64,000 nt of DNA. It comes from Escherichia coli. Its GTDB lineage: Bacteria > Pseudomonadota > Gammaproteobacteria > Enterobacterales > Enterobacteriaceae. A model generated the notes under the pieces. That model did not search any database, was not told the DNA's origin, and was given only the letters and a program-made list of their open reading frames with translations. The translations under genes and the position numbers were made by a program. The number at the start of each line of letters is the position of its first letter. The first letter of the stretch is position 1. The DNA is taken from NCBI GenBank assembly GCA_032372955.1, contig GCA_032372955.1_4725.1; one strand, 5' to 3'. This document shows, in pieces, positions 1-64,000 of the stretch.

Positions 1-219
1 GAGTTGATCGTTATCACCGTGTTGATACGACACGACTTCGCCCACCTTAAACCCATCTTGACATTGCTTGCGGTACGCTTCAAGAAGACCGGGAACACGA
101 TCAGCTGCCTGCTTGGCAAGACCACGTCCCATCACACCGACGGTGTTAACAGGAATAACCCGAACGTCAGCCGGTGTTTCCCAAATATCCAACCCAATCA
201 AACTGGTAAATCTCGCCAT
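1..219 (-). CDS. Macro domain protein, TARG1/DarG-like (partial; C-terminus lies beyond window start)
   Basis: Minus-strand ATG at 219..217; translation MARFTSLIGLDIWETPADVRVIPVNTVGVMGRGLAKQAADRVPGL carries the N-x-x-G-V-M-G-x-G-L-A-K-Q signature of ADP-ribose-binding macro domains. Absent from the ORF track only because it is truncated by the window edge. Confidence 0.5.
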   Translation of the reverse strand, partial: MARFTSLIGLDIWETPADVRVIPVNTVGVMGRGLAKQAADRVPGLLEAYRKQCQDGFKVGEVVSYQHGDNDQL

Positions 220-220
220 T

Positions 221-550
221 TTATTTTCCGTTTCGTAAACGTTCTTCTTCTCGTCGTAACTTGTCCTCATCGTCGTCCAGTACCGCACTACGTTTCCGCA
301 GTTCGTCTTGTGCGATTTTGAGTACCGTTTGCGCGTAAGGATACGGTGCTTTTAAAAACGCATCCAGCGTCATGAACTCTTTAATACCGAATCGGACATA
401 ATCCTCGATTAAGGGTTTAATCCCTAATCTGTCCCAGGGATCTTCAGCGGGATGCTGAGCCACCCATTTCAACGGTGTCCATTCGTTAACACGATCGTAC
501 AAGCCAAACATGGTATCGTACGCAATACCCATTTCGATGTTCAGTTTCAT
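221..550 (-). CDS. Hypothetical protein
   Basis: ORF 221..580; first ATG at 550 (MKLNIEMG), the track start at 580 is TTG. Stop abuts the start of the macro-domain gene. Confidence 0.45.
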   Translation of the reverse strand: MKLNIEMGIAYDTMFGLYDRVNEWTPLKWVAQHPAEDPWDRLGIKPLIEDYVRFGIKEFMTLDAFLKAPYPYAQTVLKIAQDELRKRSAVLDDDEDKLRREEERLRNGK

Positions 551-642
551 GCCACCGTCGCCTTTACGCGCTAACAGCAATTCCCAGATTTTTTCATCAT
601 TACGAACAAGTTGCCCGTCATGTAACCCATATCGCGGATCGA

Positions 643-2328
643 TTAGAATACCGCGTCCATCCCCTCCTGAAGAGATTGGACGGAGTTTAGGGTAAAAAAA
701 AGCTGGGGTACATCCAAAGCAATCAGATCGTAGTATTTCTGGTCACGCAGATTGTCAGCAATATCGGCATTACATTTCGGACATTTCCAGGCAGGCATCG
801 CTGCGAGTGCAATCGTCGAATCACCGATGAATTGCATCAACCCATCGATATAACGTTCACGAAGGTCGCTGTCACGAGACAGCTGTGCTAATACCGTTGC
901 CGTATCTGCATCGCTTACACGACGCATGGTACCGTTTACCGATACATGCATCGATTTGATCCACGCATCATACTGACGCATCCAGCTATAGAACTGACGC
1001 TCACGAATAACACGATCACGTTCTTCTTCGGTCATTGACGGACGCGATAGAATATCACGCAGATCTTCCAACGTATCGCTTAACCAACGTTCACCCATGG
1101 CGATTTGTCGTGAAATCTTCGGTACTTCAAGTTCAATGATAACAGAACCGTTGTCGGACAGATCCAGCGTGCGGGAGTTTGTTTCACCCAGTTCGTTCGC
1201 ATACTCACGCAAAAGTTCATCGGTCATGACCGGACCTTCGGTCATGATCTGTCGCATACGTTTGGTAATTGCGCTGTTGTCAACTTGATAGAGTTTCGCA
1301 AAGCTTACGGTATCTTCAACACGATAGTCGCAGGTTTCTGGATTCTGATAGCAGGTCTGTACGTAAGGATATCCGTACGGGTACATGGTTACCAGCACGT
1401 TCAGCAATAACGCTGGAACATCGGTAACCGGAATAATGTCTTTCAAACGCTGGATATCCAGGTTCGGTACGTTGGCCATGTAACAGCATTCTAATGCTAA
1501 TTCGATTGCGTGCTTCATGGTGATAATCGAGGTTGCCGAAAACAGGAAACCGGTACTATCACGCCCACCCAGGATTTTATCACGTGCGATACGTTCATGC
1601 ATAATTGCAACACGTTCATTTGACGGCGGATTGAACTGCAGCTTAATACCGCTATGCCATAACGGCATTACCGCTGGCGCACCTGATTTTGTATTACGAA
1701 TAGCAAAATAGATCGCATCGGTTCCTGTCAACGGCGCTTCGACGTCGTCAGGGATATGGTTCGGTTGTGGAATGCCAGGAATAACGCGACCAACACCCGA
1801 TGAGTCTACGGGCACGTTAGTCCACTGACTGCCTTTACGTTCCAACGCGCGATCGTGAGCTGGGCCGCGCGGATGATATTGTCCATCAGCAACCGATTGC
1901 ACCACCGCTTTACTGAATTTATCAAACTGTTCGTCTGTCGGTTTACCGCGTTGAGCGACAATGGCTTGCACGGTATCCATTGCTTCGTTGATGTATTCCC
2001 GGTAATACGTTGTCTGTACGCGCGGAGAATATAACGGTAACACCAACGGCTGACGTTTTGTTTTCTTCGGACTCTTAGGACGAATGTCTTCGCATTGGAA
2101 ACGTATCGTTGCCTTCGAGAAATCGACCAGCGGTGGATGTGATGGTTCTTCTTCACGAGTTGCTTCTGGAGCCACTACATCTTCCTTAGTCGTGCTGACT
2201 TCGTCTTTACTTTCCTGCTGTGCGGAACCAACAGGCTCGGAACTTGCCGGAATCGTTGTTTCAACGGACGACTCTGAACGCTCAACGGCTTCCTGATTCG
2301 TCACGACTTCTTTTTCTTGTTCGCTCAT
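643..2328 (-). CDS. Hypothetical protein (561 aa) with acidic S/E-rich N-terminal region and a C-terminal CPKC motif
   Basis: Long ORF; AAGGAG ribosome-binding site upstream of the ATG at 2328; start overlaps the stop of the upstream gene. Confidence 0.6.
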   Translation of the reverse strand: MSEQEKEVVTNQEAVERSESSVETTIPASSEPVGSAQQESKDEVSTTKEDVVAPEATREEEPSHPPLVDFSKATIRFQCEDIRPKSPKKTKRQPLVLPLYSPRVQTTYYREYINEAMDTVQAIVAQRGKPTDEQFDKFSKAVVQSVADGQYHPRGPAHDRALERKGSQWTNVPVDSSGVGRVIPGIPQPNHIPDDVEAPLTGTDAIYFAIRNTKSGAPAVMPLWHSGIKLQFNPPSNERVAIMHERIARDKILGGRDSTGFLFSATSIITMKHAIELALECCYMANVPNLDIQRLKDIIPVTDVPALLLNVLVTMYPYGYPYVQTCYQNPETCDYRVEDTVSFAKLYQVDNSAITKRMRQIMTEGPVMTDELLREYANELGETNSRTLDLSDNGSVIIELEVPKISRQIAMGERWLSDTLEDLRDILSRPSMTEEERDRVIRERQFYSWMRQYDAWIKSMHVSVNGTMRRVSDADTATVLAQLSRDSDLRERYIDGLMQFIGDSTIALAAMPAWKCPKCNADIADNLRDQKYYDLIALDVPQLFFTLNSVQSLQEGMDAVF

Positions 2329-2798
2329 GCTTCGGTGGCTCCTTGAGATTTAACACTGTTAGCGAATCGGATCTGGTTCTCCATCCCTTCAACACGCAGT
2401 TGGCTTAGGCGTGCGACGTCAGGACGTAGAATATCGGATGCGCGTTCCAGGATGTTCATTAACGACATCCCGTAGTTGTACTGTAACAGAATACTTTGTT
2501 CATCAACTTCTTTACCGTACATCGGCGTAATGGAGTTCTTGATCGTCGTCAACTCGGTTTGAAGTTCGGTCAGATCTTTATTCGTGCTCGTTGATAACGC
2601 AACGAACTCATCACGTTTGTTTTGGGTTAATCGTAAACGACAGGGCTGCGTCGCTTGGTAAATAGCCGCACCCAGGGTGCCCAATAACAATTCGCAGTTT
2701 TCGATAGGTTCACGTAACTCGTCCCAACGAATTGCTGTTGTTTCCTGAGCTTTAGGGTTTCCTACGGATTTTTTTCTTGGTTTGGATGAAACTGGCAT
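2325..2798 (-). CDS. Hypothetical protein (157 aa)
   Basis: ORF with AGGAGT ribosome-binding site before the ATG at 2798; 4-bp overlap with the downstream gene. Confidence 0.55.
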   Translation of the reverse strand: MPVSSKPRKKSVGNPKAQETTAIRWDELREPIENCELLLGTLGAAIYQATQPCRLRLTQNKRDEFVALSTSTNKDLTELQTELTTIKNSITPMYGKEVDEQSILLQYNYGMSLMNILERASDILRPDVARLSQLRVEGMENQIRFANSVKSQGATEA

Positions 2799-2894
2799 GG
2801 GATGGTTACTCCTGATTAATCTAAGTTGGCGTAAGCTGGTAGTTTCTTCAATAGATTATGAGAGCTAGTAGACATTTACCGCATCGGAGTGGAT

Positions 2895-3767
2895 ATGATT
2901 GATTCCGTCTTGGCTTTGTTAGAAGGTAAGATCCCTGAAACAAGGCGTACGCTGTTACAGCACTGCATGCATCGTTTATACCAAGATTTTAAATGTGAAC
3001 AACTGGAAACGTTCTGCAGTACGATGTTGTCGGGTGCTGGGGAACAATACGATTTAAACGAATTAGATATCATTTTAACAAACGGATGTATCGAACTTTA
3101 TAAACAACAATTGCTTGCCTTCGGGATCCGAATTAACGAAGGACAGCTATCTCTGGATAGCCTGAAATATCTTCATGCACTGGCATCTACGTTATTAGAC
3201 CTGGAAACACACGACGATACCGCTTTTCTACTCGCTATCGTTGAAGATGAAGACTACACCGCAGCTGAAGCGTTAGCAGAATGTACGCGACACATTTACG
3301 GCGTCGATGCTGCGAATGTAACCCCATTAATCAGTTTCGTGCACTCAAGCTTGCTTCCACGCATTCAGCAGGTGCTGACCAAGAAGCTGGAGAAAGACAG
3401 CGAGAACGTAGTCGACGAGGAAAACGTCCAGATTCCTGATCGCATCCGTCGACGTATTCGTGTCATCAGTGATGCGTTCCCACCGGTGTTCAGCCAGTAT
3501 TTTGATGAAGGGGGTACGATAGCGGTTCCACTGGACCTGCTGATGGCGCAGTGTCGGGATCAGCTTACTGCATTACGTCAGCAACCGTACGCATACACCC
3601 AAGAACTGATCGCATTCGCTTTAGCTTCCGATCTCGAAGATAATGAACTCGTCCCTGTCTTACGAGAACTTATCACCACAAACTTCCCGATGGCTGAAGA
3701 ATCCAAAGAAGCAACCCGAGCGTTATCAGAGTTCGTTTCACGTCACGGTGACCTGACCCACGTTTAA
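2895..3767 (+). CDS. Hypothetical protein (~290 aa)
   Basis: ORF 2889..3767; ATG at 2895 preceded by GGAGTGG; first gene of a + strand block after a divergent intergenic region. Confidence 0.55.
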   Translation: MIDSVLALLEGKIPETRRTLLQHCMHRLYQDFKCEQLETFCSTMLSGAGEQYDLNELDIILTNGCIELYKQQLLAFGIRINEGQLSLDSLKYLHALASTLLDLETHDDTAFLLAIVEDEDYTAAEALAECTRHIYGVDAANVTPLISFVHSSLLPRIQQVLTKKLEKDSENVVDEENVQIPDRIRRRIRVISDAFPPVFSQYFDEGGTIAVPLDLLMAQCRDQLTALRQQPYAYTQELIAFALASDLEDNELVPVLRELITTNFPMAEESKEATRALSEFVSRHGDLTHV

Positions 3768-3780
3768 AAGGAGTTACTAC

Positions 3781-5082
3781 ATGACACCTCGTGAATATTT
3801 CCTTTACGCGATGCGTGAAGGGCACTACCGATATCTTGAATGGATTAACGACGCATTTGCTTTTACGGAAGGTGGCGCTGAAAAATATCAGCCTAAATTA
3901 CGTCGTCAAGGTAACGTCGTTACGGTTACCATCGACGGTGAAGAACACCGATGGGAAACCGAGCCAACAAAACCCTTGTTGAATTTCTGGGATCCGTTGG
4001 AGCTTGCACCTGGCGATTTACCGTCGGTTAAGAACACAACCACCACAACCTTCGGTGAAGCGTTGTTCAATATGTACGTCCTTTATGACGCTTTCGGTAT
4101 TCAGATTGAATATCAGGCAGGACGGTTAACCAGCGGTACACTAGAATCACTGATTGCGCCGCGCGTAGCAGACGATCCCGAAGAGGGAATACCCGATCCT
4201 AACGAACGCCCTATTGGCCCACTGTACGCAAGCGAAGTGAAGAAATTCACCAACAATATCAGTGCATTAACCGCTATCAACCGTTTAATTGTCCCGTCAA
4301 TGAGTGATAAAGCGTTAACGGTCGATGATGATATTATTGCCTATCGTGATAAAGAGTTGGCGCGCTTACAAGAGGAAGGTAAGTTCACGCCTGAAGAACT
4401 GATCAAACTCGAAGCCACGCTAACCAAAATGGATAAGGAATCCTTTAAGGGCGATGAATCGGAAGGGTTCTATATTAACCCAGGCAAGAGTTTCGGTAAT
4501 ACTCGAAAGAAAACACACATCATGATGGGGGTTGAAGCCGACTTCGTTGACCCCGGTAAACGTAACGTTATCACACACAGCCTGGCTGAAGGGATGCGTG
4601 TCGACCATTGGGCGGAGTACAACAACAGTGCGCGTGCGGGTTCGTTCTCACGTGGTGCGTTAACCGCTTTAGCTGGACAGACGGCGAAAGAATCACAACG
4701 TGCAACACAGAACCTTAAAATCACGATGGACGACTGCGGTACCCACGAACATATTCTTTTCACGGTAAACCGCGACCACATCAAAGATAAGCTGCTTGTC
4801 GGCCGTTACATGATCGACGGCGCGGCGCTTAAACTTATTGATGCTGAATTACTTGCTTCTTTGGAAGGACAAACCATCAAGTTACGTGATCCTCAACGTT
4901 GTAAAGCAGGCCCATTGGAATACTGTGCTACCTGTTGCGGTAACGCGATGGCTCCAACCCCAGATGCGATCGGGGCAGAGATCACCGGCGTAAACAACGT
5001 TTTCATGAACACTATGATGAAAGCAATGCATAACGCCAGTGTATCGTTAGCGCCTTACGATCCTGAACTTTATATTAGTTAA
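3781..5082 (+). CDS. Multisubunit RNA polymerase beta-prime-like fragment (bridge helix, zinc-binding segment, start of trigger loop)
   Basis: NSARAGSFSRGALTALAGQ resembles the beta-prime bridge helix; KITMDDCGTHEHI matches the bacterial beta-prime VTEDDCGTHEGI block; a Cys cluster CKAGPLEYCATCCGN and DAIGAEITGVNNVFMNTMMKAMHN (cf. [25 protein letters not shown]) follow, then the ORF ends. Confidence 0.65.
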   Translation: MTPREYFLYAMREGHYRYLEWINDAFAFTEGGAEKYQPKLRRQGNVVTVTIDGEEHRWETEPTKPLLNFWDPLELAPGDLPSVKNTTTTTFGEALFNMYVLYDAFGIQIEYQAGRLTSGTLESLIAPRVADDPEEGIPDPNERPIGPLYASEVKKFTNNISALTAINRLIVPSMSDKALTVDDDIIAYRDKELARLQEEGKFTPEELIKLEATLTKMDKESFKGDESEGFYINPGKSFGNTRKKTHIMMGVEADFVDPGKRNVITHSLAEGMRVDHWAEYNNSARAGSFSRGALTALAGQTAKESQRATQNLKITMDDCGTHEHILFTVNRDHIKDKLLVGRYMIDGAALKLIDAELLASLEGQTIKLRDPQRCKAGPLEYCATCCGNAMAPTPDAIGAEITGVNNVFMNTMMKAMHNASVSLAPYDPELYIS

Positions 5083-5107
5083 CCTTGTTAAACAAAAGGA
5101 AATAAAC

Positions 5108-5734
5108 ATGAGCAAGAATAAAGACCAACGTTCTGCAAAAATGGACGAGGAGATTACTGCGGTAGAAACCACCGTTGCAGATGCTCCGGTTAGTGATGTT
5201 GTAGCACAGCCGGAAACGGTCGCTGTTGAGAAGAAGGAAACCGTTGTTGAAGAAAAGCCTGCGAAACCAGCAGTGAAAGAATCGCCAGCTGTTTCTATCG
5301 TGGCTTCTCGTGCCGCAACCCTGGTTGCTCCGTTCCAGAAATATGCGGAAGAAATGGGTCCGACCATGCCGCAAACACCGCAGTCGTTGATCCGTCATCA
5401 GCGGTCTTTAATGTCTGCTTTCCGCGCGTTACTGGATGTGGATAATCCTGAGGTTTTCCGCACCGCCTTTGCTGATATTCTGAAAATCTGGAAAGATAAC
5501 AGCGAAGGGGCATTTAATGCAAACCGTTATCTGTATCGCGGTATCGATAACATGCCGCTGGACTACCATACCCGCATGGCTTTCCTGACAGTACTGCGTC
5601 TGATGGATGCGATCTATGATGAAAGCCGTCGCCAAGTTGAAATCCGCGCTATCGACCTTAATATCGCAATTCCTGAAATTGCTTACTTCGATACGCGTAA
5701 CTATCTGGCGGGTTACATGCGTCGCTTTGCATAA
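5108..5734 (+). CDS. Hypothetical protein (208 aa) with A/E/V-rich N-terminal region
   Basis: ORF with AAGGAAATAAAC before the ATG; host-like codon usage. Confidence 0.55.
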   Translation: MSKNKDQRSAKMDEEITAVETTVADAPVSDVVAQPETVAVEKKETVVEEKPAKPAVKESPAVSIVASRAATLVAPFQKYAEEMGPTMPQTPQSLIRHQRSLMSAFRALLDVDNPEVFRTAFADILKIWKDNSEGAFNANRYLYRGIDNMPLDYHTRMAFLTVLRLMDAIYDESRRQVEIRAIDLNIAIPEIAYFDTRNYLAGYMRRFA

Positions 5735-5862
5735 CGTCTAAGGCGACGTAACGGGATTGCTGTCGTTACGACGTAGGAGGTGATCCTGATCTCCCTCACT
5801 CGCGGGGTGATGCGATAATCGTCGTGAGCTTGTCGTGAGAGATTCTCATTGCGGTCATAAAC

Positions 5863-5904
5863 TCTTCCCGCCCCATATAAGGGCAGGGAAGGGCTTTATG
5901 CCGT
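5863..5904 (+). terminator. GC-rich hairpin followed by TATGCCG motif (member of repeated hairpin-TATGC family)
   Basis: CTTCCCGCCCC..GGGCAGGGAAG inverted repeat, then TTTATGCCG at 5896..5904. Confidence 0.45.
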
Positions 5905-5947
5905 TGAATTTATCCTGTGCAGAAAATAAAAATAGGACAAGCACTCC

Positions 5948-6349
5948 ATGAACGAAACACTCGAACAACCCGCAATCTATCGTTGGACATCCGTTTGGAA
6001 TTATGTTTCTTTTAGCGTTGACACCGCAATGCAAGCCGTAATGGATTATAAGAATACCGGCAAAACGAACGAATGGTTAGTCATGCCCTGCGGCGACCTT
6101 ATTCGTACTGAAGGAATGTATTTCCCTAATGCCGGGAAAGACCGCCGTATCCAGGACAGGATGCGTACGACGATTCTGACGAATGGTGACGTCATGATCG
6201 AATGTTGGGCTGATTACCCCATTGATCGTGAACACCAGGATGAAATCTACCAGCGTTTACGCGATGAAATGGTTGCTGCAACGAAGCGGTATTCCTGTCG
6301 CGTTAAGCTGTATTGTTGGTTAAACGGCGTTGCCGTCCACGACATTTAA
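5948..6349 (+). CDS. Hypothetical protein (133 aa)
   Basis: ORF bracketed by two hairpin-TATGC elements. Confidence 0.5.
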   Translation: MNETLEQPAIYRWTSVWNYVSFSVDTAMQAVMDYKNTGKTNEWLVMPCGDLIRTEGMYFPNAGKDRRIQDRMRTTILTNGDVMIECWADYPIDREHQDEIYQRLRDEMVAATKRYSCRVKLYCWLNGVAVHDI

Positions 6350-6350
6350 T

Positions 6351-6407
6351 CTCTCCCTCTTCCCACCGTCCTCTTGAAGGATGGGGGGGGGGGAGGTTTC
6401 TATGCTG
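6351..6407 (+). terminator. GC-rich hairpin containing an 11-G homopolymer, followed by TATGCTG
   Basis: Starts immediately after the stop at 6349; G run at 6383..6393; TTTCTATGCTG at 6397..6407. Confidence 0.45.
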
Positions 6408-6428
6408 TTTTTATTTCGTGTTAACGCA

Positions 6429-6452
6429 GTTTATTTCACGACTACATTACCT
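6429..6452 (+). promoter_or_regulatory. Conserved promoter-like box GTTTATTTCACGACTACATTACCT (copy 1 of 3)
   Basis: Near-identical to 45327..45350 and related to 51812..51830; lies upstream of the small-gene block starting at 6569. Confidence 0.5.
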
Positions 6453-6473
6453 TCATGATGTCATGCATCATGA
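6453..6473. promoter_or_regulatory. Inverted repeat TCATGATG-tcatg-CATCATGA directly after the promoter-like box
   Basis: 8-bp arms are exact reverse complements with a 5-nt spacer; operator-like position. Confidence 0.35.
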
Positions 6474-6568
6474 ACGCGACGCGTAAGCGTTACCTTAGTG
6501 ATAAGAGCAAAATATCTTATCATCTATTTAAGACAATTGCAATCAATCCAATATAAAAGGATGTCGAG

Positions 6569-6994
6569 ATGTTACAAGCTATAACCGGGCATATTACCGC
6601 TAACTATATCACCGTTGTAGAATTTCTACGTAAACGAAAATACGAAAAACAAAACCCAATTCTTGAAGATGATACGTACAAAACAAAAATCTTTCGCGTC
6701 AATCGCAATACAACCGTCGCAACATCTGAAACAGGTTACACGGTTTATATCGATTGTGATGGATTAATCCCTAACGTTAAAGCGCGTGCGGCAACACTGT
6801 TAAAAGTCAAAGCGTTGCTAGATAAAAACAGGCCGCGCGTCATGGGTTTTGACGGCAAAGACATTGCTTTTGTTTATCACTTCGACAAACGTTATTCATT
6901 TTTCCAGTATTACAGCCGAGACGGTCTGTTAACCCATAACGGACCGGCGGTTGAGATCTACAGTCGTTATGCCTTATATGCATCACTGAATTAA
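6569..6994 (+). CDS. Hypothetical protein (141 aa)
   Basis: ORF with AAAGGATGTCGAG before the ATG. Confidence 0.5.
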   Translation: MLQAITGHITANYITVVEFLRKRKYEKQNPILEDDTYKTKIFRVNRNTTVATSETGYTVYIDCDGLIPNVKARAATLLKVKALLDKNRPRVMGFDGKDIAFVYHFDKRYSFFQYYSRDGLLTHNGPAVEIYSRYALYASLN

Positions 6995-7029
6995 TTTTCC
7001 TGCGTGTGTCTGACGTTTTGGTGGGGTTC

Positions 7030-7053
7030 GCCCCACCTTTTTTACAGCTTTTC
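7030..7053 (+). terminator. Rho-independent terminator
   Basis: GGTGGGGTTCGCCCCACC perfect hairpin followed by TTTTTT, 36 bp after the stop at 6994. Confidence 0.7.
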
Positions 7054-7091
7054 ATCATTAATTGAACTCAAGAGAATTTAAGGAATTCGAT

Positions 7092-7694
7092 ATGTCAATT
7101 ACCCAATTCGCGAACAGCATTCGTTCCAGTGAAACCACCGTACAGCTCCTTAAAGACGAGCTGCGTAAAGAACATGAAACCGCAGCCAACTATCTGAAAG
7201 AAATCGAAGCGTTAGTTTATCGTGAACTGGATAACGTAGAACGTTTCTTGCAGGCGGGTATGGATGAAAACATGGATCCAAACAAAGAAGTGTTAAAGCC
7301 ACGTGTTGACTTTTACGGTTCAGATATTGATCGTGCGATTATTCGCATGTATCCTAACGATTATGTCAAGGTCGACCTCAACCCAATTGTAACCAACATC
7401 AATATCGACCTGAAAGAAAAGATCGATCTGCCAAAACCCGATGGAGATATCATGCACGCGATGAATGCGATCCCGGTACTGAAAGCATCTATCGTCGACA
7501 CGCTCAAGGAACGCAATGAACGTCGTCTGGTTATCAGCGTGGATTCCGATTCGGTTTCTTTTTCGGTCTACATCGATGCTGACGGTGAAGAAGGAAATCC
7601 AAAAGACGTACACCGTCAACTTGCTGAGTATATCGGTGAGAGACCGAGTTTCGGTATGGGTTCCATGATCGTCAACATGTTAGAAAGCATGTGA
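7092..7694 (+). CDS. Hypothetical protein (~200 aa)
   Basis: ORF 7062..7694; the internal ATG at 7092 has an AAGGAA ribosome-binding site. Confidence 0.5.
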   Translation: MSITQFANSIRSSETTVQLLKDELRKEHETAANYLKEIEALVYRELDNVERFLQAGMDENMDPNKEVLKPRVDFYGSDIDRAIIRMYPNDYVKVDLNPIVTNINIDLKEKIDLPKPDGDIMHAMNAIPVLKASIVDTLKERNERRLVISVDSDSVSFSVYIDADGEEGNPKDVHRQLAEYIGERPSFGMGSMIVNMLESM

Positions 7695-7728
7695 TCGTCC
7701 TATCCCTAACTAACACTTATTTAAAGAG

Positions 7729-8241
7729 GTGAATATGAATAACGAAGTAAATAAGAAAGTTGAAATGCGTGGTATTTGCGGACGTCCTGCAGAGACGTCT
7801 AAAATAAAGGATAGAGTGATCGCCCTTCTCAACTTAGTGCCTGACACCACGCTGGTTACATGTTGGGATATTATCGATACAACGATACTGCGATTCGAGG
7901 CGAATTTAAGAAACAACAGTTGCTGGAGCCCTGCTTTGTCGGCTGATGATAAAGTCTATCTCGTAAACGAGACACCTGCTAAAGATAATAATCGTATCGA
8001 TCGTTGGCGTTTTGCGTTGCACGACAACATTGTTAGTATCGACGTTATACTGAGTATAACAGGTGAGTCGTGTATTGCCGTCAATGAAATAGCGGCATAT
8101 GCCAAACTAAAATTAGCACAGTGTTTTCATACACGCGTCCGTGGATTCGATATGCCTGTTACATTAACAATCAACGGGCACGACGGTTCAGGGCTGTTCG
8201 AATTCCACTACGATCCTGACAATGAAAACACAGAAGAGTAA
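7729..8241 (+). CDS. Small protein, paralog family A (member 1)
   Basis: C-terminal region (MPVTLTINGHDGSGLFEFHYDPDNENTEE) parallels the next two genes (LEYEPDNGTE, MEYSPDEEG). Confidence 0.5.
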   Translation: MNMNNEVNKKVEMRGICGRPAETSKIKDRVIALLNLVPDTTLVTCWDIIDTTILRFEANLRNNSCWSPALSADDKVYLVNETPAKDNNRIDRWRFALHDNIVSIDVILSITGESCIAVNEIAAYAKLKLAQCFHTRVRGFDMPVTLTINGHDGSGLFEFHYDPDNENTEE

Positions 8242-8312
8242 TTAATCAACGATATCGTGTCCCTTGTTAGGTGGGGCACGTATCGGTTAAAAGGTGTCGA
8301 AGGTGTTAAAAA

Positions 8313-8774
8313 ATGACGACATGGGATTCTTACGGTGAGCAGCTGGTAGAATCGATAATTAAAAGCTTTGAAATACTCGAAGTAAGATTGCAGGAGGACG
8401 GGTGCTGGGAATTATTTAACGAGCCCGATTCCGACTCCGAACCTTACTTCTACAACCTATCCGTTCCAACAACACAACACGGCAATGCTACGATTGTAGA
8501 TATCACCGATATCAGAGTTTACAATAATCGTATCGCTGTAATAGCACGACTGCCTTTTAGCGTAAACGGGCTTGCCGCAAAGCAACTTCTAATGTATACA
8601 GCCAACGAGACATTTGGTAAATGCATAAAGTCGCACGGTATCTCGTTCCCCCTAGCGATCGATTATGAATTATCGGATGGCTGCAATCTCGTTACATTGG
8701 AGTATGAACCGGATAATGGAACAGAGATAACAGCACTCTCTGTTCCGATGAAGATGAAGAAAGAGGTAGAATAA
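8313..8774 (+). CDS. Small protein, paralog family A (member 2)
   Basis: Shares RLPFSVNGL / LEYEPDNG blocks with 8774..9232; stop overlaps the next start (TAATGG). Confidence 0.55.
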   Translation: MTTWDSYGEQLVESIIKSFEILEVRLQEDGCWELFNEPDSDSEPYFYNLSVPTTQHGNATIVDITDIRVYNNRIAVIARLPFSVNGLAAKQLLMYTANETFGKCIKSHGISFPLAIDYELSDGCNLVTLEYEPDNGTEITALSVPMKMKKEVE

Positions 8775-9232
8775 TGGCAACAATGTATTCATTCGAATCT
8801 AACGTCAACGAACTTTTCGACTCGCATAGAGACACTTACGTCACGCCTGTTGCTGAGACCGTCACTCGAAGTATCGAATCCCTCAAACAAAATCTACGTA
8901 AATCCGATATTTGGTCGATGGGACATAGCGATAATGACGGGACGTATTTTACCATCGTGGAACGTATCCCAACAATACCGTTTCATAGCGTTTATCTTGA
9001 CAGTACCGTTGTTTTCTATGTTTACAAGCATCGTATCCTTATCAACATACAACTACCATTCAGCGTCAGCGGGGTTGATGCTATACGTCGGTTGGCTGAT
9101 GTTGCTAATAACGCATTTACGAAATCAGCTATGCCGTGCGATTTCCCTATTACATTAACACTCAAGTTTTCCGATGGTTATGAATTCTACACGATGGAAT
9201 ACTCTCCAGACGAAGAAGGAGCTAAGGGATAA
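8774..9232 (+). CDS. Small protein, paralog family A (member 3)
   Basis: QLPFSVSGVDA and MEYSPDEEG blocks collinear with member 2; same length class (152 vs 153 aa). Confidence 0.55.
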   Translation: MATMYSFESNVNELFDSHRDTYVTPVAETVTRSIESLKQNLRKSDIWSMGHSDNDGTYFTIVERIPTIPFHSVYLDSTVVFYVYKHRILINIQLPFSVSGVDAIRRLADVANNAFTKSAMPCDFPITLTLKFSDGYEFYTMEYSPDEEGAKG

Positions 9233-9234
9233 TC

Positions 9235-9999
9235 ATGTCTATCAAAGATAAAGTTCAGCGATTAATCGAATTCAACCAACAGTGCCGTATTGATGAACTC
9301 GTCAATCTCGTAAACCATATATTCGATAAGTTTGAAGAATCGTTAAACGACGATATGTGGGATACCGATATCGTAAACGGTAAAGCGTATCTTCGGAAAA
9401 CCGTAGCGGATACTGATAGGGTACAATTTCTGGAATTCGGTTTAACTGACGATGGTGCCGTTATTCATGCGTTATTACCCCCATGTTTAAATAACGTTGA
9501 TGTATTAACATACAAACAACATCTATCCGAAATTTTCCAAACAAGAACCTCAAAGTACGAATGTCATATTCGTTTAATGATGTGTTTCCCCATGGAATCT
9601 AACGATAGCAAAACAATAACATTCGATACAAAAGAAATCGCAGATGAAATCTACGTCGATAGCGCAAGGGCTCGTGTCGATCGTATCGTCGATATGTTAG
9701 TTGATGTTGCACGTTCATTCAGTTCAACATCAGACTCTAAGAATGGTTACGTATGTGATTACGTGCATGAACCGTTACGGCGCATCGTTGCAACTCAGAC
9801 AGACAAAGGCATCAATGTTATTGGGGTAGTAAGTGATTTGTCTATGACCGACAACGACAATCTTGAGTTGAGAAGGATCTTCGAAACACGATTGCGAAAC
9901 TGCGCATCGAGATACAAAACATCTGTCACCTTCACCCTCTGTTTTCATCCCGCCATCATGTCGTGGGTAACAACTGTTGATAAAGAAAACAGTAAATAA
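9235..9999 (+). CDS. Hypothetical protein (254 aa)
   Basis: ORF tightly packed after 8774..9232, with AGGAGCTAAGGGATAATC before the ATG. Confidence 0.5.
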   Translation: MSIKDKVQRLIEFNQQCRIDELVNLVNHIFDKFEESLNDDMWDTDIVNGKAYLRKTVADTDRVQFLEFGLTDDGAVIHALLPPCLNNVDVLTYKQHLSEIFQTRTSKYECHIRLMMCFPMESNDSKTITFDTKEIADEIYVDSARARVDRIVDMLVDVARSFSSTSDSKNGYVCDYVHEPLRRIVATQTDKGINVIGVVSDLSMTDNDNLELRRIFETRLRNCASRYKTSVTFTLCFHPAIMSWVTTVDKENSK

Positions 10000-10035
10000 G
10001 TAATATTTCCAAATCGATAACATTAAGGATAAAAA

Positions 10036-10431
10036 ATGAGCATTGTAGAATCCATCGTTAAAGCTGTTAACGACAACATCGATCATCCGCGCATTTCTAC
10101 CATGATCGATATTATTAAACAAGAAAAAACACCTGGTTCATACATTCGTTTTACCCGTTTTGATAGCAGCGATTTACTTTTCACTGTGAAAACCGAGGTT
10201 CACGAGCAACGTATCATCGTAGAGGTCCTGGTAAAGGAGAACAAAGAACTAGACTGGCACTCTGTTCGTGGTGACAGAGACGCGAGAAATTTACTTAAAG
10301 AACATCTCTGTAAAGTGGAAGAGAAATACAATATCCCATTTAGCTTAGAGGTCAATCTTTTCCCAGCGTACCTGCTCTGGTACGTCAGTAGTGAGAAGCA
10401 TGTCGAAACGACAACTGACGTCAAAGAGTAA
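10036..10431 (+). CDS. Small protein, paralog family B (member 1)
   Basis: MSIVESIVKAVNDNIDH and EEKYNIPFSLEVN blocks shared with 10468..10866. Confidence 0.55.
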   Translation: MSIVESIVKAVNDNIDHPRISTMIDIIKQEKTPGSYIRFTRFDSSDLLFTVKTEVHEQRIIVEVLVKENKELDWHSVRGDRDARNLLKEHLCKVEEKYNIPFSLEVNLFPAYLLWYVSSEKHVETTTDVKE

Positions 10432-10467
10432 ATATACGTGATCAATAACAAACTAGGGATTAAAAAG

Positions 10468-10866
10468 ATGAACGTTGCTGATTCCGTCGCTAAAGCGGTC
10501 ATCGATAACATCGACCATTCGTATATTCCCGCCATGATCGATCTGGTTAAGCGAGAAAACGTATCTGACTCGTTGATGTGCTTTAGTCGTATGCTCGACC
10601 AAGCTATACTCGAGGCTGTAAACGTCAGCGTACATCGCCAACATGTTCTCTTCGAGGCGTATATAAAGAACGACCAACATCGATTAGGCCACCACGCGTT
10701 ACGACACGACGAGAACGCGCTGGAGCAGCTAACGAAATGTCTTTATGCGCTGGAAGAGAAATATAACATTCCTTGCTCTCTAGAGGTTAACCATTACCCA
10801 GCGTGTCGGATTTGGCGTATCGCTGGTAAGAAAGGCGCGACGCCTTCAGCTGATTGCGAAGCATAA
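10468..10866 (+). CDS. Small protein, paralog family B (member 2)
   Basis: MNVADSVAKAVIDNIDH and EEKYNIPCSLEVN blocks; ATG at 10468 aligns with the paralog N-terminus (track start 10438 is GTG). Confidence 0.55.
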   Translation: MNVADSVAKAVIDNIDHSYIPAMIDLVKRENVSDSLMCFSRMLDQAILEAVNVSVHRQHVLFEAYIKNDQHRLGHHALRHDENALEQLTKCLYALEEKYNIPCSLEVNHYPACRIWRIAGKKGATPSADCEA

Positions 10867-10877
10867 CAACGTAGCAT

Positions 10878-10921
10878 AGCCCCTTCCCTAGCCATCAAGG
10901 CCGGGGAAGGGCTGTATACCG
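10878..10921 (+). terminator. GC-rich hairpin (CCCTTCCC/GGGAAGGG) followed by CTGTATACCG
   Basis: Immediately after the stop at 10866; same architecture as the other hairpin-TATGC elements. Confidence 0.45.
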
Positions 10922-10941
10922 ACTACACAGGAAAAGAAACA

Positions 10942-11394
10942 ATGAACATGAAAACCGACAAATCTATGAAAAAGCGCTTAGATCGTCTATTCAATGGTCC
11001 CACGGCAGCCTCCGTCGTTGAGGATGTTATTACTCAAGCATTCGAATGCATGGACAGAGGTCTTAACAGCATCCTTGGATGGCATCAGAAAGAACGTGAA
11101 GGTAAGCTCGTCCAGTGTTACAACGAACGTCACTTCGATGATAGTGGTATCAGTGGCGATTACTTTATCTATTTATTTCCCGATAAAATCACGATCAACA
11201 TTGAATTCGATAATGCGATGAACGATCAGGAAATAACATCGATGCGTCAAGCCGCGAAACAAGCCTTCGGACGTTGCGTGGAGCAATACGATCCCGATGT
11301 GTTTATCACATGCCGCATTTTCATCGAGCCGCGAAAATTAATTCAGCATATGTCCTACGGCACCACGTACACTGACGAATCCAACAAGGAATAA
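10942..11394 (+). CDS. Hypothetical protein (150 aa)
   Basis: ORF with AGGAAAAGAAACA before the ATG. Confidence 0.5.
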   Translation: MNMKTDKSMKKRLDRLFNGPTAASVVEDVITQAFECMDRGLNSILGWHQKEREGKLVQCYNERHFDDSGISGDYFIYLFPDKITINIEFDNAMNDQEITSMRQAAKQAFGRCVEQYDPDVFITCRIFIEPRKLIQHMSYGTTYTDESNKE

Positions 11395-11504
11395 AGAACT
11401 GAACCATAACAGCAACGCCAAGAGCCTTATTTGTAGTTTCAAGTATACCTCATCAAACATGAATTAACACGTCAATCAATCGACATAACCACTAGGAGCA
11501 TTCA

Positions 11505-11990
11505 ATGAACATCAACTTTACTATCGAATCCGGCGATTACATGAACGATCGTGATATCATCACATTCTACCGCGAGGATTTTCGCAACGCTATTCTTAAA
11601 ACGATTGAGGATGTCTTGGATCTCGCTGAAGATCAACTTAGCAGCATCACCCCTGAAACACACATAAAAGCACGCGACGAAGCTCTGGGTGATTTGTATA
11701 TACCTAAAGCCTGTGATCGCTGCTGCTTCACTGATTTCTTCGTGTCTACGCAAGCGGTCGTTACCGACGATGGGAAGCATCACGTGATCCTTATCTTGGC
11801 TTCTCATGAGCCTATGATCAATCACGCACTTTCTTTTACACCCGGGTACATCTATGCCCTTGCAAACAAACCGATGATCAACGAAATCATTGCTGACATC
11901 CTTAGTCAGATTTGCAAAGAACATGGATTCCTGTCTATTTTCTTAACCGACGCTGACTACAAAGTAACGGCTGGCAACGAACGCGCATAA
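11505..11990 (+). CDS. Hypothetical protein (161 aa)
   Basis: AGGAGCATTCA before the ATG and a hairpin terminator right after the stop; the overlapping minus ORF 11502..11924 lacks these signals. Confidence 0.5.
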   Translation: MNINFTIESGDYMNDRDIITFYREDFRNAILKTIEDVLDLAEDQLSSITPETHIKARDEALGDLYIPKACDRCCFTDFFVSTQAVVTDDGKHHVILILASHEPMINHALSFTPGYIYALANKPMINEIIADILSQICKEHGFLSIFLTDADYKVTAGNERA

Positions 11991-11991
11991 A

Positions 11992-12052
11992 CCCCACCCC
12001 TCCCTCCGGCTTCCGCCAGGGGGAGGGGCTTCGCATGCGTTTTCTTTTTTGT
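11992..12052 (+). terminator. GC-rich hairpin followed by a T-rich tract
   Basis: CCCCTCCCTCC..GGGGGAGGGG stem, then GCATGCGTTTTCTTTTTTG. Confidence 0.55.
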
Positions 12053-12690
12053 TAAACGAGGATCAACATACTTGATTCATTCGATGGTCCGCGCTTCCTC
12101 TTTTGGACGTGTTGCATCGAAATGCTCTAAGAGTTCAAACATCGATGGTGCTTTATAAACGATTCTACAGAAGTCTACAGCGTTCGTTTTACCTCCGGTA
12201 ATAAAGTTGATACCTAACTTCCTGAATTGATAGTCAGAGACGCCCTCAATGCGCGAGAGCTCACGAAAAACACACGCTCTGGATAGATTCAGCAGGATCT
12301 GCCCGTTGGGGTAGGACGAGGAGATGTCAAGCCATTGTCCACATAAGACGCAACTCTTATGCCGGTGTGTGCCACCCGCCTAAGCTTTCACTTAGGAGCA
12401 GACTATATCATGGAATGCTTTCGCACCCCTCCCGTGTTTGAGGACGCTTGTCCCTTACTCCGCGCGACCGGATAGTCGTTGAACGTTCTTCTTAGGTCTT
12501 ATTGCTGATGCATGCCCTTAGAAGCTTCGCTGCTGATTGCCCATTTATCGTTTCCTTACGAACATCCTTTCTGTTTTCTAACCTTGACGTTTTTCTTTTC
12601 AGAATCCGCTGTGGTCGAAAGGCTTTAGGGGGTTCCAGCAATTAACGGGAATCCGGTGGGGGCGTTATCCCCACCGGGACCTAAAATCGG
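12053..12690. other. ~640 bp tract with no ORF of 60 codons or more in any frame (candidate structured RNA, intron remnant or decayed gene)
   Basis: Lies between the terminator at 11992..12052 and the HNH gene stop at 12691; contains a TCTTATGCCGG motif and a hairpin at 12654..12678. Confidence 0.3.
12654..12678 (-). terminator. Hairpin just downstream of the HNH gene stop (no obvious U-tract)
   Basis: CCGGTGGGG-cgttat-CCCCACCGG, 9-bp perfect stem, 13 nt 3' of the minus-strand stop codon. Confidence 0.35.
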
Positions 12691-13797
12691 TTAAGCGTCG
12701 TTAAGACCGACAGGCATCGAACTGACATCTTCAAAATAGCGGAAGATGAATGGAGAACGACCTTCTGTGATCCTATTACGACAGTACTTCGTGATAGTCA
12801 CGTTAGAAACACCCGTCTCTCGTTGTGCGTGAGCAATTGATGCAAACACATAACGTTTACCGGTTTGTTTATCGATAGCCGCGATAGGGTGACCCATATC
12901 GTATTCCTGAAGACGACGATGTTGTCCGATCTGCCAATCTGGCCACGGAGTATCATCGTCAACTTCTTTGAAATACAGATTACAGGCTGGCATGAATTTC
13001 GTTTTACGCGTCATCCAATACCAAACACGTTTACGTTCCAAGCATGGATAAGCAGCACAACACGCGGCAATAGTCGGGAACACCCTAATCTCACCGGTAT
13101 TGTAATCCTTAACCTTAACAGGATGTAAGCCTTCCGTACGAAGACCATTATCAACTGCATGCTTATTGTTCTCAGAATAGGTTGTCCATTCAATGTTGCC
13201 AGGACGGTTATCCCATTTGATGCCGTTCTTGTGATTGATGATCTTTGTCATCACATCGGCACCGTATTCCAGGAACACGTAACCCATCGCTCGATGCTGG
13301 AACATTTGAGCTGTGAAACCGTTGTCATTAACAACTCGTTGAAAGAGATAACCAGCACGTTTATTTCGCGCCGGATCCCCTTTCGACCGTGTCCATGATT
13401 TCTTCTGCCCGGTTAAAAGACTAATAACTTCACCCTGTTCATTCATCACGTAATGCGTGAAGAACGGGACATAGTAATAGCCGGGATAACCTTTATGTTC
13501 CAACTTACCGTTCTTGAAACGATAAAGCAAATTCTCACGTTTGATGTTTTCTGGGTTCCCATCGATATACAACGAATGTGCTTCGTCTAAGAGATCTTCG
13601 TATATGTTAATAGCGTGCAGTTTACGCATTACCACAAGACCTGCGTCATACAGACCAGGACCACGGTACCAGTCAAGTTTGACGTACGATATTCCGTCTT
13701 CCACGATAAGCGGTAACGGCTTCATATCGAGGTCGAAGATACCTTCTTCGGAAACAACACATTCAGTAATCTTTGGATACTCATAACTACTTGACAT
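12691..13797 (-). CDS. HNH homing endonuclease
   Basis: HKNGIKWDNRPGNIEWTTYSENNKH is a canonical HNH block; the likely start is the second ATG at 13797 (MSSSYEYPK), 7 bp after AAGGAG; the track start is at 13824. Confidence 0.8.
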   Translation of the reverse strand: MSSSYEYPKITECVVSEEGIFDLDMKPLPLIVEDGISYVKLDWYRGPGLYDAGLVVMRKLHAINIYEDLLDEAHSLYIDGNPENIKRENLLYRFKNGKLEHKGYPGYYYVPFFTHYVMNEQGEVISLLTGQKKSWTRSKGDPARNKRAGYLFQRVVNDNGFTAQMFQHRAMGYVFLEYGADVMTKIINHKNGIKWDNRPGNIEWTTYSENNKHAVDNGLRTEGLHPVKVKDYNTGEIRVFPTIAACCAAYPCLERKRVWYWMTRKTKFMPACNLYFKEVDDDTPWPDWQIGQHRRLQEYDMGHPIAAIDKQTGKRYVFASIAHAQRETGVSNVTITKYCRNRITEGRSPFIFRYFEDVSSMPVGLNDA

Positions 13798-13864
13798 ATC
13801 AACTCCTTGCTCGCTTAGTATCATACTTATCGAGAAAGGAGGTAAAACTTAACCGATTTATTTC

Positions 13865-15364
13865 TTAATCCGCAACAAATAATCTAATATAACTTCTCAG
13901 GTTCGGCATATCCCAGAAGAGATGGATGCCGTTGTCCGCCATGAGATCGCATGGCAATGTGACGATATGTCCGGTTCGTGAGATAACCCACTTATCTTCT
14001 TCCTGGGTCATGTCGTCGGCGGTGCATCCCATGACTTCCCCACGGTTAAGATACACGAAGAAAAGTTTATCGCAGATACGTTTAGGGTTAGAACTGAAAT
14101 CTTTCAAATCCGACGCCGCCAAACGAATAGGGATGGTCATCGAATAGTCTTTTGTTTTCTGGTCCAACGCCTCGATGCCTTGGTTATCCCAAAGGTTATA
14201 TACACCGTAGTCGATTTGATGGTTCGTTTGCATCTCTTCGTGCCATGCAAGCTCCGTGAACCCTTCTGTACCAGGAATCGCTTTTAATTTCGTATGGCAT
14301 TTATTTCGCTCTAACACCGCATCGAGTGAATAACGTCCTTCATCCGGTCTTCCTAAACGAACGAACTTATAACCACACATCGCATCCATAACCTGATACG
14401 TGGCCATCGTATAAAACATCGGCCATGTTTGCTCAAGGGTAAGGTTGGTTTTACGACCTGAAGCAGATACCTTGTCGGTCTTCGGTGGTACCCAGCGAGC
14501 AATACGATACTTAGGTGGTACACGAGGATCGGAGAAAACATCCTCGGGACGATACCCTTCCTCGTTCAGTGCCTGGAGCATGCGCGGAATATCGAACGCA
14601 ATATTCCAGCCAAGGAGATAATCCGGCTGCCATTCGTGAACCTTCTGCATGCATTGGATGACCGCTTGCGCCGGGCTTTCTACGATTCGCACATCGTACT
14701 GATATTTTTCAAATGCGTGAGGATCTTCTTTGGTGTTCAGACGTTCGGCCAGGTAATATCGAATCTTCTCATGGGTTTTCTCAATCGCATTCGGAATATG
14801 ACCAACGAAGTCCTTGGTATAGCAAAGGATCGCATTGTATCCCATTGTAATAGACATACAGACGATCTTACCGTGTCCATGGACAACGTCGGTTTCGATA
14901 TCGAAACAGGCAATGGAAGCGGGTAATTTATCGACGTATTCCGGCCATTTTGTATTGTATTGGGTTTTTAAATAACAGCTGGCGCTAACGTCCGTGCCGT
15001 AGAGGTAGGGACTCCGTGCAAGTTGTTGTAAACGGGTGTTATCGTCAGCACGTCTTTTATAAAGCACCGAACTGATCTTTTCAACCAGTTCACTTTGACG
15101 GACATCGTAGCGTCGCACATGCGAGAGCTTCTCGCTTTCCTTTTTATATTTGTTCTTGCGTTTACTCTCTACCGTCACCCAAAACGGACGTTTGTAATTC
15201 TCGAAGAAGCGAAGGTTCGTCGCTTGCGTATTATCATCAAAGAACATGATCTCTTTTGCGATCATGAGGTCGTTCTTACTGCCATCGTTCGCTTCGTTAT
15301 AGCTGATGTGTCGACATTGAATACCGAGCAGTTTCTTCTTAGGTTTTCGTTCTTGTTCGCTCAT
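13865..15364 (-). CDS. DEDDy 3'-5' exonuclease domain protein (family-B DNA polymerase proofreading-like); no polymerase motifs in this ORF
   Basis: Exo I FDIET, Exo II WNIAFD, Exo III YNLWD (YxxxD) in canonical order and spacing; the ORF ends about 100 aa after Exo III with no DxxSLYPS or YGDTDS blocks. Confidence 0.65.
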   Translation of the reverse strand: MSEQERKPKKKLLGIQCRHISYNEANDGSKNDLMIAKEIMFFDDNTQATNLRFFENYKRPFWVTVESKRKNKYKKESEKLSHVRRYDVRQSELVEKISSVLYKRRADDNTRLQQLARSPYLYGTDVSASCYLKTQYNTKWPEYVDKLPASIACFDIETDVVHGHGKIVCMSITMGYNAILCYTKDFVGHIPNAIEKTHEKIRYYLAERLNTKEDPHAFEKYQYDVRIVESPAQAVIQCMQKVHEWQPDYLLGWNIAFDIPRMLQALNEEGYRPEDVFSDPRVPPKYRIARWVPPKTDKVSASGRKTNLTLEQTWPMFYTMATYQVMDAMCGYKFVRLGRPDEGRYSLDAVLERNKCHTKLKAIPGTEGFTELAWHEEMQTNHQIDYGVYNLWDNQGIEALDQKTKDYSMTIPIRLAASDLKDFSSNPKRICDKLFFVYLNRGEVMGCTADDMTQEEDKWVISRTGHIVTLPCDLMADNGIHLFWDMPNLRSYIRLFVAD

Positions 15365-15557
15365 GGCTTGATAAACTCGTAATAAGTGTTAAAAAGGTGA
15401 TTTTCTATATCATCCCCACGTTCTGTTGTTTTTAACCGACCACTCTTATTGCTTGGGGTGTGATGGGTGATGTTACCGTCAAAAGGTATTTCTATGAATG
15501 CCGTTGCATAGCAGCGGACACATTGTGATTGGTGCGGCCAGCCGATCCATTAGCCCT

Positions 15558-15575
15558 TAAATTTACGTAAATTTA
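15558..15575. promoter_or_regulatory. Perfect 18-bp palindrome TAAATTTACGTAAATTTA
   Basis: Exact reverse-complement symmetry, 12 bp upstream of the metallopeptidase start codon, inside the divergent region 15365..15586. Confidence 0.5.
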
Positions 15576-15586
15576 GAGAGTGTACA

Positions 15587-16897
15587 ATGTCATTACTACA
15601 ACGCGTGTATGGTCATGACGAATTAACGATGGAGGCCATCAAGTTTCAGGATGGTTCCTTGTTCAAGGAAATGACCGAGTTCTTCAGAAGCAAACAGGGA
15701 CTGGATAAAAAAGATGTTTTAAACGTTTTCAAGGACGGTCGTTTAACCGAGATGGTTAAACGCTATACGGGGTTGAACATCGAATTCTCGGTCGACGTGA
15801 AAATGGGCCAAATGAATGCCTACGTGTACCCACCGGATATTTCGACAAACAACACAATCCTGGCAGACTATCATCGGTTATGGATGCGTGGTGCTGATGG
15901 TGTTACGCTCCTTAAAAAGATTAAAGATACGCCTGTCGGTTACGTCGATTTAGAAAAAGGTCGTGTTTACGGTATCTTTGAAGAATTGAAGATTCGTTCT
16001 GCCATCACGTATGAACTGCTAACCGCGACAGAACCCTTTCTTCCGGAAGAAAAAGCAGCCATAATGCTGCATGAAATCGGGCACGCATTTACCTTCCTTG
16101 AAACATTGTCGGAAACGGTTCGTGTCGAAGCCTCAATCATGACCGTACAGCGTGAACTGTTGGGAACAACCGATAAGGTAAAACGTATCGAACTGGCGAA
16201 AGCGTTAAACAAAACGCTGGATACTAACGTCGACGTAGACAAAATCAGTGATTCAGACGACGGTAGTGTCTGGTACACGGTTTACGTGTCTAACAGAGCG
16301 ATGCAGTTACGAAACGTAAACAACGCTGGACGATATACCGACGTTGCTTCCGAATTCATGGCTGATCAGTTCGCTACGCGTCATGGTGGTGGGGAGTATC
16401 TCGTTAGCGGGCTTGCTAAAATGTATCGGCTTTATAGCAAAGACTCCGTGAAGTCCAAAACGATGTTCTGGCTCTCCTTCATCATGGATGCTACTATAGC
16501 TTCTATGATGGCGATAGGTTTAGCTTCTGTTGGTGCTATCGGCGTGTTGGTTGTTGTCGCTGTAACCGCGCTTTCTGTTTGGTTAGATCCGACATACAGC
16601 ATTTACGATAACGACATGGAACGATTCCGTAAAATCAAACAAGATTTAATTATACGCTTGAAAGATCGTGATATCCCAAGCGATGTTCGTTCCATGACGC
16701 TGGATGCCATCAAAACAATCGATGAAACGCTGAGTGCGATGAACAATAATCGTACCTTTTCGCAGATGGTTACGCTTATCCTTCGTCCTGGGGTTCGTAA
16801 AGCGGTTAAACAGGAAGAAATTCAGCAAGTCCTTTCTTCTACAATGAACAGCGATCTGTTCAAAACCGCAGCGACTCTTGATTCCATTATCGCCTAA
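15587..16897 (+). CDS. M48-like zinc metallopeptidase with C-terminal transmembrane anchor
   Basis: HEIGH (HExxH) followed by EFMADQFATRHG, matching the HtpX-type E-x-x-A-D-x-x-A-x-x-x-G third-ligand block; C-terminal hydrophobic stretch FWLSFIMDATIASMMAIGLASVGAIGVLVVVAVTALSVWL. Confidence 0.55.
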   Translation: MSLLQRVYGHDELTMEAIKFQDGSLFKEMTEFFRSKQGLDKKDVLNVFKDGRLTEMVKRYTGLNIEFSVDVKMGQMNAYVYPPDISTNNTILADYHRLWMRGADGVTLLKKIKDTPVGYVDLEKGRVYGIFEELKIRSAITYELLTATEPFLPEEKAAIMLHEIGHAFTFLETLSETVRVEASIMTVQRELLGTTDKVKRIELAKALNKTLDTNVDVDKISDSDDGSVWYTVYVSNRAMQLRNVNNAGRYTDVASEFMADQFATRHGGGEYLVSGLAKMYRLYSKDSVKSKTMFWLSFIMDATIASMMAIGLASVGAIGVLVVVAVTALSVWLDPTYSIYDNDMERFRKIKQDLIIRLKDRDIPSDVRSMTLDAIKTIDETLSAMNNNRTFSQMVTLILRPGVRKAVKQEEIQQVLSSTMNSDLFKTAATLDSIIA

Positions 16898-16929
16898 TCT
16901 CTTCTATTTTTACTATAAAGGAATTTAAC

Positions 16930-17370
16930 ATGAATATTTCTGATTTCGCCGTTCAGCTGAAAGACCTGGTACGTGATTTCCCAGCCGAACAACAGACCCG
17001 TGCGTTAAGTATTGCCGCAGGTTACATCGCCGGTTACAGCATGCCTGTATTCGCTGAAAAAGAAGATCTGACCGCAGATAGCATTTTCGTTCGCGAACAT
17101 CTCCCTAAAATCCGTGAAGGGTTGGATAAGCTTAACAAGGTGCTGGTTATTGGGCTGGCCGATGCGTTAGACGTTGCTCGCTACTTCTGGTGCCTGCGTT
17201 ACCGCATGGTGCATGAGCCGACCGCACCTGAAACCATGCTGTTATTAGCCTCCGCCGTTCGTGACCAGGAAACCGCAGGGCTGCCTGACGTTATCGAAGG
17301 CGTTGACCCGAAACTGGTTGCACAACTTGCAACGGCTTTCGCTAACGCACTGCAAGGAGAGAATGCATGA
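16930..17370 (+). CDS. Hypothetical protein (146 aa)
   Basis: ORF with AAAGGAATTTAAC before the ATG; stop overlaps the next start (ATGA). Confidence 0.5.
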   Translation: MNISDFAVQLKDLVRDFPAEQQTRALSIAAGYIAGYSMPVFAEKEDLTADSIFVREHLPKIREGLDKLNKVLVIGLADALDVARYFWCLRYRMVHEPTAPETMLLLASAVRDQETAGLPDVIEGVDPKLVAQLATAFANALQGENA

Positions 17371-20165
17371 GTATTCCAGTTATTACTCCCGACCACAACG
17401 AATTCGGCTTAGCAACCGATTACGGAGTGGTTGAAATGCGTCACGGTATGCTGATGGCGTTCCCTGACGAAGACATCCAAACCAGTGATGGTTCAAGCGT
17501 CGTCACCACCGAAGATCAGGAATTGGTTTCGTTCGACGTTAATGAATTCGTGGCTGCCGGTGAAGAAAACGTTCGTCTTCACGAACAATTAGTAACACGC
17601 GGTATTTCTCGTGCTGATGTACCGGAACTGCGTATGCGTCTTGGTGACGCATTCCCGAAACAACTGCCGGATGCTTTCTTCACGGAAATCCCATCGCGTA
17701 ACGGTGTTGAGTTAGTGCAGGAAGGATTCGTTGCCAAGGTCTCTAAACTGTTTGTCGATGGTGCGAAGAAAGTCTGGGAACTCATCAAACGTATCTGGAC
17801 ATTCGTCTTCGAATTCTTTAAGAAGACGCTGCAGAAAATCTGGAAACATTACGGCGGCACAAATAAATTTATCGCCACCACAGACGACATCATCCAAGAA
17901 GTCATCGACGCGTTAGGTGCAGATTATCCACGTTTCAAAGAAATGTTGGATAAAGAGATGACGGTTAACGACGTCTACAACGAACTTGCAGGATACGGCA
18001 GCGCGATTAACCTTAAAGAAATCGCTGACAAAAATCTGAAAGAGAAAGCGAAGTATACTGCAGAATGGCTGATGGACACGATCCCCGAAGTCGTCATTAA
18101 GTTCCAGCAATTCTCGGAAATGGCCTCATCGATGAGCCATAACGGGAACACCTTCTTAAATATTGTTCCACATATAGCCGAGATCAGAGAGTTCTACGAT
18201 TCGGTAAATCGGTTATGGGGTGTCCGACGCGGCACACTTGAAGCCATTGTTCCTCTCGTTGGTAAAAACGTCGGTGTTGTCGCCGCAGCCGATATCGTCG
18301 AAGAATGGGTACAGAAACACCAAACCGAACTTCACGATGGAAGCGTCATCCGCAACAACAAGGAAGCTTGGGTTCGTGAACTCCATGATAAAATGCATGA
18401 GCTCGCTGAACCGTTCACGGCTTTTAACGACATTAAGTTCGAAAAGACGCTGAAAGAAGCAGAGCAGATCTTCAAAGCAACGAAAGAAATGAATCCAACA
18501 GCCGATATCCGGAGCGGCGATATAGAGCTGTACGAGACGCATATGAAACTCTCGTATCAAGCGCTGTTTGCTTTTAGTCGTTTGATTTCAGCGATGTCCC
18601 GTTGGCTAATGGATATCCAACTCGCCCACATTCAGGTGGAACAGCTCGTTGCACGTTACCGTGCTTTCGAACTCAAAAACCATTTCATCATCCTCGAACG
18701 TGACGATGATTGGAAAATCATTTATCAGGCACTGAAAGCAAGAGCAGTGAAGCCCCTGAATGATTACAAAGAGAAATTCGATAAAGCAGCGGCTAAGCAA
18801 AAAGAAGATGCGAAGACACTCGATCCTGCTAAGAAGGAGATGCTTGCCCAGATGGTTGTCGATTTCTTTAAGTTCGAAAGTTTTGAAGACGATGTATCCG
18901 GCTGCGCTTATCTGACCGAAACAGACCGTCAGGCACGCAAAGATCTTGTTGAGATTGACGAAGCCATCTATCGGACTTCGCATCGTGGTGAGGTCAGCAA
19001 ACCAGATGAGCAGATCTATCTGGAACTGCGTGAACGGTATATGCCTGACCAGGCGTTAGAGCCGACCATGGAATCGTTCGGTATCATGAAGATGGCTGTT
19101 ATCGGTGTCATCATCACGACAGCCTATACAGCGATTCGTCGTCTGTTGCTCTGGATTATTGAACTCTTGAAGAAACGTGCTGATAGCGTAGCAGCCACCG
19201 AAAAAGCGGCCAACGACGCCATCAAGCAGGCGAAACGTAACGCGAACGTTTATGTTCCTGATGAGAATGTTCGTAAAGAGGTTGATAAAACCGAGGATAC
19301 CGACGCAATGCGTAACGTTGTTGGTGCGCCCAGCAAGTCGGTCTCTGACGTTCCATTAACTACCGAACAGAAACTTTCGGCTGTTTCTGCGATTGTTGAT
19401 GGTATCCGTAAGGAGATGGTGACCTCACCGGTGTTCGATCGTCTTCAGCAAGCGTGTACGTCTTTAACGTTAGGTTATTTCCAGGAAGGTAAGCTGGATA
19501 CTATTCTTCGTGAGATGCGCCGTCTGCGTCCCGATCGTATCGTGTATCTGAACGACCAGTGTAAAGAACTCGAAGGGGCATTAGAAGACCAGAAACGTGC
19601 TAAAGAAGGCGAGATTGCTCCGCGTCTGGCTAACCTGGCCGGTACCATGAAACAGGGTATGGAAGCGTACCGAATGCTGTATGACAATTCGCTGACTTTC
19701 CGTTTCAACGAGTTAACAACGTCTGCACACTTACCGCCGAAGGACTTTGCCGAATTCGGTGAGAAAGTACTGCAAAGCGGTACTCCTGTGTATCCGGACA
19801 CCAACGTACTTCAGCAGTTAGCAACCGCACTTGACGGCAACAGCTATCTGTTATTTACCCGTTCCGGTGACGAATTCAGCAAACTTGCTGACAGTAAGTT
19901 TAAAGAAATCGAAACACAGTTCCGTCGTTTAAATGACGTTGCTCGCCAGGTGAAAGCCATTCCGCAAGAAAACGCAACCGAGCTTCGCTCAACCGTTGAT
20001 TATATCAACGCACAGATTCGTGAAATCGCTGCGTGGTATAGCTTCGAAGAAGCCTTGCGTTCACGGGTGGACGGGTTAGTCACTGCGTATCGTGATTATG
20101 TTTTCGCGGAAGCAAAACTGATCAACGAGAAACTACAGAAAGCCGGTTTCGGTAAATTAGCGTAA
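17367..20165 (+). CDS. Large virion-associated protein (932 aa) with internal hydrophobic segment
   Basis: VQEGFVAKVSKLFVDGAKKVWELIKRIWTFVFEFFKK resembles the amphipathic motif of the 29973..36554 family; hydrophobic stretch IMKMAVIGVIITTAYTAI. Confidence 0.5.
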   Translation: MSIPVITPDHNEFGLATDYGVVEMRHGMLMAFPDEDIQTSDGSSVVTTEDQELVSFDVNEFVAAGEENVRLHEQLVTRGISRADVPELRMRLGDAFPKQLPDAFFTEIPSRNGVELVQEGFVAKVSKLFVDGAKKVWELIKRIWTFVFEFFKKTLQKIWKHYGGTNKFIATTDDIIQEVIDALGADYPRFKEMLDKEMTVNDVYNELAGYGSAINLKEIADKNLKEKAKYTAEWLMDTIPEVVIKFQQFSEMASSMSHNGNTFLNIVPHIAEIREFYDSVNRLWGVRRGTLEAIVPLVGKNVGVVAAADIVEEWVQKHQTELHDGSVIRNNKEAWVRELHDKMHELAEPFTAFNDIKFEKTLKEAEQIFKATKEMNPTADIRSGDIELYETHMKLSYQALFAFSRLISAMSRWLMDIQLAHIQVEQLVARYRAFELKNHFIILERDDDWKIIYQALKARAVKPLNDYKEKFDKAAAKQKEDAKTLDPAKKEMLAQMVVDFFKFESFEDDVSGCAYLTETDRQARKDLVEIDEAIYRTSHRGEVSKPDEQIYLELRERYMPDQALEPTMESFGIMKMAVIGVIITTAYTAIRRLLLWIIELLKKRADSVAATEKAANDAIKQAKRNANVYVPDENVRKEVDKTEDTDAMRNVVGAPSKSVSDVPLTTEQKLSAVSAIVDGIRKEMVTSPVFDRLQQACTSLTLGYFQEGKLDTILREMRRLRPDRIVYLNDQCKELEGALEDQKRAKEGEIAPRLANLAGTMKQGMEAYRMLYDNSLTFRFNELTTSAHLPPKDFAEFGEKVLQSGTPVYPDTNVLQQLATALDGNSYLLFTRSGDEFSKLADSKFKEIETQFRRLNDVARQVKAIPQENATELRSTVDYINAQIREIAAWYSFEEALRSRVDGLVTAYRDYVFAEAKLINEKLQKAGFGKLA

Positions 20166-20246
20166 TCATGCGTACCGTATAACCGTACGCGTTGTTCAAC
20201 CCTAGGTGGAGGCCAATAACCTCCACCTAGGTCAACGGAGTGTTTT

Positions 20247-23033
20247 ATGAACAAATACCTTAAAGCAGGGTTATCTTCCGCTGAAAATGGTTTATTGGTT
20301 CTTGAGTCATTGACAGAAAATATCAACGCTGTATCACATCCCACGATCCCTAGCAGTGTGGGTCTTGATGAGCTTCTGGCGTTGAAAGAAACGTTACATC
20401 GTGACAAACAGGTATCACGTCAACAACTAGCAATGCTGTCATATTCCCTTCCTGACGCAATGGAAGGTAAGCCGCTGGCATTATGGACCGAGTTACCTTC
20501 AACGACCGGTTTCAATGAAGCCTGCCGTGTTGTCGATAAAGCCATCGCGATTATCGGGGAACAGTTGAGAAACGCATCCGCCACGCAAGTAAAAGATCTT
20601 CTGGAGCAGGAGCTTACGCGTCTTGAAGAAAATGCGTCGTACGTTGACGATTTTACTGCATTGACTCAGGCGCATTCTGAACGTTTTTCTGCCATCCATG
20701 AAACATTGGGTGGTTTGATCGATCATCCAGACGTAAAAGAAGACCTCGCTATCGCTGTACAGAAATACGAAGGTAAGCTCGCACAGCTCTGGTCACCGAT
20801 TGTTGATCTGGTTGCGGTAACGCAAGCTCTGTCAGCGCTTTATGCCGTCGATCGCAAAATCCTTGAGCAAGCACTTGCATTACAGCCGTCTGGCAACGAT
20901 GGTGCGGATGAAGAGTACAACGTAGTTACTGCTGTTCCGTCGACCGATATCAATGTCCTTATGCCGTACTTCGACCAAGCGGGAAATCTCATCCCTACTG
21001 AATCGGTAGCGGCACCGAAAGAATGGGACGGTAAAACACTTCTCACCGTTTTAGGTACCGCGGTTTTCGCATCACGAATCATGCGTGACGTCGTGAACGA
21101 TTACCCAGAAACAGCGGCGTTGGTTAAACAACTGCTAGAACGCGTTGAATCTGCTCAAGCCGATGAAAATCTTGACAACATCGGTTATTTAGCGGTTATC
21201 GCACGTCTGCAAAATGCCCGTATCGTTTACCAGCGCATGTTAGTGCAATGTGTGCGTACCGTACTGACTTACGCTGAAGCTGTTGCTGAGCTTGTTATGT
21301 CGGTATCTGAGACCGCTACTGCTGTCCGTAGTGAAGAGCTTTGGGATAAAACTCAAGAAGAAATCGAAGCGGCTGACGGATACACACGTACCGATCTCGT
21401 GCAGGAAGGGTATGGCATCTATACCGCAGAAAGCGCGTGGGAAACGTTACGGCGGACGATGGAATACACCGTCAACATTCTAAAACGTTTGGTCGATTGG
21501 TTGGTTAAGAGCTGGCGTAATGGAAGTGCGAAAGCGGCGATCCAGCAGGCGGAGGCTAATAACAGTCAGCTTACGCGAGCTAAAGACGCTCTGCTTACCG
21601 AAGGCACGAAGAAACGCTTAGCATCGTTACATACCGTCGGTATTCAGACCATTGCGAAATATGCTGAAGCAGGAACGATCTGGTCGGGAGCGTTCAAAGG
21701 GGTTACCGACAATCTGGGTAACGTTGCGGCATTAATCAGCTCGGAAGTGAAAGAGCTATCGAACGGGCGTGAACTCGATCAGGATAAACTCGCTAAGATT
21801 CGTGAAGGTCTTGCTCTTGCATTCGAGAAAGGTAACTTCAATAAAGTTCTTCTTGGACACGATGGTATCACTATCGATAATCTCGCAAGTGAAATCCATG
21901 ACTACCGTGAAGAATTGAAGGATCAGTTCAAGGAATCCACGAACGAATCTATCGATGTGGATAAACTGATTCGATACAACGACGGTTGCCGTAAATTCCT
22001 GCAAGGACCAGTTACCGATGCACGTAACAAGGTCAGTGGACATGAGTTGGATAATCTGCTTACCATGTTGAACAGCATGATTCGTCAACAAGCCTCTTCG
22101 CCTGAGAATAAAGGTTTAGGGGCGTTGAAGAACGAAATCGTGAACGCACGTGACCTTGCTAAAGCCGCTGTGGATGTTCTCGGTATCGCACAATGGCTGG
22201 AAGTCCGGGCTAAGCGTTACATCAATGCTTTGAGTACAGTTGTCGATAAAGCAAACAGCGAAGCAGCAGCGGTTAGCGGATCGTTGAAACAGGAATCGTT
22301 CGATCTTAACGAAACTGTGCTCTCGTCCACCAATTACGATGTTTGTAGCGTCGCAGCCACGAGTCTCGCGGCAAACAGATTCCGCAACTCGCGTGACGAA
22401 CTTCGTCGTCATTATAACCAAGCCTTGGAGGCTGCGCTTCAAGTCTATAACCGGGCTGTTTATAACCGTGCTGTAATCGGACAACATCTGTTGGGTGTTA
22501 TGCCGCGGTTTACGGGTGTGTTCAGTAACTATCCGTGGACATTAGGCCTTGACCTTCAGGTGTCCAATCCTGTCGCGTTAAATGCGTTCTGTGAAAAGCT
22601 TTCGCGGTCTATCGAGCTCTATGGTGCAGGTACTGCCGACAGCATCACACAGGCGGTTGCTTTGTTAGATTCCACAGAACTCTGTTATGCGGTGGATCCG
22701 AACTATGAAGGCGAATCTGGTAACTCATCAGCTTTAGCAACGCATATGTTCGAATATCGACGTCTGGCAAAAGAAGCGTTGGAACCTCATAGCGACTTTA
22801 CCACTGAAGAACAACGGCGGGGATGGTACGCGACGTTCACGGACAGTTCACCATCATGGGAACCGGATAATACTCTCCAGGTGGTAACGGAAGATGTTGA
22901 TCCTTCGCTGATATGGGCATTCGCGTCTTTGTTCTGTGCTGCGCTGAATGCGTATATCGCATTGAAATACGGTACCGATCTCAAGGTGTACGGTTGGTTC
23001 AGCGAACAGCAGAACAGCAATAACGTAAGATAA
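20247..23033 (+). CDS. Large virion-associated protein (928 aa)
   Basis: Long ORF with ribosome-binding site; contains a W/K-rich amphipathic segment (VNILKRLVDWLVKSWRNG) like the neighbouring family. Confidence 0.5.
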   Translation: MNKYLKAGLSSAENGLLVLESLTENINAVSHPTIPSSVGLDELLALKETLHRDKQVSRQQLAMLSYSLPDAMEGKPLALWTELPSTTGFNEACRVVDKAIAIIGEQLRNASATQVKDLLEQELTRLEENASYVDDFTALTQAHSERFSAIHETLGGLIDHPDVKEDLAIAVQKYEGKLAQLWSPIVDLVAVTQALSALYAVDRKILEQALALQPSGNDGADEEYNVVTAVPSTDINVLMPYFDQAGNLIPTESVAAPKEWDGKTLLTVLGTAVFASRIMRDVVNDYPETAALVKQLLERVESAQADENLDNIGYLAVIARLQNARIVYQRMLVQCVRTVLTYAEAVAELVMSVSETATAVRSEELWDKTQEEIEAADGYTRTDLVQEGYGIYTAESAWETLRRTMEYTVNILKRLVDWLVKSWRNGSAKAAIQQAEANNSQLTRAKDALLTEGTKKRLASLHTVGIQTIAKYAEAGTIWSGAFKGVTDNLGNVAALISSEVKELSNGRELDQDKLAKIREGLALAFEKGNFNKVLLGHDGITIDNLASEIHDYREELKDQFKESTNESIDVDKLIRYNDGCRKFLQGPVTDARNKVSGHELDNLLTMLNSMIRQQASSPENKGLGALKNEIVNARDLAKAAVDVLGIAQWLEVRAKRYINALSTVVDKANSEAAAVSGSLKQESFDLNETVLSSTNYDVCSVAATSLAANRFRNSRDELRRHYNQALEAALQVYNRAVYNRAVIGQHLLGVMPRFTGVFSNYPWTLGLDLQVSNPVALNAFCEKLSRSIELYGAGTADSITQAVALLDSTELCYAVDPNYEGESGNSSALATHMFEYRRLAKEALEPHSDFTTEEQRRGWYATFTDSSPSWEPDNTLQVVTEDVDPSLIWAFASLFCAALNAYIALKYGTDLKVYGWFSEQQNSNNVR

Positions 23034-23043
23034 CAGCATATTC

Positions 23044-23082
23044 CCTCCTCCTTCCCTGACGGGTTGGAGGAGGGTTATGCTC
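23044..23082. terminator. Bidirectional terminator hairpin between convergent genes, with TTATGCTC motif
   Basis: CCCTCCTCC-ttccctgacgggtt-GGAGGAGGG, then TTATGCTCATGCTATTTTGTTTT; lies between 20247..23033 (+) and 23096..26089 (-). Confidence 0.6.
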
Positions 23083-23095
23083 ATGCTATTTTGTT

Positions 23096-26089
23096 TTAAA
23101 CACGAAGGCCTTGTGCTAGCGCTGAACTGTTGCTTTGTGCATGTTTCACAAAACTCACATCAATCGCTTCGCGTACGGACAGGATACCATCCGCTTTCAC
23201 ATAAAGCTCTTTCTTCACCGCACAACGAACACCATCGTTCTTCGCGGTATAAACACTGAGGTTCTTACCTGGTCCAAAATCATCGATTTCAACGTTAAGG
23301 ATGTCGTCACCACCCTCCTCACGAATCATCGCGATCATTTCTGCTTTAGCCACTGTACGGGATGTTAAGCATTCATTGATGACTTTCGATACCATCGCTT
23401 GAAGGACTTGACGTAAATCCAAGTCTGCGTATTGCTTAGCCGGTAAGTAAAGCGTCACGTTGAACGATAGGGCAGCAGGAAGTGTTGTTTCCAATCCGTT
23501 TTCCACAATAACATCCACGTACCCCAGCGATTGCTTAGGATACAGTGAAATCTCTGTTTCCTCATAACAGAAATTCCTGAACGTGCTGATATCGTTCTGA
23601 ATCCACTCAATAAGCTGTGTAGGAATCGTGTTACGATAGTCAATCACGTCTGTATCGTTCGCGAGCAGATACGACGCATCAATAAAGAACATGTCCAGGT
23701 TACGCAGAACCTCGCGTTCATCGACAGGGATCGGATTACCGTAATTATCTTTCATGATGTCGCCTTTCAGATAACGATAGGCTTGGCTTCCATCACTGTT
23801 TAATTTCGGGTCTCCTTTACGATGCAGGTATTTAACCGACAACGTACCATCATCACCTTGCTCGATGATAACCGAACCGGTCTCATCCGTCGCTGGAATG
23901 TCTTCGTCATACACCCACGGAATGTTCTCGGTGTAACGTTTATACGTAATCTCCGAGGCCACCGTACGAGAGCGCATCCAAAGACCGTCCAGATCATAAC
24001 CAAAGGTTGCGGTGAGACGTTCACGGTAGAAACAATACCCATTTTGAAGTGTGAGTTTCTTAACCAGGTAATTATCGGAAGCACTGTGTAAAATACCGTC
24101 GACATCTTCCGGTGCGTAATCCGTCACCACATGGAAGATTTCCAAATACTGCTGCAGCGATGCCCAATAATCCCGCGGTGTTGATTCATACATCGAGAAC
24201 GAAGTCAGTGCGATATACGGTTCATACGCCGTGGAATCATCGGCCAGGATCCGCGTAAAATCATAATTCGTGGTGATATCGAAGGTGAACAAACGACGAC
24301 CTTGTTCATCGGTTGTCGGTGACGCTAACATCGTTGCGTAATCACCCTCACCCCGCGGATTGAACCCCAGCTGTATGTGCACGTTTTTATCGTCGAGCGC
24401 CTTCCATGCGTCGTTACCTTCTACAATGAGGCTTAGACGATACCCTTCAGCGATACGATCCAGACGGTATCCGGTCACCATAGCGGTTAACGGGATTGTC
24501 TCGTTCGCGTCGAGGAATGCTTGTGTGCCGATCTTAGGGGCATCCAGGTAATAAGCATGGATGTCGAAATCGCTTGTCGAATCTAATACGTAATGAAACG
24601 GGCTGTAAAACAACATGGCGTTGTTTACCGCATTCAACTTCGCATCGGAGTTGCCTGCATTAATACGGTCAATTTCATCGTCTGACAACAGCGCGATACT
24701 TCCGTTACTGTCGCGATACAAGCAATCGGGTTTAATCGTAATACGATCGCCGTTATCAGCGACAAACTTACTTTTCACCAGTGCTGCAGCTGACGTATAG
24801 AAAGACCCCATCAACGAACCGGCTTGCGGTACGCTGTCGCTCAATTGCGGTAAATCTCGGGTTGCCAGGAACGAACGATTTGTTACGTTATCGATGGTGG
24901 TCACCATCCCGTAACCCGCATCTTGAAGCACCAGCTCTACCTGCGTTCCTGTGATTGGCACCTTGGTTTTGTTCACGCCTGCCATAACGCGTTCACGTTG
25001 TTCCTCGAACGTTAATGCAGATCGTCCACCCGACAATGCCCCTTCACTATAAATCCCTTTAATGTTGAATGCACTTAGCGGCGCACTGTATTTCTGTTCG
25101 GCTTTTGGTGACAAATCGATGTAATTATCTTTCCAATCGGTCACGTCGTAATCAGACGGGTCGACGCTGATTTTCCCTTTCGTCGTCAACACCTCGAGTC
25201 GAATGGTGCTTTTATCCATCGTACCTTGAGACAAATAAATTTCAGGAACACGCCAGTTAAGTTTGTTCCCTTCTACTTGTAACGCGATAGTTGGTGTTAA
25301 CGGATCGTAGATCTGTTGACTGTGCGTTGTCGCTATCTCCGTCCAGGTATCGTTATCTGACGACATGTACGCACGACAATGGTAAAACTGATCTTCGAAG
25401 GTAATGCTGCTGTTCATCCCGTGAACGCTGTTAAACGGCACATCTTTTACCAGCGTTTTAAACTGGAACAGCGGGATACGCATCACCAACACTTTACCCG
25501 CTTTTACACGAACAACCCCATACTCAACTTGGTTACTCTCCAAGGTTTGCAGCGGGCTGATGTTATCAGTGTTATAAACGACACGGATCTGGTCGTGCGC
25601 TTGTACTTGGATTTCGATGGGATAATGCAATCCGAAATCCATTCCGGCTACCGTAAACGCCGTCGTACGTGGTATCACTAACTTACGGCTGTAAGAACGG
25701 CTTAAATCATCGGAGGCGGCGGTGTTTGGAATCTCTACAGCGCGATCGAGGATTTCCTGATACCCTAACGAATAAATGATTTCCGTTTTACCCGGCATTG
25801 CGAAACGTCCGACGTACGACTCGTCATACATCCAACGATAGAGCTGGCTCCAGTTGGTTGCAAGCTTCGGATACAGTTCGCGAACACGGGACTCATCTCG
25901 CGCGTTCTGGTTCGCAGCCGTTGCTGTTGCAACCTCCAGCAGATAAACAAACGGACAGCTGGGGTCAACCAGGGTTAACTCGCCATCAGAGGCCAAACGG
26001 ATCATATCGCTTGCAACAGCCTGCATTTCAATAGGTGAAAGCATGTAGCGATTGAGCTGTTCAGCAAGATCTTTGTTGGTTACGCTCAT
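23096..26089 (-). CDS. Hypothetical large protein (997 aa), probably structural
   Basis: Long ORF with GAGGG ribosome-binding site; no enzymatic motif recognised. Confidence 0.55.
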   Translation of the reverse strand: MSVTNKDLAEQLNRYMLSPIEMQAVASDMIRLASDGELTLVDPSCPFVYLLEVATATAANQNARDESRVRELYPKLATNWSQLYRWMYDESYVGRFAMPGKTEIIYSLGYQEILDRAVEIPNTAASDDLSRSYSRKLVIPRTTAFTVAGMDFGLHYPIEIQVQAHDQIRVVYNTDNISPLQTLESNQVEYGVVRVKAGKVLVMRIPLFQFKTLVKDVPFNSVHGMNSSITFEDQFYHCRAYMSSDNDTWTEIATTHSQQIYDPLTPTIALQVEGNKLNWRVPEIYLSQGTMDKSTIRLEVLTTKGKISVDPSDYDVTDWKDNYIDLSPKAEQKYSAPLSAFNIKGIYSEGALSGGRSALTFEEQRERVMAGVNKTKVPITGTQVELVLQDAGYGMVTTIDNVTNRSFLATRDLPQLSDSVPQAGSLMGSFYTSAAALVKSKFVADNGDRITIKPDCLYRDSNGSIALLSDDEIDRINAGNSDAKLNAVNNAMLFYSPFHYVLDSTSDFDIHAYYLDAPKIGTQAFLDANETIPLTAMVTGYRLDRIAEGYRLSLIVEGNDAWKALDDKNVHIQLGFNPRGEGDYATMLASPTTDEQGRRLFTFDITTNYDFTRILADDSTAYEPYIALTSFSMYESTPRDYWASLQQYLEIFHVVTDYAPEDVDGILHSASDNYLVKKLTLQNGYCFYRERLTATFGYDLDGLWMRSRTVASEITYKRYTENIPWVYDEDIPATDETGSVIIEQGDDGTLSVKYLHRKGDPKLNSDGSQAYRYLKGDIMKDNYGNPIPVDEREVLRNLDMFFIDASYLLANDTDVIDYRNTIPTQLIEWIQNDISTFRNFCYEETEISLYPKQSLGYVDVIVENGLETTLPAALSFNVTLYLPAKQYADLDLRQVLQAMVSKVINECLTSRTVAKAEMIAMIREEGGDDILNVEIDDFGPGKNLSVYTAKNDGVRCAVKKELYVKADGILSVREAIDVSFVKHAQSNSSALAQGLRV

Positions 26090-26092
26090 TTA

Positions 26093-27298
26093 TTATCCCT
26101 CGTAATTTTGCGGAATGGTGGTTCGGACAAGATCGCGACTGAACGTATCCGGTGGTAACGCTGACGGCTCAAGATCCAGATAGAATTCGTTGTAATCATC
26201 GGCGGGTACGAACCAAAGAAGCTCTGAGGTCAACGGATGAATAAATGGATACATATCGACACGATACGACATGATTCGACGCTCGTAGGGTGAGATAGGT
26301 ACCAGCTCCTCATCTTCAAGGAACGTACGGGTATCGTTCTCACCGTAATAGAACATCAGGACAAGGCGATTGAATTCATCCTTCAGAATTTCATCGAATG
26401 CGTTGTTACCAACCGCTTGGTATGGGATAGTGATACGTTCGTTATCTTGCGTGAAGGGTTTATCGATGCTGTAGTTAGCCATATTACCAATCGGTAACCC
26501 GACAGGAAACATCGCGGTCGGTGCGAAGATATAACGAACATACATCCCAGTTGGATCCAGGATGATGCGATAACATCTTGTCCAATAATCCATTTCATTG
26601 TCGATGATGGCCTGAGGGCTTGGCGTCAGTTCGCCATTATGCACGCCTGCGATGTAAATCAACCAAATATAATGAAGGAACATGATAGGGTTACCCATGA
26701 TGTTCTTGAACGTCGCGTTCAGGTTATAGGGCTGGAACATATCCACTGAACCGTCAGCCATCACAACGGTTTCTTGACGTAATCCCGGTTTACCCTGGTA
26801 AACCTGCATTTCCATGTCATTGAAACCGCTGATATCCGTTAGGTTGTCCGTCAGTATACTTATGAATGGATTGCGCTCATCGACGATGGCACGTCCTCGA
26901 TGATTCCGCTTTCTGGCACCCACAGGGTCCAAGTAGTCGCGGACAACAGCCTGAATACTGTTAGGGTTATCCGTACGTAACGACCACAAACGTCGATCTC
27001 GTTTTAAGTTCGCGTCGGTAAGATGTAAATTAGGTCGTGTAAAGAAGGTAATACCGGCATGATCGCGGTTAATCGGGATCGGACTGTTACCCGGAATAGG
27101 TGACACATTCCGATACCGTCTGGCGATACTGTCCTCGTATGTCCCTTGACCGACACTGGTACGAATATTCTTCCGCGCTATTGCCCAATCCGAATCAGTG
27201 AATAACACCGCATTGCCCGCTGCCTCCACAGCTTCGGGTGTTAACGACGCATTATTCTCCTGAATGGTTTGAATAGCTTGGTCGTAGTAATTAGACAT
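26093..27298 (-). CDS. Hypothetical protein (~401 aa)
   Basis: ORF 26093..27331; first ATG at 27298 is preceded by AAGGAAAG; the track start is TTG. Confidence 0.55.
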   Translation of the reverse strand: MSNYYDQAIQTIQENNASLTPEAVEAAGNAVLFTDSDWAIARKNIRTSVGQGTYEDSIARRYRNVSPIPGNSPIPINRDHAGITFFTRPNLHLTDANLKRDRRLWSLRTDNPNSIQAVVRDYLDPVGARKRNHRGRAIVDERNPFISILTDNLTDISGFNDMEMQVYQGKPGLRQETVVMADGSVDMFQPYNLNATFKNIMGNPIMFLHYIWLIYIAGVHNGELTPSPQAIIDNEMDYWTRCYRIILDPTGMYVRYIFAPTAMFPVGLPIGNMANYSIDKPFTQDNERITIPYQAVGNNAFDEILKDEFNRLVLMFYYGENDTRTFLEDEELVPISPYERRIMSYRVDMYPFIHPLTSELLWFVPADDYNEFYLDLEPSALPPDTFSRDLVRTTIPQNYEG

Positions 27299-27332
27299 TT
27301 TCTTTCCTTTATTTGTAAATAAGGATTTCAAT

Positions 27333-28439
27333 ATGGTAGCATCAGAAATTGCCGACGCTGTTAACGTTGTTGCGTCCGGTATCGCTAAAGTCTACGAAGT
27401 TAATAAACTTATCCAGCCAGGTTCGCTGGTTGAACTCTCACAACCTTCACGCGTTATCGCGCCGTTGATCTTTGAACGTGAGTTGTATTATAGCGACGCA
27501 CGCAATGCGTTAGGCAACTGCATGCGCACCGCTGAAAACATGTATACCGGGTTCTATTTACTGGCGTTGAATACCATCATGCAGGTGGGTAATATCAGTG
27601 TCGATAAAACGCTGGGTCGTGTGAATCCAAACCGTAACGCTAACCTGACGGATAAGGCTATTAAATTAGCGCTGGAAAGTGCGGATAGCAAAAGCCTTGT
27701 TTTCCTTGATGACAAAGGATTCAACCTGCAGGGGAAACAAAAAAATAGCCTCGATGTTGGAGCCAGCGACGCGGCGATCGAACTGCTGAACAAAGATGCG
27801 AACGCGGTCACCGGTAAGTTCTTAACCGTGACGCTGACCGATGGTCAGGCAACGATGAAAATGCCGTTGAACATCAGCATGCGTATCGCAAGTTCCCCAG
27901 CGGAAGTGCTTGCATCTATCTTAGCGATCGGTGGTCCACAGAACACCTGGCGAGCACGTTGGCATCGCATGATGGCGGGTGAGCTGTCTTTCTGGAGCGA
28001 TATGATCCTGCTTAGCGATCTGGTTCGTGAACACAAACGAATCTCACGCATGGATAAAGAGGGTATCCGTAAAGCTGTTAATGCTGCGCGCATCAATGCC
28101 GCAAAAGCTGCAGCGAGCACAAAGATCCCTTCTTCTGGAGCCATCGCCTCCACCTATATCATCTCTAAGGCTAACCAGGAAGCCATCGAGCGTAAGATCG
28201 GACGTCGTTTATCTGACTATACCACACGTCAGAAAGTCATGGCTGAAGCCCTCGCAATGCAGTTGATCATCATCGACGAAGCTGAAGAGATGGTGACCTT
28301 CTATTTCCACAGCTTGGATCAAGGAACCACCGTAAGCTTCAAGCAACTGGAAAAATCCAACAGTTCGTCAACCTCGGGTTCCGATCTTCTGACGATCCTC
28401 CAGGCGCTCCGTACCGGAAACGTCCCACAGATTCGTTAA
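27333..28439 (+). CDS. Hypothetical protein (368 aa)
   Basis: ORF with AAGGATTTCAAT before the ATG; divergent from 26093..27298. Confidence 0.55.
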   Translation: MVASEIADAVNVVASGIAKVYEVNKLIQPGSLVELSQPSRVIAPLIFERELYYSDARNALGNCMRTAENMYTGFYLLALNTIMQVGNISVDKTLGRVNPNRNANLTDKAIKLALESADSKSLVFLDDKGFNLQGKQKNSLDVGASDAAIELLNKDANAVTGKFLTVTLTDGQATMKMPLNISMRIASSPAEVLASILAIGGPQNTWRARWHRMMAGELSFWSDMILLSDLVREHKRISRMDKEGIRKAVNAARINAAKAAASTKIPSSGAIASTYIISKANQEAIERKIGRRLSDYTTRQKVMAEALAMQLIIIDEAEEMVTFYFHSLDQGTTVSFKQLEKSNSSSTSGSDLLTILQALRTGNVPQIR

Positions 28440-28478
28440 TACACGCAACCTGTTTCGAAATAGCATAGGTGCTCACTC

Positions 28479-29381
28479 ATGGCAATCGATTTTAAAGAAT
28501 TCATTCGCGGTTTGAAGCCGCTTTTTAAACGCACCGGTGTTGCTGACGCACTCGAATCAATCCGTGACGAAATCAACAACACCGCGATTCCTTACTACGA
28601 GACATCCGCTTCGCTTCTCCAAAAGGGAGAAAGCGCCTTATGGAAACTTGCTGATAAGGATCTGCACCAGCGTTTAACCCGCGTTCGCTCTGGAAGCTGG
28701 GTAGAAAACGTTCACTTAGCGCTACGTAATGCTGTTGACCTGATTCCGGAAATTGTTAAACGTGTTAACAAAAACCTGGAAATCGATGTTGCTGCTGACG
28801 GCCTAAGTTTCAAAGAAGCCGCTCTGGTACGTCTTGTTGAGTCCCTGGGCTTCTACGTTAGCTACGCTCGTACGCTGCTTCGTGCGACGGTCATCTGCGA
28901 AAGCATGCCAGGTGGTGATAAAGCACTTGGTGAGTTCTTCACCAAAAACGAGATTGCTTACCTGACCGCCAACATGTACGGTTTCGCCATTGCCACCGAA
29001 GTGCTGTGCGGACAGAAACAACAGATCCTTGCTGGGTTGGATAAAATCCCGGATGTTGTGGTTTCTGATGAAGACGGTGTTGGTAATGGCTTATACAACG
29101 CGGGTAATACTGACCCGATGCGTATGGGATCATGGTCCGACACTCAAATGACCAACACGCTTATTTACCGTTATCGCATCTGGCGCAGCGAACGTGAAGA
29201 AGCGTCGTTACAAGCAGCCAAAGAAGAAGCCCAAGCGTTGGAGTATTGGATTTTGTCACTGAAGCAAAAGCAACAGAATGCGGGCAACGATCCAAAAATC
29301 CAGCAGCAGATCGAATATCACGAAGAGCGACTGAAGAAACTTCGTTATGATATTAAACGAAAAGAAGAGGCGGCCGTATGA
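28479..29381 (+). CDS. Hypothetical protein (300 aa)
   Basis: ORF; stop overlaps the next start. Confidence 0.55.
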   Translation: MAIDFKEFIRGLKPLFKRTGVADALESIRDEINNTAIPYYETSASLLQKGESALWKLADKDLHQRLTRVRSGSWVENVHLALRNAVDLIPEIVKRVNKNLEIDVAADGLSFKEAALVRLVESLGFYVSYARTLLRATVICESMPGGDKALGEFFTKNEIAYLTANMYGFAIATEVLCGQKQQILAGLDKIPDVVVSDEDGVGNGLYNAGNTDPMRMGSWSDTQMTNTLIYRYRIWRSEREEASLQAAKEEAQALEYWILSLKQKQQNAGNDPKIQQQIEYHEERLKKLRYDIKRKEEAAV

Positions 29382-29908
29382 ATGCACTTCGTGACGTCCC
29401 TTTAACGTTATACGGTACCGGGTTCTTTGGATTTCCGGTTAACGGTGTAAAACGCCAGGAGAACTACGATCGTGACGTTGTTAGTTTGTATCAGCGTCTG
29501 GTCGACGGTACTCCTCTCGATGACTGGAAATATGAGCGTCAGGTTCTTTCTACCCTTTATCGTTTGATGTACCCCATCACCGATTGGGTGGAAATGAACA
29601 GCCATAACCCAAATCTGAACTTCACCAGTCTGGAGTTTATCCGTGATACACTGCGGTTCATTCACACGGGTAGACGAGACACGAACGTTCAGATTGCGGG
29701 TCAATTGATTGATAACTGGTCGGATCGTCAGTCATTAAGTTCACACCAACGTCTGGAAAGCAGCGGTAAACTTATGAGTTATATCACGTTGTCAGACGAA
29801 GAGATGGTGCGTACTTGGCTCCATTGGGACAATGGCATCCAGGACATCATATGTACTTTGAATGCGGTGTTTGGGCAACCTATGGCACCGGGTTTTAAGG
29901 GCTTTTAA
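29378..29908 (+). CDS. Hypothetical protein (176 aa)
   Basis: ATGA overlap with the upstream gene; an 8-bp hairpin spans its stop codon. Confidence 0.5.
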   Translation: MNALRDVPLTLYGTGFFGFPVNGVKRQENYDRDVVSLYQRLVDGTPLDDWKYERQVLSTLYRLMYPITDWVEMNSHNPNLNFTSLEFIRDTLRFIHTGRRDTNVQIAGQLIDNWSDRQSLSSHQRLESSGKLMSYITLSDEEMVRTWLHWDNGIQDIICTLNAVFGQPMAPGFKGF

Positions 29909-29972
29909 GTGAGCTGACGGTTCACTTAAGCCGCATTAGCTAATGTGCAATTTATTGTAAAGGAAACAAATT

Positions 29973-31295
29973 ATGCCTTCTATTTTTGATCGTCTTGTCG
30001 CAAATCCATCTAACGCACAGCTGGTTCAACTGGCTGCTGAGATCGACCCGGATGCAGCGGCAACCGTTGAAGCAGAACCGGCAGCTGATGCTGCAGCAGC
30101 GGATGAAAACGCTGTAGCTGAACTGACCGAACGTGCTGAAATCGCTGAAGATACCGCAGCTGAAACCGAACTGGCTATCGAAGTTCGTGGTGATATCGAG
30201 CAGGTTGACGCTGTTGTTATCGAAATTGCAAAAGACGACGAAACCGCAGAAGCCATGGATGATGCCATGGATGAACTGACGGAAACCGTTGTCGCAACCG
30301 AAAGCTACCTGAAAGACGGTGGTATGTCTGCACAAACCGCTCAGGAACACATGCGTAATCTGAAACGTCTGTGTGGTACTATCGGTTTCAAAATGCCGGA
30401 AACCATGCCGTCCTTCGAAAGCTTCGGTGGTTCCGCTTCCCGTTACGATGCAACCAACATGATCTTCCTGGAAGAACAAAAATGGTGGCAGAAACTGTGG
30501 GCAACCATCAAGAACTTCCTGAAAACTTCCTGGGAAACCTTCGTGAAGTTCATGGATCGCATCTTCGACGGCGCGACCAAACTGAAAGCACGTGCTGCTA
30601 AACTGAAAGAAATGATCGCCAAGCGTAAAGGCGTTGCTAAAAATACCAAAGTTAAACTGGGTAGCGGCGTTTCTGGCTACATCGGTGGCGACGATCTGGT
30701 TACCGGCGCGACCAAAATCGCTGACACCTTCGAGAAAGCAATGAAGGCTGCTGACGATCGTGCTGATAAATTCGTTGGTACCGTTGTCGCTAAATCTCAC
30801 ACCGAGTACGCTGATAAACTGAACGCTCCGGCGATTGCTGACGTTGCTGGCCCGGCAGGTTGGGGCTTCAAAGCCAACGATGGTAAAGTAACCTGGGAAC
30901 GCTCTGGCGAAGCAAAAGAAGTTGAAGCTACCGTCCTGTCCCTGAACCAGCTGGCTGCTGCGGTTAGCGGTGTTGAAGTACTGGCTGACAAACTGCTGGC
31001 GCTGAAAGGCAACATCGGTAAGAAATCCCAGGGCTTCAAAGACGCTGTTAAATTCGGTGACGATATGGAAGCCGATCTGTCTAAGAAAGGCGAAGTTTCC
31101 GCTCAGGAAAAACAGCGTGTTCAAGCTGTACTGTCTGCACTGAAAGACGCACGTTCCTGCTACGTGAACCCGCAGACTGGTCTGATGAAATACGGTGTTC
31201 AGGCAGGTAACGCTGTCCTGGATGGCGTTGCTAAAATGCTGAAAGAGTACGGCGGCCAGGCGGCTGAGAAACCGGCCGACGCAGCACAGCAGTAA
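29973..31295 (+). CDS. Abundant virion protein, paralog family member 1 (acidic Ala/Glu-rich N-terminal region)
   Basis: Strongly host-optimised codons (CTG, CGT, GGT, AAC, GAA) produce a full-length mirror ORF on the minus strand; N-terminal 100 aa rich in A-x-E motifs; W/K-rich amphipathic segment WWQKLWATIKNFLKTSWETFVKFM. Confidence 0.6.
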   Translation: MPSIFDRLVANPSNAQLVQLAAEIDPDAAATVEAEPAADAAAADENAVAELTERAEIAEDTAAETELAIEVRGDIEQVDAVVIEIAKDDETAEAMDDAMDELTETVVATESYLKDGGMSAQTAQEHMRNLKRLCGTIGFKMPETMPSFESFGGSASRYDATNMIFLEEQKWWQKLWATIKNFLKTSWETFVKFMDRIFDGATKLKARAAKLKEMIAKRKGVAKNTKVKLGSGVSGYIGGDDLVTGATKIADTFEKAMKAADDRADKFVGTVVAKSHTEYADKLNAPAIADVAGPAGWGFKANDGKVTWERSGEAKEVEATVLSLNQLAAAVSGVEVLADKLLALKGNIGKKSQGFKDAVKFGDDMEADLSKKGEVSAQEKQRVQAVLSALKDARSCYVNPQTGLMKYGVQAGNAVLDGVAKMLKEYGGQAAEKPADAAQQ

Positions 31296-31316
31296 TCAGT
31301 TAATAAACTGACATAT

Positions 31317-31360
31317 CCCCCTCTCCCAACCCGTAAGGGAAGGGAGAGGGTTCTATGCCG
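31317..31360 (+). terminator. GC-rich hairpin followed by TTCTATGCCG
   Basis: CCCTCTCCC-aacccgtaagggaa-GGGAGAGGG, then TTCTATGCCG; lies between paralog genes. Confidence 0.5.
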
Positions 31361-31398
31361 CTCAGGTTTATCTTTTGAATCATTACTGGAGACAACAC

Positions 31399-32715
31399 AT
31401 GGTACACATACCGCTATTTGCGACCCAGGGCGATATCAGCCTTGAGGCGTTTGAAAAAGATCCTATTGTTGCTGAGGCGCTTGCTGTGGAGCCTACAGCC
31501 GATGTCATCGATGCCGATGGCGTTGAATTACGTTTAGCGACAATCGACGAACATGAAGATGCACTTGATCGTGCTTTCCCTGCTGTTGCTGCATTACGGG
31601 AAATCAGTTTTGATGTTGCTCCGACTATCGAATCGGCTAACTACAGTGACGTTGCATTAGTTCGTAACGTGCAAGAATCCGCATCGATTGCTCTGGGTCT
31701 ACCCTCCGAAGCATTGCTGACTCCAACCGATCGTGTTGAGGTTGGAGAAGCTTTGGTTGTTGAAGGGTTTAAGGACACCGTTGTAAAAGCCATGAAAAAG
31801 ATCTGGGATATCATCGTTGATATTGCCCTGACCCTGGCAGCAGCCTTCGAGAAGCTTACCCGTCTTGTTTACGACGAGACACGCAATTTTCAGAAAGCCG
31901 TTGCAGACCTCGAACAAATGCCTAAAGGTAAATACGAGGAAAATAAAGAAGTTGCGTTTAAAGCGGAGTGGCGGACACTTTTCCCTAACCGTAACAACGT
32001 TGGTGGCGTAGACACGCTGAAAAGCAACATCGATACCTTCAATCAGATGTTCCTTAAATCAGATGGTTATTCGGTTATTGATGGTTTAGGATTAAACATC
32101 ATCGACTTCCATTTAGATATGGTTGAAAAACTTCCCGTTGATTATCTGTCTTTCTTGCACGCTGTCAAATCGACACTGGAAAATCGCGGTTCCGTGGAAG
32201 GTGCTGACGTTATCACCCCGACGGTTTCCGGAAAACGTATCCGCTACATCAACGGCGCAGTCTTCTTGAAAGAATTCGACGCATCAAAAGACAATATCAT
32301 CGATGCGGTTAAACGTTACCTCGACTTGGATATTGTCGTTGACGATGTTGAATGGGATAACGATCCAGAAACGTACGTCCTACCGACACCTGACGATTTG
32401 CGTAGCGTTCGACAACTGACGTTCGCGAAAGATCTGTTGATGGTAACAAAACGCGGACGCGCTTTCTCTGAGATATTCTCTCGCAATAAAATCCGTACCA
32501 TGGAGCGCATCCAGGAAATCACCATGAAACGCTTCAACGAGCAGAATTTTGATGCGAGCTACCAACAGTACATCGAGATCTATCCTAAGCTCGTTAAGCG
32601 TGCGATTCTGCTTTGCGGTAAAGAGAACCGTATTGAAAACCAATTCGCTTACCAATATCTTCGTGCATTGACCTCATTTATCAACACTCTCGTTAAAGCT
32701 TATACCAAAGGTTAA
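31399..32715 (+). CDS. Virion protein, paralog family member 2
   Basis: VALVRNVQESASIALGL ... VVEGFKDTVVKAMKKIWDIIVDIA collinear with member 3; ATG at 31399 follows GGAGA (track start 31375 is TTG). Confidence 0.6.
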   Translation: MVHIPLFATQGDISLEAFEKDPIVAEALAVEPTADVIDADGVELRLATIDEHEDALDRAFPAVAALREISFDVAPTIESANYSDVALVRNVQESASIALGLPSEALLTPTDRVEVGEALVVEGFKDTVVKAMKKIWDIIVDIALTLAAAFEKLTRLVYDETRNFQKAVADLEQMPKGKYEENKEVAFKAEWRTLFPNRNNVGGVDTLKSNIDTFNQMFLKSDGYSVIDGLGLNIIDFHLDMVEKLPVDYLSFLHAVKSTLENRGSVEGADVITPTVSGKRIRYINGAVFLKEFDASKDNIIDAVKRYLDLDIVVDDVEWDNDPETYVLPTPDDLRSVRQLTFAKDLLMVTKRGRAFSEIFSRNKIRTMERIQEITMKRFNEQNFDASYQQYIEIYPKLVKRAILLCGKENRIENQFAYQYLRALTSFINTLVKAYTKG

Positions 32716-32724
32716 GGAACTAAC

Positions 32725-34014
32725 ATGGCCCGCATCTCTCTTTTTGATAACGTCAATAAAAACGCATTCGAACTCGCTTTGCTGAGCGCCGAAGATCTTC
32801 TTGCGACAATTCCAGCGGAGCAAAATGATCCCAACGCAGAAATCGAAGAGGACGAAGTTGAGTTGGTGATTCGACGCACCGACGAGACGATCGATGAATC
32901 CAGCGAACTGGCTGAAATTGCAGTGCGTACTTCAGCAACGCTGGAAGATACCGCATACATGATCGCACCTACGATCCCTGAAGCACGTGCGAGCGACATC
33001 GCCCTTATCCGTCAGATTGCTTCGACGTCAGCAGCTAACCTGGGGATGTCTGATGAAGACATGTTCCAAGCTGACGATCGTTTGGTGGAAGGGCAAGCTA
33101 TTGTGCTGGAAGGCTTTAAAGAACGCGCCGCGCAAGCGTTATACGCAGTTTGGGTAATCATTGCGAACATGGCTGAACAGTTATGTAAGCTGATTCAGCT
33201 GCTTTTCAAAAACCTTGCGGTAGCGTATAAAAAAATTACCGATGTTGCAACCGCTGTAAATAAAGGCGAGCGTCACATCAAACAACTAAATAAACCGACC
33301 GGGAATATGATTAGCATGTTCCCTAACGCAAAAACGGTTAACGCGTTGGAGATTCGTAAACATATTGAGCAGTTGGCGGCATCCACACAAGCATCCTCTT
33401 TTTTACTACTCCAAACCGACGACATTAACAAGAAAGTTAATAAACTAACTGATTTGACGACACTTGCCGATATTCTGGACGATTATATTTACGCTATCAA
33501 GCCTGCGTTAAAAGGACTCAAAATACCAGAAAGCGGTGGGAAACGTTACGTCGTTAAAGGTCTCGACGCTCTTATGGCTGAGAAAGATACCATTAAGGCC
33601 TGCGCGCTCGTGAAGAATATTCAGATCGAAGTGGAAGAAACCGCGACTGGTAGTATCGAAAACGCGAACATTTTCAATAACGACGACGAATTGAAAGCCG
33701 CACTGACCTCGTATCTTAACGTATTTCGTATTGTTGACCCTGCATATTTCCGCCAGACCGAAAGTTTAACGAGTACTGTCGAACGTACTGCTAAACTAAA
33801 CGGTATGAAAATTAAAACTAAATGGGACGGTATGCTCGACAATCTGCCGGAAGCAGATCGTGAAACCGTTCGTCCTTATATAAGCGCCATCTCAGAAATG
33901 GCGCGCTTGAGCGCGGTATTAGCAGCTAAGATCCTCCGTGTTGCTAACCGTCAATATGCGGATGCTGTATTTGCTGCTGCGAAATACTTCGATGCCGTAA
34001 CCGAAAAAGCATAA
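32725..34014 (+). CDS. Virion protein, paralog family member 3
   Basis: IALIRQIASTSAANLGM ... VLEGFKERAAQALYAVWVIIANMA collinear with members 2 and 4. Confidence 0.6.
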   Translation: MARISLFDNVNKNAFELALLSAEDLLATIPAEQNDPNAEIEEDEVELVIRRTDETIDESSELAEIAVRTSATLEDTAYMIAPTIPEARASDIALIRQIASTSAANLGMSDEDMFQADDRLVEGQAIVLEGFKERAAQALYAVWVIIANMAEQLCKLIQLLFKNLAVAYKKITDVATAVNKGERHIKQLNKPTGNMISMFPNAKTVNALEIRKHIEQLAASTQASSFLLLQTDDINKKVNKLTDLTTLADILDDYIYAIKPALKGLKIPESGGKRYVVKGLDALMAEKDTIKACALVKNIQIEVEETATGSIENANIFNNDDELKAALTSYLNVFRIVDPAYFRQTESLTSTVERTAKLNGMKIKTKWDGMLDNLPEADRETVRPYISAISEMARLSAVLAAKILRVANRQYADAVFAAAKYFDAVTEKA

Positions 34015-34023
34015 CCACCATGT

Positions 34024-34065
34024 CCCTTCCTCCAACCCAACAGGGAAGGAGGAAGGTTTATGGCG
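34024..34065 (+). terminator. GC-rich hairpin followed by TTTATGGCG
   Basis: CCTTCCTCC-aacccaacagggaa-GGAGGAAGG, then TTTATGGCG. Confidence 0.5.
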
Positions 34066-34162
34066 TTGGTATCCGGTTATCTTTTGACTTCTGAATCAAC
34101 GGTTCAGAAGGTAAATGGCGGACATGATCACCCGCCAAGATTTTCCTACGTAGGAGTTCCAA

Positions 34163-35464
34163 ATGGAAAACGTGTTACAACAACCCATGACATCGTTGTT
34201 TCAAGGGATTGATGATGAACCTGTAGAATCGTTCGGTATCGCTGGCAACGTTCTCGATGCCAGTAATATTGAGAATCAGTTTCACTCAATCGACGAAACA
34301 AACACGGTGATGAAAGAAGGTGAACAACACCTTCAAACATTAAATAAACTCAGGCTGGATATTGTCCCAAACATGGCTGAAGTTGAAGAACGCGATATCA
34401 GCACCATCAAACATATCGCATCGACCGCAGCAGCCGGAATGGGAATGGACCCAAACCACATCATCGAGGGCCTGGAAGAGGAAACTTCCAGCGGGATGAG
34501 CTTGAACATGGAAAGTTTTGACAAGACCGCAAAAGAAGCAACCCGAGCATTATGGCTTTACATGAACGAATTGTACCGCTACGCGATCGATATCTGCAAT
34601 CGTTGTTATCGTCGATTCGTTCGTCAGGTGAAGCCGTTATTAAAGAAAGCGGCTGCGTTGAAAACTATTTCCGAATACGATGTTAATGAAGATAACGCAT
34701 TCTGGGAGAACTTTCCTTACAACTGGCGATATCTTCATCCGAAAGGCGGTGCGGTAAACAGTATTGCTGATCTACGGCAAACCGCAGAAAACATCGTAAT
34801 GAACACAGGAATCCTCGCAGCATGGCATCGTCAACTCGATCCGTTATTAATGCAGCTACTAAAAGCACCGTCAGTGGATAACAAAGAAGGTATCGCTGCA
34901 GAAAACGAAGCCTGTTGGGAGAATATTCTCGAGGTCATCAACGATGCGTTATGCGAGAAGCCGTTAAAGCCTACCGGAACAGACGATATCGTCGTTGACG
35001 TACCTGTTGGTGCTTCCTATCTTAAAGTACACAACATCGAAGACGCAACAGGAACGCAATTCAGCGTTGTGTGGGAAGCCGTATCTTTCCAATCGGCAAA
35101 AGATGGATTCCGTTTCTTACCGTTAAACGATGTTATCGACGGAACCAACGCGATCATCAACGCATTAAGTACGTTATGGTCTACGCTACGACAGTTGGAA
35201 TTTAAACGTTGTCTTGAAGCAAGCCTTGCCGACCAGGACGAATGGATTCAACCTTACGAGCGTTTGCTACAACAGATGGACAACAACGATACCGCATCAT
35301 CCGCTATCGTTCAACGTGTGGGTATCGCGCGTAACGTCGTCGGCTTCCAGGCGGTTGCTTTTGCCCGATTCCTGTTAACTGTCTGCGACGTCATCGACGG
35401 TCTTAACGATTATCTTGACGCGCATCTCGAACTTGAGGAAACCAGCAATGCTGCAGACCTATGA
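34163..35464 (+). CDS. Virion protein, paralog family member 4
   Basis: ISTIKHIASTAAAGMGM ... AKEATRALWLYMNELYRYAIDI collinear with members 2 and 3; AGGAG ribosome-binding site. Confidence 0.6.
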   Translation: MENVLQQPMTSLFQGIDDEPVESFGIAGNVLDASNIENQFHSIDETNTVMKEGEQHLQTLNKLRLDIVPNMAEVEERDISTIKHIASTAAAGMGMDPNHIIEGLEEETSSGMSLNMESFDKTAKEATRALWLYMNELYRYAIDICNRCYRRFVRQVKPLLKKAAALKTISEYDVNEDNAFWENFPYNWRYLHPKGGAVNSIADLRQTAENIVMNTGILAAWHRQLDPLLMQLLKAPSVDNKEGIAAENEACWENILEVINDALCEKPLKPTGTDDIVVDVPVGASYLKVHNIEDATGTQFSVVWEAVSFQSAKDGFRFLPLNDVIDGTNAIINALSTLWSTLRQLEFKRCLEASLADQDEWIQPYERLLQQMDNNDTASSAIVQRVGIARNVVGFQAVAFARFLLTVCDVIDGLNDYLDAHLELEETSNAADL

Positions 35465-36554
35465 TGGACAGATTCAAGCGTTAAGCTTGTTAAAAACATT
35501 ACCTGTGCCAGAGACAGCAACGCAACGACAAATTCACCAGCTTATTTATCAGCAGGCGGGCGGTATGCTGCCGACCAGTTATACCACAGAAAGTGCTGAT
35601 CTCCTCACGATGGAATCGTACAATCAGCTTGCGATGAAAATTATCAAAGCTATCATCGATGCGATCTGGACAACGTTGCGGAACATTACTGCGTTTATCG
35701 CCAGGTTTATCGATCGTAGTCGCGCACTACAGCTCGAACTCAGCAATATCCGTCGTCACTACACAAAAGCCGTTGGTCGTAAACCCATCGCGCAAAGCTT
35801 CGAAGCTTCGACGACGCTGGCCCCACACTTACGGTATGGGAACAGTTTTGGGTTCGATTTCACAACCGGGAATACGCTATACAAACAGAATTTAGCAATC
35901 GCTGAATATCTCTTGTCTTCGTCGTTCCGTGATGATTTCAAGCAGTTCGCTAATACGTTAGATAGAGCGCTCGACATTATCTTAAAACAGACGGATACCG
36001 CATTAATCGATGTGATTAACCGTGATGCGTACACGTTATTGCATAAAGTCTACAGTACGCTGAACGAATCGAGACTTGTCAATGTAACGTTACTGGGCAA
36101 CCGTACGCTACGACTCGATCAGGTTACCGCCTCAGGTTCCGGATCAATTCAACAGTCCCTCGCCATTCAATCTGCACGGTTTGAAGTCCAGGATGTACCG
36201 TCCATTGAACGGGATATGGTGGTTACAACGCCAACATTAGAACAAGTTGGTGTGCTACTCGAGTCTGTAAATACGGGTGTTGATTTGCTGGTTAGTTACC
36301 ATCGTAAAAAGTACGCCAACGAGTTACTCGAAATCGCAGGGAATCTACAAGCAAAACTTAACGACGTTTATCGTCAACAAGGTCAGTTGTCAGTTGCTAC
36401 TGCTTCTGATGATGCTATGGTAGCCCTTTCTCGATACCTTACAGCGTATACCGCGTGGATCAAGGTGCCGCTTGTGGGCTATGCCGAGTTCTTTACGAAT
36501 TCAACAGCGGCTATGCTTGATGTCTCTCGCGAGGCGCTGAAATATTACTTTTAA
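35448..36554 (+). CDS. Virion protein, probable divergent paralog family member 5
   Basis: AMKIIKAIIDAIWTTLRNITAFIARF amphipathic block; ATG at 35448 follows GAGGAA and overlaps the upstream stop by 17 bp. Confidence 0.5.
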   Translation: MLQTYDGQIQALSLLKTLPVPETATQRQIHQLIYQQAGGMLPTSYTTESADLLTMESYNQLAMKIIKAIIDAIWTTLRNITAFIARFIDRSRALQLELSNIRRHYTKAVGRKPIAQSFEASTTLAPHLRYGNSFGFDFTTGNTLYKQNLAIAEYLLSSSFRDDFKQFANTLDRALDIILKQTDTALIDVINRDAYTLLHKVYSTLNESRLVNVTLLGNRTLRLDQVTASGSGSIQQSLAIQSARFEVQDVPSIERDMVVTTPTLEQVGVLLESVNTGVDLLVSYHRKKYANELLEIAGNLQAKLNDVYRQQGQLSVATASDDAMVALSRYLTAYTAWIKVPLVGYAEFFTNSTAAMLDVSREALKYYF

Positions 36555-36569
36555 GAGGAATAACGCTTT

Positions 36570-39500
36570 ATGAAAAAATCGTTAGCTGATCTGATGCGTA
36601 AGTCGCATCTTAACCTGGAAAGCGGCGATACACCTATCGAAGTCAAAGCAACGCTTTCTACCGATAAAGAAGAGCAAGTGATCGCATTACCTACAGCGGC
36701 ACGGCCAGACAGCATCGAAGCGACGATCGAATCAGATACGCTCGAGGAAGGGGCTACCGTTGATGACGCCGTTCGTGTGATTCGTAGCACGGATGAGAAC
36801 GGTGAGGATGTCGTACGTGCTGTTATTGTGACCCGTCCTATTGATGGTAGTTTACGAATTCGTTTCACACCGAGCAGCGGTGGTGTGACCATGGAAGACG
36901 GTAACGATGTTCAACCGTTCGTTCTGATCGCGGTACCGACCGCACCTGGCGAAGAGCCGAAGAACCCATATCCGGCAAACGCGCCAACCGAAACACCGGC
37001 ACCGAAAGTGACCAATGATCCGACCGTTAACGCTGACCGTGACAACCTGAAGAACAAGATTCAGGATGCGGCTAACGCCATCGACCCGACCAACCCAGCA
37101 CAAATCGAACAGGCAGCACAACCTGCGGAAACCACCGAAGGTGTTAAAGGTAACGTCGTCGAACCGGAAAAAGCAGAACCTGTTGCTGAAACAGCGGCTG
37201 CGGCAGCCGAGGTGACGCCAGAAACCAAAACAACGGAAGAACCCATCAAAGTCACCGTGATTAAACGTGTCGTGGAGAAAGTAGAAAAGGTTGAAGATAA
37301 CGTCGCTGACGAACAACCTGTTGTCGACGCTAATGACGGTAATACCGGTGAGCAGAAAGCCGAAGCAGTTGCCCAGGAAACAGAACTGCAAGGCGATGTT
37401 GAGGTCGATAACGCTGACGAAACACCCACCGAGGACAGCACCACCGAACCTGCGTCCGAAGAACCTGCTAACACCGACGCTGACGCTGGTACCACCGACG
37501 ACACAACCACCAAGGGTGATGAAAACACCAAAGGTGACGATGATGAAGACGACGAAAACGAAGAAGATGAAGATCTGAAACAAGAGTCGTTCGAAATTCA
37601 TCAAGAGCTGGAAGCCCGTGGTGTATTAGATGTTCCTGTTGTTGAACAGCGCGCATCGGTTATTCTCGGTGAAGGTGAAACAGATGTAACCGTCATTGAA
37701 ACAGAACAACCGTACATTCCTGGCACCATGGTGGTACGTCGTCTTGATGGGGATAAGAGTGTTATTGTTCGCCGTACTCGTTACGCTGAACGCTTTAACG
37801 CTGATGGTCAGGGTGAAGCGATCGCCATTGTCGACCCTACTCTGCAAGGCGAACTGAAAATGGAATTCCGTCCGGCTGAAGGTCCGATGGAAAGCTTCGA
37901 GATTCGTCCTGAAATCAAAGACGAATACATCATGGAATCGTACAAACAGCTTGATATCGCACTGAATAGCGATCTCAATCTGGAAGACGGGGAAAAGCAA
38001 CCAGGTCGCTTTAAACAGATTCTGAAATCGGTTTACGAAGCGGTCGCGAAGTTCTTAAAAGCCCTCGTGGCACGTTTGAAAAATCTCTTTGGTGTTAATA
38101 AGAAAAAAATCGAAGGGAAGGCCAACAAGCTGACCAAAGAACAACGCACAGCACCGGTGATGAAACTGCTTCCTCCGCCGAGTAATACTTCGGATGAAAA
38201 GAAAGTCAACGTCGAATGGAACAAACTCGATACGCTGCTTGCGAACGACGCTAAATCCGTCGATAAAATCGTAAACGCGGTAAAAGACAGCAAACGTATC
38301 GCTGAAGCATCCCGTAAGTTCTTCGACCAGCTGAAGGATCTTAAAGAAGGCGAAAGTCCAAACGCTGATACGGACATGCTGACAGCAACAACAATGTCTG
38401 GCGTGGCCGCGTTCGGACATAGCGCCGACGCCGCTTTAGACGGTATTCGTAAGTTCCGTGACGAACTTAGCGCCATGAAACAGCAGGATGATGCTGTACC
38501 GTCTAACGTTAGCGTTGATATGCTGATCGATGCGTCAACGAAACTGTTTAACGAAGACCTTCTGAAAGCAGCTACACAACTTCAGGAGACAGCTGAACGG
38601 CTAATCCGTGACCTCGATAAGAGCGGTAGCGATTATGATGTTGGCTACATCGTTAAACGCACGCGCACACTGATGAACTTTGCGACAACAGCATGCACCG
38701 TCTACGGATTCGCTGCGAAAGAACTCGGCGATGTTACCGTTCGTATACTCACCGCTGTTGCAGCGGCTGATAACGGCGATCTCAAACAGGAAGAGTACCA
38801 GGATGTTGCTGGTGAAAACGATCCGGTTGTAACCGTCGAGACATTGGAAGGCGATGCTGGTACTCGTGTTGTTGCTGAGGCGGAAATCGTTGACGATCCT
38901 GCGGTGGTGGAATTCGTTGAGCGTGCTGAAGAAGCGCAGCGAAATCTGGCTATCGGTCGCCATGCGGTGAGCGCGGTGGAAGGTATTCTGGTAGCGGCAC
39001 GCGAGATCGGTCCTGATAACTTCCAGGGTAACGTCGAAGCTACCGAAATTGCGATGGAAGGATTCATGGATACCGTTAAGAGTGCGGTCAACCGTATCGG
39101 TAACTGGATTGAAACCAACCACCGTTACTATACCGCCGCTACGGCTCCATGGGATAAGCTGTTCGCCGAAACGCAGCAAGCGCTGGCCAAAGCGCGTCGC
39201 GGTAACCCAGCAGCGGAACGGATTATTCTGAAACGTTTCATCCGTCATCTTACCATCGGTGGTGAACCTGTTACCGATGTGAAGAAGCTCATCGCTGCGT
39301 TGGGTGAAATCAAAATGCTTGGTAACATGACGCGTGAATTAATCGTTGCTATCGATCGTGAACTCAGCGAAGTGCGGAAGAGCAACCAGTCCGAAACATC
39401 CGCTGGATCGGTTGTTGGTCTGAAGCGTATTCCTATTCAGAAATGGGATAAGCTTATGGTCGCTACCGTACAGCCGTGGAAAGACAGCGATCGTAAAGGC

Positions 39501-39956
39501 GTTGGGTCTAAAGCGTATCTTGGTGAAACGCACATCGTGAAGGTGAGCGCGACCTATGCGACAACGCGTAACAACCCGAACGAGGAAGCAGCGAAACTGA
39601 TGCAGTGGATCTACACCGGTATCAATCGCCAGTTTACGGTTTCTGACGACCTCACCAGTGAGGAATTACCGGTAGCCACTATCAGTGAACTGGAGGCAGT
39701 GCTGCGTGCGGCTCGTGAAGCGCATGAAGCTTGGCTTATTGCTGACAACGCCATGCAGACCCTGCGTTCAATCGATAAATTCCTGGATAGCGAACTCAAC
39801 GTTGAGAACGATGTTAATAATGTCGTTAACTACGGTATTGTTCTCGGCCTGGAAGATTGGTTGTTCCATCCGGCATTGACGTTATGGCAACAGTTCAATA
39901 AACCGATGCAAGCGGTGCTTTTCCTTATCAAAGCCCATTGCGGTGCCTACAAGTAA
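36570..39956 (+). CDS. Large protein (1128 aa) with ~200-aa acidic low-complexity region
   Basis: Long ORF with AAGAGGAATAAC before the ATG; acidic T/E/D/P/A-rich tract around aa 130-335 ending in DDDEDDENEEDED; amphipathic block QILKSVYEAVAKFLKALVARLKNLFG. Confidence 0.6.
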   Translation: MKKSLADLMRKSHLNLESGDTPIEVKATLSTDKEEQVIALPTAARPDSIEATIESDTLEEGATVDDAVRVIRSTDENGEDVVRAVIVTRPIDGSLRIRFTPSSGGVTMEDGNDVQPFVLIAVPTAPGEEPKNPYPANAPTETPAPKVTNDPTVNADRDNLKNKIQDAANAIDPTNPAQIEQAAQPAETTEGVKGNVVEPEKAEPVAETAAAAAEVTPETKTTEEPIKVTVIKRVVEKVEKVEDNVADEQPVVDANDGNTGEQKAEAVAQETELQGDVEVDNADETPTEDSTTEPASEEPANTDADAGTTDDTTTKGDENTKGDDDEDDENEEDEDLKQESFEIHQELEARGVLDVPVVEQRASVILGEGETDVTVIETEQPYIPGTMVVRRLDGDKSVIVRRTRYAERFNADGQGEAIAIVDPTLQGELKMEFRPAEGPMESFEIRPEIKDEYIMESYKQLDIALNSDLNLEDGEKQPGRFKQILKSVYEAVAKFLKALVARLKNLFGVNKKKIEGKANKLTKEQRTAPVMKLLPPPSNTSDEKKVNVEWNKLDTLLANDAKSVDKIVNAVKDSKRIAEASRKFFDQLKDLKEGESPNADTDMLTATTMSGVAAFGHSADAALDGIRKFRDELSAMKQQDDAVPSNVSVDMLIDASTKLFNEDLLKAATQLQETAERLIRDLDKSGSDYDVGYIVKRTRTLMNFATTACTVYGFAAKELGDVTVRILTAVAAADNGDLKQEEYQDVAGENDPVVTVETLEGDAGTRVVAEAEIVDDPAVVEFVERAEEAQRNLAIGRHAVSAVEGILVAAREIGPDNFQGNVEATEIAMEGFMDTVKSAVNRIGNWIETNHRYYTAATAPWDKLFAETQQALAKARRGNPAAERIILKRFIRHLTIGGEPVTDVKKLIAALGEIKMLGNMTRELIVAIDRELSEVRKSNQSETSAGSVVGLKRIPIQKWDKLMVATVQPWKDSDRKGVGSKAYLGETHIVKVSATYATTRNNPNEEAAKLMQWIYTGINRQFTVSDDLTSEELPVATISELEAVLRAAREAHEAWLIADNAMQTLRSIDKFLDSELNVENDVNNVVNYGIVLGLEDWLFHPALTLWQQFNKPMQAVLFLIKAHCGAYK

Positions 39957-39971
39957 TCCGTGCACATAAAC

Positions 39972-40001
39972 AGCCCGCCCTTCGGGGTGGGCTTTATGCT
40001 G
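39972..40001 (+). terminator. GC-rich hairpin with TTCG loop followed by TTATGCTG
   Basis: AGCCCGCCC-ttcg-GGGTGGGCT, then TTTATGCTG, 16 bp after the stop at 39956. Confidence 0.55.
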
Positions 40002-40044
40002 TCGACCATCATGTGATATCTTATCTTTCAAACAGGAATCTGCG

Positions 40045-40428
40045 ATGACACGTGAAGCAAAATTTCTTTCACTCGCACTTAACGGTGCGCAGCAACAGAC
40101 ATGCTTGGTAGCGGCGTGCCCGCGACATTCAGTACCCGGTATGTATATTTGCCGTATTAACCCACATACCGCACACGAAACCGTCGTGCAGATTCCTGTT
40201 GCGGCACTACCGGAAGGTACCATCAAACCAATCATCCAAGGATTGCCGTTAGAAGCGCTATACGCTGTTTTAAACAACGAAATAGAAACATTAATGGAAA
40301 CGTCCAATGAAACAGATAAAACGCGTCTAGGGCTTGTTAGAGAGCTTCTACATAGCAGTCTGATTCATTATACCGGATATCGACAACAAGGAGGTGAGGA
40401 AATTAGCGAGGACGACACCGATGCCTAA
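40045..40428 (+). CDS. Hypothetical protein (127 aa)
   Basis: ORF with CAGGAA before the ATG; stop overlaps the next start (ATGCCTAA). Confidence 0.45.
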   Translation: MTREAKFLSLALNGAQQQTCLVAACPRHSVPGMYICRINPHTAHETVVQIPVAALPEGTIKPIIQGLPLEALYAVLNNEIETLMETSNETDKTRLGLVRELLHSSLIHYTGYRQQGGEEISEDDTDA

Positions 40429-41986
40429 ACTTGATCGAAAAATCAATGACGTATACGCGACGGTAACACGTCCGGTTGCAATCGCGGTGTTACGGCAGAT
40501 CAGCGAGCTTTGCGGATGGGATTATAATCGGGAGAACATTCTTTTTCGAGGGGAAGCGCTTCACGCTAAAATGAGCGCTGCGAACGAGCAACCGCCGCAA
40601 GTTGTTGATCAGGATGTAAAAGGGCCTGCTGACGGGTTTATCCAAATTGAGCTTAATATTGTCCCTGAAGAACAGGCGTCTATGTACGATACCGTTTACA
40701 AACGAAACAGTCTTCCCGTATTCGAAGACCGTAACCTTGGCGTATCGTTAGTACCTGTTTACAGTACAATGGTTGCGACCATGCAGATCACCAAACGGTT
40801 CGAGGATCAGGTCACCGCCGAACGTTGGTGGTACGACATGAAACGTTTGCTGACAAGCCAGCACGTCGCTGCCTTTCTTAGCGCTGAATACAGCTATGCG
40901 ATCCCAACACAGTTTCTCATGCTGTTAAAAGTTATCCACACACACCGAGAAGCAATAGCGGGTTACGGGGATAAGTTCAGCGAATACCTTAGAGACGGGT
41001 TCGACAACCGTGCAACCACCATGACGACAGTTGCCGGTGACGGTAAGAGCGTTAAATTGGTTATCAGGGAAATGCAAGAAGAGATCTCTGGCCAATTTGA
41101 TTTCACCGACGCACCAAAACCCGAGAAGAATGAGAACAGTTCTTCGTACAACGCAACCTTCTCTTACCGTTACACGTACGACACACCAACACACATCGTA
41201 GCACGGTATCCTGTTCAAGTACACCAACAGATACTCCCCGAAGAGTACCTTTACAAACCGAGCCTCTCGGTGCGTGATAAATCCCGTGCGCGTCGTGGTG
41301 GTATGGTGGTGCAGTATCAGGACATTCTTCGTGATTCGTTCTTGCCGGAGCAGGGTGCGTCGATTCAAGCGTATCGGTATCCTGATCTGGATGAATGGCT
41401 ACCGCCATCGAGCGTGGAAACCGAGCTTCCATCATGTACGCTTTTCACCGCACTGCTTGCTATCGATCCCGAACAACCTAACCTGTTGGTGACGTTGGAC
41501 TCGTTAGCCGAAGAAGGTGAATTCCATCCCGATCTTGTTCGGTGGTTCCGCGAGTACCCGGAATGGTCAAAATGCCATTACCAATCTCCTTTTTTCCTTG
41601 AGGTTTGGAAGGGTAAATACCGCTACGCAAGAGACGCGTGGACATTAACCGACGTTGGCGATCTTGAAGCGAAAGATCCGTTAGACTTACGGAGTGATTA
41701 CCACGTTCGTCTGGCGATACTGTTAGATTTAAGTCAGTTACAGGTTGAAACACTTGAAGCGTTGTGTTGTTATCCCAATCTGGTGGATGAACTGTTTGCG
41801 GTATTAGGTTTAGATAAAAAGTACTGGCCTAAGAAGAACAGTCGGGGATGCTATACGCTAATCGGGCTTATCGAAGCCATCAAACGTATCCCAACAACCG
41901 CTTCGTGGTTCAAACATCGTAGTTTATTCGTGCCGAGAATTCTTGTCGGTACCATCGTAGGAGTGAAACGCTATGGCGCTCGCTAA
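40421..41986 (+). CDS. Hypothetical protein (~521 aa)
   Basis: ATG at 40421 preceded by GGAGGTGAGGAA; the track start at 40394 would overlap the upstream gene by 35 bp. Confidence 0.55.
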   Translation: MPKLDRKINDVYATVTRPVAIAVLRQISELCGWDYNRENILFRGEALHAKMSAANEQPPQVVDQDVKGPADGFIQIELNIVPEEQASMYDTVYKRNSLPVFEDRNLGVSLVPVYSTMVATMQITKRFEDQVTAERWWYDMKRLLTSQHVAAFLSAEYSYAIPTQFLMLLKVIHTHREAIAGYGDKFSEYLRDGFDNRATTMTTVAGDGKSVKLVIREMQEEISGQFDFTDAPKPEKNENSSSYNATFSYRYTYDTPTHIVARYPVQVHQQILPEEYLYKPSLSVRDKSRARRGGMVVQYQDILRDSFLPEQGASIQAYRYPDLDEWLPPSSVETELPSCTLFTALLAIDPEQPNLLVTLDSLAEEGEFHPDLVRWFREYPEWSKCHYQSPFFLEVWKGKYRYARDAWTLTDVGDLEAKDPLDLRSDYHVRLAILLDLSQLQVETLEALCCYPNLVDELFAVLGLDKKYWPKKNSRGCYTLIGLIEAIKRIPTTASWFKHRSLFVPRILVGTIVGVKRYGAR

Positions 41987-43289
41987 GAAGCCCGCGAAAC
42001 CCATCATCAACCCCCAACAACCCGCGAAGGCTCGCGACGATGTTTATCGTTCTGCGGTGGTGGATGAGCAATACAATAGTCAAATCGGGTTAGTGAATTA
42101 CGCATCCGGTTATTCCGTAGAATGTGATTATTACGAACAGATTCTCGGTCGCGATGATGAACAAAGCAGTTTTCAAGCTAACCGTGATATCGCTGAACAG
42201 CAGTACCGTCGCATCAGACATTACCCTATCAAGTTAATGTCGTCATTGACGCCGTCGTACGACAACGGTACCGCACGTTTTCAATCCGAGGGTACGTGTA
42301 TACTTCCGGCGGTATCGGTTCCTCTTTTAGGTAACATGCTGTTAATCTCCGGTCTCGATCATCGTATCGCGGTGTACACAATCACCCGAATCACGCCGAA
42401 GAACATCAGCTTAGCACCGGCTTACGAATGCGATATTTCCTTCCAACGTATTCTTGACGAAAAACAGCTTATCGAACTGGAAGCGAAAATCGTTGAAGAT
42501 ACGCTATACGACCAAGACCAGTTAAAGCACGGAAAACATCCCGTAATGGCAACGGAGAAATACAATCGTAAGTATGATTATCTCCGTCGTGCACTGGGAC
42601 TTTGTCACGCGTATTACCACGAATTTTACAGCCGTGAACTCAACACACTGCTTGTTCCTGGTCAGGATGCGGCAACCTACGATCCCTGGTGTGTTAACGC
42701 GTTTACGAAATTATGGTCGTCGCTTGAAGGAAAGCCATCATGGAACTTCGGACGTCTTAACGTAGACGACAGCCAGGAAGCGAATGCGATTTCTGTCTTT
42801 GAATGGGTCATGGACGGACGTCGGGAAGACGAAGCACGGTTGACGGTGAAATTCACACTGTTGTCAACAAAGCGTTTCTATCAATACCCGGCTGCAGGTG
42901 GGATTCGTTTTAGCGGGGCGCGGTTCTGTATGTGGCCTGCGACCACGTCGCTCGGTGATGACGTCGGTAAAGAGTTAGCCGTGCCTGAAAACACACCACC
43001 GACAAACCCGTTGGTGACCAACCTTACATCGATGGAGTATGATGGCGTTCCGTTGTTTCCATCGGTAGCGGACGATCCGTACTATGTTTTCACAGAGGCT
43101 TTCTATCGCAACCAAGCCCCGATGACGATCATTGAGAGTATGGTGCGTGATATGGTCGATGAGAAAGCAATCAGCCATCCAGCACTAAAACAGATGGTTG
43201 ATGCAATACCGTTGCTTTCTCCGCTAGATCGTTATTATTTCACACCGTTCGTTATTATGCTGTTACGAGCAGGAGCTATTGAACCATGA
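41973..43289 (+). CDS. Hypothetical protein (438 aa)
   Basis: AGGAGTGAAACGCT before the ATG; 14-bp overlap with the upstream gene. Confidence 0.55.
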   Translation: MALAKKPAKPIINPQQPAKARDDVYRSAVVDEQYNSQIGLVNYASGYSVECDYYEQILGRDDEQSSFQANRDIAEQQYRRIRHYPIKLMSSLTPSYDNGTARFQSEGTCILPAVSVPLLGNMLLISGLDHRIAVYTITRITPKNISLAPAYECDISFQRILDEKQLIELEAKIVEDTLYDQDQLKHGKHPVMATEKYNRKYDYLRRALGLCHAYYHEFYSRELNTLLVPGQDAATYDPWCVNAFTKLWSSLEGKPSWNFGRLNVDDSQEANAISVFEWVMDGRREDEARLTVKFTLLSTKRFYQYPAAGGIRFSGARFCMWPATTSLGDDVGKELAVPENTPPTNPLVTNLTSMEYDGVPLFPSVADDPYYVFTEAFYRNQAPMTIIESMVRDMVDEKAISHPALKQMVDAIPLLSPLDRYYFTPFVIMLLRAGAIEP

Positions 43290-43891
43290 GTCTACAACAC
43301 GTTAAAGATACCCCAACCAAACGTCTATTTGAACGTAAATTCGAATTCTGGATTCCCCGTAAATTCATGGTGGATAACTACACCAACGAGGTCAGCGGCG
43401 TCTACTCTTCAGGGGTTGCAGAAATCGACGATATGGCCATGAACGAAGAGGTGCCCGCACAGCTCACCGTACCGCAGGCTGCTGAAAAACATTCTCGTGG
43501 TGTCCCTATGCGTATTGCAAATCCTGACGTGAACGCCATGAAGATGTTCATGCTTCTTCTGGAACACACGGAATACGTTAAATACAATCTCGAAAACGAT
43601 CCTAACGCGCGCGTACCGTCTCTCGAAGCCAGTCGTATCCTCGAAGAGTTCATGGGTGGTCTGTGGAACGTTGCACGCGGTCGCATTAAAGACCCAACCG
43701 AAATGAGCGGATTATCTTCACGTTTACGTGAAATCGGTCAGCGTCGTAAAATCGGCATCAACCGCGCACGTCGCGGTGGTCTCAATGCAGGCCCAACCGT
43801 TGAAGAGCAACTGCAGGCGGTTCGTCACAGTGAATTCCGTGGTACGAAGATCGAAGAATTCATCATCCAACAACAACAACGGGGTCGTTAA
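43286..43891 (+). CDS. Hypothetical protein (201 aa)
   Basis: ATGA start/stop overlap with the upstream gene. Confidence 0.5.
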   Translation: MSLQHVKDTPTKRLFERKFEFWIPRKFMVDNYTNEVSGVYSSGVAEIDDMAMNEEVPAQLTVPQAAEKHSRGVPMRIANPDVNAMKMFMLLLEHTEYVKYNLENDPNARVPSLEASRILEEFMGGLWNVARGRIKDPTEMSGLSSRLREIGQRRKIGINRARRGGLNAGPTVEEQLQAVRHSEFRGTKIEEFIIQQQQRGR

Positions 43892-43893
43892 AC

Positions 43894-45261
43894 ATGGATT
43901 ACAAACAGACGCCGTTAGGACGGTATATCGGTACATTTGCGCAGGAAGCAGTTGCTGTTGCGTATAAAGTCACCGCGGAATTAATCACGCCGTCAATGAC
44001 GGTGTCTGTTCCTTTAGTGACTCAAGTCCACACGTATCGAGACTATGAACGTAACGCAGGAGATGAACTTTATATCTCTGTAAAGTTCCCGCCTGGCAGT
44101 TACGGAAAATACATCTTACCGTACCAACAACAACTTAAAATGCGTATCATCGTGCAGGCATACAGCCTGATGCGTGGACAACGCCAAACCGTAGACGATG
44201 CCGCACAAGCTTACGTCTACCGAGCGGTTTGTTTAACAACCGTAGACAGTCGTATGTCTGCTACCGACGAACGTACCGCAACAGATTCTTCGAAGAAAGA
44301 CTACGAACAAATGGTCGATCTTCAATTTCAACTGTTCGATCCTGTTCTTGAAAGCTTCATGCAATCAGAAACCGGTGAAAACTATACTGGGTCGAAAGTG
44401 TTGGATGTGTTGCGCCTTGAATTCAGCAAGATACTTTCTGCGGTTGAAGCCGACACCGGATTCAAAATGCAGGGCGTGGACATTGTTGCGCCGAATAACG
44501 ACAATCTGTTCAAGTTGCTTATTCTTCCGCACGGTACCAACGCAATGGATCTCGTAGACAAAATCCAGAACCAGGTCGGTATTTATTCAGCGGACGTAGG
44601 TTGTTATTATCAATCCCCGTATCTGTATATTTATCCTCTCTACGACGAAACCCGTTTCTCTGACGGTCGTCGCACGGCTATCTTTTACAACTACCCTGCC
44701 GATATGTTTCCAGGCATGGACAAGACCTGGATCAATCGTGACAAATACGTGGAAATTGCATGTACGAGAGGGGCGTCGGTAAGCGACATCAATAACGCGG
44801 CTTCGTTGTTAGGTAATGCGGGTGGGCGTTTTGTTTCGGCAAGTCAGATGAGTCAGGGAATGACATTATCAAAAGGAGGCGATACGATAATCAGTCGTAC
44901 TGTAAACGTTAGCGAGTACGTAACTGAAGAACGTAGCGATAACGTGAAGGTGGCGAAAGGGATGGGACGCGTAACCGATAACCGATGGCGTGAATTAAGT
45001 AATACTGCTGGATTACGCGGCAGGACAATGCAGTTGGTGTGGGAATACGCAAACATGGATATGTTGTATCCCGGCATGCCTGCTAAAGTTGTGTGGATGC
45101 AGGATAACAATCTCTGCGAAGCATACGGGGTTATCATGCGTACCGATTGTGCTGTTACGATGGCAGGTTCTTCTGTACGTGAACCACAGTGGACATGCCA
45201 TGGTACGGTCACGTTATGGCTTGCACCAGAAAAAGACAACACCGTTCGTCCAACCGTTTAA
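43894..45261 (+). CDS. Hypothetical protein (455 aa)
   Basis: Starts 3 bp after the upstream stop; last gene of a five-gene translationally coupled block. Confidence 0.55.
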   Translation: MDYKQTPLGRYIGTFAQEAVAVAYKVTAELITPSMTVSVPLVTQVHTYRDYERNAGDELYISVKFPPGSYGKYILPYQQQLKMRIIVQAYSLMRGQRQTVDDAAQAYVYRAVCLTTVDSRMSATDERTATDSSKKDYEQMVDLQFQLFDPVLESFMQSETGENYTGSKVLDVLRLEFSKILSAVEADTGFKMQGVDIVAPNNDNLFKLLILPHGTNAMDLVDKIQNQVGIYSADVGCYYQSPYLYIYPLYDETRFSDGRRTAIFYNYPADMFPGMDKTWINRDKYVEIACTRGASVSDINNAASLLGNAGGRFVSASQMSQGMTLSKGGDTIISRTVNVSEYVTEERSDNVKVAKGMGRVTDNRWRELSNTAGLRGRTMQLVWEYANMDMLYPGMPAKVVWMQDNNLCEAYGVIMRTDCAVTMAGSSVREPQWTCHGTVTLWLAPEKDNTVRPTV

Positions 45262-45265
45262 TATT

Positions 45266-45306
45266 CCCTCTCCCTTCCCTTACGGGTTGGGAGAGGGCTT
45301 ATGCTG
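45266..45306 (+). terminator. GC-rich hairpin followed by CTTATGCTG
   Basis: CCCTCTCCC-ttcccttacgggtt-GGGAGAGGG, then CTTATGCTG, 5 bp after the stop at 45261. Confidence 0.55.
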
Positions 45307-45326
45307 TCTTATTTCGCATTACTCCA

Positions 45327-45350
45327 GTTTATTTCGCGACTACATTACCT
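45327..45350 (+). promoter_or_regulatory. Conserved promoter-like box GTTTATTTCGCGACTACATTACCT (copy 2 of 3)
   Basis: 23 of 24 nt identical to 6429..6452; followed by AGGTGATAAG as in copy 3; ~200 bp upstream of 45559. Confidence 0.5.
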
Positions 45351-45558
45351 AGGTGATAAGAGCGGTTACTGTTGTCGCTGTAAATTTCTCTTAATAATCG
45401 AGGATACAGTCATGGCCTTATTAATACGCGACCCGTCAGCATACGAAAACACGCGTTATAACCATAACCAGTTCGGCAATAATTTCTAACAAAGAACGAT
45501 CAATCTATGCATTGATTCTTCTATCCGCAATCCACCTAACATAGAAAGGTAAAATACG

Positions 45559-46128
45559 ATGTTTAATCCAGAAATCATGATTCTTGATCCTTGGTACCTC
45601 AACAAACTTCCAGGAATCAAAATGCCAGGCGATCCTCACGCATTCGATTTGATGGTCGTTGCCGAAGTTACCAGCAATACGGTTAACACCATCGACGATG
45701 ATGAGGTTCCTGTTGAAGAGGTGTTCTCTGTTACGACGACATTACTGGAAAGTCGAGAGCTGACCGAAAACGGCAGCGCCGATGAAATCATTCCTATCGA
45801 TGGTGAGATGGAGATCATGTTAACACAGGTCGAGTTGCACCATCGTGTCGCACCAACAAAAGACACGCCTTATGACAATGAACCTGCAGAACAACCTGAT
45901 GAAAACGGTCGAGTGAAACTTGCTGACATCGACGACGATGCTCTTGAAGATATCGACGAAAACGAAGAAACGAACTTCTACCAAGCTGAAGCGAAAGAAG
46001 CGTTTGATAAAGCGGTTCAGCATGATCGACGTATCACCGAGAAGATGATCCAACAACAACTTATCGGTAAACGTCTTAAGCTCGAATTCGCAAGCGGGGT
46101 GCTTACTACCTGGTCACTCATCGTCTAA
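45559..46128 (+). CDS. Hypothetical acidic protein (189 aa)
   Basis: ORF with AAAGGTAAAATACG before the ATG. Confidence 0.5.
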   Translation: MFNPEIMILDPWYLNKLPGIKMPGDPHAFDLMVVAEVTSNTVNTIDDDEVPVEEVFSVTTTLLESRELTENGSADEIIPIDGEMEIMLTQVELHHRVAPTKDTPYDNEPAEQPDENGRVKLADIDDDALEDIDENEETNFYQAEAKEAFDKAVQHDRRITEKMIQQQLIGKRLKLEFASGVLTTWSLIV

Positions 46129-46197
46129 AACCGAAACAACGTTTTCATTTCCAATCACATACTCAACAATCTAAATCCAATTAAGAGGACAACATTT

Positions 46198-46599
46198 ATG
46201 TTTAATATTCTTAGTGTACCGCGTTCCCCTGTCAGTTCTTACTTCGGTATTATGACCAGTAAAGAACACAACGTGGAATATACTGTTATCGCTAAAGATC
46301 CATCACCGATCAACGTAACGTTTGCTGAAGGTACTACCGAACTCGTTCCGTTAAATGGTGAATTCAGTAAACCTGTTAACGGCGTCTACGAACTTATCAC
46401 TCGCGATCCGAATAACAACGCGACCTACCGTGTGGTGTGTGCGTTCAACAATAACAAATTGGTTATTGTTGCGGATAGCCGTGGGTTATCGTGGATGGCT
46501 GAGGAAGGCACACATCGTTACTACGAAGAATGCTTACGAACCGCAGGCATCTACGATCTGGTAATGGACGCCCGTGCTAAAAACGACCGGATGTTTTAA
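46198..46599 (+). CDS. Hypothetical protein (133 aa)
   Basis: ORF with AAGAGGACAACATTT before the ATG. Confidence 0.5.
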   Translation: MFNILSVPRSPVSSYFGIMTSKEHNVEYTVIAKDPSPINVTFAEGTTELVPLNGEFSKPVNGVYELITRDPNNNATYRVVCAFNNNKLVIVADSRGLSWMAEEGTHRYYEECLRTAGIYDLVMDARAKNDRMF

Positions 46600-46605
46600 A
46601 TTATC

Positions 46606-46932
46606 ATGATTACTCGAGAAATCATTTACGACGCTATTATCGAATGCCGCCATCGCGTCATGCGTGGAACGGTGTATAACTACCACTTAAACAACATTAT
46701 CAGTGAATGTACGGCGGTGATGACTAGCGCGCTGGGTAAACCTAGCGCTATCGCACTCTATCCAAACATCACTGAACAGGAGCAAATCAATATCGAAAAC
46801 CAACGTCGAGTGAATCGCCAATACGATGTAACAGCCATGCACGCATGGCTTATCGTTGCAGCGAAACTCAACACGCTTCTCACTGAGAACGGCTGGAAAT
46901 TTTCACCTAATGAATTCATGACAATAAGTTAA
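46606..46932 (+). CDS. Hypothetical protein (108 aa)
   Basis: ORF followed by a bidirectional terminator. Confidence 0.45.
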   Translation: MITREIIYDAIIECRHRVMRGTVYNYHLNNIISECTAVMTSALGKPSAIALYPNITEQEQINIENQRRVNRQYDVTAMHAWLIVAAKLNTLLTENGWKFSPNEFMTIS

Positions 46933-46947
46933 TCAAAGCGGTCATAA

Positions 46948-47002
46948 CCCCTCCTCCTTCCCTTACGGGTTGGAGGAGGGAACCGCACAATCTTTTTTTT
47001 TT
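46948..47002. terminator. Bidirectional terminator between convergent genes
   Basis: CCCTCCTCC-ttcccttacgggtt-GGAGGAGGG hairpin, then a T10 run at 46993..47002. Confidence 0.65.
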
Positions 47003-47006
47003 GCGT

Positions 47007-48614
47007 TTAAAATTCTAAATCAAATTGTAATTCATTACTCGGTGCTGCGTTTTCATCGAACTTGTTCCACGGACCTTTACCTCCCTCGGAGACAGGTTGT
47101 CCGCCAACCTTGCGGCAATATACTGCTTTCTTACCGTAATCATCAGGAAGCATCCCGATGGTTTGGAATGGCATCGCGAAATGTTTGTCTTCAGGTTTCG
47201 TTGAACCGTTATCCGGTTGACGGTCTTTCCCTAATGCAAAGACCTGCCAGCTTTGACGTTTGCCGGGTTCCTTAACGATATCAACAATCACTTCAAGGTC
47301 AATCTCGCGGTCAATCCCTTTACAACCATCCCAGTAACTTAAACCTGCGACCTGGTCAACGAACTCTTCATCGTTACCATCACGTGCACGCATCTTCGCA
47401 TCGGATGACAGCTGGTGTACGGTCATGCCTAAAATACGTTTAACGCTGCAGAGGTTACGGACTTTGTTAAAGAGTTCTTGGAGCCATGCGCCGGTCGGCC
47501 CATTTCTATCCAGCCCTTCCGATGAGAACATTTTCAGATAGTCAATGAACAACGCCATGACTTCATAACCCATGCGTTCGAAATGGTCGATGAGATTAGC
47601 GAGTTGTTTATAACTCATCCCATCAACACGACGCATACAAACAGAGAAACCCGCATCATTGAACACCTTCAACACATAACGTGATGCCTCGCGAGGGTCA
47701 ATCTTACGAATATCGACATATTCGCCCGTTTCCTGTTCTCGCATGTTCTTGTATATTTGAAGCGTGTTTTCTTCCACTTCGTTTTCTGTCGACAAATGAA
47801 TCAGTAATGCTTTCTTTGCTCGCTCCGGAAAAAAGAAATGGGGTTTATTGTACAGTGCCAGATGCGTGAACAGTTTTAACAACACACCTGACTTGTTCCG
47901 GTGCTGCATCGCACCAATCAGTCCTAAGGTACCGCGACGTAAAACACCGACCGACCCCAACATTTTATTAAAACCTTGCCAGCCGGTTACAAACCCACCT
48001 TCAGGACTGTTACGTTCCATCGCTTTGACGAACATACGTTCAACTTTCTCGATATCGTCTTCACTGTCAGCGATAAAGCCGTCAATCATACACGACATCT
48101 CTTCGGGATTTTCGGTATCCATTTCGATACTGTCTAGCGATAATTTCAAATTCGCCATCGCATCGAAAAATTCTTTATCCCCAAGTCGCCCGTTACTGAT
48201 ATCCATGTACGTGTTTCTAAAGGTTTCGAAAACACGACGACGGGTAATCAGATTACGTAATTCGTTGTAATAGAGTGAACAGACCTTACTGATATGAGCG
48301 TCGTCTTCGATATCGTACAGTCCGTCGGCGAGAATCTCGTAAAGATTGCTTTGCTCAAGGCAATCTAAACGTATCCTTTGTAACAACTGTTGTTTATCGA
48401 AAGGTTCCGATAATGGTTGTTCCAACATCCAATGAATGGTATTCATCAGGTTGTTGAAAACCTCTCTATCTACGTCTGTAGCGAGATGGTTTTTCGGGGG
48501 TTCGACTTTATCTAAGACGGATTTAACATGTTCGATCGTACTGGGATCGGGATGGTTCAATTGTGCATTACGAAACAGTAACGTAATAATCTTAATGGCT
48601 ATCTGTTTTGGGTC
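47007..48614 (-). CDS. DnaB-like replicative helicase with degenerate Walker A
   Basis: RRGTLGLIGAMQHRNKSGVLLKL aligns to the DnaB Walker A block (GDLIIVAARPSMGKTTFAMNL) but has NKS in place of GKT; MALFIDYLKMF matches Walker B (LIMIDYLQLM); ILGMTVHQLSSD matches H3 (VVALSQLNR); start taken at ATG 48614 (AAAGGA site), track start is 48701. Confidence 0.55.
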   Translation of the reverse strand, partial: DPKQIAIKIITLLFRNAQLNHPDPSTIEHVKSVLDKVEPPKNHLATDVDREVFNNLMNTIHWMLEQPLSEPFDKQQLLQRIRLDCLEQSNLYEILADGLYDIEDDAHISKVCSLYYNELRNLITRRRVFETFRNTYMDISNGRLGDKEFFDAMANLKLSLDSIEMDTENPEEMSCMIDGFIADSEDDIEKVERMFVKAMERNSPEGGFVTGWQGFNKMLGSVGVLRRGTLGLIGAMQHRNKSGVLLKLFTHLALYNKPHFFFPERAKKALLIHLSTENEVEENTLQIYKNMREQETGEYVDIRKIDPREASRYVLKVFNDAGFSVCMRRVDGMSYKQLANLIDHFERMGYEVMALFIDYLKMFSSEGLDRNGPTGAWLQELFNKVRNLCSVKRILGMTVHQLSSDAKMRARDGNDEEFVDQVAGLSYWDGCKGIDREIDLEVIVDIVKEPGKRQSWQVFALGKDRQPDNGSTKPEDKHFAMPFQTIGMLPDDYGKKAVYCRKVGGQPVSEGGKGPWNKFDENAAPSNELQFDLEF

Positions 48615-48656
48615 CATCGACTCAATCCTTTCGATACTTGCAAAGAGGTAATCATA

Positions 48657-49277
48657 ATGAAGGAACTCCGATATCTCGTCGTTCCGAATTGGGTAGAACA
48701 CGCGATTATTCGAAATGCGCGTGATGACTTACAGGTGTTATTAGATCCTAAAAGTCTTTTCGGCATACTATCGCCCAATGATGTAGGTTTTTATTTCGCA
48801 GCCCAGAACGTGCCTTTCTTCATCACGAAAGAACACGAACAAGCGAACCCTGCGGTTCATCTTAACAACCTGCTTGGTGGTATGTTTGCGTATCACTATG
48901 ACGAAACAGGTTTGCCGCCAGAGAAGAATGTTGATGTGCTGTGTGAGTACATCAATCGTTATGACAATGGTTATTACCATTTACTGACGAGCTATCCGCG
49001 TGATATTGAACGTCGTTTGGCGGATCCAACTTACAGCCCAGACAAACGTCCGTTGAGTGTTCGGGTGCGTTATGTTAATGAGGATGTGATCGCGATTGTT
49101 GTCGATTGTCTTCCTTTATTGGCAGAAGAGTTATTGAGCGATCGTATTGCTGATAACTACAGCGCCGTTATTGAACACCTGCGAATTAATATGAGTCTTG
49201 CGGAAGTTGCGCAATTGCCGCTGTTCCGTTCATATTGCACCAATCGTTCCATCCATTATCGCCTGCGTCGTTTGTGA
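48657..49277 (+). CDS. Hypothetical protein (206 aa)
   Basis: ORF with AAGAGG before the ATG; divergent from the helicase gene. Confidence 0.5.
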   Translation: MKELRYLVVPNWVEHAIIRNARDDLQVLLDPKSLFGILSPNDVGFYFAAQNVPFFITKEHEQANPAVHLNNLLGGMFAYHYDETGLPPEKNVDVLCEYINRYDNGYYHLLTSYPRDIERRLADPTYSPDKRPLSVRVRYVNEDVIAIVVDCLPLLAEELLSDRIADNYSAVIEHLRINMSLAEVAQLPLFRSYCTNRSIHYRLRRL

Positions 49278-49426
49278 CGTAGGGAAAAGTTATGCGGCAT
49301 TTTTAGTGTTGTATCACGACCTCAATAACGGTAAGTGTTTACTGATACTATAGTGGCGCATGCACGCGTGTACGCTATGGTCTATCGACCGACTTATATA
49401 AGTTAATTCTGTAAAGGATACTTTCA

Positions 49427-51649
49427 ATGAATGATAAAACCCTTCTTAGCCAACAGGTCGCGGCCACTCGCCAGTTCCTGACCGCTAATGGTAGCAAACC
49501 AGCAGACAAAGGTCTGGAGAACACCTTCCTGTCTATGGAATCTGCTTCTAAGGTTGATTTCAAATCCATGGACAAACTGGTTAACGAAATGGATGTTAAG
49601 AGCTTCAGCAGCGACATCCGTAAAGCAGAAGAACCGGTTCTGTCCATGCTGGGCTTCGAAACCACCACTCCGGAAGAGAAGCAGCGTATTGAAGAACAGC
49701 TGTTCACCATGAACGCACAGCAGGCTCGTGCAGCAGCACTGATCATGCTGGCTCATGGCAACCCGGTGGAATATGCTAAACAAGCACGTTCCATGAACAT
49801 CAGCACCACTCCGTCTGGCCGTGAAGTTGACAGCTCTAACTTCGTCATGATGGCCGCCGATTCCTGCGGTTGCGAATCTGAAGAACTGGTTCAGCTGTCC
49901 TACGACCAGAAAGAACTGCGTGACATGATGCCGTACTCCGTTGTGTTCAACGTGAAGGCTTCTCGTCTGAGCCGCATGGGTAACGAACTGTACAACACCA
50001 TCGTTCTGGCTCCGAACCAGATCGGTTACGACGTATCTTTCCGTCGTCCGCTGGTGTTCAACCACCTGCGTCGTAACGCTGACGGTACTCCGGCTGATTG
50101 GGTACGTCGTCCGCTGCTGGATGCGTTCATGTACAACGACGTTCTGTCCAACGACGTGACCGATCTGCATCCGATCTATCGTGCTGACGATGCTAACGCG
50201 CAGTACTTCGTTGACAAAACTATCGTTGCTCCGCGTGACATCGAAATTAAAGGCGTAACTTACAAAACGTCTTACCTGGCCGTTGATAAACTGATCGACA
50301 TGATCGGTATTGCTGAAGACGATAGCATCCTGGCTAACGGTTACAGCGACAACACCGACGCGCTGGACGCTCAGATCACGCTGACCAAAATCCTGGTGGA
50401 AATCAAATCCACCAAACACAGCAAAACCTCTTACGTACCGTTCGACGTATCTGGTCTGATCACCAACGGTTTCCAGAAATCCCTGGAAGGCGACTTCCGC
50501 AAAATGACCCTGGCGTTCGACACCCACTCCATCTTCGTTGATGAGAACACCGTTGACGTTAAAGGTGCACGAGCTGAAGCGCTGCAGGACATCATCGATT
50601 CGAAATCCGCTGCTCAGCTGGCAATCGAAGTTTACGGTTCTTCCAACGTAGAGAAAGCCGGTCTGCGTGTTAACGGCGCTAACGCTGAACTGTATCGTCT
50701 GGTCGATCGTGACAACATCGAACAACCGCGTAAGGGCGAAGAGTTCAAACAGCTGGCTGAAGACCTGAGCTTCAAACTGGTTGGTTACGAACTGCGTATC
50801 CGCCGTAACAACAGCAACCGTCGTGAGCGTGGTAAGCACCTTGACTTCAACATGAAGCAAGAACGTTACGCAATCGGCCTGCTGGCTCCGTTCTCCATTC
50901 CTCGTCCGCTGGATTGGGAAGAAAACGCTGCTGACCTGGACGTTCTGATCCAAGCTGCTAACGCACGTTTCGACAACCTGATGGTTGAGAAACTGTTCAG
51001 CTACAAAGACGCACTGAAAGCGGTTGCGACCTCTCGCTTCCGTCAGTTCGGCGACATCCAGATCGAAGGTTTCGGTCGTTACCTGATCCGTCCGTGGTTC
51101 GAAGAAATCAATCTGGACCTGGAGAAATCTGTTCAGGGTACCACCACTGCAGAACGTCGTGCTGAAGTGTCCGCTGCGATCATGAACGTGATTCGTGAGA
51201 TGGCATACCGCATGTACTCCGAGTCTGGTTATCAGCCAGCTCTGCAGCTGCTGTCTTCCAACGCTGATGAGAAACCGCGTTGCGTAGTAGCAACTGACAA
51301 CTACATCCCGCAGTTCCTGCAGACCGATGGCGATTTCCGTACCGTTGGTGTGAGCTTCAACTTCGTGGTTGTAGATAACCCGAACGTCATGCTGCGCGAT
51401 AAGATCTTCGTGACCCTGTCTCGTGGTATCCAGGGTTCTCCGGATCCGCTGACCTTCGGTATGTTCCTGTATGTACCGGAACTGGTATCTGTTGCTCAGG
51501 TTACCCGTAACGGTCAGGTTTCTAAAGAAACCATGGTTCAGCCGCGCTGCCGCTTCGTTAACAACTGCCCGCTGCTGGGTCTGATTAACGTTGTGAACCT
51601 GCGTAAGGTCTACACTGAAAACATCAAGCTGCCTGTTCAGACTAACTGA
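49427..51649 (+). CDS. Highly expressed virion structural protein (740 aa), major capsid protein candidate
   Basis: Strongest host-optimised codon usage in the window, producing a 766-aa mirror ORF on the minus strand; size fits jumbo-phage major capsid proteins; followed by a hairpin-TATGC element. Confidence 0.5.
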   Translation: MNDKTLLSQQVAATRQFLTANGSKPADKGLENTFLSMESASKVDFKSMDKLVNEMDVKSFSSDIRKAEEPVLSMLGFETTTPEEKQRIEEQLFTMNAQQARAAALIMLAHGNPVEYAKQARSMNISTTPSGREVDSSNFVMMAADSCGCESEELVQLSYDQKELRDMMPYSVVFNVKASRLSRMGNELYNTIVLAPNQIGYDVSFRRPLVFNHLRRNADGTPADWVRRPLLDAFMYNDVLSNDVTDLHPIYRADDANAQYFVDKTIVAPRDIEIKGVTYKTSYLAVDKLIDMIGIAEDDSILANGYSDNTDALDAQITLTKILVEIKSTKHSKTSYVPFDVSGLITNGFQKSLEGDFRKMTLAFDTHSIFVDENTVDVKGARAEALQDIIDSKSAAQLAIEVYGSSNVEKAGLRVNGANAELYRLVDRDNIEQPRKGEEFKQLAEDLSFKLVGYELRIRRNNSNRRERGKHLDFNMKQERYAIGLLAPFSIPRPLDWEENAADLDVLIQAANARFDNLMVEKLFSYKDALKAVATSRFRQFGDIQIEGFGRYLIRPWFEEINLDLEKSVQGTTTAERRAEVSAAIMNVIREMAYRMYSESGYQPALQLLSSNADEKPRCVVATDNYIPQFLQTDGDFRTVGVSFNFVVVDNPNVMLRDKIFVTLSRGIQGSPDPLTFGMFLYVPELVSVAQVTRNGQVSKETMVQPRCRFVNNCPLLGLINVVNLRKVYTENIKLPVQTN

Positions 51650-51747
51650 ACTACCGTAGCTGCTTCGTTGGACGATATTCTTGACGACAACGTTGCGGAT
51701 GGTTTCATTGCACCGGACATTCATCCGGCACCGTGATACATAAGTCA

Positions 51748-51789
51748 GCCTCCCTCAGCCCGTAAGGGTTGGGGGAGGTTTCTATGCCG
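51748..51789 (+). terminator. GC-rich hairpin followed by TTTCTATGCCG
   Basis: CCTCCC-tcagcccgtaagggttg-GGGAGG, then TTTCTATGCCG; ~100 bp after the stop at 51649. Confidence 0.5.
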
Positions 51790-51811
51790 TTTACGTTGTG
51801 AATAGAAAAAA

Positions 51812-51830
51812 TTTGACGCTTACATTACCT
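51812..51830 (+). promoter_or_regulatory. Conserved promoter-like box TTTGACGCTTACATTACCT (copy 3 of 3)
   Basis: Shares the ACATTACCT core and the downstream AGGTGACAGA with copies 1 and 2; ~155 bp upstream of the start at 51986. Confidence 0.45.
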
Positions 51831-51985
51831 AGGTGACAGACGCCTGCGATGAATAAGGCATAGACAACACGTAAGGTCGTTCTCGCGCTAGGAACGATGC
51901 TGAAACCGTCGGCTGTCGGCTCGATAAGAACAAGAAAAGGGAAATGCGTTATGCGTGATAGTTTTCAATCAGATGGAGGTTGACG

Positions 51986-53422
51986 ATGCCCTCCATGCCA
52001 ATATGTGATACCGCGTTCGAACCGTGGGATGGTACGCACGCTTATCGCATTGACGGTTATGCTGAACCGTTATATGACCTGGAATTAGGATGGGCATGTA
52101 TTAATGAATCTGGCCATACCGTGTTGGTGATCACCTCCGACAATATGTTCCAGTACATTCCTGGTAGGGTTGAGGACGGCAATACATTCAGGATCGTACG
52201 ACGTTCAAAATTTCGTAGTCCTGTAATAGTTGACAGCCATGACGTATCTAATGCGAATGGTGCATTCAGAAACTTCGTCTACGCGGGTAGACGTCGGGAT
52301 ATACTCCGTGTTAAAAACGGCACAGGTTACGCGATAAGGAAACCGCATATCCGTCGTATTGTTAACACAGAGAAAATGCCGCGTCTACTAGACCAGCAAG
52401 ACTGGTACGATACGCTGGATGAAATATGTCAAATTGACCTCAACACGTTGAACTTTAATCAACCCGCATATGTCGCGCAAATCAACGTGGCAATCGTAAA
52501 AGTTAAAGGAGAATACAAAAGCGCAGACCACGTTACGAAAGGGATTGATCACCCCTACATCGCAACGTGCGCGCGGAGCTTGACGGGAAAAACAGAGGGT
52601 TTCCGAATTCTCGGAACGCAACTCACTATCCATTGGACGCCACCCGACTTTCATAATCCGTATAGCTTATGGGTTAACGTGTTAGGGAAAGCGTTCGAAA
52701 TAAAACCAACGAATGGAGCAGGCGCGCCAGGTATGTTGGTTACCTTCGGGAATAATGACTCCATCTTCGTACCGGTCGAAGATTTGGAAAAAGAGATGTG
52801 GAAGTACAATGTTTTTCCGACACGTGAATCGGCATTGCATTGGCGCGACCCCGTCCAAAAAGAAGCCTACAAAAATGATTTCGACCAACGTAGCTACGAA
52901 CGTAAGGCATCGGAAGAAACCCTTAAAGGGGTGATGGCTGAAATGCGACGTATGGCGGATGAACACAAGGCAGTTATCGCACAGATGCATGAGGCGCATC
53001 GCGCCGACGCAAAGCTGCGCGATGAACAACATAAAGCCGAACTCGATCAGCTTAAAGACGAACAAAAACGTAGGATGGAACAACACCAAGCCGAAATGAA
53101 ACGTCAAGATGATCTACGTAAACAAATACACGAAGATTATCAAGCTGATTTAAAACGTCGTGATGATGAGGCTAAACGCAAACATGAAGAATTCGTCGCT
53201 GAACTTCGTCGTCGAGATGAAGAATCCAAACGTAAGCACGACGAGTTTGCTGCTGAGATACGCCGACGTGATGAAGAGGCAAAAAGACAACGTGAAGCGG
53301 AAGAAGCGCGACGTCAACGTAACGTCGATGTTTGGAAAGCCGCTGCGAGTATAACTGCGGCCGTTGTCGGTATAGGTATGACCTTTTTCAAGATTCTTGA
53401 GAAGGCGTCATCGAAAAAGTAA
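51986..53422 (+). CDS. Tail-anchored protein with E/R/K-rich repeat helix and C-terminal transmembrane segment
   Basis: ATG at 51986 follows GGAGG (track start 51980 is TTG); three tandem 18-aa repeats KRRDDEAKRKHEEFVAE / LRRRDEESKRKHDEFAAE / IRRRDEEAKRQREAEEAR; C-terminal AAASITAAVVGIGMTFFKIL. Confidence 0.55.
   Translation: MPSMPICDTAFEPWDGTHAYRIDGYAEPLYDLELGWACINESGHTVLVITSDNMFQYIPGRVEDGNTFRIVRRSKFRSPVIVDSHDVSNANGAFRNFVYAGRRRDILRVKNGTGYAIRKPHIRRIVNTEKMPRLLDQQDWYDTLDEICQIDLNTLNFNQPAYVAQINVAIVKVKGEYKSADHVTKGIDHPYIATCARSLTGKTEGFRILGTQLTIHWTPPDFHNPYSLWVNVLGKAFEIKPTNGAGAPGMLVTFGNNDSIFVPVEDLEKEMWKYNVFPTRESALHWRDPVQKEAYKNDFDQRSYERKASEETLKGVMAEMRRMADEHKAVIAQMHEAHRADAKLRDEQHKAELDQLKDEQKRRMEQHQAEMKRQDDLRKQIHEDYQADLKRRDDEAKRKHEEFVAELRRRDEESKRKHDEFAAEIRRRDEEAKRQREAEEARRQRNVDVWKAAASITAAVVGIGMTFFKILEKASSKK
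53149..53316 (+). repeat. Intragenic tandem repeat (3 x ~54 nt) encoding the E/R/K-rich helix
   Basis: Repeated cgtcgtgatgatgag / cgtcgtcgagatgaagaa / cgccgacgtgatgaagag units in frame. Confidence 0.5.
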
Positions 53423-53461
53423 CTTTAATCTGCTTAAGCAACTTTCTGAAAGGAGTGTGTG

Positions 53462-55258
53462 ATGGATCCTAGATTCTGCAAAGCTGTCGCTGAGCTTGCA
53501 CCGAAGATGAACGAGAAGATAGCACGCAACATCGTCGTCGATAAGATGCAAGATGTTGAGTCCTATGTTGATCGTCTTTGGCGGAACAGCAAAGATAGTT
53601 TACCTAAGGATCTGGTGTATCATGGCCTGCGTCGCTGCATGGCCCGCGAACAGTTCCACTACTTAAGCGGAGGAAAGAAAACCAAAGGGAAGGATAGCGG
53701 TAAGCTGACCTTCGACCTTGCGCCTTCCGATGTGTTTATGGTGATGCTGGAATTCCGCTGGTACGGCGCAATGGAATCAGGTGACCGTCGTGAACCAGGA
53801 AAGGACTACTGCATTATCCGACACCCTCTCCTATTGCCCGCGGTAGGTCAGGGTGGTAAAATGCGTCTACGTGGTGCGAACTTCATTCTCAGTGCGGTGC
53901 TCGCTGACCCTGTAATCAGTTACACGAAAGACATGGCGTTCATCATGCTTCCGCGTGACAAAATCACGGTTAAACGTACACCGTATCAGTTCCTGAGCAA
54001 TGATACACCGACCGGTATCGATTATCGTCATTACCTATCATTACCCTGGTCGCAAATCTATCATCTTACCAAACAAAGTAAAGTGAACGGTGACAACATC
54101 AACCACACCAGCGTAACCACACTGGGTCACTATCTCTTTGCGAAGTATGGGGTGGGTGAGTGTTTCCGACGTTTTGCAGGCGTCGAAGCCGTAACCGGAC
54201 GGAACCTTGCTGAACGTGATTTTCCGCGCGACCAATGGGTAATCTATCGCACCATGGGGGTTATTCCTAAAGGCTTTAGTATCAGCAAAAGCGGTAAAAG
54301 CCGTAGCGCTAGCGCTGTACGTTACAAGCATCCTGATATTCAAATTGCCGTAAGACGTGGAGGCACGGAACGTATTGTTCTTGGCCTTGTCGGCGCATTC
54401 TTGTATCTCATCGACCGTTATTACGATCGTTTTCCGGAAGACTATCCGGTTGAAGAGTTCGCGAATGCGCCAGACCATTGGCGTACATTACTCGGTTTGA
54501 TTATCTTTAATAACAACAATGCAGATGCGCGTTTGTTGCGTGATGTAAACCACCACATCGACAGTCTCGATCTTTACGTTGACGAGATTCAGCAGAAGAA
54601 GTTCAAACAGGAAAATATTCCTTGCGATGACTTCTACGAATTTATGGCGTATCTGATTGACAATGTTACTATCGAAATGAGTCGTGTTGATACCACGACG
54701 ATGTTCGGTAAGGAATTGATGGTGTTGGAATATGTCATGGAGGATGTGCGTAAGAGCATCTTTAAACTGGGGTTCCATCTTAAAACCACAGAACGTGGTA
54801 AACGACAGAACAACCGTAAAGAGATGACCAATCGCGATGTACAGAAGGCGTTGCGAAATCAAGTTGCGACGGAAGCGATTCTCAATATCCAGAGCAATCG
54901 TGATAAGCGTGAGAAAGTGGCAACATCGATTCAGTCACCTGGTGATTGCATGCTGTTCAAAGTGAGCACGCATGTTGTTCTCCAGAGCCAAAATGCAGGC
55001 GGTGCTGCATTGGCTGACGAGAGTCGTTTGGTTAGTGGTTCCATCCCGTTCTGTGCAAGCTATCTGAATCTTCCACACTCCGAACCAACCGGACGTCAGA
55101 AGTTCAGTATGTACGCACCTATCGACGAACGTGGTCGGTTAATCATTACCCCACAAATTGCAAATGACGTTGCAGCAACCAATGCAGGCTTGAAGAAAGA
55201 CGTCGGTCGATTCGATGAAGAAATTGTAGAAATTAACGATCACGACATAATCGATTGA
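53462..55258 (+). CDS. Hypothetical protein (~598 aa)
   Basis: ORF with AAAGGAGTGTGTG before the ATG. Confidence 0.55.
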   Translation: MDPRFCKAVAELAPKMNEKIARNIVVDKMQDVESYVDRLWRNSKDSLPKDLVYHGLRRCMAREQFHYLSGGKKTKGKDSGKLTFDLAPSDVFMVMLEFRWYGAMESGDRREPGKDYCIIRHPLLLPAVGQGGKMRLRGANFILSAVLADPVISYTKDMAFIMLPRDKITVKRTPYQFLSNDTPTGIDYRHYLSLPWSQIYHLTKQSKVNGDNINHTSVTTLGHYLFAKYGVGECFRRFAGVEAVTGRNLAERDFPRDQWVIYRTMGVIPKGFSISKSGKSRSASAVRYKHPDIQIAVRRGGTERIVLGLVGAFLYLIDRYYDRFPEDYPVEEFANAPDHWRTLLGLIIFNNNNADARLLRDVNHHIDSLDLYVDEIQQKKFKQENIPCDDFYEFMAYLIDNVTIEMSRVDTTTMFGKELMVLEYVMEDVRKSIFKLGFHLKTTERGKRQNNRKEMTNRDVQKALRNQVATEAILNIQSNRDKREKVATSIQSPGDCMLFKVSTHVVLQSQNAGGAALADESRLVSGSIPFCASYLNLPHSEPTGRQKFSMYAPIDERGRLIITPQIANDVAATNAGLKKDVGRFDEEIVEINDHDIID

Positions 55259-55292
55259 CACATAACCGAATAAATAAAAAGGATCGTAAGAA

Positions 55293-57851
55293 ATGTATAA
55301 TGGCAGTAACAACATGTATCAACAAATGGGCTATAGCGAAAACCCTTATACGAGCACGGTTAATTATGCGGCTGAACAGGTTCGTCAGCAACAGTATCAG
55401 CAATCACCGTACGGCGCATATCCGAATAACGCCTATCAACCACCACAATACCAACAACCCTCATATCAGCAGAACTATAACTTCATCACCCAAGAAGCAA
55501 CGATCGTCAAAATCCGTCAAGCTATCTTTAATGTCCTGAAAGACTTCGCTCAGCAAGACAAAATACAAACCGAGTTCGTCGCACGTTATACCAATAACGA
55601 TATGATGATGGAATCGCTTGTTGAAGACTGTTGTTGGAACGTGTTCTCTTACATCAACCCGATGCCGCAGAACGCGTCCGACGACCAGATCGTCTCTGCT
55701 GCCGTGAGCACAGTTGCGCTGTATCATCTTGTAACGTGGCTCTTTGAACCGAATCAGTACCCGGAATATTATCGCGCGATTGAATTATCACGCATTAACC
55801 CGGAAGCCGCGAATAAGTACACGCAGCTGAATAAAAGCGGGAGCCTGGCACAAATCGCGCAGAAGTCACGTGGTTTGAAGCAGCAGGTGATGCAGATGGG
55901 GATGACTTATCGTGGCCCGCAAGCAAGCGCGATGGTTAGTGGCGGGTACGGTCAACCACAACAGCCAGCGTACGCCATGTATGGTGGAACCTATCCGCAA
56001 CCGCAATACCAGCCTAATCCGGCAGTTATGCGTGGTATGGCTCCAACAACGCCAGGATACGGCGCACAACCTCGGCCGACGGTTGTTCAACCACAAGCGC
56101 CATCGTACATCGATTCGAAGGATTGTGCGTTCAACCGTTTGTATGATGTTGGTGATGACGATCCTATCGTTGATGATGCACCTGCTGCTACAGCGCCGCG
56201 TTACGAGGCACCACAACCACGGATTTACTCGACAAATCCTGAAGGAGATATTGGTGGTATCAACGATATCTTTGCAGCGGCTGAACAGTTTGCTGAACAG
56301 TACGAAGAGCCAGAATGGCATGTTAAGGCTGGGCAGCAGAAACCCGTTCAACCTGAACCTGCGCAGGTGAAACCGGAACCCGTTCGTACGGCTCGTTCTG
56401 CTACGGTAACAAAGACCGTTAATCCAATTGATGCGACCGAAGATGCTAAGCGTTACGGTCGTGTTGTTCAACATGAAGAATTTATGCAGATGCGTCTGAA
56501 AGCCAAAGACTTTGCACCTAATAGTCGTTGGCCGACGTTGTATGACTTCAGACACTTCGCTCGTCGGGCACGTATCGACGAAAACGGAATTCTTCATGAA
56601 ACCATTGTTGACATTACATCCCTCACGGAGGAAGAAGTGGAATACATCGAACTTGAATCAGATCCAACCGCTCGTCGTATGGCAGAGCAGGAAATGGCAA
56701 AACTGGATCGTATCGCGCAAGCAGAAGTTGTTCGTGTTAGCCTTAACAAACCGGTTCAGCGTGAGCCAATCGTTGTCGGTGAGCAGCGCGAAATGAAACT
56801 GTTTACCGTCACCGACGCGATCGCAGCGTCAAGCGTTGAGGATGCTGAAACCAAAGCTGCGGTAGCGATCATCCAGCAGACCAACACCGACGTCAACCAA
56901 AACGACGCATTAGCATTCCTGGCTACCGTCAATTCCTATCTGGGAACCTATACCGACAAAGAGCTAGATGCAATCCATGAATTCCTGGATGCGTTGTCTA
57001 TTGATAAGGGTCGTAGCGACGATATCAAAGCTTATCGTCAGATCATGCAACAGTATCGTGATGTCATTCCTCTGCGTATTTGGCATTTCCTGAACGATAG
57101 CATGACCAAAGACGTTAACAAGCTGATCAAACGTATCGTACCGAAGAACTTCTCTGAAACCACCATCTCTAGCTTCGTTGATGATATCGGAGAACTGTCC
57201 GGTTGGCTGATTCACGATCTTAAAATGGACCAGAAGTTCATTGAAGATGAATTCTCCAATTGCTACTACACCTGGGTCAACATGCTGAAGTGTCTCTACT
57301 GCAATCGCGATGGCGAAGGTCAGTGGAACATTCGTCTTTCCATGGCTGAACTGTACAACATGCATGACTACCTGAAAGCCGCTCACGAAAAATCTGCAGC
57401 GAATCGTGAACGTCATCTGGTTGCCATGAGTGAGTATCGTGCAGAACTGGAGAAAGATGGCTCTCTGGATGCTGACGAAATCGAACGTCGTTTGGCGGAT
57501 GCGGCTATCGAGGATATGCGTGTTAATCCAGACATCGTTACCGACGAAGATAGCAACGATGCTTACTGGTTCAATCACAGCGTATTCGCGATGCGTCCGC
57601 ATGTTGTTGTTCGCGTACCGACCAACGCCAAGATTCTGAAGCTGAACCAGAGCGGTTACACTCACGCATCGGCTGCAACCAACCCAAGCATTGCTCGTAT
57701 GCTGGATCAGGTGTTCAAGACCTTCGAAACCAAAGTAAAAGGTCTGCAATCTGTTACTGTAATTCTGAGCGATGATACTCGTCTGAAAGCAGTACGTACG
57801 GTAAACGGTATTACCGCTTCCGAGTATCTGCTGGAACGTGAAGAGCAGTAA
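55293..57851 (+). CDS. Large protein (852 aa) with Q/Y/P-rich low-complexity N-terminal regions
   Basis: AAAAAGGATCGTAAGAA before the ATG; aa 1-60 (YQQMGYSENPYTS...QYQQSPYGAYPNNAYQPPQYQQPSYQQNY) and aa ~215-300 (GGYGQPQQPAYAMYGGTYPQPQYQPNP...) are Q/Y/P/G-rich. Confidence 0.6.
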   Translation: MYNGSNNMYQQMGYSENPYTSTVNYAAEQVRQQQYQQSPYGAYPNNAYQPPQYQQPSYQQNYNFITQEATIVKIRQAIFNVLKDFAQQDKIQTEFVARYTNNDMMMESLVEDCCWNVFSYINPMPQNASDDQIVSAAVSTVALYHLVTWLFEPNQYPEYYRAIELSRINPEAANKYTQLNKSGSLAQIAQKSRGLKQQVMQMGMTYRGPQASAMVSGGYGQPQQPAYAMYGGTYPQPQYQPNPAVMRGMAPTTPGYGAQPRPTVVQPQAPSYIDSKDCAFNRLYDVGDDDPIVDDAPAATAPRYEAPQPRIYSTNPEGDIGGINDIFAAAEQFAEQYEEPEWHVKAGQQKPVQPEPAQVKPEPVRTARSATVTKTVNPIDATEDAKRYGRVVQHEEFMQMRLKAKDFAPNSRWPTLYDFRHFARRARIDENGILHETIVDITSLTEEEVEYIELESDPTARRMAEQEMAKLDRIAQAEVVRVSLNKPVQREPIVVGEQREMKLFTVTDAIAASSVEDAETKAAVAIIQQTNTDVNQNDALAFLATVNSYLGTYTDKELDAIHEFLDALSIDKGRSDDIKAYRQIMQQYRDVIPLRIWHFLNDSMTKDVNKLIKRIVPKNFSETTISSFVDDIGELSGWLIHDLKMDQKFIEDEFSNCYYTWVNMLKCLYCNRDGEGQWNIRLSMAELYNMHDYLKAAHEKSAANRERHLVAMSEYRAELEKDGSLDADEIERRLADAAIEDMRVNPDIVTDEDSNDAYWFNHSVFAMRPHVVVRVPTNAKILKLNQSGYTHASAATNPSIARMLDQVFKTFETKVKGLQSVTVILSDDTRLKAVRTVNGITASEYLLEREEQ

Positions 57852-57912
57852 TTAACTTATCGTCCGACGGCGGGTATTGTATTTGCAATACCCTAGTTGA
57901 TAAGGAAACCGT

Positions 57913-58185
57913 ATGAGTCAATATAAACTCATTACCGTCTCTGTGGATGCAAAGGACTTACGCGAAATTACGTTAGCAGCCAACGCAGTTCAACAGGACA
58001 GTGAACTGACGGCATATGAACGTTACCAGCTTTTCCTCTCGATAAGCGACACGGTAGCACGTATGCAACAGAAGTACCAGGTTCAGCTAACCGTAATCGA
58101 CAAAGGCGCTGTGATCCCACCACACCCTAGTTGGCGCGTACTGAGAAGCAAACTCACCACAATTGAATCGTGGTTAACCTCGTAA
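57913..58185 (+). CDS. Hypothetical small protein (90 aa)
   Basis: ORF with AAGGAAACCGT before the ATG; followed by a bidirectional terminator. Confidence 0.45.
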   Translation: MSQYKLITVSVDAKDLREITLAANAVQQDSELTAYERYQLFLSISDTVARMQQKYQVQLTVIDKGAVIPPHPSWRVLRSKLTTIESWLTS

Positions 58186-58204
58186 TAAATTAAATAGCGC
58201 ATAG

Positions 58205-58264
58205 CCCTTCTCCCCTTCCCTCATCGGGTTGGGGAGAAGGTTAACTATGTGTTATTTTTTTTTT
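58205..58264. terminator. Bidirectional terminator between convergent genes
   Basis: CCTTCTCCCC-ttccctcatcgggtt-GGGGAGAAGG hairpin, TTAACTATGTG, then a T10 run at 58255..58264. Confidence 0.65.
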
Positions 58265-58272
58265 ACGTCCGT

Positions 58273-61182
58273 TTAGACAATGTCACCTGAAGTATCGTCT
58301 TCTGACGTTGTGTCGGTCGTCGTATCCTCAGATGTGGTTGTTTCTTCTGTTGAGGTTTCCTCCATCGTTTCGGTATCGAAATCGGTATCTCCGAAATCGT
58401 CACCGCCACCGAAGTCATCAGAAGAACCGGTATCGCTACTTGAATCGGATGACCAAGAACCATCAGATGAAACGCTGCCGTCCTGTGCTTGAGCTCCCAT
58501 CTTCTCTTCAATCTTCTTCGTCAGATTCTGAATATACAATGCAAAATCACCCATGCATTTACCCATGACTTCAATATGTTCCATGGACATACGTTTCCAA
58601 TCTTGCACGGCATTCTTCTTATCGTCAAGACTGAAGAGATCAGCCAACTCCTGATTGAAGTTGTTCTCTTTTGCCCACGTACGCATTGCGGTACCAATAA
58701 TGCATGCGCGGATCATCTGCAGTGTTGTTTCATCAACACCGCCCAGACCCATGACGTAATCAGGTGTTAAATAATCATCAAGTTGCGCAGTAATCGCTTC
58801 CTTGTACTGATTATATTCACGTACCTGATCTTCAAGGCGACGAGCATTGCTATCCGGTAAATGCACACTCAGGCTGTTTAAGAACATGGATACATAAGCA
58901 TCGGCAATAACTTCCTGGACTTCTGGTTTAGTGTAATCCAGATCCATTGTTGCTGATTGGTCGTCAATCTCCTGATAAGCGTTAACGTTACGGATAACAC
59001 CGTTTTCGAAATCGCTACCAAAAAGCTGCTGCAATTGTGCCTGGGAGAGCTTAGACATGTTCGCACGAACCGTGTTTCGTAACGACGTCAACAACACGGG
59101 ACTGTATGCCGTGTATTTCTTGATGTGGTCCGATAACCCATTCGTGATCACCTCGCGACAAACCGTGAACTGTTTCTCTTGCATCGCGTTAGCTGTAATC
59201 ACAGAAGCTGCGAATTCAGATTGGTAGGAAGTATCGATAATCTCCGGAGAAACGCCCAAGCCCATGAAATGGTCACGACGGTAACGATCCATCAGCTCAT
59301 TATCAGGAGACTGATAGTTACGCTGCTCAACACTGACGTCTGTATTCAATTTTGGGAAGCGTGGGTTATTCCCCTCAACCTTCAATCGAATCGAGCTTCG
59401 TTCATACGCGTTGATGATATCCATCGGGTTAGTTTCACCCAACGGGAAACCAGACTGGTAGACACGAGCGAAACTATGCAGTGCTTGTTCGACGGTATCG
59501 ACCGGGTTTCTGTCGGTGTCTTCAAGCATTACGCTTAGCGTCGTATAGTTCAACGAACTTTTGATTTTTGCCATCAGTTCTTGAACCATGAGCATGGCTC
59601 GTTGCGACGAGATCATCTTCGTACTTTCAAGCAGCGAACGACCGATACCGTATTTGTTGTATTCATAGGCGATGTAAGTCACCATTTCACGAGGAATAAA
59701 CAAAACACGGGTCTGTTTATGGGCCAAGCTACGAGCAAGCATCGACAGATAAAACGATGATGTCGCACCGATCTCCACCGCACTGCCAAGATAACCGTTG
59801 ACAATACGTTCAACGATGTAGCGTTGCATCAGCGATTCGTACGATGATACGAAGGCCGACATGTCTACCTGATTACATGACGTACCTTGGATCATGTTCT
59901 TGGCTGCACCAATCATCTCGCTCGCCATGCCGTTGCTTGAAGTCCCTGCGATATCTGCAGTGATCTTCGACAACCGACCTTCCAACTGCTTGTAATACGC
60001 CGCATCTTCAACCAAACGTACTGGATAACCAAACTCATCCAACTGAACCAAATACCCGATATGGTTCTCCGGATCACCTGGTGCGTGTACGGGTTCTAAT
60101 GCCTCAGGTGGTACGTGCATCACACCAGGATGACCGACACTTTGACGATCGAGCGTATCTGGGGTTGCCAACGCGTAAACCGGCGATACCTTGGTGTGAC
60201 GCTGGATGTTGAGTTTATTCCAGATCTCGTTAACCTGTTCTTGCGTCAGCTCACGTCGGTTAGCGGTTAGGGTTGGGTCACCTGACAGTGTTACCAAACC
60301 ACTACCACCTAACGTGTTCGCACGTAACGCACGTTGTACCGCGGTCGCTGCTCGACGTTGATGTAGAATAGGCATGCGGAGGATGTCTGGGTTATCGACA
60401 ACCGTAACCATATCCGGAATATCGATCTTCGCTTCAATGAATTTACCGTCCTTATCACGAAGCAGGGTATTGGTAAACTTAATGCTGTCTATGCGAACAA
60501 CAGGATCGTACGGTATGGTTTCATTAACGCCTGAGAAATAATCTTCCATCGAAACCGTCGCAGGTAATTGATTTTCGTGGCGTTTGCGACTGTCGTTACC
60601 TAGAAGCCCCCAACTTGCAAAATGGTTGTCTTTAAATCCGTATTCTTCAAGTTTCAGTTGACCGTTACCATTAATGGCGCGGTCGAGCGTGCTTTCTGGC
60701 AGAACAACGAAGTTATAACTGCCCTTGATAAAGAAGACGTCTTCGATGATACGAGGGATAAGCGTCTTTATTTTATAGATATTCTTAAAATGCGTGTCGA
60801 TGGTATCGATCATCGGCTGAACGATTTCTGCGACTCTGCCGGGGAAATCTTCGCTGTCGATAAACATCTCGACCGTCTTAAGATCGTTAGGGTTCGTCAA
60901 CGCGGCAACATAGATCTGCATCACGCGTTTAAGTTCAGGGAACAACTCGAGGATGTTTTTATTATCCTCGATGTTTGTCGCGGTCGCACGCGTAACCGTG
61001 TTCATCGTCATTTGGTCGGGAACAACTAACCCGAAACGACCGCTCGCTCCTTCCGCATCACGTGTATTATAAAGACGTGACTGCGGAGCAGGAGCGACAA
61101 ATTTGTTCATGAGTGCCTTCGCAACGTCATTATTACTCATTTGACGTTCGAGGGCGACGCGCCCTTTATTTATATCGTTCAT
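58273..61182 (-). CDS. Large protein (969 aa) with S/D/T-rich acidic C-terminal tail; portal protein candidate
   Basis: Long ORF; AAGGAG 9 bp before the ATG; C-terminal ~65 aa are SDGSWSSDSSSDTGSSDDFGGGDDFGDTDFDTETMEETSTEETTTSEDTTTDTTSEDDTSGDIV. The portal assignment is a guess from size and acidic tail only. Confidence 0.55.
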   Translation of the reverse strand: MNDINKGRVALERQMSNNDVAKALMNKFVAPAPQSRLYNTRDAEGASGRFGLVVPDQMTMNTVTRATATNIEDNKNILELFPELKRVMQIYVAALTNPNDLKTVEMFIDSEDFPGRVAEIVQPMIDTIDTHFKNIYKIKTLIPRIIEDVFFIKGSYNFVVLPESTLDRAINGNGQLKLEEYGFKDNHFASWGLLGNDSRKRHENQLPATVSMEDYFSGVNETIPYDPVVRIDSIKFTNTLLRDKDGKFIEAKIDIPDMVTVVDNPDILRMPILHQRRAATAVQRALRANTLGGSGLVTLSGDPTLTANRRELTQEQVNEIWNKLNIQRHTKVSPVYALATPDTLDRQSVGHPGVMHVPPEALEPVHAPGDPENHIGYLVQLDEFGYPVRLVEDAAYYKQLEGRLSKITADIAGTSSNGMASEMIGAAKNMIQGTSCNQVDMSAFVSSYESLMQRYIVERIVNGYLGSAVEIGATSSFYLSMLARSLAHKQTRVLFIPREMVTYIAYEYNKYGIGRSLLESTKMISSQRAMLMVQELMAKIKSSLNYTTLSVMLEDTDRNPVDTVEQALHSFARVYQSGFPLGETNPMDIINAYERSSIRLKVEGNNPRFPKLNTDVSVEQRNYQSPDNELMDRYRRDHFMGLGVSPEIIDTSYQSEFAASVITANAMQEKQFTVCREVITNGLSDHIKKYTAYSPVLLTSLRNTVRANMSKLSQAQLQQLFGSDFENGVIRNVNAYQEIDDQSATMDLDYTKPEVQEVIADAYVSMFLNSLSVHLPDSNARRLEDQVREYNQYKEAITAQLDDYLTPDYVMGLGGVDETTLQMIRACIIGTAMRTWAKENNFNQELADLFSLDDKKNAVQDWKRMSMEHIEVMGKCMGDFALYIQNLTKKIEEKMGAQAQDGSVSSDGSWSSDSSSDTGSSDDFGGGDDFGDTDFDTETMEETSTEETTTSEDTTTDTTSEDDTSGDIV

Positions 61183-61209
61183 TTACACTGGCTCCTTGGA
61201 GGACCGATC

Positions 61210-63621
61210 GTGTCCAACACTGACTATCAGCTTTATTCGGAAAGCGTGCAGCGTCTAACGGACACCCTGATTATTAAAAGCGACATCACGGCAGAACGGT
61301 TAAACCTCAAGGTTTCCGAAGTCTACCAGATGGCCGTCGGGGACGACCCACGCACGTGGTTATACTACATGAATCTCGCTGGCGAGTATCATCCTTGTCA
61401 GACAATGATGACCGTAAATTCCCTGGATACGCTCGAAGAGATCGAGTTCACCAAGGAAAACATGTTACGGCATCGCATGACAGCAAGGGAATACGCGTAT
61501 GGTGGAGATTATTTCAATCGTTTAATTGCGCGGTACCCGGAACAACGTATGTTGATCTTGGGTATCCTTAACCCCATCGATATCGAGAAAGCAATTGCGG
61601 CACGCAATCATGAGATTCTCTGGTACGATACACAAGAGGTTGAGTCGCGCGAGGCCAATCTTATTCCACGTTTACAGCAAGAAATCGACGATTACTTCAG
61701 ACGCTGGGAACATCCGGCATATGAGAGCGTCGATATGCTTCATTGGCCTGCGCTATACGCCATCCTATTCACACAAATACCTGAGATGATAAAAGGTATT
61801 CGTTGGGAAAACTGTCATACCCATTATGCCCATAGCTTCCATATCTGGAGTTATCTGGCAAGCCATCAAGGTCTTGATCGATTCAAGCGATACATGACCG
61901 AATCCCAAATGCTCTGGTTCTATCGTAACATCGCTTACATTGAAAGAAACATGGGCAGAACGGAAAACTACGATAAGCTCATTCAAAAGGTATTAACCGA
62001 TCGTGGGATTCCAATCGGTGCGTTCTCGATCAAACAAGACGCTTCCGAGATACCTCAGACGTTAAAACCCACAGTTTACATGGAGCGTAAACCGCTTAAC
62101 CTTCAAGAGATCGTCGGTAATGGCACGGTAAGACGTAAGGTCACTACCGTGATGCAACAACAGTTCCCTCTAGCGCGGGATAACGAAGCGGAGTATTATA
62201 CCGAGCTTAACCGCACGATAGAGAAGATGTCGATGCACGACAACAATACCTTAACGACCAAGGTGTTGGAAAGTGAAGCCGAAGACCTTACAGACAGTGA
62301 ACTGTATCCTAAGTATGATTTCCTACTGAACGAATGGATTCATCTTAGCGCGATAGGCATGTATCAGTCACGGTTGACAACAACCAACCCGGTGACGGGT
62401 GATACCATGACGATGTCGATGAAAGATGCATACAAGCTGTTCTTGTATTTGCTGAACTATTCGATGGGCATGACGCTGATTGAAGTACCTAAGATCCATG
62501 CTAACCACGTCAGGGTATTAACGCTACCGACATTCGACCATCTCCGTAGCATTACCGATCCTGCTATCATTCCCGATAAACTGATCTGGTGGTGTTTGGA
62601 TAAGCAAGTGACGCTGCGTGCGGTCGTCAGTACTGAAGAGTTTCTGAGCGCCGTTACCGAGATTTACCAGGGTTGGCGTCGCCATCAGTTCATGTATCAG
62701 CTCCAGGAACATTATCAAGCTCGAGGCATGGCTGAAGCAATCGTTGAAAACTTCTACATGGATGTTGGTGTCGACTTCGGTATTGGGCAGCTTTACAAGG
62801 AATGGTTCTTATCGATGGATTGGGAGCTTGACGCAATCAGTCAAGAAGAGGCGGGAATTCTGGCTCTCGATATCTTCACAAAGGCCACCGGTCAAGATTT
62901 GGAAGATGTCACCAGTCTTAAGGATATTCAATACGGAATGCTGCAGCTGCTTAAGACATTGAGCAGTTACACCATCCATTTTATCCAGACAATCAACAGC
63001 GATCCAATCAAACCGCTAAACAAAATTGCCATCCGTCTCGGCTCGAGTTTAGTAAGCGGTAGTGAAGAACTGTGGGAAGACTGGGCGCAAGCAAACGTTC
63101 ATGATACGGATAACCAGGCTACGGAAGTTATCAAATTCGTACATGATAACAACCCGATGACGAACTGGCGTGAATCGGCAGTTGAAAGTTTGGAAGCGCC
63201 TCCGAAACCAACCTGGTGTGATTGTAGTGGTTACGAGAACACCCAAACCGTTCGATTCAGTACGCAATATTGGGCACAAGTCATTAGCGATCCTGTCTCG
63301 TTGCGTTTCCGTAAAAATCCGCTCGACGGTTTGTGGCTTGCGCCGTTCCCAGGTCGGGCACCACGCGACCTTCGTGAACGTCTGCCGTCAGAGTCGTTGC
63401 GTGGGTTAACCGTAACCCCAATCAAACCGTTCGAACAACGTTTCCGTAAACGTGATCTTCGAGGTCTCTGGATAGAACCGATTTACAAACAGTTGAACGG
63501 TCGTTTCAGATCAGTGGCTCTAAGTGAGACGAATCATGTTGCGTATAAGCCTATCAGTATGCGTCTATCGAATCCGCTCAATCGTTTGATTGTTAAACCT
63601 TTGCCTATCGAGGACGTTTAA
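61210..63621 (+). CDS. Hypothetical large protein (~804 aa) with short C-terminal RFRK...GLW repeats
   Basis: GTG at 61210 follows TTGGAGGA (track start 61141 is TTG and overlaps the divergent gene); no Walker A found, so not called terminase. Confidence 0.55.
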   Translation: MSNTDYQLYSESVQRLTDTLIIKSDITAERLNLKVSEVYQMAVGDDPRTWLYYMNLAGEYHPCQTMMTVNSLDTLEEIEFTKENMLRHRMTAREYAYGGDYFNRLIARYPEQRMLILGILNPIDIEKAIAARNHEILWYDTQEVESREANLIPRLQQEIDDYFRRWEHPAYESVDMLHWPALYAILFTQIPEMIKGIRWENCHTHYAHSFHIWSYLASHQGLDRFKRYMTESQMLWFYRNIAYIERNMGRTENYDKLIQKVLTDRGIPIGAFSIKQDASEIPQTLKPTVYMERKPLNLQEIVGNGTVRRKVTTVMQQQFPLARDNEAEYYTELNRTIEKMSMHDNNTLTTKVLESEAEDLTDSELYPKYDFLLNEWIHLSAIGMYQSRLTTTNPVTGDTMTMSMKDAYKLFLYLLNYSMGMTLIEVPKIHANHVRVLTLPTFDHLRSITDPAIIPDKLIWWCLDKQVTLRAVVSTEEFLSAVTEIYQGWRRHQFMYQLQEHYQARGMAEAIVENFYMDVGVDFGIGQLYKEWFLSMDWELDAISQEEAGILALDIFTKATGQDLEDVTSLKDIQYGMLQLLKTLSSYTIHFIQTINSDPIKPLNKIAIRLGSSLVSGSEELWEDWAQANVHDTDNQATEVIKFVHDNNPMTNWRESAVESLEAPPKPTWCDCSGYENTQTVRFSTQYWAQVISDPVSLRFRKNPLDGLWLAPFPGRAPRDLRERLPSESLRGLTVTPIKPFEQRFRKRDLRGLWIEPIYKQLNGRFRSVALSETNHVAYKPISMRLSNPLNRLIVKPLPIEDV

Positions 63622-63680
63622 CGTGATAGCGCAGCAAATCGTAAAGTCTTTTTTATCTAATTCCCGGCGAGGAGGTCACC

Positions 63681-64000
63681 GTGAGTGATACGGTAACAAC
63701 TATTGACGACACCGAACTTTACCCGGTCGACGTCTCTTTACCCTCATCCGATCTCGTGTATGGTCTTATCAACCACGATAACCCACCTCAGAACGGAGAG
63801 CATGTTCTAACCCCTGAATTATTGGTTTTAGGAACACCAACCACCAACCAAAGCGCCTACGAGCGCGACACCCAGATTACGGCGACAGCAACCGCTAAGC
63901 TTACCGAGTTGGACGATTATGAAGGTTCGACGACGCTGTATTACGATCGTATTAACATCGGTGCGTATCTGCGTAACGTAGCGCCTATTCTTATCGATGC
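63681..64000 (+). CDS. Hypothetical protein (partial; continues beyond window end)
   Basis: GTG at 63681 preceded by GAGGAGG; open frame with no stop to the window edge. Confidence 0.45.
   Translation, partial: MSDTVTTIDDTELYPVDVSLPSSDLVYGLINHDNPPQNGEHVLTPELLVLGTPTTNQSAYERDTQITATATAKLTELDDYEGSTTLYYDRINIGAYLRNVAPILID

Follow-up and report, generated by a model that had tools for sequence, protein, structure and literature searches.

The gene considered here lies in a window of 64,000 nucleotides, the whole stretch of DNA that was analysed, between the gene for the major capsid protein and a gene for a subunit of the non-virion RNA polymerase (nvRNAP). The window comes from a close relative of the Escherichia coli phage Goslar, and the jumbo-phage origin supposed in the original prediction is thereby borne out in a Goslar-like, nucleus-forming phage. 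By sequence, the open reading frame at 51986..53422 is Goslar gp040 (QBO63833), with 99.2% identity to Goslar_00040 in tblastn and 23 nucleotide and 4 amino acid changes relative to the Goslar copy. Its true start is the ATG at 51986, which has GGAGG 6 nt upstream, rather than the edge of the open reading frame at 51980. The features of the locus are collected in Table 1.

Table 1. Features of the gp040 locus, in coordinates of the window
Feature	Position	Strand	Basis or remark
Major capsid protein gene	49427-51649		PF25620, E = 4.6e-216
Strong RNA hairpin	51743..51783	+	Downstream of capsid gene; MFE -30 kcal/mol, z = -6.0 vs shuffles
Shine-Dalgarno GGAGG	51975..51979	+	Read from sequence; ATG 6 nt further on
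Open reading frame	51980..53422	+	ORF list
CDS gp040, 478 aa + stop	51986..53422	+	ORF list; tblastn match to Goslar_00040
Head domain, aa 1-288, beta-rich	51986..52849	+	
Stalk, aa 289-446, net charge 0	52850..53323	+	AF2, charge-pair statistics
18-aa repeat array (54 nt, five helical turns), aa 311-454	52916..53347	+	Autocorrelation, unit table, identity matrix
Five well-preserved repeat units, aa 347-436	53024-53293	+	
Three repeats flagged originally, aa 389-442	53150..53311	+	LKRRDDEAKRKHEEFVAE / LRRRDEESKRKHDEFAAE / IRRRDEEAKRQREAEEAR
Hydrophobic helix W450-L471, candidate tail anchor	53333..53398	+	Hydropathy, AF2, substitution pattern
Uncharged core A452-F468, 17 residues, AAASITAAVVGIGMTFF	53339-53389	+	Between K451 and K469
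Basic tail KILEKASSKK, aa 469-478	53390..53419	+	Read from sequence
nvRNAP subunit gene	53459..55258	+	PHROG 2943 'polymerase', E = 7e-120; Goslar annotation

Being Goslar gp040, the gene is core gene cg35 of the Chimalliviridae. Table S3 of Prichard 2023 equates gp040 with PhiKZ gp122 and RAY gp001, the latter carrying an asterisk, and gives cg35 as unique to chimallin-encoding phages. The members of cg35 are gp040, PhiKZ gp122, PhiPA3 gene 138 (YP_009217217), 201phi2-1 gp202, RAY gp1 and EL gp79 (PHROG 7727), the PhiPA3 protein being pinned by accession YP_009217217.1 and the gene number 138 of that record. In the literature searched, no mention of Goslar gp40 or its protein accessions and no description of the cg35 architecture was found. 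gp040 is absent from the Goslar virion paper and from two supplementary files of that paper, which is neutral for a scaffold-like role.

The cg35 orthologues share with gp040 a genomic position flanked by the genes for the major capsid protein and the nvRNAP beta-N subunit, PHROG 7727, mutual structure-based matches, the domain layout and the orthology given in Prichard 2023. The order capsid, gp040 family, nvRNAP subunit is found in Goslar, 17 further phage genomes and two metagenomic relatives, and the major capsid gene is immediately upstream in every genome examined, except those of Halocynthia phage JM-2012 and Serratia phage PCH45. The PHROG 7727 profile matches gp040 at E = 1e-5 and its orthologues at values down to 3e-140, with six of the nine orthologues matching. 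Foldseek against BFVD returned 28 matches at E ≤ 1e-3, all of them chimallivirus orthologues or related uncharacterised phage proteins, with E of about 1e-10 to 201phi2-1 gp202 and to proteins of Eowyn, Phabio, RisingSun and others. The identity between gp040 and PhiKZ gp122 is about 15%, and BLAST alone did not reach PhiKZ from gp040; phmmer linked gp040 to the two syntenic metagenomic relatives at E of about 1e-24. Across 1.8 billion representatives phmmer found three clusters for gp040, a profile search enlarged the family by one protein, and IMG/VR held three near-identical gp040 loci. The nine-sequence family alignment was too diverged for a locus search. All family matches in this analysis were to chimalliviruses or uncultured Myoviridae. 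The layout of head, stalk and hydrophobic end recurs in 21 of 21 orthologues examined, and we regard both the family identity and this architecture of gp040 as near certain.

The original prediction had described an N-terminal domain, a charged region and a hydrophobic C-terminus, and these three parts are confirmed at amino acids 1–288, 289–446 and 452–468, respectively. Sequence analysis and modelling together point to a head, a long helix, a hydrophobic C-terminal helix and a basic tail. The end of the head carries the family motif G-(L/V/I)-(F/Y)-x-T..E-x-A. Fold searches with low-to-medium-confidence models gave no recognisable fold for the head, whose AF2 model is poorer when built alone than as part of the full-length protein (pLDDT 52.8 vs 65.4), so that these searches rest on weak models; the alignment supplied to AF2 left out the GenBank phage orthologues. 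gp040 had no Pfam match at E ≤ 0.1. Kinship with ElaB/YqjD/YgaM (DUF883) was tried and rejected, with no gp040 match at that threshold and none of nine orthologues matching at E ≤ 0.05.

AF2 models amino acids 289–440 as one continuous helix (pLDDT about 80–85) rather than a globular fold, in keeping with the original prediction for the charged region; a helix of about 150 residues would, if straight, measure about 22–23 nm. The stretch rich in E/R/K/D/A/Q covers amino acids 301–446, and amino acids 345–452 are 59% D/E/K/R, 10% A and 9% Q. Over the whole stalk there are 86 attractive charge pairs at i+3/i+4 against 44±5 in shuffled sequences (z = 8.1) and 11 repulsive pairs against 43 (z = -6.3), a pattern of the kind expected for a single alpha-helix (SAH). 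The hydrophobic residues have a periodicity peak at 3.62 residues (p = 0.0008), and spectral power is 0.21 at period 3.5 and 1.18 at 3.6, on which grounds a canonical heptad coiled coil was rejected for the gp040 stalk. As regards the long helix, which has an excess of salt bridges, the original prediction of a single alpha-helix or coiled coil stands, but the 3.6-residue stripe, although sparse, means that the stalk is not a pure ER/K helix. From its charge pattern, the stalk is best described as a rigid, SAH-like spacer along which a sparse hydrophobic seam runs straight; the monomer AF2 model by its nature does not tell such a helix from a coiled coil.

That seam also bears on an alternative that we hold to be possible but somewhat doubtful, namely that the stalk is an oligomeric, straight, non-heptad coiled coil (18-residue, 7+11) in a dimeric or trimeric membrane-anchored fibre. 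Besides the peak at 3.62, when residues are plotted at 100 degrees each, all 22 hydrophobic residues of amino acids 311–446 lie on a 240-degree arc (resultant 0.59), and the 11- and 18-residue indels of the stalk come close to three and exactly to five helical turns, so that the stripe is preserved through changes in length. The linkers of most orthologues have a heptad-like period of 3.4–3.5 (e.g., RTH11, RisingSun, RAY, and FLC4-4C), which makes oligomerization plausible, and small-xxx-small motifs in the candidate anchor would favor helix–helix association. Against this, hydrophobic residues make up only 17% of the stalk, with seven in its distal 64 residues, where would-be core positions are Arg or His, and salt-bridge optimization as extreme as that found here stabilizes isolated helices. 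The Goslar-clade linker differs from that of other cg35 proteins in being a net-neutral, ER/K-type helix with a period of 3.6 residues rather than 3.5.

The SAH-like stalk is built largely from 18-residue units. At a lag of 18 residues the identity reaches 0.35 (z = 9.7 vs 2000 shuffles), and autocorrelation is also seen at lags of 36 (z = 5.9) and 54 (z = 5.2). Three 18-residue tandem repeats had been recognized at the outset, and they hold with limits within 1–5 nt of the first coordinates; the periodic array extends past them to about eight units, in which these three are the best kept and the outer ones are degenerate. At the DNA level the 54-nt periodicity is weak: adjacent units are 63–67% identical, their longest common exact word is 9 nt, a repeat scan detected only a 14-nt core at 54-nt spacing, and Tandem Repeats Finder reported no repeats in 51500–54000. 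The proposal that 53149..53316 is a length-variation hotspot prone to slippage was dropped, since the DNA copies are too diverged for this and the number of units in the segment is constant, with all Goslar-like relatives keeping exactly these three. What does survive of the proposal is that stalk length varies among related phages, but the variable part lies elsewhere, in 11- and 18-residue indels upstream of the three repeats (after amino acid 318, within 347–364 and after 386). Stalk lengths are 134, 152, 163 and 181 residues among near-identical Goslar-clade phages and range from 43 to 168 residues across orthologues, the linker of PCH45 having 43. Relative to other cg35 proteins, the linker of the Goslar clade has grown from 43–106 to about 168 residues by duplication of the 18-residue unit. 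The stalk sequence evolves rapidly, and by such indels, with its composition kept, which is the behavior expected of a spacer.

The C-terminus carries the most hydrophobic segment of the protein. The top eight 19-residue windows all begin at amino acids 447–456, with a maximum Kyte–Doolittle value of 1.76 and nothing higher elsewhere, and AF2 gives a helix at amino acids 444–468 (pLDDT about 60). The core is rich in small residues (AxxxG, GxG), with W450-K451 before it and K469 after it. A lone segment of this kind in the last 30 or so residues, in a protein with no signal peptide and no further transmembrane segment, is as defined for tail-anchored proteins, and gp040 has this arrangement. 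Relative to phages about 85% identical, the segment has 9–10 synonymous and no nonsynonymous changes, and the basic tail is constant in close relatives save for A474V. Among relatives at about 30% identity, the W-K, K and EK around the hydrophobic core are kept while core residues change identity, the pattern expected of a lipid-facing segment. The original prediction of a membrane-spanning C-terminal helix is thus upheld as to the presence of one hydrophobic segment there, but the span itself is marginal, with 17 uncharged residues (20 if K469-I-L are counted) and a simple sum of +2.8 kcal/mol on the Hessa scale. Judged from the sequence, the chances for and against a true transmembrane anchor in gp040 are evenly balanced.

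Among the orthologues, the most hydrophobic 19-mer ends no more than 14 residues from the C-terminus in 19 of 21, and most follow the pattern K/R-(9–17 hydrophobic)-K-(2–5 hydrophobic)-end. The classical Kyte–Doolittle value of 1.6 is exceeded in only 8 of the 21, and the C-terminus is clearly transmembrane-like in some clades only, that of the Goslar clade being more so than that of the cg35 proteins of Pseudomonas phages. The equivalents in PhiKZ, PhiPA3, 201phi2-1 and Phabio have D/E/K inside the segment, which by its sequence cannot span a bilayer in this clade, so that the family-wide property may instead be a hydrophobic or amphipathic docking helix. We consider it unlikely, though worth stating, that the C-terminal helix of gp040 is itself such a docking helix, or an in-plane peripheral membrane-targeting helix of the MinD/FtsA kind, in a shell- or capsid-associated strut. 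The charged residues within the segments of PhiKZ, PhiPA3, 201phi2-1, Phabio, PDCC-1, CF8 and FBKp24, whose longest uncharged runs are 6–9 residues and whose maximum Kyte–Doolittle values are 0.95–1.45, would agree with this, as would a central Gly and small residues kept family-wide in a manner that fits helix–helix packing. In the Goslar clade, FLC4-4C, RTH11, JM-2012 and BONAISHI, however, Lys/Arg residues bracket 13–17 uncharged ones and a Trp frequently marks the N-terminal side, an arrangement typical of membrane interfaces, and the changing core identity speaks against a specific protein groove. A lattice binder that mimics the ChmA tail was also rejected: in their best local alignment, amino acids 445–478 score 22 against Goslar ChmA (gp189), with a shuffle mean of 24.5±3.6, and show no similarity to the N- and C-terminal segments by which ChmA makes its lattice contacts.

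With regard to transcription, the nvRNAP gene begins 36–39 nt past the gp040 stop, a close spacing repeated in 17 other phage genomes and both metagenomic relatives, and no terminator-like site was found between the two genes, which are probably co-transcribed. The hairpin downstream of the capsid gene, passed over by a consensus terminator scan because of its short T-tract, probably ends the capsid transcript, so that gp040 would belong to another transcription unit. No sigma-70-like promoter was found, and a candidate promoter motif, TACATTACCT, was rejected as not over-represented (4 matches vs 2.6 expected). In PhiKZ, gp122 stops 10 nt before the start of gp123, an early gene product of that phage (PMC4666361). 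As no promoter was found, timing is read from gene spacing, and on this basis gp040 is probably expressed early.

Experimental data are available for orthologues. Pull-downs with ChmA-GFP and ChmB-GFP, and also ChmA miniTurboID, yielded the PhiPA3 gene-138 protein (YP_009217217) (Enustun 2023, PMC10643120), represented in the ChmA-GFP sample by one peptide with 6% coverage (PMC10643120). This association with ChmA and ChmB would also suit a docking helix. For PhiKZ122, both antisense oligomers were scored ‘+’ and knock-down altered phage transcription at 30 min (PMC12571901), and one supplementary table has no transposon insertions in PHIKZ120-124 and 8616 reads for PHIKZ125 (PMC12676376). Both phenotypes could be polar on the essential downstream nvRNAP gene.

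In its main text, the 2025 Annual Review uses neither ‘transmembrane’ nor ‘membrane protein’. Cryo-ET has placed partly assembled capsids on the inner membrane, with no anchoring factor named (2025 review, PMC12908238), and virion proteins, capsid and portal among them, were dominant in the ChmB pull-down in which the PhiPA3 orthologue was found (Enustun 2023, PMC10643120). With the major capsid gene adjoining in all genomes examined but JM-2012 and PCH45, the cryo-ET and pull-down findings could be read to mean that gp040 is a membrane-bound initiator or platform for procapsid assembly at the inner membrane, where its head would bind portal, scaffold or capsid protein. We think this very unlikely, as a strong hairpin parts gp040 from the capsid gene and the gene is packed instead against the early nvRNAP gene. 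In addition, the family is listed as restricted to chimallin-encoding phages, a mark that the PhiKZ-type capsid gene does not carry (Prichard 2023 Table S3), and a variable stalk of 7–25 nm is ill-suited to procapsids lying directly on the membrane.

Our best explanation, which as a package falls just short of an even chance, is that gp040 is a tail-anchored, membrane-bound stalk protein with a head that binds a phage assembly. The C-terminal helix would insert post-translationally as a tail anchor into a bilayer, either the inner membrane or the early-infection vesicle, and the stalk would hold the head in the cytoplasm at a clade-specific distance. The head would bind a phage assembly, the likeliest being the ChmA (chimallin) shell or the ChmB/capsid-docking machinery, although shell or capsid docking as its target is a tentative and rather unlikely assignment. 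The gene would be expressed early with that of the adjacent non-virion RNA polymerase subunit and would be important for infection. The fullest version of the proposal, in which gp040/cg35 is a phage tail-anchored tether joining a lipid membrane to the phage nucleus or a capsid-docking complex, is distinctly unlikely; here the spacing would be fixed by an SAH stalk whose length changes in whole units of 18 or 11 residues. If true, it would be the equivalent in a bacterial virus of the KASH/LINC and golgin tethers of eukaryotes and supply a missing membrane-to-shell link in the hand-over from vesicle to nucleus. The family offers a handle on what links the protein shell to membranes, whether that of the early-infection vesicle or the inner membrane on which procapsids begin, and on how distances are set as the nucleus forms and capsids dock. 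The Goslar-clade stalk would in addition be a clean natural case of a repeat-built ER/K-type helix.

Three known systems invite comparison. In phage T4, gp40 and the membrane-bound gp20 portal form the prohead assembly initiator. As a possible functional analogy and no more, gp040 would likewise be a factor located at the membrane, as predicted, with its gene close to head genes and with proheads of the phage beginning on the inner membrane, but it has another architecture, its gene goes with an early polymerase gene and not with a head-gene operon, and no homology is expected. The ElaB/YqjD/YgaM proteins (DUF883) of E. coli, eukaryotic golgins and KASH proteins are tail-anchored coiled-coil tethers, and gp040 resembles them in its soluble N-terminal part, its helical stalk, its Gly/Ala-rich hydrophobic helix at the extreme C-terminus and its lack of a signal peptide. 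It differs in having no sequence relationship to them, a weaker hydrophobic segment followed by a 10-residue basic tail, a phage origin and an anchor that is predicted. The lever extensions of myosin VI and myosin X, together with caldesmon, contain ER/K single alpha-helix domains. Relative to these the gp040 stalk has a lower charged fraction (52–59%), more A, Q and H, a significant straight hydrophobic stripe and a build from 18-residue repeats, while in common with them it appears to have a long unbroken helix high in E/R/K/D with zero net charge, an excess of opposite-charge pairs at i/i+3 and i/i+4, and the placing of a length-setting spacer between two functional ends.

The gp040 gene encodes a 478-residue protein whose sole match among 50,697 phage records searched by tblastn is Goslar_00040 of Escherichia phage vB_EcoM_Goslar, annotated as 'hypothetical protein', at 99.2% identity. 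The window copy differs from that in GenBank (MK327938) by 23 nt and four amino acids (I260V, V290I, K379R, and S414A), and together these figures show that the window, read on the strand opposite to that of the Goslar record, comes from a very close relative of Goslar. It is not Goslar itself, and two IMG/VR contigs hold further near-identical gp040 variants. Other Goslar-like copies (P0004, P0012, P0013, and P0014) come from assemblies deposited as Salmonella enterica and as E. coli O157, the longest contigs being about 244 kb, a complete phage genome; this fits reports that virulent jumbo phages persist in bacterial isolates. An ORF that runs antisense to the entire major capsid protein gene lacks independent support; codon usage in the sense gene almost certainly produces it as a side effect. 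Where the window has a non-coding gap between capsid gene and gp040, PhiKZ, 201phi2-1, and PhiPA3 have a small ORF that overlaps the start of the gp040 orthologue, and Phabio has one without overlap.

Coordinates of the features discussed (window positions, or positions within the genome locus named)
Feature	Coordinates	Strand	Remarks
Antisense ORF	49424-51724	-	766 aa
PhiKZ-type major capsid protein gene	49427-51649		Upstream of gp040; PF25620, E = 4.6e-216
Gap between capsid gene and gp040	51650-51985		336 nt, non-coding
Hairpin	51743-51783	+	Perfect 15 bp, GC-rich
gp040 ORF	51980-53422	+	From the ORF listing
gp040 functional start	51986	+	ATG; GGAGG six nt before it
Three 18-aa tandem repeats	53150-53311		aa 389-442 of gp040
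gp038	55293-57851	+	852 aa; orthologue of PhiKZ gp124
PhiKZ gp121 (L002)	3500-3952		Small ORF
201phi2-1 gp201 (L003)	3470-3988		Small ORF
PhiPA3 gene 137 (L007)	2999-3532		Small ORF
Phabio small ORF (L018)	1549-1956		
RTH11 orthologue of gp040 (L015)	2363-2986		Annotated as 207 aa

Direct BLAST with gp040 found no relatives beyond Goslar, and phmmer, run exhaustively over 1.8 billion representatives, added only two clusters (P0015 and P0016, about 31% identical), which share the gene order DnaB, small ORF, capsid gene, gene in the gp040 position, and non-virion RNA polymerase (nvRNAP) gene. The family is already catalogued, with no function assigned: Goslar gp040 is core gene cg35, equivalent to PhiKZ gp122 and RAY gp001, and is marked as unique to chimallin-encoding phages (Prichard et al. 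2023, PMC10299810, Table S3). Three screens have picked up its orthologues. This relationship is confirmed by synteny, by PHROG 7727, and by Foldseek. A further 17 phages yielded a gene in the syntenic position; PHROG 7727 is matched by gp040 (E = 1e-5) and by six of nine orthologues; and Foldseek against BFVD returned 28 matches at E <= 1e-3, all of them uncharacterized and from chimalliviruses or uncultured phages related to these, among them 201phi2-1 gp202, Eowyn, Phabio, RisingSun, RP12, pEt-SU, and Psa21. A head, a helical linker, and a hydrophobic C-terminus recur in all 21 orthologues examined. As annotated, the orthologue of Xanthomonas phage RTH11 is without most of the head; its start is probably mis-annotated, or else the gene is truncated.

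The N-terminal domain of the original prediction stands, with its end near residue 288. gp040 matches no Pfam family, its orthologues giving only marginal single-member matches (E >= 0.007), and a profile search for PDB relatives found none. The head model is moderately confident, with core strands at pLDDT 70-84 and residues 76-142 below 50, and an AlphaFold2 run on the head alone was worse than the full-length run; for this reason the absence of fold matches is weak evidence.

Beyond the head, E, R, D, K, A, and Q dominate residues 289-446, as had been proposed, with 52% charged residues across the linker and 59% in residues 345-452. The three tandem repeats noticed originally are real, and they are the least degenerate stretch of an array that comprises about eight units: five are clear (residues 347-436), one is degenerate (437-454), and two are very degenerate (311-346). 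The sequence matches itself at lag 18 with an identity of 0.35 (z = 9.7 against 2000 shuffles), and lags 36 (z = 5.9) and 54 (z = 5.2) give further signals. Adjacent 54-nt DNA units are 63-67% identical, share no exact word longer than 9 nt, and give no report in Tandem Repeats Finder; the repeat is old at the DNA level. The globular fold that would have counted against a spacer was not seen: from a shallow alignment of 10 sequences, AlphaFold2 models residues 289-440 as one unbroken helix (pLDDT about 80-85), followed by a short break and a second helix at 444-468, so that the charged region is not globular; 152 residues at 0.15 nm each amount to about 22.8 nm.

Independently of the model, the charge pattern of residues 289-446 is that of a single alpha-helix (ER/K) domain. 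Their net charge is exactly 0, opposite charges are paired at i+3/i+4 86 times against 44+-5 in shuffles (z = 8.1), and like charges 11 times against 43 (z = -6.3). The stalk is not a pure ER/K helix, however: the 22 hydrophobic residues of residues 311-446 are confined to a 240-degree arc, and hydrophobicity peaks spectrally at 3.62 residues (18/5; p = 0.0008), with no peak at the heptad value of 3.5. Taken with the salt-bridge pattern, this makes the stalk a straight, salt-bridge-stabilized helix with a sparse hydrophobic seam, which may or may not self-associate. A main rival reading, to which the seam is pertinent, is an oligomeric 18-residue coiled coil rather than a monomeric single alpha-helix. 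Linkers range from 43 aa (PCH45, 201phi2-1) to 168 aa (gp040), and whereas those of most clades look like ordinary heptad coiled coils (period 3.4-3.5), that of the Goslar clade is expanded and of ER/K type.

Goslar-like relatives in public assemblies encode proteins of 460, 478, 489, and 507 aa, the differences being an 18-aa deletion within residues 347-364, an 11-aa insertion after residue 318, and an 18-aa insertion after residue 386. Comparison of repeat number thus finds the three flagged units and the juxtamembrane stretch constant and the stalk upstream of them variable. The repeat DNA had been suspected as a hotspot of length variation, which is wrong both in location, all three indels lying upstream, and in mechanism, given the divergence of the 54-nt copies. 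The polymorphism comes in whole helical turns, 11 residues being about three and 18 exactly five, so that the indels would keep head and anchor in rotational register. The stalk is also exchanged as a module by recombination, since the related protein P0003 is a mosaic: its head is of Goslar/window type (5 nonsynonymous changes in 288 codons) and its proximal stalk is of the type of P0005, including the 11-aa insertion (41 in 158 codons). The mosaic indicates recombination within the stalk-coding region.

The C-terminal hydrophobic helix also proved sound, the top eight 19-residue hydrophobic windows all starting at residues 447-456. W450-K451 is followed by a run of 17 residues without charge, many of them with small side chains (AAASITAAVVGIGMTFF), then by K469-I-L and a basic tail, EKASSKK. 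Against relatives about 85% identical, the last 32 codons carry 9-10 synonymous differences and no nonsynonymous ones; the corresponding counts are 84 and 28 for the head and 32-34 and 26-42 for the stalk, making the C-terminus the most constrained part of gp040 and the stalk the least. Relatives about 30% identical retain VDxWK, K, and EK as flanks, and their core residues differ in identity but remain hydrophobic, as a lipid-facing helix would show. The recurrent family pattern is K/R, 9-17 hydrophobic residues, K, 2-5 hydrophobic residues, and the end. Hydrophobicity is uneven: the classical Kyte-Doolittle threshold of 1.6 is exceeded in only 8 of the 21 orthologues, the segments of PhiKZ, PhiPA3, 201phi2-1, and Phabio contain acidic and basic residues, and a simple Hessa-scale sum for gp040 is +2.8 kcal/mol. 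For the Goslar clade this leaves a true tail anchor plausible but unproven, and across the family a peripheral or protein-docking helix is a live alternative; a docking helix that does not enter the membrane is among the main rivals. The segment does not resemble the tail segments with which chimallin knits its shell.

Expression of gp040 is probably early. A hairpin (-30 kcal/mol, z = -6) about 100 nt past the capsid gene stop, followed by UUUCU, is likely the terminator of the capsid transcript; a consensus terminator scan did not flag it. No terminator-like site was found between gp040 and the polymerase gene, the PhiKZ gp122 end and gp123 start are 10 nt apart, and nvRNAP subunits including gp123 are early products in PhiKZ (PMC4666361), from which we infer early co-transcription with the polymerase subunit. 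The nearby gp038 has low-complexity Q/Y/P/N-rich stretches at its N-terminus (e.g. QQQYQQSPYGAYPNNAYQPPQYQQPSYQQNYN) and around residues 200-290; its orthologue PhiKZ124 likewise scored in an antisense screen, with strong transcription effects (PMC12571901) and took no transposon insertions (PMC12676376).

The PhiPA3 orthologue, gene 138 (identified by accession YP_009217217.1 and gene number), was named alongside gp358 as recovered in both ChmA-GFP and ChmB-GFP pull-downs and by ChmA miniTurboID, and as having 'no annotated or predicted function' (Enustun 2023, PMC10643120); in the ChmA-GFP sample its signal was thin, at 1 peptide and 6% coverage. In PhiKZ, PHIKZ122 scored '+' with both antisense oligomers and its knock-down was among those that strongly affected transcription of the phage at 30 min; the study singled out ChmA, nvRNAP, and PicA as clustering together (PMC12571901). 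One supplementary table of a transposon study lists zero insertions for PHIKZ120-124 and 8616 reads for PHIKZ125 (PMC12676376). Both PHIKZ122 results could reflect polar effects on the essential polymerase gene downstream.

We propose that the C-terminal helix may anchor gp040 in a lipid bilayer, that the stalk would act as a spacer, spanning about 20-27 nm in the Goslar-like group and about 6-16 nm elsewhere, and that the head may engage a phage assembly. The ChmA and ChmB proximity data, the restriction to chimallin-encoding phages, and probable early expression favor, as its most likely target, either the shell of chimallin or the capsid-docking complex of ChmB, and the hand-over from early-infection vesicle to nascent shell would be an attractive setting. 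A further main rival, a membrane platform for procapsid assembly, draws on the knowledge that capsids start on the inner membrane, for which a 2025 review names no factor. The original description is borne out, and its interpretation as a 'ruler or spacer' makes sense but is unproven. In the literature searched we found no description of the architecture of gp040, of a membrane anchor, or of the repeat-built stalk; gp040 can be likened to tail-anchored stalk proteins and to ER/K helices, here in a setting that is unusual and of biological interest.

Follow-up and report, generated by a model that had tools for sequence, protein, structure and literature searches.

The window, that is the whole stretch of 64,000 nucleotides analysed here, holds an open reading frame (ORF) for a protein of 852 amino acids (aa) with two low-complexity regions (LCRs), one forming its N-terminal tail (LCR1) and one lying further inside (LCR2). 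The locus raises the question of which protein this is, and whether its LCRs contribute to clustering of the protein or are just disordered spacers. Formation of a condensate, which was proposed in a preliminary description of this DNA, is plausible from the sequence of the two segments; a replication or assembly factory nucleated in this way, suggested there too, is speculative.

Source phage and gene neighbourhood

The window shares about 97 % identity with coliphage Goslar. The ORF, of which the borders and the ATG start were confirmed exactly, corresponds to Goslar_00038 (gp38) with 97.2 % nucleotide and 99.1 % amino acid identity; the Goslar records (QBO63831.1 / YP_009820723.1) are annotated as "hypothetical protein". 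Neighbours of gp38 in Goslar are the genes for the MCP (gp41), the portal (gp36) and a baseplate protein (gp35). A tblastn search with the adjacent upstream ORF matched 218 jumbo-phage records, in some of which the product is named as RNAP beta subunit or as a subunit of the non-virion RNA polymerase (nvRNAP). Because the gap between the stop codon of this nvRNAP subunit gene and the start of the 852-aa ORF is just 34 nt, the sequence makes co-transcription of both genes likely. No terminator-like site is present between them, and a scan for sigma-70 promoters and terminators around the 852-aa ORF gave no signal exceeding the shuffled expectation.

The same gene order, consisting of a helicase, the MCP, a gp122-like protein, the nvRNAP subunit and then a protein of 516–911 aa, was found in 17 of 17 further chimallivirus loci inspected. 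The position right after the nvRNAP subunit gene is an invariant, defining trait of the JADA locus (PMC12931631). The features of the locus are listed in Table 1.

Table 1 Features of the gp38 locus, with positions in the window
Feature	Position	Strand	Description and basis
nvRNAP subunit gene	53459..55258	+	Goslar gp39; PhiKZ gp123 homolog; phrog_2943 "polymerase", E = 7e-120
Shine-Dalgarno-like AAGGA	55279..55283	+	9 nt before the ATG of the ORF; direct sequence reading
Whole ORF, 852 aa	55293..57851	+	Goslar gp38; very probable divergent JADA / PhiKZ gp124 ortholog; ORF translation, hhalign, Foldseek
LCR1, aa 1–65	55293..55487	+	Q/Y/N/P-rich prion-like N-terminal tail; composition, scores, predicted disorder, Tyr spacing
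N-terminal all-helical domain, aa 66–205	55488..55907	+	Helices predicted, pLDDT about 50–67; positional equivalent of the JADA N-domain
LCR2, aa 206–275	55908..56117	+	P/Q/G/Y/A-rich, first part of inter-domain linker; composition, pLDDT, family position
Linker second part, aa 276–390	56118..56462	+	Acidic, Pro/Ala-rich, predicted disordered; composition, pLDDT 28–36, FoldIndex
C-terminal JADA domain, aa ~391–852	56463..57848	+	Homologous to the cryo-EM ring-dimer domain 9RP3, aa 270–721
Helical insertion within C-domain, aa ~683–745	57339..57527	+	Goslar-clade-specific; family alignment

Relationship to the JADA family

With the 852-aa ORF as query, neither Pfam nor PHROGs assigned a family; a Pfam match to Cas9_C_2 (E = 0.0019) was rejected because its 18 bits lie below the cut-off of 27. 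Among 50,697 phage records megablast and tblastn matched Goslar alone, and phmmer with the C-terminal 577 aa, run against 1.84 billion representatives, added just one cluster to that of Goslar, the 38 %-identical P0005. A phmmer search of the PDB gave no match. Word-based homologue searches, in which the 8000 candidates sharing the most words with the query were scored, returned few proteins, and a query with the C-domain only returned four; it is suspected that low-complexity words filled the candidate pool in the full-length searches. On Goslar gp38 itself nothing was found in the literature except a virion mass-spectrometry table, and the supplement of the chimallivirus core-genome paper holds no usable entry for the gene. 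Two matches by name were discarded, as one for "Goslar" and "gp38" concerns PhiKZ gp38, a different protein, and the gp204 of the ChmC paper is the unrelated PhiPA3 gp204.

The connection to JADA was obtained by comparison of profiles and structures. PhiKZ gp124 is practically identical to the PDB chain 9rp3_A, "Gp316/JADA" (Pa36 gp316). An hhalign comparison of the Goslar clade with nine other family members gave a match in the C-domain with 99.1 % probability (E = 4.9e-19, 255 columns), pairing gp38 aa 393–673 with PhiKZ gp124 aa 360–623; with relaxed settings it covers 366 columns out to aa ~849, the C-terminus (98 %, E = 1.6e-13). Pairwise BLASTP gave E values of 4e-4 against PhiKZ gp124 and 4e-5 against Eowyn gp146 in the collinear region. 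The isolated N-domains align collinearly but weakly in hhalign (E = 0.005, probability 7 %, 83 columns), and the best PDB match of the Goslar-clade profile, again 9rp3_A, is not significant (E = 1.3).

AlphaFold2 (AF2) reached a pLDDT of 37.5 with an alignment of 5 sequences and a mean of 49.7 with one of 12 sequences. In a Foldseek search of the PDB, 9rp3_A/B were the only significant matches (E = 3.5e-4, probability 1.00, 471 columns; next 0.44). The superposition is poor (TM 0.26, rmsd 14 Å) because the model is of low confidence (mean pLDDT 49.7, C-domain about 35–80), and the identity of the fold with 9RP3 therefore rests mostly on the sequence and 3Di profiles. In BFVD the best 15 matches (E 1e-10 to 3e-4) all belong to the same jumbo-phage family and include the RSF1, Eowyn and Vibrio 2 TSL-2019 orthologs that had been picked beforehand by synteny; the alignments to orthologs span 844–1147 columns. 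The architecture is matched as well, with a helical domain (aa 66–205) followed by a disordered linker and a C-domain starting at about aa 390, and the family alignment is collinear. Motifs of the C-domain are W..L...T...N......TI(D/S)xFxxDxxEL, shared by the family, and P...L...SD..L..R...LL at the C-terminus. With high confidence the 852-aa protein, Goslar gp38, can be regarded as an ortholog of JADA in which both a tail and a linker are disordered.

Like the PhiKZ-type JADA proteins, gp38 is encoded directly after the nvRNAP subunit gene in the same orientation and has a helical N-domain that a disordered, Q/P/G/Y-rich linker (100 aa or more) joins to a C-domain of about 450 aa. It differs from them by an identity of only about 15–18 %, at which BLAST and phmmer database searches fail to connect the pair. 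Furthermore, proteins of the Goslar clade begin with an additional prion-like tail of 65 aa, have a longer linker (about 185 aa versus about 100 aa) and carry a helical insertion of about 60–70 aa in the C-domain. This insertion, for which AF2 predicts long helices at aa 690–744 (pLDDT up to 80), is missing in PhiKZ-type JADA and is found also in the relatives P0005 and P0011.

Composition and conservation of the low-complexity regions

LCR1 is rich in Q (22 %), Y (18 %), N (14 %), P (9 %) and S (8 %) with 5–7 % charged residues, LCR2 in P (19 %), Q (14 %), G (13 %), Y (11 %) and A (11 %) with 3–5 % charged residues. The second segment was earlier placed at aa 215–300; the Q/Y/P/G block is real, its position was slightly off and is actually aa ~206–275. 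From aa 276 onwards the chain stays disordered and turns acidic and Pro/Ala-rich (about 25–33 % charged). FoldIndex values below 0 cover aa 1–70 and 169–470. Both LCRs are predicted to be unstructured in two AF2 runs (pLDDT 26–37; LCR1 33–37, LCR2 26–29), a low-confidence helix at aa 20–34 being their sole secondary structure. The whole region of aa 206–381 (pLDDT 26–36) is predicted without secondary structure except for one short helix in the second part of the linker at aa ~324–336.

The prion-like character was scored by approximate re-implementations of two predictors, a PLAAC-style log-odds score (approximate parameters, not the official PLAAC) and a PAPA-style score, for which the published threshold is 0.05. 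The best PLAAC-style 60-aa stretch of the ORF lies in LCR1 and scores +49.8 bits; the runner-up among the 41 non-overlapping ORFs of at least 150 aa in the window scores −13.8, and the mean over all 60-aa stretches is −46.3 (sd 12.7). The 852-aa ORF is the only one of these 41 with positive stretches, so that a composition described before as unusual for phage proteins is indeed exceptional within the window. LCR2 scores +15 to +24 bits; reference values are 82 for the Sup35 N domain (Sup35N), 70 for FUS-LC and 38 for the SSB linker. In the PAPA-style score aa 1–31 of LCR1 reach 0.16–0.06 with a FoldIndex below 0, above the threshold. LCR2 stays below it (−0.03 to −0.22), because it is proline-rich.

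By these measures the composition of LCR1 appears genuinely prion-like, whereas the character of LCR2 seems weaker. The first ~60 aa had been called prion-like, which is borne out by positive values in both approximate predictors and by a composition closer to Sup35N and FUS-LC (Jensen-Shannon divergence 0.13 and 0.16, with approximate reference sequences) than to that of the phage proteome (0.31). The expectation that both segments would pass prion-like thresholds held for LCR1; LCR2 fails the PAPA-style score and is just weakly prion-like. LCR1 resembles Sup35N and FUS-LC as an almost uncharged, Q/N/Y/G/S/P-rich segment of about 60 aa with predicted disorder and evenly spaced tyrosines ("stickers and spacers" pattern). 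Its aromatic residues follow each other at gaps of 7, 5, 5, 6, 10, 5, 3, 5, 5, 5, 4 and 2, roughly a Y-x4 periodicity, and this spacing is unusually even (CV 0.37 versus 0.79 in shuffles, P = 0.002). In contrast to both references, gp38 scores lower (about 50 versus 82 and 70 bits), contains the LCR2 that fails PAPA-style and is richer in proline, which disfavours amyloid; the likeness is compositional, not a homology. DNA-level tandem repeats as an origin of the LCRs were not found.

Within the family, the position of LCR2 is that of the Q/P/G/Y-rich linkers of PhiKZ gp124, 201phi2-1 gp204, Eowyn gp146, Deimos-Minion gp4, FLC9 gp89 and P0008. As judged from the alignment, LCR2 is the start of a family-wide, predicted disordered inter-domain linker of JADA proteins, and LCR1 is an extra tail, likewise predicted to be disordered, of the Goslar sub-clade and, independently, of several other lineages. 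LCR1 is kept in the close relatives P0001–P0004, being longer in P0003 and P0004 through extra Q/P/Y-rich residues (net +11 aa), and has shrunk to a short N/G/Q tail in the 33–38 %-identical relatives P0005 and P0011. A positive prion-like 60-aa stretch (Q/N/G/Y/P-rich) at the N-terminus or the linker position occurs in 17 of 24 family members. Six of the 24 have an Arg-rich (RGG/RD-like) linker or tail instead, with 14–22 Arg per 60 aa, and the EL-like member alone has neither type.

In the Goslar clade the LCRs are 75–86 % identical compared with 75–85 % for the folded domains; between the window and P0004, the values are 86 % in LCR2 and 85 % in the C-domain. All eight tyrosines of LCR2 (8/8) and 19 of the 21 Tyr/Phe positions of both LCRs are invariant in the clade, the enrichment of invariant Tyr over the other LCR residues being just a trend (Fisher P = 0.066). 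Between the window and Goslar, the codons of the two LCRs differ by 17 synonymous and 4 non-synonymous changes.

Possible functions of the low-complexity regions

JADA of the PhiKZ type, a protein of nucleus-forming jumbo phages, is essential, early and abundant, and is the trigger sensed by Avs5 (PMC12931631). Knock-down of PhiKZ124 strongly perturbs phage transcription (PMC12571901), and the Churi ortholog was detected among early proteins (PMC11849849). Pa36 JADA is diffuse before infection or when expressed alone, and after infection it gathers in foci at the early-phage-infection (EPI) vesicle; the C-domain, known for Pa36 gp316 from cryo-EM at 2.1 Å, is a closed ring-like homodimer, and the purified protein is a soluble dimer (PMC12931631). 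The linker within this architecture was described as "disordered or flexible" with condensates unmentioned (Mol Cell paper, PMC12931631), and the LCR traits of JADA proteins are so far without comment in the literature.

The best explanation overall, to which we give moderate confidence, is a JADA ortholog whose LCRs may provide multivalent clustering at the EPI vesicle. A dimer would carry four low-complexity segments, namely two tails and two linkers. Tyrosines acting as "stickers" within Q/P/G/N "spacers" could then allow flexible, multivalent and weak interactions of the ring dimer with itself or with partners. Such interactions may help to concentrate the dimer at the EPI vesicle or the nascent nucleus, perhaps along with the co-expressed nvRNAP or nascent RNA, and in lineages with an Arg/Gly/Asp-rich linker electrostatic interactions or RNA might bring about the same result. 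The published localisation data for PhiKZ-type phages appear compatible with an LCR-driven clustering. That the LCRs themselves drive clustering or condensation, and are not passive tethers, is doubtful. The purified protein is a soluble dimer and JADA is diffuse when expressed alone; therefore the LCRs alone do not drive assembly at those concentrations.

The most serious competing explanation, tentative as it is, also starts from a JADA ortholog and takes the Q/Y/P-rich segments for entropic spacers which join the N-domain to the ring-dimer C-domain and whose composition drifted while selection kept them disordered, soluble and resistant to proteases. The chemistry of the linker differs radically among lineages (Q/Y/P/G/M, R/G/D/S, no clear LCR in the EL-like phage) with position and approximate length kept, and this fits the idea that any disordered spacer will do. 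The missing or short LCR1 in the nearest outgroup (P0005/P0011), the LCR2 score under the PAPA-style threshold and the monodisperse dimer of purified JADA, diffuse in uninfected cells (PMC12931631), point in the same direction. However, neutral spacers usually diverge faster than folded domains, and the LCRs of the Goslar clade are conserved like these, with every LCR2 tyrosine invariant. The non-random Tyr spacing in LCR1 also speaks against mere spacers, and Q/Y-rich and RGG/RD-like segments are two classic interaction-prone types of intrinsically disordered region (IDR), not bland GS-like ones.

That gp38 is packaged and injected with the DNA, its disordered tails serving packaging, tail passage or immediate action at the EPI vesicle, is very improbable. 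The gene lies among head, portal and baseplate genes, and gp38 (YP_009820723.1) was detected in CsCl-purified Goslar virions with 26 peptides, 28 % coverage and an estimated 17–39 copies per virion, and has no model in the cryo-EM structure (bioRxiv 10.64898/2026.04.21.720040, Table S4). However, more than 100 copies were estimated for chimallin and PhuZ in the same preparation, which is therefore contaminated by abundant non-virion proteins. In addition, PhiKZ gp124 is newly synthesised early and is abundant at 10 min after infection (PMC12931631), and the 201phi2-1 record notes the MCP gp200 as "identified as virion protein by mass spectrometry" and has no such note for the ortholog gp204. 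That the protein is stoichiometric in the virion and has an ordered N-terminus, named earlier as what would speak against a condensate, is unlikely given a predicted disordered N-terminus and ~17–39 copies. Among the virion peptides in the available part of the list two are from gp38 (aa 328–345 and 722–733); they are uninformative on the N-terminal part, because the tryptic peptides of the LCRs are 29–42 aa long and hard to detect.

The E. coli SSB linker, which contributes to SSB cooperativity and phase separation, resembles LCR2 in being an uncharged bacterial IDR that is rich in Q/P/G and comparable in length, and in a near-identical octapeptide (GYGQPQQP versus GWGQPQQP, 7/8), but shows no such Tyr pattern and has at its end an acidic tip motif absent from gp38 at that place. 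It is the next PDB profile match after 9RP3 (gp38 aa ~214–244 with SSB aa 131–162), and a review names PhiKZ gp124 among early proteins bound to host DnaX and FtsZ complexes (PMC11849849, citing Van den Bossche 2014). Docking onto host replication or division proteins by GYGQPQQP and nearby PQ/GY repeats that imitate this linker or another host IDR is nevertheless most improbable, since the match is not significant (E = 5.5–6.8), compositional similarity alone would yield the same, and JADA proteins with R-rich linkers from other E. coli/Klebsiella/Erwinia phages do not conserve the motif.

For clustering of gp38 through its LCRs, a precedent of condensate-type behaviour in this phage family is given by ChmC (Goslar gp176), a protein with a Whirly-like fold. 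In the ChmC paper phase separation is discussed and condensates are analysed, and like JADA this chimallivirus core protein is needed for infection and tied to phage gene expression (bioRxiv 10.1101/2023.09.22.559000). The two are unrelated in sequence; the partners of ChmC are the nuclear shell and mRNA instead of the EPI vesicle, and it condenses through a folded domain that binds RNA, in contrast to the Q/Y-rich LCR proposed for gp38. In a far-reaching version, which is improbable, JADA would be the scaffold of a membraneless layer round the EPI vesicle and the nascent nucleus, made of ring dimers cross-linked via Tyr-rich Q/P/G or RGG/RD tails and linkers. This condensate would gather new nvRNAP, phage mRNA and possibly ribosomes where the non-virion polymerase takes over transcription from the injected one. 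Taken furthest, the idea is that the tails would form a selective phase at exit or entry sites in the manner of nucleoporin FG-repeats, and the two interchangeable linker chemistries would be two evolutionary solutions to one phase-forming task.

Few chimallivirus core proteins are, like JADA, essential, early, abundant and sensed by a bacterial immune system. As a JADA ortholog, Goslar gp38 extends the known family to an E. coli model phage, for which dCas13d knock-down, cryo-ET and GFP-localisation tools exist. If the LCRs turn out to be inert spacers, what remains is an improvement of the annotation. In nearly every family member a tail or linker is of low complexity and prone to interactions, being of the Q/Y/P type or Arg-rich, and the conserved LCRs offer a testable handle on how JADA gathers at the infection vesicle.

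Gene order and the relationship of gp38 to JADA

The window is closely related to Escherichia phage vB_EcoM_Goslar, one of the nucleus-forming jumbo phages, and the ORF under study shares 97.2 % nucleotide and 99.1 % amino acid identity with Goslar_00038 (gp38), which is labelled 'hypothetical protein'. It is preceded by a Shine-Dalgarno sequence (AAGGA) 9 nt 5' of the ATG, and 34 nt separate the stop of the preceding gene from its start. Sequence searches gave no family: none was assigned by Pfam or PHROG, tblastn against phages matched Goslar alone, and phmmer found just the Goslar cluster and one 38 %-identical cluster (P0005, from a metagenomic contig) among 1.84 billion representatives and no match in the PDB.

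The lead to the identity of gp38 came from gene order. In every chimallivirus locus opened, the gene for a subunit of the non-virion RNA polymerase (nvRNAP) is directly followed by a same-strand ORF of 516-911 aa (PhiKZ-like Bobae, Eowyn, RSF1, Deimos-Minion, PCH45, Vibrio 2 TSL-2019, 201phi2-1, Miami, FLC9, FBKp24, Ea277G, Yaphecito, Yong MS32, Aeromonas PS1, an EL-like phage, EarlPhillipIV and the P0005 contig). The gene at that position in PhiKZ is PHIKZ124, and the PDB chain 9rp3_A ('Gp316/JADA') is essentially identical to PhiKZ gp124. In the JADA paper, the protein is described as restricted to Chimalliviridae and its gene as invariably located 3' of an nvRNAP subunit gene (PMC12931631).

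Pairwise BLASTP aligned gp38 with PhiKZ gp124 (E = 4e-4) and Eowyn gp146 (E = 4e-5) over one collinear C-terminal stretch. When an alignment of the Goslar clade was compared by hhalign with one of nine other members, 255 columns were matched with 99.1 % probability (E = 4.9e-19), pairing gp38 aa 393-673 with PhiKZ gp124 aa 360-623; with the C-domains alone and relaxed settings, 366 columns reaching the C-terminus were obtained (98 %, E = 1.6e-13). The isolated N-domain gave a match too weak to establish homology (E = 0.005, probability 7 %). The top PDB match of the Goslar-clade profile was 9rp3_A, though at a non-significant E = 1.3. A second AlphaFold2 model of gp38, built from 12 sequences, was still weak (mean pLDDT 49.7). 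With a weak model of this kind, the sole significant Foldseek matches in the PDB were 9rp3_A/B (E = 3.5e-4, the next at 0.44), at a low TM-score of 0.26. All 15 significant matches in BFVD were jumbo-phage proteins of 620-981 aa, including the RSF1, Eowyn and Vibrio 2 TSL-2019 orthologs previously picked on synteny alone. It is very probable that gp38 is a divergent ortholog of JADA, whose succession of N-domain, disordered linker and C-domain it shares.

The identity between gp38 and PhiKZ gp124 is about 15-18 %. Compared with JADA, the Goslar clade has an additional 65-aa N-terminal tail and a longer linker, and its C-domain is enlarged by a helical insertion (about 60-70 aa) that is absent from PhiKZ-type JADA. 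The insertion is peculiar to the Goslar clade, being found also in P0005 and in the family protein P0011, and no other part of the AlphaFold2 model is predicted as well (pLDDT up to 80).

Features of gp38 and of other genes in the window
Feature	Window coordinates	Strand	gp38 residues	Remarks
440-codon gene	29973-31295	+		
Frame antisense to the 440-codon gene	29952-31124	-		open
MCP gene (gp41)	49427-51649	+		740 codons
Frame antisense to the MCP gene	49424-51724	-		open for 766 aa
nvRNAP subunit gene	53459-55258	+		upstream of gp38; phrog_2943, E = 7e-120; homologs in 218 jumbo-phage records
gp38 ORF	55293-57851	+		real ORF; ATG start, 852 aa
LCR1			1-65	low-complexity segment
LCR2	55908-56117		206-275	low-complexity segment
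Octapeptide GYGQPQQP	55944-55967		218-225	in LCR2
Peptide AAAEQFAEQYEEPEWHVK			328-345	in the disordered linker
Helical insertion	57339-57527		~683-745	in the C-domain
Goslar gp37	57913-58185	+		90 aa

Several further observations concern the gene neighbourhood. The JADA-like gene is followed by gp37, and at numerous other loci, too, small ORFs come next, for example one of 109 aa in 201phi2-1 and one of 110 aa in the P0005 contig; gp37 was barely seen in virion mass spectrometry (1 peptide). The PhiPA3 ortholog (HQ630627/NC_028999, 125956-128023) is matched in two pieces annotated as genes 140 and 141, an arrangement that points to a split gene, a frameshift or a sequencing error in that record. 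The MCP gene contains no TTA, CTA or TCA codon (1-3.7 % in other genes here; P about 4e-8), so that its antisense frame stays open, and the 440-codon gene likewise lacks all three. Such open frames are probably a by-product of extreme codon bias in late genes with high expression, and not real antisense genes.

Composition and disorder of the two segments

The preliminary description had reported Q/Y/P-rich, prion-like segments in the first 60 or so residues and around aa 215-300. LCR1 is indeed composed of Q (22 %), Y (18 %), N (14 %), P (9 %) and S (8 %), with charged residues nearly absent. LCR2 is rich in P (19 %), Q (14 %), G (13 %), Y (11 %) and A (11 %), but the interval first proposed overshoots it: from aa 276 onward the chain is still disordered, yet acidic and Pro/Ala-rich. 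On a PLAAC-style log-odds scale with approximate parameters, the best 60-aa stretch of the ORF reached +49.8 bits, as against -13.8 bits for the runner-up among 41 non-overlapping large ORFs and a mean of -46.3 +/- 12.7 bits over all 60-aa stretches in the window. LCR2 scored +15 to +24 bits, and the approximate scores of reference sequences were 82 (Sup35N), 70 (FUS-LC) and 38 (E. coli SSB linker). In a PAPA-style re-implementation aa 1-31 exceeded the published threshold of 0.05 with FoldIndex < 0, while LCR2 fell below zero because of its prolines. Thus, the composition of LCR1 is clearly prion-like and that of LCR2 weakly so.

In both AlphaFold2 runs aa 1-55 and 206-381 had a pLDDT of 26-37 and, apart from one low-confidence helix per stretch, almost no secondary structure. 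LCR1 contains 13 aromatic residues, whose spacing is more even than in shuffled sequences (CV 0.37 vs 0.79, P = 0.002). No DNA tandem repeat was found beneath the two segments. Composition, scores, low pLDDT and aromatic spacing therefore confirm the low-complexity observation.

Linker chemistry across the family

LCR2 occupies exactly the position of the disordered linker of JADA. Among 24 family members, 17 possess a 60-aa stretch with a positive prion-like score, some at the N-terminus and others at the linker position, where it begins at about aa 95-190. An Arg-rich linker (14-22 Arg per 60 aa, R+G+D+S+E 75-95 %; for example '...DRRGYSRDDRGRGGFGRGPEQRGRYEDRDTRGRYDDRRGY...') is present in six: RSF1, PCH45, FBKp24, its relative P0009, Ea277G and Yaphecito. 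The EL-like protein is the sole member with neither type. One linker position is thus filled by two alternative interaction-prone chemistries. Besides the Goslar clade, N-terminal tails rich in Q/P/M/Y/G are found in Agrican-like Erwinia phages, Miami, Aeromonas PS1 and Vibrio 2 TSL-2019. By locus, RGG/RD/RS-like linkers replace the Q/Y/P type at L004 (RSF1), L006 (PCH45), L011 (FBKp24), L012 (Ea277G) and L013 (Yaphecito) and in the family proteins P0009 and P0010.

Within the Goslar clade the segments are not fast-evolving. Identity between the window and the relative P0004 amounts to 75 % for LCR1 and 86 % for LCR2, much like that of the N-domain (75 %) and the C-domain (85 %), and of the codon changes that separate the segments from those of Goslar, 17 are synonymous and 4 non-synonymous. 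In the two segments, 19 of 21 Tyr/Phe positions are invariant; the other residues are so at 83 of 114 positions (one-sided P = 0.066). LCR1 is longer in two relatives by extra Q/P/Y-rich residues (net +11 aa). Silent divergence from Goslar has a local peak in LCR2, with 21 synonymous differences per 100 codons (3-8 elsewhere in the gene), and few amino acids are changed there.

Possible role of the segments

According to PMC12931631, JADA is an essential protein that is made early and in abundance. In that study it is spread diffusely until infection, after which it appears in foci at the early phage infection (EPI) vesicle; its C-domain forms a ring dimer and is enough to trigger Avs5, and a role in DNA binding or transcription has been suggested. 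Knock-down of PhiKZ124 by ASO strongly perturbed phage transcription at 30 min (PMC12571901).

The main rival to an active role, that the segments are a purely passive flexible tether, is a real possibility and is favoured because linker chemistry is not conserved between lineages and purified JADA is well behaved. A clustering or condensate role is a tentative proposal. A JADA-type dimer of gp38 would offer four low-complexity segments, in which Tyr 'stickers' within Q/P/G/N 'spacers' could make weak multivalent contacts that help JADA to accumulate at the EPI vesicle or at the nascent nucleus; Arg/Gly/Asp-rich segments, perhaps via RNA, might fill the same role in other lineages.

There is a slight chance that gp38 is a packaged protein. 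A 2026 study of the Goslar virion lists it (YP_009820723.1) with 26 peptides, 28 % coverage (Table S4) and an estimated 17-39 copies per virion, and it is absent from the structural model (bioRxiv 10.64898/2026.04.21.720040). Chimallin and PhuZ exceed 100 copies in the same table, and abundant intracellular proteins therefore contaminate the preparation. In the 201phi2-1 record the MCP carries the note 'virion protein by mass spectrometry', the ortholog gp204 none. On these two grounds gp38 is not regarded as an established structural component. One Table S4 peptide, AAAEQFAEQYEEPEWHVK, begins after Phe327 and so has a non-tryptic N-terminus; the chain may have been cut in the sample, within the disordered linker, or the peptide may be an artefact of the search.

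Mimicry of SSB by LCR2 has little probability. Its octapeptide is identical in 7/8 positions to GWGQPQQP of the E. coli SSB linker (1eqq_A, inside aa 131-162 of the HMMER alignment), and SSB linkers rank next after JADA in the PDB profile search at a non-significant E = 5.5-6.8; the likeness probably stems from composition, although E. coli is the host.

A term search of the JADA paper (PMC12931631) met neither 'condensate' nor 'low-complexity', and the JADA section describes the linker solely as disordered or flexible; its composition and two-flavour distribution therefore appear undiscussed there. The family is already known, and Goslar gp38 is unannotated and beyond the reach of BLAST. As a very probable JADA ortholog, gp38 represents a new, divergent member of this family with an unremarked and testable trait.
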